Shown here: piece by piece, positions 1-22,368 of the stretch
Numbering within the stretch: position 1 is the first letter of the stretch
How the letters are laid out: every line of letters starts with the position of its first letter
Assembly: GCA_013166775.1 (NCBI GenBank)
Contig: JABLTJ010000042.1
Coordinates: 1-22,368, forward strand
DNA length: 22,368 nucleotides
Direction of reading: 5' to 3'
Source: Promethearchaeati archaeon
GTDB lineage: Archaea > Asgardarchaeota > Heimdallarchaeia > Heimdallarchaeales > Heimdallarchaeaceae
Translations under genes and position numbers: made by a program
Notes under the pieces: generated by a model
Database searches by the model: none
What the model saw: only the letters and a program-made list of their open reading frames with translations
What the model was told of the DNA's origin: nothing

Positions 1-68
1 GCTCCATCCAGCCTCCATTGATTAATGATGTACCTGTAGTGAGCAACAAGGTCCCTTGAGGCGCGCTT

Positions 69-80
69 AAAGATTTAAAT
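69..80 (+). promoter_or_regulatory. Archaeal BRE/TATA-like element of the GC-rich ATPase gene
   Basis: AAAGATTTAAAT about 30 nt upstream of ATG 111, within otherwise GC-richer DNA. Confidence 0.4.
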
Positions 81-110
81 TCGAAGGTCCTCTTACTAGA
101 CCGTTGTTTA

Positions 111-1292
111 ATGGAACTCAAAGAATTCAAGCCACGAGACATTAGTCTATCCGAGGACTACGTAGGGTTCCCATCGATCCACGAGGAGCTACGCGACATC
201 GTGAACTATCTCGGACACCTAGTCAGGCTGACCCAGGACGGGAAGGACGACTACAGGAGGATGCTGGCTGAGGCCGAGAGCGGCTCACTGTTCCTGGGGC
301 GGACGGGGGCTGGGAAGACCCACGCGCTCCACTGCGTCGTGAACGAGGCCACAAAGCTACTGAGTTCTCTATCAAAGATATCCTTACAGAAAATTAGTCT
401 CAAGTATAATTGTAGTATAGTTGATACTTCAAAATATGAAATCCTTTTGTTTAAAGGAAATAATCAAAGCTGTAAACAGAATTCATTGCTTAACTCTATA
501 AAGAACTTGGAGAACACATTTTTCCTTGATGCGATTGAATTAGTAAATGAACTAAAAAGAGATAAAAGAATAGAATTTGAAAGCCCAAAGCATGAAATAC
601 TAAAAGAACTGTTCCCGTCTCATAGCATAATAGTCGATTATGATAAACACTCCAAAAAGGATAGCAACAGCGTAGTAATTACAGCAAGAGAGACAAGGAT
701 TGAAGAAGCTTCATCTGTGGAAGATGAAGAAGTATTCAGTGAAGAAGAAATCAAATATCTTCAAGAAGATCTTATTCAAGAAACAATTGCTGAAGAAGAA
801 AGTGAAGAAGAAAAAATACAAAAATCAATGGTTAAAGAAGTTCTACTCAAAGAACTAGATTTCTCTATTGATTCTTTTCTTACAACTGCTAGGGAATATT
901 ATAAGAAAGGAATTGAAAAGAATCTGGAAAGTAGTTTTGCTGTAAAAACTAATACATTTCTTAAATTTGTGCATCTCTTTTGTGACAAAAAGGACATACT
1001 ATTTTTTTATCCCTCTTACTCTTACTTACTCAAAATAATCGAGTTCTTAGATGTTGAAATGCCTTCATCTGCAGATATTGAGAATTTCATCAATAAATTA
1101 GCAAATGAGTATATTGATGTAGCAATCGCAGAAGAGATTAAAGAAGAGCTTTACGATGCTTTAAAAAAGAAATTCAATAGCAATAATTCATCTAAACAAG
1201 TTTCCGAAAATGATAGCGATTCAAAGATCTCATCAATTCCATTACCACCAGAAAAGAAGGTTGAAAATAAAGAAATTGAGAGAGGTGCTTAA
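111..1292 (+). CDS. Probable chimeric ORF: GC-rich AAA+-like ATPase N-terminus (111-~360) fused in frame to the 3' part of an AT-rich acidic hypothetical protein
   Basis: Walker A LFLGRTGAGKT is present but no Walker B follows. Hand count gives 114/180 GC at 181-360 versus 32/120 at 361-480. The C-terminal part is E-rich and abuts the next gene. Confidence 0.6.
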   Translation: MELKEFKPRDISLSEDYVGFPSIHEELRDIVNYLGHLVRLTQDGKDDYRRMLAEAESGSLFLGRTGAGKTHALHCVVNEATKLLSSLSKISLQKISLKYNCSIVDTSKYEILLFKGNNQSCKQNSLLNSIKNLENTFFLDAIELVNELKRDKRIEFESPKHEILKELFPSHSIIVDYDKHSKKDSNSVVITARETRIEEASSVEDEEVFSEEEIKYLQEDLIQETIAEEESEEEKIQKSMVKEVLLKELDFSIDSFLTTAREYYKKGIEKNLESSFAVKTNTFLKFVHLFCDKKDILFFYPSYSYLLKIIEFLDVEMPSSADIENFINKLANEYIDVAIAEEIKEELYDALKKKFNSNNSSKQVSENDSDSKISSIPLPPEKKVENKEIERGA

Positions 1293-1305
1293 GATTATTG
1301 AAGAC

Positions 1306-1950
1306 ATGTTTTTCTTGAACATTATTGAATTCTATTTAAAATTCTGGTTGATCTCATTGTTCATTAGATGGATAATTTCCTTTCTACCAGGGAAAATATC
1401 AGACGTTATAAGATTTGTTGGGAATCTAATTAGGTTTCCCATAAAGAGATTTTTCTACTGGGTATATGGAGTTCCGGTAATAGAAACAGATTTTGAAAAA
1501 TCAGTTTTCAAAACTGAAGAACTTAGGGATTTTGATTGTAGAGTAACATCCAATATTCTTGCACCTTTATTCATTCAATCTTATGTTGGATCTTTTGTCT
1601 ATTACTGGTCTCAATATTTGTATGCAGAAAATTATCTATGGGTAAGTGTTATACTATATGTTTTAGCTTTTGCTATAATTCTCATGGCAGCTCCAGACTA
1701 TCATGAGTGCGAAGAAATTCTCAAGGTAAGTATCAAATCTATCTTCAAATGGACTGGAAAACTACTTGTTCTTTCACTCCCTATTTACTTCTTAGTGCAC
1801 TTTCTTATTGGCAATGAAGCCCTTGCTCAAGGATTATTCATAATTACAATGTTAATTCCATTTTATCATTATTCATTTCAAGAAAGAGAAGAACCTATGA
1901 TTAAATCTAAAAAAACTAAGATTCTCGAGGTTGATCCTTTTGGAGAGTAA
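1306..1950 (+). CDS. Multi-pass membrane protein resembling archaeal membrane zinc metalloproteases but lacking HExxH
   Basis: About 5-6 hydrophobic segments. VGNLIRFPIKRFFYWVYGVPV...ILAPL...AAPD parallels the family pattern GxxxHExxHxxxxxxxGVxV...APL...PSxxD. The start is more likely ATG 1306 (or GTG 1285) than 1210. Confidence 0.6.
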   Translation: MFFLNIIEFYLKFWLISLFIRWIISFLPGKISDVIRFVGNLIRFPIKRFFYWVYGVPVIETDFEKSVFKTEELRDFDCRVTSNILAPLFIQSYVGSFVYYWSQYLYAENYLWVSVILYVLAFAIILMAAPDYHECEEILKVSIKSIFKWTGKLLVLSLPIYFLVHFLIGNEALAQGLFIITMLIPFYHYSFQEREEPMIKSKKTKILEVDPFGE

Positions 1951-2923
1951 ATATGAACTCAATGAGATGATTGACAAAATAGTTGAAAATGTCGAATCAG
2001 CTCTGGAAAAGCTGGAAAGTAGTATAACTGAAAGAGATAAAAATAAATCTGAAAAACAAAGTTCTTCGGATTCAAAAAAACCTTATCCAAGTATTAGGTA
2101 TCCTATCCCAGAAAATTCAATAATTAAGAAAACAATTGAAGAAGAAAAATTTGAAATTGTTAAACCAGAGAACATTCCAGAGCCATCCAAACCAGTAATT
2201 GAAAGAAAGGAAAAAGCAATAACAAAACAAGAAATTCTTTCAAACATGATAGAAGAAATTTCAGCTGATCAAGAGAAGAAAGAAGAATTTTCAAATGATT
2301 CTGAAACTCATTTTATTGATATTGAAAGAGAAGTAAGAATAATTCATCTCTTCGGTCCCCCAAGTGGAGGTAAGACGACGTTAGCTCTTCAATCAGCAAT
2401 AGAAATTTTACCAAAAGAGACTTTCTACATAATTACTAGTCATTCTACATCAATTTTGAAAAGGATTAAACAGATGGTGGTTAATGATAGATGGAAAGAT
2501 TACCCTGATCTTAAACAACATTTCTTCCCAATCCAGATTCAGAATTTAAAGGAATTACAGCATCAAATCAAACAGATTATTAATTTTAGTTCCCAGGAAA
2601 TTGGAATGGTTGTAATTGATCATATAACAGATCATATTAGAGGAGAGACGCATAAAGAGGAGAATAGAGAGATTCTAAGAAGCATCTTCGAAGATCTTTA
2701 TATGTTAACGAATAAGAAAAAATGCAAAGTACTAGTCATTAATGGGTACGCTTTCAAAGGATCTGCACCAGCTGAAGACTTGATTGAATCATTTTGTGAT
2801 ATGACGATAAAAATAACAAACGAAAGAAATGAATTTGAGGTTGAAATCGATGATCAGATAATCGGTACTTTTCAAATTAATAATTCAGGTCTTGAAAATA
2901 TACACCTCAACATCTATTTTTAG
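1940..2923 (+). CDS. RadB-like RecA-family ATPase with a long charged N-terminal extension
   Basis: Walker A IIHLFGPPSGGKTT, Walker B MVVIDHI, later strand VLVING, and no HhH N-domain. TTG 1940 follows SD-like GAGGTTGATC and overlaps the previous gene's end; the start is uncertain. Confidence 0.75.
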   Translation: MESKYELNEMIDKIVENVESALEKLESSITERDKNKSEKQSSSDSKKPYPSIRYPIPENSIIKKTIEEEKFEIVKPENIPEPSKPVIERKEKAITKQEILSNMIEEISADQEKKEEFSNDSETHFIDIEREVRIIHLFGPPSGGKTTLALQSAIEILPKETFYIITSHSTSILKRIKQMVVNDRWKDYPDLKQHFFPIQIQNLKELQHQIKQIINFSSQEIGMVVIDHITDHIRGETHKEENREILRSIFEDLYMLTNKKKCKVLVINGYAFKGSAPAEDLIESFCDMTIKITNERNEFEVEIDDQIIGTFQINNSGLENIHLNIYF

Positions 2924-2939
2924 TTGAAAAATTTATCCT

Positions 2940-2980
2940 CCTTTAAAAAGTAAATTACATATTATTCTAATAGACATGGC
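2940..2980 (+). promoter_or_regulatory. TATA promoter/leader, copy 1 of the shared motif
   Basis: CCTTTAAAAAGTAAATTA-cat-ATTATT-ctaat-AGACATGGC, with the TATA box about 30 nt upstream of ATG 2976. Nearly identical to 8990-9033. Confidence 0.75.
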
Positions 2981-3461
2981 TTACACAACCGAAAGACAAA
3001 TTGTTGACTTACTAGCGGACAAATGGAAGGGAGAAAATAAACTAGTGGTTAAGGAGTTGGTTATTCCTGTAATAGATCAAGTTTATTATGATAACTATTT
3101 AGAAGGTAGAGAACAGGTAAGGATTGATTTAGCAGCTTATGATACTGTAACAAATCAAGTAATCTTTGTTGAGGCAGAAAACGGATTATATTTACAGCAT
3201 CCTCAAATTTATCTTCCATTTTGTAATGTTCTCTATATTTTATGTCCAGAAGATCAATCTTCTTTCAGAGAAGAGCAATTTAAATGGAGTAAGGAGAAAG
3301 GAATTGGGATAATAGAAGTAAAAAAAACTGGTTTGATTAGTTACTCCCTAGAACCTTTGACCAGGCAGATTTTCCCCAAAGTTCAAGCTTATATCAAATC
3401 AAGATTATTTAGAAGAATCAAGAAGGAGAGTGGTAAAGATTCTAAGATTATTGTCAAGTAA
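2976..3461 (+). CDS. PD-(D/E)xK restriction-endonuclease-fold protein (MmcB-like small nuclease)
   Basis: KE...RIDLAAY...VIFVEAE...YLPFCNVLYILCP...GIGIIEV matches the fold layout, with ExE in place of ExK. Confidence 0.65.
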   Translation: MAYTTERQIVDLLADKWKGENKLVVKELVIPVIDQVYYDNYLEGREQVRIDLAAYDTVTNQVIFVEAENGLYLQHPQIYLPFCNVLYILCPEDQSSFREEQFKWSKEKGIGIIEVKKTGLISYSLEPLTRQIFPKVQAYIKSRLFRRIKKESGKDSKIIVK

Positions 3462-6400
3462 CAAAATGCAGAAATTCGTTGGTTCGAATAAATCAATTTA
3501 TACTATAAAAAGAAATGAAGATTTTACTGTTTATGCAGCATTTATTATAAAACCTTTCAAACAAATTGAAGAGGATATTAAGCAGAAAAAAAATAAGTTT
3601 TATTCAAAAAAAGAGGAAAAAGAGAAACCCAATCCACTTCTCTCAGTTCTAAACGAAGTAAAAATGTTAAACATCTCATTGCATCGAATGTTTATTCCAG
3701 GAAATGTTAAGAAAAAAGAAAACGTGGAAAACACAAAGAATCAGAAGAACAAATCATCATCACTTCTGAATGAGTTATTCGAAGAGGATAATCAAGAGAT
3801 TGACGTTTCGCTTTCATTTTTCACTCTTAAAGTATGGAAAAGTTATGACCTATCTTCAACTTTTGAATCAGAAAGCAGTTTAGTTGATAATTTTGTTTCA
3901 CACTTGAGGAATGAATTAAAACAGAAACTAGAAAGTGTAGGGAAAGTTGGTAGAGTACTGGGAGACACATTAGAGGAACTTGTAAGATTCAGTACCTTAA
4001 ATCATAGTAACTTTCTAAGCAAAGGAAATAGAGTATTTAGTGAGCTAACAAAAGATTTCGTATTTATAGAAAAGAGTGAAGAATTTCAACATTCTTTCCA
4101 ACCTGGTCCTTCAGTTGATAAGAGACCTGATAGTATCTTTTCTTTTCCGTCAGGTATTGAAACGAATAGTAGTCTACTTGTAGGTTTGACAGAATCTGAT
4201 CTTCCAGTTGGATTACCTAAGGATCCCTCATTCCCAATACTTATAGCAGGAGACAATAAAACAAGAGAAATAATCACAAGTAAGTTGTTAGAACAAAATG
4301 GAAAATTTATCATTCTGGATCCAAGGACAAACCTGGAATTTGAGCACAGAATTAAAACAGATTTTACTGCTTTGAATTTGGGGGAGAATTTCACTTTCAA
4401 CGTTTTAACCCCAGTAACGAACAAGAACTATATTTCTGAACAAATCTCCAACCAATATCTAGGTAATTTTATTGAAATCATTCGTTCAATTACCGACGTT
4501 CGAAGTGATGCAGCAGCTTTACTGCGTGATTTAATTGATTTCTATATCAACGAATATCAAGAGGAACAAGAAGATGTTTTATTCCCTAGACATGATGCTC
4601 CTGTATCATTAGATGATCTTTATTCAATGCTTACAATCGAACCTGGAGGTCTAGTAATTACAGATTATCAACTCTCGACTGTCCGAGCATTAATCAATGA
4701 TATCAGAGATCCGAGCATAAGTGAAAATACGAGAATCAATGATATTCGAGGTATTGAAGAATTATTCTCCAATAACATGATTATAAATTTCAGCTCACAA
4801 GGTTACAAAGTACAAAAACTATTTATCTATTCTTTTTTGCTTCAATTAACAGTCATTGATCAGATAATGAACGTTGATGAAGACATCTTGATTTATATCG
4901 ATGATGCAGAATTATTCTTCTCAAGAGATATAGATAAAACCATTCTCTCACATATACTCAAAAAACTGGAGAATAGTCCCTTCAAGATAATTTTCTCTAC
5001 TCCTTATCCCTCTCATCTTTCTTCCCAAATCTTTGATCTGACTCATAACAGAATCATTGGCAACCTCAAATCAGCTAATTGTCTAAAGCTTATATCAAGT
5101 TCTCATGGATTGGATAAAGGACAATTTGAATTCATTAGGCGTTTACCAAAAAACAATCTACTTCTTGTGAGAGAGGATCTTATGGAAAAACCACTTTTAC
5201 TTAGATTCTTCCCAGAGGATTCAGAAAGATATGAAACTCAACCAATCAAGCAGAAACAGGAATTTCATAGAAATTCTAAAACTCTGAAAACCGATGATGA
5301 AATTCTAACTGTAAATATAGAGGATTTTTCAAGTTTGCATCCTGTAATGCTTGAGATTCTAGATAAACTCTCAACTAAAGTAAATAGAGGAATTAACTCC
5401 GAATCATTAAGTAATCTTTTCATTAATTGGGAAAAAAACAGGGTCAAAGAAGCAATTTCAGTATTGGAAACGTTTGGATATATTTTCTTTGAAACTGTTG
5501 ATAAAAAGGGTAACAAAGGGGAATACTGGACAAAAATTACTCCTAGAGGAAAAAGATTCCTTGAAAAGCTCAAGTTTACCAAGGTAATTGAGGTTAAGAA
5601 CAAGGAAGTAAAAGATGAATCTGTTCTTGAAAATACTGAACAAAATAAGATTCTTGAAGCTGAAATTGTTTCTGATTTTGTTGAATCTCCAAGCATAGAA
5701 ATCACATCGGATGATTCTTCTTTGGTTGTAAAAAAACTTCAAAAGCAAAGAAGGAAAGTTAGAGAAACAAGAGATTCAGAGAAGAAACATAGACAAAAAT
5801 TGGAAATTCTTAACTCAACATTATTGCATGTAAAATCATTACTTAATAATGAATTTGAAGAAGAAGTTGATAGGATGGATAACTTCCTTACTGCACTTTC
5901 AGGATATCTAGAGGAAGATGATTCTGTTCAAGAATTACCTAAAGAGATTCTAACGTCAATTTTCCAAAAAGCTCTGTCTTTAATTGATGCAATACAAATT
6001 AAATCAACTTTTGGTGAATCCTCTACTAGTCCCACAGATGACGAATTTATTGAGAAAGTTATTGAGAAGGAATTGAAATCTGATAAGTGGCAGGATTTTG
6101 ATAGAGAAGTCTTTTTAACAGAAATTCCAGAACTATCCGCAATTAGTAAAAATCAAAAAAAGATTACGAAAATGGTTTCATCAGAGATACCAAAAGATAT
6201 CCTCCAAGGATTAGAACTTGGTTTAGACCTACCAAAAGAGGAATTCGTTAAACTGGTCAGAGAAGCAATCGCTTCCTTGTTACAAATTAAAACAATGTTT
6301 TACCCAAATATGGATTCAGAGAAGTATTTAGATGAGGTTAGTTCATTCTTTGAAGAAGCTGGATATCCGAGACCATTTGAGAGATCTAAACAGCTATTAT

Positions 6401-6582
6401 GGGAATACACTTCAAAGAAAAAGGAGAAGAAACACCCATCATCTTACGGAGATAGGAGAGGGATAATCGAAAGTATTCAAGAGGAGAGTGGATCCTTTGA
6501 ATTTGATTTGGAAGGGAAGGGGAAAGATTCTCTTGTTAGTCAACTGATACAAAGCATTCGGAAAAAGATCAAAAATGAATGA
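3430..6582 (+). CDS. Degenerate HerA/VirB4-like ATPase with a winged-helix domain and a helical C-terminus
   Basis: ILIAGDNKTRE (decayed Walker A), FIILDP, FNVL, Walker B IYIDDAE, and IIFSTPYPSHLSSQIFDLTHNRIIGNL (TQxP motif region). Winged helix at VKEAISVLETFGYI...TKITPRGKRFL. The start may be ATG 3466. Confidence 0.7.
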   Translation: MVKILRLLSSNKMQKFVGSNKSIYTIKRNEDFTVYAAFIIKPFKQIEEDIKQKKNKFYSKKEEKEKPNPLLSVLNEVKMLNISLHRMFIPGNVKKKENVENTKNQKNKSSSLLNELFEEDNQEIDVSLSFFTLKVWKSYDLSSTFESESSLVDNFVSHLRNELKQKLESVGKVGRVLGDTLEELVRFSTLNHSNFLSKGNRVFSELTKDFVFIEKSEEFQHSFQPGPSVDKRPDSIFSFPSGIETNSSLLVGLTESDLPVGLPKDPSFPILIAGDNKTREIITSKLLEQNGKFIILDPRTNLEFEHRIKTDFTALNLGENFTFNVLTPVTNKNYISEQISNQYLGNFIEIIRSITDVRSDAAALLRDLIDFYINEYQEEQEDVLFPRHDAPVSLDDLYSMLTIEPGGLVITDYQLSTVRALINDIRDPSISENTRINDIRGIEELFSNNMIINFSSQGYKVQKLFIYSFLLQLTVIDQIMNVDEDILIYIDDAELFFSRDIDKTILSHILKKLENSPFKIIFSTPYPSHLSSQIFDLTHNRIIGNLKSANCLKLISSSHGLDKGQFEFIRRLPKNNLLLVREDLMEKPLLLRFFPEDSERYETQPIKQKQEFHRNSKTLKTDDEILTVNIEDFSSLHPVMLEILDKLSTKVNRGINSESLSNLFINWEKNRVKEAISVLETFGYIFFETVDKKGNKGEYWTKITPRGKRFLEKLKFTKVIEVKNKEVKDESVLENTEQNKILEAEIVSDFVESPSIEITSDDSSLVVKKLQKQRRKVRETRDSEKKHRQKLEILNSTLLHVKSLLNNEFEEEVDRMDNFLTALSGYLEEDDSVQELPKEILTSIFQKALSLIDAIQIKSTFGESSTSPTDDEFIEKVIEKELKSDKWQDFDREVFLTEIPELSAISKNQKKITKMVSSEIPKDILQGLELGLDLPKEEFVKLVREAIASLLQIKTMFYPNMDSEKYLDEVSSFFEEAGYPRPFERSKQLLWEYTSKKKEKKHPSSYGDRRGIIESIQEESGSFEFDLEGKGKDSLVSQLIQSIRKKIKNE

Positions 6583-8761
6583 AAGTAACTTTACTCTCTA
6601 CGATTTAACAGATTTTCAAGAAAGGTGCCTTGAGGAATTTGAAGCAGGTAAAGATGTTCTTGCAATAGCTCCAAGTTCTGCAGGAAAGACATTCATAACT
6701 GAACAGTACATTCTGGATTACTTTCAACAAAACTATGGTAAATTTCTCGTTTCTCCAAGAAGAATGAAAGTTGCTTTTGTTTTACCGTACAAATCACTAG
6801 CAATTCAGGAATTCAACTACTTTTCCACCTTAGTAGATCAACGAGGGATTAAGCTCCTACTTGCAGTTGGAGGAGTAGATATCAATGAAGAAGAGCTAGC
6901 TGATGCAAATATCATAATAGGCACTTATGAGAAAATCTTAGTCCTGTTCAAGCGACATCAAATTCTTCGTAAGTATATCAAAATTCTAGTTGTTGATGAA
7001 TTTCATTTTCTAGGTACTGATAGAGGTACGGTTTTAGAAGAAATTATCTTAGAATGGATAAAAATTAGAAATAAAACTCAATTAATATTACTTTCATCAT
7101 CAGTTTCAAATCCTTTAGAGATTTCTGATTGGTTAAATGTTGTTCCAGTAATAGCAACAAAAAGACCGATTCCTATTTCATATTCAGTTGAAGTATCATC
7201 AAATTTCAAGCAATTTATCAAACAGCTGAAGAGCACAGGAAAACAGATTATGGTTTTCTGTCATTCTAGATCAGAAGCTGAAAATCTAGCAGACAAACTC
7301 AGTAAAGAATTTCCAAAAAAAATGGAAACGCAAATTGATCAAATAATCTATAGTTCCCTTGCTAACATAGATGATGACAAAGTTCGTGAAACCATACAAA
7401 ATGCATTTTTCCCACCTCTCCTAAAAGACACAACACAAAGAGGTGTTGCATATCATCATGCTGGATTATCAGGAATTGTGCGACTACTGATTGAAAATCT
7501 GTTTCTTCAAAATGAGTTAGATATCTTAGTCTCAACTTCGACTTTAGCTGCTGGAATAAATCTTCCAGCTGATATAGCAGTTTACACAATAAAACATAAG
7601 AAAATAGATGCAGAAAATAATCTAGTTTTCCAAACGTTGGGTAGAGCTGGAAGATTGGGCTTTCGAAGCAAAGGAGAAGGATTAGTAGTTGTTACAAATG
7701 AAAGAATGAAAGTTAAAACTGAAAAACGATTATTTGAGGATGAAGGAGGAAATTTCAGACCTATTTTTCATTCAATAGAGAGTAAATTAGGGGATTATGA
7801 CTTCCTAATCAAATTCTATCTTGAAAGTTTGCATTATTCTGAAAAAACTTATTCAAGTAATTTAGCTCATCTTATTGAACCAATTAATGATTCATTTTGG
7901 TTCTATCAGAATAAAACAAAATTAATGAGACATTTGATGGATTATGAAATTCTACAAGCGTTTTTTTCTTCTACAGAATCCAATTTGAACCCAGAAGAAA
8001 TAATCGATTTTTATCAACGATTTGATAAGACACGTAAAATTAAGAAAACAAGAATGGAAATTCAATCGATAGAAGGACTGAACAAGGCTGCAATAGTTGC
8101 TAACATAAGAGAGCAGTCAAGATTATTTCAGATTTACTTATCTCCTTCAAGACGAAGTTGTACTTGTCAAAGTAAACATTCCAATTTTATCTGTAAACAT
8201 CAAAGATATCTCTTGAAAGAGTACCCAGAGGCTCAAGAAAGATGGTTAAGTACGTATGGGATATTTGATTTTCTCATTAAAGAAGGATTTATTGTTAAAT
8301 CAGCAGGAGAAAATTTTAATTTAACCTATATGGGTCAAATAACAGCTCAGTATTTTATCCATCCCTATGATTTTCTAGATTATCTGGAATTCTGTGGCAC
8401 CAACAAAAACATAACTATTTCTCAATACTTAAAGCAATTCATTACTAGAGATAAGAAGATTAAACAAGAAATCAAAGCTAATGAATTATCCTCTCTACAA
8501 GCAATAAAATTAGCTCAAAGCATAGTTAATGGGGACAATGTTAAACAAATGTGTGAGAGATATAACGTAAGTGACAGTTTCATTGATGATTGGAAAGAAA
8601 CTATCTACAGATTCATGAGAATGTTTCAATCGATTCACTATTTTACAGGAAACAAAGATGAAGCAGAAAGAATAGTGAAATGGATAGAGAACAGTATAGC
8701 TTTTAGAGAGAAGGATATTGTTAAATTGAAAGGAGAAGAAATGAGTATGAGTTCTACATAA
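6575..8761 (+). CDS. Ski2/Hel308-like SF2 DExH helicase with an inserted SWIM zinc finger
   Basis: Q motif DFQ, I APSSAGKT, Ia PYKSLA, Ib TYEK, II DEFH, III SSS, IV FCHSR, YHHAGL, V TSTLAAGINLP, VI QTLGRAGR. SWIM CTC-x8-CKH at 8159-8200. Overlaps the previous gene by 8 nt. Confidence 0.9.
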   Translation: MNESNFTLYDLTDFQERCLEEFEAGKDVLAIAPSSAGKTFITEQYILDYFQQNYGKFLVSPRRMKVAFVLPYKSLAIQEFNYFSTLVDQRGIKLLLAVGGVDINEEELADANIIIGTYEKILVLFKRHQILRKYIKILVVDEFHFLGTDRGTVLEEIILEWIKIRNKTQLILLSSSVSNPLEISDWLNVVPVIATKRPIPISYSVEVSSNFKQFIKQLKSTGKQIMVFCHSRSEAENLADKLSKEFPKKMETQIDQIIYSSLANIDDDKVRETIQNAFFPPLLKDTTQRGVAYHHAGLSGIVRLLIENLFLQNELDILVSTSTLAAGINLPADIAVYTIKHKKIDAENNLVFQTLGRAGRLGFRSKGEGLVVVTNERMKVKTEKRLFEDEGGNFRPIFHSIESKLGDYDFLIKFYLESLHYSEKTYSSNLAHLIEPINDSFWFYQNKTKLMRHLMDYEILQAFFSSTESNLNPEEIIDFYQRFDKTRKIKKTRMEIQSIEGLNKAAIVANIREQSRLFQIYLSPSRRSCTCQSKHSNFICKHQRYLLKEYPEAQERWLSTYGIFDFLIKEGFIVKSAGENFNLTYMGQITAQYFIHPYDFLDYLEFCGTNKNITISQYLKQFITRDKKIKQEIKANELSSLQAIKLAQSIVNGDNVKQMCERYNVSDSFIDDWKETIYRFMRMFQSIHYFTGNKDEAERIVKWIENSIAFREKDIVKLKGEEMSMSST

Positions 8762-8835
8762 AAACTCGAAAACTAGTATGAGGGTAGTTTAATAGATTAG
8801 AAGCAATTTTTGGTAAAAAATAAGAGAAAGAAATG

Positions 8836-8988
8836 CTATTTACTTTTTTTTCTTTTAATTCGTATTGTCGAAACTATTAGAGCTGCTGATGAAACTAATG
8901 ATAGAGTCAGCAACTGTTTAAATTCATTAATTATTGGTAGAAAGGTTGCATTGCTATAGAATCAGAATAATTTTGTTAACTCATTACC
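8836..8988 (-). pseudogene. Remnant C-terminus of a membrane-anchored surface protein
   Basis: The minus strand reads GNELTKLF*FYSNATFLPIINEFKQLLTLSLVSSAALIVSTIRIKRKKSK*: an xEF motif, a hydrophobic helix and a basic tail, with an internal TGA at 8962-8964 and no credible gene body upstream. Confidence 0.5.
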
Positions 8989-8989
8989 G

Positions 8990-18115: not shown

Positions 18116-18990
18116 AACTAAAAGAACTGCCTCATAAAAGTCATTTTACTGAAGGAGATCGTGCTTGTGCAGGTTGTATGGGATCAAATATAGCTATTAA
18201 TGTTATGAGAATTCTTGGAAAGAAAACTGTAGTTAGTGTCCCTCCATCTTGTATGAGTGTTTTTGGTGGAACTTTCCCAAATATCAATTGGGATGTTCCT
18301 TATTTCCACATGCAGTTTGCGAATACAGCTTCAACAATAACAGGTATAGCTCGCGCATTAAAAGTACAAGGAAAGGAGGATATAGTTGTTCTTGGTATGG
18401 CAGGTGACGGAGCCACTGCTGACATGGGATTAGCTTCTTTATCAGGAGCTGCTCATAGAGATGAAGACATTCTCTATATTTGTTATAATAATGAAGCATA
18501 TGAAAACACAGGAATTCAAGCGTCAGGTGTTTCTCCTATTGGTGTCTGGTCATCAACTACTCCAAAAGGTAATCAATATGCCCCCAAAGATATCCCTAGA
18601 ATCCTTATCGCACATGAGGCAACTTACGTAGCAACTGCGTCTACTTCTCATATTCAGGATTTTATAAACAAGGTTGAAAAAGCAAAGAAACTCCGAGGTT
18701 TCAGGTATATAGAAGTTTTATCAGCTTGTACTCCAGGCTGGAAAATTGATTCTCATCTTGGTCCTGAACTAGTAAAAGAAGCTGTCGAAAGTGGATATTG
18801 GCTGTTAATAGAGTATGAAGACAGAAAATTGAAAATGAATGTCAAGCCTAAATTCACTGGTTTGAAAGAGTTTATTTCCAAACAAGGAAGATTCAACGAC
18901 ATCTCGGACGAACAATTGGAAAATCTGAGAAAACAGATTGAGAGAAAATATCATATTTACAAAAATATGGAAAATAACAACCACTTATGA
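18112..18990 (+). CDS. porB: 2-oxoacid:ferredoxin oxidoreductase beta subunit (TPP-binding)
   Basis: ACAGC plus further Fe-S Cys residues, TPP motif GDG...NNEAYENTGIQ. ATGA overlap with the alpha gene. Confidence 0.9.
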   Translation: MKLKELPHKSHFTEGDRACAGCMGSNIAINVMRILGKKTVVSVPPSCMSVFGGTFPNINWDVPYFHMQFANTASTITGIARALKVQGKEDIVVLGMAGDGATADMGLASLSGAAHRDEDILYICYNNEAYENTGIQASGVSPIGVWSSTTPKGNQYAPKDIPRILIAHEATYVATASTSHIQDFINKVEKAKKLRGFRYIEVLSACTPGWKIDSHLGPELVKEAVESGYWLLIEYEDRKLKMNVKPKFTGLKEFISKQGRFNDISDEQLENLRKQIERKYHIYKNMENNNHL

Positions 18991-19072
18991 TAATAATAAT
19001 TTTCTTACTTTCTAATCTTTCAATTGCATTACCAATAAGATTTAAATATCTGAAACCGAAACCTAACTCACT

Positions 19073-19540
19073 ATGGCAAGCTTAAAAGTTTGGACAAGTG
19101 GCTTTGGAATACTAGCCATGCTATTTTATGTAGCAGGTGCTGTTGGAGGATTCTTTAGTGGATTCTTCTTATGGTTACCAACATATCAGGCTAATACGGG
19201 AACTGGAGGAGAAATGATCTTCCTTATCCTTATGATACTCATGTTCGTAGTTGCAGGATTATGCTTAATATCTTTAATAATTTCACTTTTTGGAATTCCA
19301 AAAGTACTATGGATTATTTTAGCATTCCTATCACTCGGATGTGCTGTTGCTGTTTCATTATTAATGTTCATGTTAGGTGATTTAGCTTCAGCTTTAGGAC
19401 TAGCTGGTTTCGCATACTTTGATCTAGGATGGTATCAAGCAAGCACTGAACAGATGTGGGATTTCATTGGCTTTTGGTTAGCAGCAGGTGGATCCTTCTT
19501 AGCATTAGTATTCGGATTCTTCGTTCCAAAGAAAATCTAA
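19073..19540 (+). CDS. Four-TM membrane protein of unknown function
   Basis: Four hydrophobic helices, TATA TTTAAATA at 19041-19048, and a downstream terminator. Confidence 0.8.
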   Translation: MASLKVWTSGFGILAMLFYVAGAVGGFFSGFFLWLPTYQANTGTGGEMIFLILMILMFVVAGLCLISLIISLFGIPKVLWIILAFLSLGCAVAVSLLMFMLGDLASALGLAGFAYFDLGWYQASTEQMWDFIGFWLAAGGSFLALVFGFFVPKKI

Positions 19541-19563
19541 TACACAAAGAAAAGAATAACATT

Positions 19564-19595
19564 GGAGAAGGATTCAATCCACTCCTTATTTTTTT
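19564..19595 (+). terminator. Hairpin plus T-tract terminator
   Basis: GGAG-aa-GGAT-tca-ATCC-a-CTCC followed by TTATTTTTTT. Confidence 0.55.
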
Positions 19596-19640
19596 AATAT
19601 ATTTAGGTATACTAATAGGATATTTTTCTCTAATTTAAGC

Positions 19641-19689
19641 CAAACACCGACAAAATAATGTAAATGGCCTTTCTCTCAAAGTTTAAATA
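19641..19689 (+). promoter_or_regulatory. Histone gene 1 promoter with an upstream conserved box
   Basis: CAAACACCGACAA...AATGG...CTCAAAGTTTAAATA, matching 20043-20093. Confidence 0.7.
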
Positions 19690-19738
19690 TGACTACTAAC
19701 ACACATAAATCTGATAACTTAAATTGAAGTGTTATCTA

Positions 19739-19936
19739 ATGTCCAAGAAAAAGAAGGAAATCGAAATGTTAATCGTTAAAGCTAAACTCAAGGAATTTAT
19801 TAAAGGCCTAGGAGATTTCAATGTTTCCGCTGATTTCTATGAAGAATTTAACAAGAAAGTTGCAAAACTAGCTAAGATTGCTGTTGGTAGAACTAAAGCT
19901 AATGGCAGAAAAACAGTTGCAGCTAAAGATGTATAA
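19739..19936 (+). CDS. Histone-fold protein of the DUF1931/face-to-face type
   Basis: LIVKAKLKEF...NVSADFYEEFNKKV...RTKANGRKTVAAKDV, with a C-terminal RKTVxxxD and truncated alpha3. ATG 19739 is the likelier start. Confidence 0.85.
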   Translation: MSKKKKEIEMLIVKAKLKEFIKGLGDFNVSADFYEEFNKKVAKLAKIAVGRTKANGRKTVAAKDV

Positions 19937-20042
19937 TCTGATAAATTCATAAGAGATCAAAAGAAAATCAATCTTTTTGAAAGCTTATAGATAAAACCTG
20001 AATAATTTTATTTTCATTTTTTTTATTTTTTTTAATTTTGTT

Positions 20043-20093
20043 CAAATACCGACAATATATGCTTAGAATGGTTGTAGCCTCAAACTTTAAATA
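20043..20093 (+). promoter_or_regulatory. Histone gene 2 promoter with an upstream conserved box
   Basis: CAAATACCGACAA...AATGG...CTCAAACTTTAAATA. Confidence 0.7.
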
Positions 20094-20139
20094 CTACTAG
20101 AGGTCTATATTCAGTTGATAACCAAGGGGGGTTATCCAT

Positions 20140-20331
20140 ATGGGTAAAGATGTTAAGCAAACCTTAATCGTAAAATCCAAAGTTCGTGAATATGTTAAAA
20201 GCCTTGGAGATTTCAATGTTTCAGGAGATTTTCTGGAAACACTGAATGTACAAGTAGCTAAACTCCTCAAGCATGCAGCTAAGAGAACTGCAGCTAATTC
20301 TCGTAAAACAGTTGCAGCAAGAGACATATAA
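20140..20331 (+). CDS. Histone-fold protein of the DUF1931/face-to-face type, paralog 2
   Basis: LIVKSKVREYVKSLGDFNVSGDF...AAKRTAANSRKTVAARDI. Confidence 0.85.
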   Translation: MGKDVKQTLIVKSKVREYVKSLGDFNVSGDFLETLNVQVAKLLKHAAKRTAANSRKTVAARDI

Positions 20332-20345
20332 GCGACAAAAGAAAG

Positions 20346-20446
20346 TGCCGGAGAACCAGAGACCTCTAAGCCAGTTTTCTCTTATGTTCTTCCGGTAATA
20401 ATAATCTAAACTTTCCCTCTTTTATTTTTTTTCTTACATTTTTTTC
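20346..20446 (+). terminator. 3' stem-loop and T-rich terminator region
   Basis: Extended stem at 20346-20397 followed by T tracts. Confidence 0.5.
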
Positions 20447-20594
20447 AATTCAATTCGATAGTGTTTTCGTTAAATATTCTTTTACATATTTTCTACGCAA
20501 GTAAAAATAGCTTCTAGTATGGTTTTAGAAAAAACCGGTTAATAGAATTGTCCATACAATAAAGAAAAATAGTACTTTAGTTCTGCATTACTAA

Positions 20595-21299
20595 ATGAGA
20601 CTTTCTGGAACATTTTGTAAAGCAAGATTCATTAGAAGACCTAATAGATTTCTCTGCTATGTTCGTTTAGAAGAATCAAGCCAGGAAGTTAAAGCTCATG
20701 TACCAGATCCAGGAAGATTAAAAGAACTGTTTACTCCTGAAGCTGAGCTAATAGTTAGAAAAGAAAATAAGAAGGATCGAAAAACAGCATTTACTGTTGT
20801 TGGCATAAAAACAGGTAAAATCTGGGTAAATATAGAATCTACTTTCACAAATCGAATCTTTGAAGAAGAATATGAAAAACTTTCCGAATTCAATGATTAC
20901 AAAATTGAGAAAGCTGAATTTACTTTTGGTTCCAGTCGTTTCGATTTTCTAATGAAAAACAAAAAAACCAACAAAAAAGCCTTAGTTGAAGTAAAAGGAG
21001 CTACACTTGTAAACGAAGGATTAGCTCTCTTTCCTGATGCACCTACTACTAGAGGAATCAAGCATTTACGAGGATTAACAGAGGCCTTAAAACAAGGGTA
21101 TGAATCTTTTATTATTTTCATTATAAAACGAGAAGATGCTACAAGTTTTTCACCAAATCAAGAAACAGATCCTTTGTTTTCGCAAGAACTTCAATATGCA
21201 AACGAAAAAGGAGTAAGAATATTTGCTTTCAATTGCTATTATGATCCTTTAGATATCAAAGAGATCGGAATCTTGAGAAGGGTATCAACTAATATCTAG
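20595..21299 (+). CDS. sfsA: SfsA family DNA/RNA nuclease
   Basis: RPNRF, HVPDPGRLKEL, SRFDFL, VEVKG, FPDAPTTRGIKHL. Confidence 0.93.
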   Translation: MRLSGTFCKARFIRRPNRFLCYVRLEESSQEVKAHVPDPGRLKELFTPEAELIVRKENKKDRKTAFTVVGIKTGKIWVNIESTFTNRIFEEEYEKLSEFNDYKIEKAEFTFGSSRFDFLMKNKKTNKKALVEVKGATLVNEGLALFPDAPTTRGIKHLRGLTEALKQGYESFIIFIIKREDATSFSPNQETDPLFSQELQYANEKGVRIFAFNCYYDPLDIKEIGILRRVSTNI

Positions 21300-21306
21300 G
21301 ATTTTA

Positions 21307-21843
21307 TCAACAGAATATTCCTTCCAAGCAATAAACAGACAATTTTTCTGTCTCTGGACAGTTCTTAGCTAAGCCACATTGTTGACATAGTGAGGATATG
21401 TTTTCCTCTGAGAGTGTCTCTCTTTTTTGATGTAGTTCATATAGAAGTTTGAGATATTTTCCTTCCATATTCCTTGGGATATCTTCTAGGTTTTCGAATC
21501 CGTACCATTGATATAGTCCTTTATCTCCTTTCGCAGAATTACAGTTTTTACACAACATAATATAATTCTCTCTATTATCTGATAATTCAGTAACAGAGGA
21601 CAACATTTTTTCCACTGAGAGTTTTCTGACCTCACCACAGAAGGCACAGCTTTGGGTTATTTCCAAAGTAGATTTAAATTCTTTTAATGCATTCTCCCAA
21701 GTTATTTCCTCATTTTGCAGTTTTTGATAATAATTCCCTATAAACTGCAAATTACTCCTTCCATAACCTGAAGAATGAGATATTATTTTTGCATATTGCC
21801 AGAAAATAAGATCCTTAATACTTCTGATATTTTGGGGAAGCAT
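21307..21843 (-). CDS. Zinc-binding HNH-like protein, probably catalytically degenerate
   Basis: CAFCG...LCKNCNSAKG is the HNH Zn scaffold. The expected EH reads EK. A second Cys cluster CQQC-x5-C-x9-C follows. GGAGA RBS upstream. Confidence 0.7.
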   Translation of the reverse strand: MLPQNIRSIKDLIFWQYAKIISHSSGYGRSNLQFIGNYYQKLQNEEITWENALKEFKSTLEITQSCAFCGEVRKLSVEKMLSSVTELSDNRENYIMLCKNCNSAKGDKGLYQWYGFENLEDIPRNMEGKYLKLLYELHQKRETLSEENISSLCQQCGLAKNCPETEKLSVYCLEGIFC

Positions 21844-21938
21844 TTATCTCCAAAATAATATAGTGCACTAAACAGTTATTATTCTTTCTCTTTTCTTCAG
21901 TGAATGTTTGAATGTAAAAATAGATAAAAGAGAATAAA

Positions 21939-22316
21939 TCAAAACAAGTCTTTTGAAACCATTGAAATTACTTCTTTTGCTTCTTCTGACATCTGCTTTC
22001 TTTTTGGTGTTAAAGCCGCATTTAGTAAATCATTCAAGATTTTTTCTCTATTCCTATTAACGACCTCTAAAAGAGTTAAATCATCAACTGAAGTTTCTTC
22101 TTCATAGAGTTGTACTATCTCATTAGCTAAATCTTTTGTTGTTACTTTCATTGCTTTGATTATTCTTTTCTCTGAAGCTGTAACTTTTCCATCTTTCTCA
22201 CAGTAGGTTTTTACCGTTTCAACCATTTGATCTAAAACTTTTCGAAGTTCATTTTCCTCTTCTTTTGTAAGAGTATTTATCTCTTCATCTATATCATTAG
22301 GCAGTCTGTCCACCAC
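21939..22316 (-). CDS. Small helical hypothetical protein with a TerB/EF-hand-like DGxVTxxE motif
   Basis: KDGKVTASEKRII. TTTAAATA on the minus strand at 22344-22351, about 28 nt before the GTG start. Confidence 0.65.
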   Translation of the reverse strand: MVDRLPNDIDEEINTLTKEEENELRKVLDQMVETVKTYCEKDGKVTASEKRIIKAMKVTTKDLANEIVQLYEEETSVDDLTLLEVVNRNREKILNDLLNAALTPKRKQMSEEAKEVISMVSKDLF

Positions 22317-22368
22317 TTTCCAAGGATATTATGGCACAATTGATATTTAAACTTGAACTTTTGCATTA

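Follow-up and report, generated by a model that had tools for sequence, protein, structure and literature searches.

What does a Hel308-like helicase do when a Cys/His cluster sits in its winged-helix (WH) region and RecA-family genes lie close by? The question is raised by contig JABLTJ010000042.1 of a Promethearchaeati archaeon (Heimdallarchaeaceae; assembly GCA_013166775.1), of which we analyzed a stretch of 22,368 nt, here called the window. Hel308/HELQ helicases, like Rad51 paralogs, control how homologous recombination ends, and the Asgard archaea are the closest archaeal relatives of eukaryotes. In Hel308, a ring of RecA1, RecA2, winged-helix and ratchet domains drives the enzyme 3'-to-5' along single-stranded DNA, and domain 5, a helix-hairpin-helix (HhH) domain, is the brake and annealing element. 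SWIM zinc fingers carry the signature CxC-x(n)-CxH, in which n is usually 6–25, and those of Shu2/SWS1 and MEKK1 bind proteins. A sequence-only reading of the window had seen a SWIM finger inserted into a helicase without domain 5 and had proposed an archaeal counterpart of a HELQ/Shu/Rad51-paralog mediator.

The helicase and its inserted zinc finger

Judged by its sequence, the window ORF is an intact DExH helicase of the Hel308/Ski2 fold. The motifs GKT (K38), DEFH (141–144), SSS (174–175) and QxxGRAGR (353–360) are invariant in 14 orthologues, Pfam DEAD and Helicase_C both match, and the Ski2-like ring (RecA1, RecA2, WH and ratchet) is present together with the DExH motifs. Foldseek matches the protein to Hel308 2va8 (E 3e-29), and VIA-align gives Z 25–28 to Brr2, the POLQ helicase domain, Hjm and Hel308, with about 555–580 of the 728 residues aligned. 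The NCBIfam Hel308 models cover residues 25–433 only and reach 171 bits, which falls short of the 1200-bit equivalog cut-off of the full-length Hel308/Hjm model NF040935. The motifs predict a catalytically intact Hel308 paralog, and this prediction is one part of the overall explanation set out below, which we hold to be somewhat probable as a whole.

The layout and motifs are shared with Hel308/Hjm (PDB 2P6R, 2VA8, 2ZJ2), from which the window helicase differs by a SWIM insertion of about 105 residues, a shorter ratchet and the lack of HhH domain 5. For the alignment, canonical Hel308 was represented by the paralog from the same genome and by sequences from Sulfolobales, Pyrococcus and Diapherotrites. 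It places an insertion of about 105–120 residues (about 456–560) between the WH helix 'TFxxxQ' and the WH segment 'L..L...GFI...T..G...lYi.P', and it shows that domain 4 has lost about 30 residues. The strings picked out by the sequence-only reading at 7890–8370 (residues 439–599) are all present in the ORF, namely FWFYQ (residues 441–445, nt 7895–7909), the Cys/His cluster and FLIKEGFI...YFIHP (residues 566–597), and both the alignment and the AlphaFold model agree with its claim that the finger is inserted within the WH region. In that model the C-terminal half of the WH domain comprises a helix (563–569), two strands (573–576 and 580–583) and a further helix (585–592).

The protein ends where the canonical domain 5 (GIGRxRAR) starts. 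An HhH domain 5 was found neither in the window protein nor in any aligned member of the SWIM family, and no HHH Pfam model matched. By contrast, the same genome holds a separate, complete canonical Hel308 with Helicase_dom4_arc and HHH_5 (residues 662–714), so the shortened C-terminus without domain 5, also part of the earlier claim, is real. Loss of domain 5 and gain of the SWIM finger co-occur in every member.

The Cys/His cluster is most probably a SWIM finger, as had been read from the letters, and it is predicted to bind zinc; Pfam SWIM is its top match, the four ligands are conserved and the topology of the predicted structure fits. The string AIVANIREQSRLFQIYLSPSRRSCTC-x8-CKH, ending at H542, gives the ligand pattern C529-x-C531-x8-C540-x-H542 (C529/C531 at nt 8159–8167, C540/H542 at nt 8192–8200), which is the SWIM signature. 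All four ligands are kept without change in 14 orthologues, the most distant at 38% identity, and are the sole invariant columns among 47 diverse family members (10–25% identity), in which the spacers measure 6–21 residues. The protein contains few cysteines, and CxC-x(4–25)-CxH would be expected by chance an estimated 3e-4 times or so per protein of such composition. This low expectation and the recurrence of the motif at the same place while other columns vary exclude a chance origin.

Pfam SWIM (PF04434) matches the window segment at 16.2 bits (E 0.0078), under the gathering cut-off of 19.6 bits, which the orthologues P0022 (25.5 bits) and P0024 (20.5 bits) exceed; 10 of the 47 family members match at E<=0.01 (best E 6.7e-8). 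Full-length Pfam scans returned no SWIM match in the window helicase, and annotations such as 'DEAD/DEAH box helicase' therefore conceal the architecture. In the full AlphaFold model the SWIM segment has a pLDDT of 81–94 (82 when modeled in isolation) and a beta-beta-beta-beta-alpha topology, with strands in 494–529 and a helix from 541, in agreement with the SWIM layout, in which CxC lies at a strand end and CxH at a helix start. Shape matches in the ESM Atlas include a FAR1-type SWIM (TM 0.60) and an SNF2-associated SWIM (TM 0.59, 61 residues). With the isolated model, Foldseek found nothing in the PDB at E<0.3; in a broad VIA-align search no chain exceeded Z 4.1, and ZSWIM8 (Z 3.8) ranked level with unrelated chains. 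A PDB profile search with the SWIM alignment had the MEKK1 SWIM as its best match, a weak one (E 0.14).

Table 1 Features of the window, with coordinates in nt
Feature	Position	Strand	Basis
Gene A, cut at contig start	111–1292	+	Orthologues 470–545 aa, N-terminal membrane segments
Gene B, polytopic membrane protein	1210–1950	+	Operon second gene
RadB-like short RecA-family paralog, core residues 125–330, low-complexity N-terminal extension	1931–2923	+	NCBIfam RadB E 1.6e-13, below cut-off
161-aa conserved protein, invariant D51, E66, E68, N69, H75	2976–3461	+	Operon conservation
HerA/VirB4-like protein, 1050 aa, degenerate P-loop (ILIAGDNKTRE), winged-helix-like segment	3430–6582	+	hhalign, Atlas features
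SWIM-Hel308-like helicase gene, 728 aa	6575–8761	+	ORF list, stop-free translation
RecA1 and RecA2 motor domains, residues 1–400	6575–7774	+	Motifs intact, invariant in 14 orthologues
Winged-helix domain 3, N-terminal half, residues 404–455, including FWFYQ	7784–7939	+	Aligns to canonical Hel308 WH start; AlphaFold helices 408–450
Helical linker, first part of insertion, residues 456–490	7940–8044	+	No canonical Hel308 counterpart; model helices 456–464, 473–486
SWIM zinc-finger module, residues 491–557, four beta strands then helices	8045–8245	+	Invariant ligands, Pfam SWIM, model
WH C-terminal half, residues 558–596, FLIKEGFI...YFIHP, beta-hairpin wing	8246–8362	+	Hel308 alignment
Ratchet domain 4, residues 597–712, about 30 residues shorter than that of Hel308	8363–8710	+	Alignment
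Divergent full-length RadA paralog, probable start 9029	9008–10219	+	Pfam Rad51 E 9e-56

A separate clade of Asgard helicases

In trees built on core columns, with the SWIM segment left out, the SWIM helicases form one clade (FastTree support 96, 43 rows; IQ-TREE SH-aLRT 94, 24 of 24 rows). Its sister is canonical archaeal Hel308, and the window helicase falls outside the canonical clade. The window protein is not the Hel308/HELQ orthologue, as the canonical Hel308 is encoded elsewhere and the SWIM helicases are a separate clade. HELQ/POLQ-type sequences branch outside the Hel308-plus-SWIM group, a placement that involves three sequences with long branches and weak deep support.

Strong matches to a full SWIM-plus-WH profile occur in about 245 of 399 Asgard genomes (table count) and in most family-level groups, with about one to two copies per genome. 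The sole non-Asgard case among the named members is a Firmicutes MAG protein (P0043), and a search of limited sensitivity for longer, fused versions of the SWIM-plus-WH region was negative. Among archaeal Ski2-like helicases, a survey from 2024 recognized only the Hel308, ASH-Ski2 and Brr2-like groups (PMC10946056), and a 2026 review of HELQ and Hel308 does not mention a zinc finger (PMC13623763); against these, the SWIM-bearing clade is an unrecognized fourth type. In the literature we found no description of a SWIM finger in Hel308, Ski2-like or Asgard helicases, nor of the gene cluster, and the SWIM-bearing Hel308-like helicase is apparently an undescribed type, present in most Asgard lineages. 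The window helicase has no N-terminal Cys cluster of the kind that marks ASH-Ski2, an N-terminal four-Cys zinc finger. A separate 871-aa ORF on another contig of the same genome (C102) carries CWYC...CDYC.

PADLOC models of HamB also match the helicase, at up to 118 bits, as they would if the cluster were an anti-virus defence with a Hachiman-like (HamB-type) helicase. These matches cover two stretches of the generic helicase core only, and the Hel308 models score higher, at the 171 bits given above. Neither HamA (DUF1837) nor any other PADLOC defence family is found among the neighbours, and the vertical and wide distribution, the conserved chromosomal contexts and the copy number are unlike patchy defence islands. 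We rejected a defence system on the ground that the HamB match is confined to the helicase core, and consider it very improbable.

Neighbouring genes and the question of DNA uptake

That the helicase lies near Rad51-family genes had been noted for the window, and the linkage is kept far beyond it. A RadA-like or small RadB-like ORF lies within 10 kb at 24 of 46 SWIM-helicase loci, spanning 12 of 13 sampled family codes, and at none of 20 control windows; as background, the genome has 16 RecA-family ORFs in 3.85 Mb. The link is frequent, not universal, given that most Loki-type loci and one of two Thor paralogs have no RecA-family gene within 10 kb. A 600–800-aa neighbour at Loki-type loci, with a RadA-like HhH domain, was considered as a hidden RecA ATPase and rejected (no Walker A; hhalign over 62 columns only).

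Of the two neighbours named in the sequence-only reading, the RadB-like one retains the Walker A Lys and the Walker B Asp in its alignment. It belongs to the same subfamily (hhalign E 1e-39) as the small RecA-like genes that other lineages have next to their SWIM helicases, and its spacing to the helicase is constant at about 5.7 kb in at least 13 genomes of the family. The RadA call needs correction, as the gene encodes a divergent paralog that scores 221 bits with NCBIfam RadA, below the 259-bit cut-off, and two other genera lack it in their orthologous operons. The genome has five RadA-like genes; four reach 342–456 bits, and the one in the window scores lowest and has diverged the furthest. 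A co-fold of helicase residues 400–615 with the RadB-like core, computed from alignments and without controls, scored 0.00 and counts neither way.

The most constant neighbour of SWIM helicases, absent from the sequence-only reading, is a large HerA/VirB4-like protein, whose gene overlaps or abuts the helicase start both in the window, where its stop and the helicase start share 8 nt, and in Thor-type operons. The Heimdall family aligns with 800–1260-aa neighbours in Thor, Loki and other lineages (hhalign probability 96–97%, E 4e-10), and its ESM Atlas features correspond to DUF87/HerA/VirB4/CedB clusters at 0.94. GK[ST] is found in none of the 26 members, and with a P-loop degenerate throughout, the protein would be a scaffold, not a motor. 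It also has a weak RPA_C match. Other Loki and Thor neighbours showed no further homologies to the Heimdall operon genes in hhalign.

Genes A and B are the first two genes of the operon (region 1–1950, + strand), which is kept in L001, L003, L004 and L043; the Heimdall operon spans five genera. The gene for the 161-aa protein adjoins a SWIM helicase in one further lineage, and sequence searches of Pfam and the PDB matched neither this protein nor genes A and B. Beside the cluster, the window, L001 and L003 also encode a giant surface protein with Ig repeats (2115–2121 aa).

The Heimdall operon opens with membrane-anchored and polytopic membrane proteins, and genes for membrane and surface proteins in the clusters suggest that the module's task may be to take up or exchange DNA, and not repair in general. 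On such an account the helicase would be part of an envelope-associated, Ced/Ted-like apparatus in which recombination enzymes process incoming DNA, and both the adjacent Ig-repeat gene and the likeness of the partner's Atlas features to VirB4, HerA and CedB are in line with it. However, the P-loop is dead in 26 of 26 VirB4/HerA-like members, which means that the protein cannot power transport, and the membrane genes are missing from the clusters of some lineages. We regard an uptake apparatus as possible but lean against it; it addresses the cluster as a whole and is compatible with the explanation that we prefer for the helicase.

Proposed role and relation to known systems

The helicase gene usually lies next to spare RadA/Rad51-like genes and to the gene of an inactive HerA/VirB4-like protein, and this setting suggests that it acts in DNA recombination. 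On balance we favour, with modest confidence, a distinct Asgard-wide clade of Hel308 paralogs without domain 5, in which a linker and SWIM finger inserted in the WH domain would provide docking and the helicase would drive a recombination module. The Hel308-type ring is kept and would act as a motor on single-stranded DNA; domain 5 has been lost, and a helical linker plus SWIM of about 105 residues has been gained in a loop of the WH domain. As the neighbourhood suggests, this motor would belong with the inactive-P-loop HerA/VirB4-like protein, translationally coupled upstream, and the short RadB-like ATPase, and in many lineages also with a divergent RadA paralog, an XPD-like helicase and FEN1. 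The SWIM insertion may be a docking surface for a RecA-family paralog, for the HerA-like scaffold or for branched DNA, by analogy with the Mtr4/Ski2 arch in the same domain and with Shu2/SWS1 and MEKK1, whose SWIM fingers bind proteins. Docking would then guide the helicase in unwinding or remodelling recombination intermediates or RadA-type filaments.

The arch of Mtr4/Ski2 is a module in the WH domain of a Ski2-like helicase and serves as an adaptor platform (PMC10946056, PMC4267639). It is built from a helical stalk and a KOW domain, whereas here a helical linker and a SWIM finger occupy the same domain. Mtr4 and Ski2 are RNA helicases of the exosome pathway, unlike the Hel308 DNA-helicase kin of the window protein. 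Bacterial SNF2 proteins with SNF2_assoc (PF08455) and SWIM also combine the finger with an SF2 motor and include the SNF2-associated Atlas match, but their motor is a Snf2 translocase and their SWIM is N-terminal instead of WH-inserted. HerA/VirB4-type ATPases work with nucleases, Hel308 or DNA import in HerA–NurA, PINA–Hjm and Ced/Ted, and an interaction between Hjm and the PINA ATPase has been reported (PMC10946056). Likewise, the HerA/VirB4-like gene here adjoins, and its product probably works with, the helicase and a small nuclease-sized protein; it differs from those systems in its degenerate P-loop and in an operon in which no NurA, Mre11 or Rad50 is found.

SWIM fingers were first predicted to bind DNA or protein (PMC5727457), and the insertion sits in the domain to which the HELQ/Hel308 review assigns substrate recognition (PMC13623763). 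Together with the coincidence of domain 5 loss and SWIM gain, this would fit a DNA-binding or purely structural zinc element, without a protein partner of its own, that takes over from domain 5 the recognition of forked or branched DNA at the WH face and makes the protein a second Hel308 with another substrate preference. Against this, the genes for the helicase, the HerA-like protein and the RecA paralogs are packed tightly in the operon and often overlap, as would suit a multi-protein machine, and we consider a simple substitute for domain 5 rather unlikely.

Shu2/SWS1 has an extended signature, CXC..Xn..CXHXXA, with an invariant Ala, and binds Rad51 paralogs in every organism studied (PMC6316741); HELQ binds the BCDX2 paralog complex (PMC13623763). 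If the SWIM finger bound RecA-family paralogs in the manner of Shu2/SWS1, the helicase and its paralogs could be an archaeal counterpart or forerunner of the HELQ–BCDX2 and Shu mediators that load or stabilize the recombinase. SWIM helicases with RadA paralogs and one short RecA-like ATPase subfamily are indeed kept across Asgard lineages, and the Walker A and B residues of the RadB-like neighbour are in place. In the Shu complex (Shu2/SWS1, ZSWIM7) the SWIM protein is genetically tied to Rad51 paralogs, a tie that here takes the form of conserved gene neighbourhood, and in HELQ–BCDX2 a Hel308-type helicase is functionally coupled to them (PMC13623763).

Several results stand against such a mediator. 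CXHXXA is absent, as the window reads C-K-H-Q-R-Y, with Tyr at H+3, and 8 of 47 members have Ala there. A search of PDB sequences with the SWIM profile at E<=1 did not recover Shu2 and found no sequence link to Shu2/SWS1 beyond the generic SWIM family. In the trees the helicase joins archaeal Hel308 rather than the three HELQ/POLQ-type sequences, its most constant neighbour is the HerA-like protein rather than a RecA paralog, and RecA-family genes are missing from the surroundings of many Loki-type loci. Moreover, Shu2/SWS1 are small stand-alone proteins and the SWIM here is an internal domain of a 728-aa helicase, whereas HELQ retains domain 5 and has no SWIM, the reverse of the window protein. 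The mediator proposed from the sequence is supported in part, by the conserved RecA-family linkage, and we think it unlikely. Slightly less likely still is the specific claim that the SWIM insertion binds the clustered RadA/RadB-like paralogs as a prokaryotic precursor or close analogue of the eukaryotic mediators made of SWIM proteins and Rad51 paralogs (Shu2/SWS1 complexes, HELQ–BCDX2). If it were true, the logic of eukaryotic recombinase mediators would already have been assembled in Asgard archaea as a helicase-tethered module.

The SWIM clade spans most Asgard lineages, usually beside spare RadA-family genes and an inactivated HerA/VirB4-like protein. Its members are simple test proteins for how a WH-inserted module retargets a Hel308 motor, and they also bear on whether the partnership of SWIM proteins and Rad51 paralogs seen in eukaryotes goes back to archaea.

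Architecture of the helicase and its inserted finger

The G+C content of the window is low (about 31–39%), and its close homologues carry the names Heimdallarchaeota or Heimdallarchaeaceae. The SWIM helicase gene shares its first 8 nt with the end of the 1050-aa ORF upstream of it, and nt 7890–8370 correspond to residues 439–599, in which all strings quoted in the sequence-only reading are present. Because 14 orthologues share the motifs GKT, DEFH, SSS and QxxGRAGR without change, the motor looks active. With NCBIfam Hel308 models, whose alignment is restricted to residues 25–433, the protein reaches 171 bits (cut-off 1200). A confident AlphaFold model (orthologue alignment as input; pLDDT 84.7, pTM 0.85) matches Hel308 (Foldseek E 3e-29) and also Brr2, the POLQ helicase domain and Hjm/Hel308 (Z 25–28, about 555–580 of 728 residues aligned).

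Compared by alignment with canonical Hel308 proteins, including the copy of its own genome, the window helicase carries an insertion between the first winged-helix (WH) helices (ending FWFYQ) and the remaining WH domain (FLIKEGFI...YFIHP), has a ratchet domain shortened by a deletion of about 30 residues, and terminates exactly at the point where HhH domain 5 begins. Pfam finds no HHH match in SWIM-type members of four other lineages. The second paralog in this genome, a 750-aa protein on contig C2, combines HTH_61, Helicase_dom4_arc and HHH_5. A further Ski2-like ORF (C102:72238-76263, 871 aa) has an N-terminal CxxC..CxxC finger (CWYC...CDYC) and is probably of the ASH-Ski2 type; beside the other two, it therefore gives the genome three different Ski2-like helicases.

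On the strength of its sequence, we accept the inserted Cys/His module as SWIM, a predicted zinc finger. Residues C529, C531, C540 and H542 are invariant among orthologues down to 38% identity and are the only invariant columns across 47 family members (10–25% identity). SWIM is the top Pfam match of the isolated segment: the window copy scores 16.2 bits, short of the 19.6-bit cut-off, and two orthologues reach 25.5 and 20.5 bits. Ten of the 47 members match at E≤0.01 (best 6.7e-8), and some give a textbook SWIM reading, for example CSCPDF...CKH. Full and isolated models agree in predicting four strands and then a helix beginning at CxH, and ESM Atlas shape searches returned a FAR1-type SWIM (TM 0.60, 66 residues), a SNF2-associated SWIM (TM 0.59) and small SWIM clusters. 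Solved structures gave no clear match: a profile search reached MEKK1 SWIM at E 0.14, Foldseek retrieved none at E<0.3, and ZSWIM8 scored Z 3.8, level with unrelated chains. The proposal of a SWIM finger within the WH region thus holds at the level of sequence, given the four invariant ligand positions and the Pfam matches in orthologues.

Family and phylogeny

A regular-expression scan of helicase homologues returned by two protein searches found the SWIM motif at the equivalent position in dozens of proteins of 650–1100 aa, with named carriers among Heimdall-, Loki- (Promethearchaeota), Hel-, Baldr- and Hermod-archaea, 'Asgardarchaeia' and one Firmicutes MAG. The last (P0043, an 815-aa SWIM-type Hel308-like helicase with cluster members named Fermentithermobacillaceae) is the sole non-Asgard case among named members; transfer or binning error could explain it. 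A profile of the SWIM-plus-WH region matched strongly (full-length, E below about 1e-13, ORFs of 700–900 aa) in about 245 Asgard genomes out of 399, as counted from the result table; these span most family-level groups, and some have two copies. SWIM helicases are a family, not a one-off.

In trees built from helicase core columns, with the SWIM columns left out, all SWIM helicases fall into a single clade (FastTree support 96, IQ-TREE SH-aLRT 94) next to canonical archaeal Hel308. Outside this grouping lie the Sec63-type (Brr2/ASCC3-like) cassettes and three HELQ/POLQ-type sequences, the latter on long branches and with weak deep support. The Heimdallarchaeaceae members sit on a long stem inside the clade (about 0.9–1.1 changes per column in both trees), which suggests accelerated evolution where their six-gene operon arose.

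Gene neighbourhood

This operon of Heimdallarchaeaceae ends with the helicase gene and is kept across five genera.

Features of the window, its genome and the Thor-type cluster
Feature	Location	Strand	Source or remark
SWIM helicase gene (operon gene 6)	6575-8761	+	ORF translation, 728 aa
DEAD domain	helicase residues 12-178		Pfam
Helicase_C domain	helicase residues 283-362		Pfam
Operon gene 1	1-1292		membrane-anchored protein, cut by contig start
Operon gene 2			membrane protein
Operon gene 3	1931-2923		RadB-like ATPase
Operon gene 4	2976-3461		protein of about 160 aa
Operon gene 5	3430-6582		protein of about 1050 aa
Full-length RadA-like protein	9008-10219		window copy, most divergent of five
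Full-length RadA-like protein	C25:3157-4440
Full-length RadA-like protein	C2:102174-103319
Full-length RadA-like protein	C87:10493-11506
Full-length RadA-like protein	C1:97080-98423
Thor-type cluster		same strand	RadA-like, XPD-like, 800-aa protein, SWIM helicase, two RecA-like ATPases, FEN1

Orthologues of gene 1 are 470–545 aa long, with membrane segments at the N terminus. In a five-sequence orthologue alignment, the invariant columns do not include the Walker-A-like GRTGAGKT seen in the window copy. Neighbours of 800–1260 aa in Thor, Loki and other lineages are homologous to the 1050-aa protein (hhalign probability 96–97%, E 4e-10), 26/26 members have G-x4-R-E at the Walker A position and none has GK[ST] there, and features of the family resemble DUF87/HerA/VirB4/CedB proteins. 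Therefore, an inactive HerA/VirB4-like protein is the most constant neighbour of the SWIM helicase.

The clustering with Rad51-family genes is borne out beyond the window: within ±10 kb of SWIM helicases, RecA-family ORFs occur in 24 of 46 loci, which represent two named lineages and 12 of the 13 family codes sampled, whereas 20 control windows taken from five complete genomes contain none. The background of the window's genome is 16 RecA-family ORFs per 3.85 Mb. Comparison by hhalign places the short RecA-like genes beside SWIM helicases across lineages in one subfamily with the RadB-like gene of the window (E 1e-39, versus 1e-9 to RadA). The neighbouring 'RadA' is a divergent paralog, because it scores 221 bits on NCBIfam RadA, under the 259-bit cut-off, against 342–456 bits for four further RadA-like genes of the genome; two other genera lack it in their orthologous operons.

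Thor-type genomes have one of two SWIM paralogs in a same-strand cluster with RecA-family genes. Three of them (G311, G334 and G318; loci L058, L060 and L062 versus L063–L065) carry both paralogs, the second in another conserved setting that has no RecA-family gene. In Loki-type loci, a 530–830-aa protein (L049:5925-8105 and homologues) is transcribed divergently from the helicase. The HhH domain at its N terminus is RadA-like (hhalign E 1.6e-12, 62 columns), but it has neither Walker A nor a recognisable ATPase core.

A gene that begins eleven nucleotides past the window's RadA paralog (10231-16587) encodes a protein of 2118 aa with Ig-like repeats (Big_1/Big_3_5); loci L001 and L003 also have a similar giant gene beside the cluster. 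Genes farther downstream (16916-18990, 20595-21299 and 21307-21843) look unrelated, encoding 2-oxoacid:ferredoxin oxidoreductase alpha/beta-like subunits (POR_N/PFOR_II, TPP_enzyme_C), an SfsA-like protein and an HNH endonuclease.

Possible role

PADLOC results give no support to a defence role. The observation behind the sequence-only reading is confirmed and its interpretation, a counterpart of a HELQ/Shu/Rad51-paralog mediator, is partly supported: the recurrent pairing of SWIM with a RecA paralog is common to both, here as a gene neighbourhood. However, Shu2/SWS1 are stand-alone SWIM proteins with a CXHXXA signature (PMC6316741), whereas the window SWIM is a helicase domain without it, and the three HELQ/POLQ-type sequences in the trees show no affinity for SWIM helicases. 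The membrane genes and the giant surface-protein gene suggest that the whole cluster may serve DNA uptake or exchange, a role compatible with our reading of the helicase.

The data show a Hel308 paralog that has exchanged domain 5 for a SWIM module within its WH domain and whose gene lies in clusters of recombination type. Most likely, the insertion would dock the helicase motor to a partner, by analogy with the arch domain that Mtr4 and Ski2 carry within their WH domain (PMC10946056) and with those SWIM fingers that bind proteins. A 2024 survey lists only Hel308, ASH-Ski2 and Brr2-like groups among archaeal Ski2-like helicases (PMC10946056), a 2026 Hel308/HELQ review nowhere mentions a zinc finger (PMC13623763), and literature searches for a SWIM-bearing Hel308-like helicase found no description. 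The SWIM helicase is a variant of a known helicase kind, apparently undescribed and widespread in Asgard archaea.
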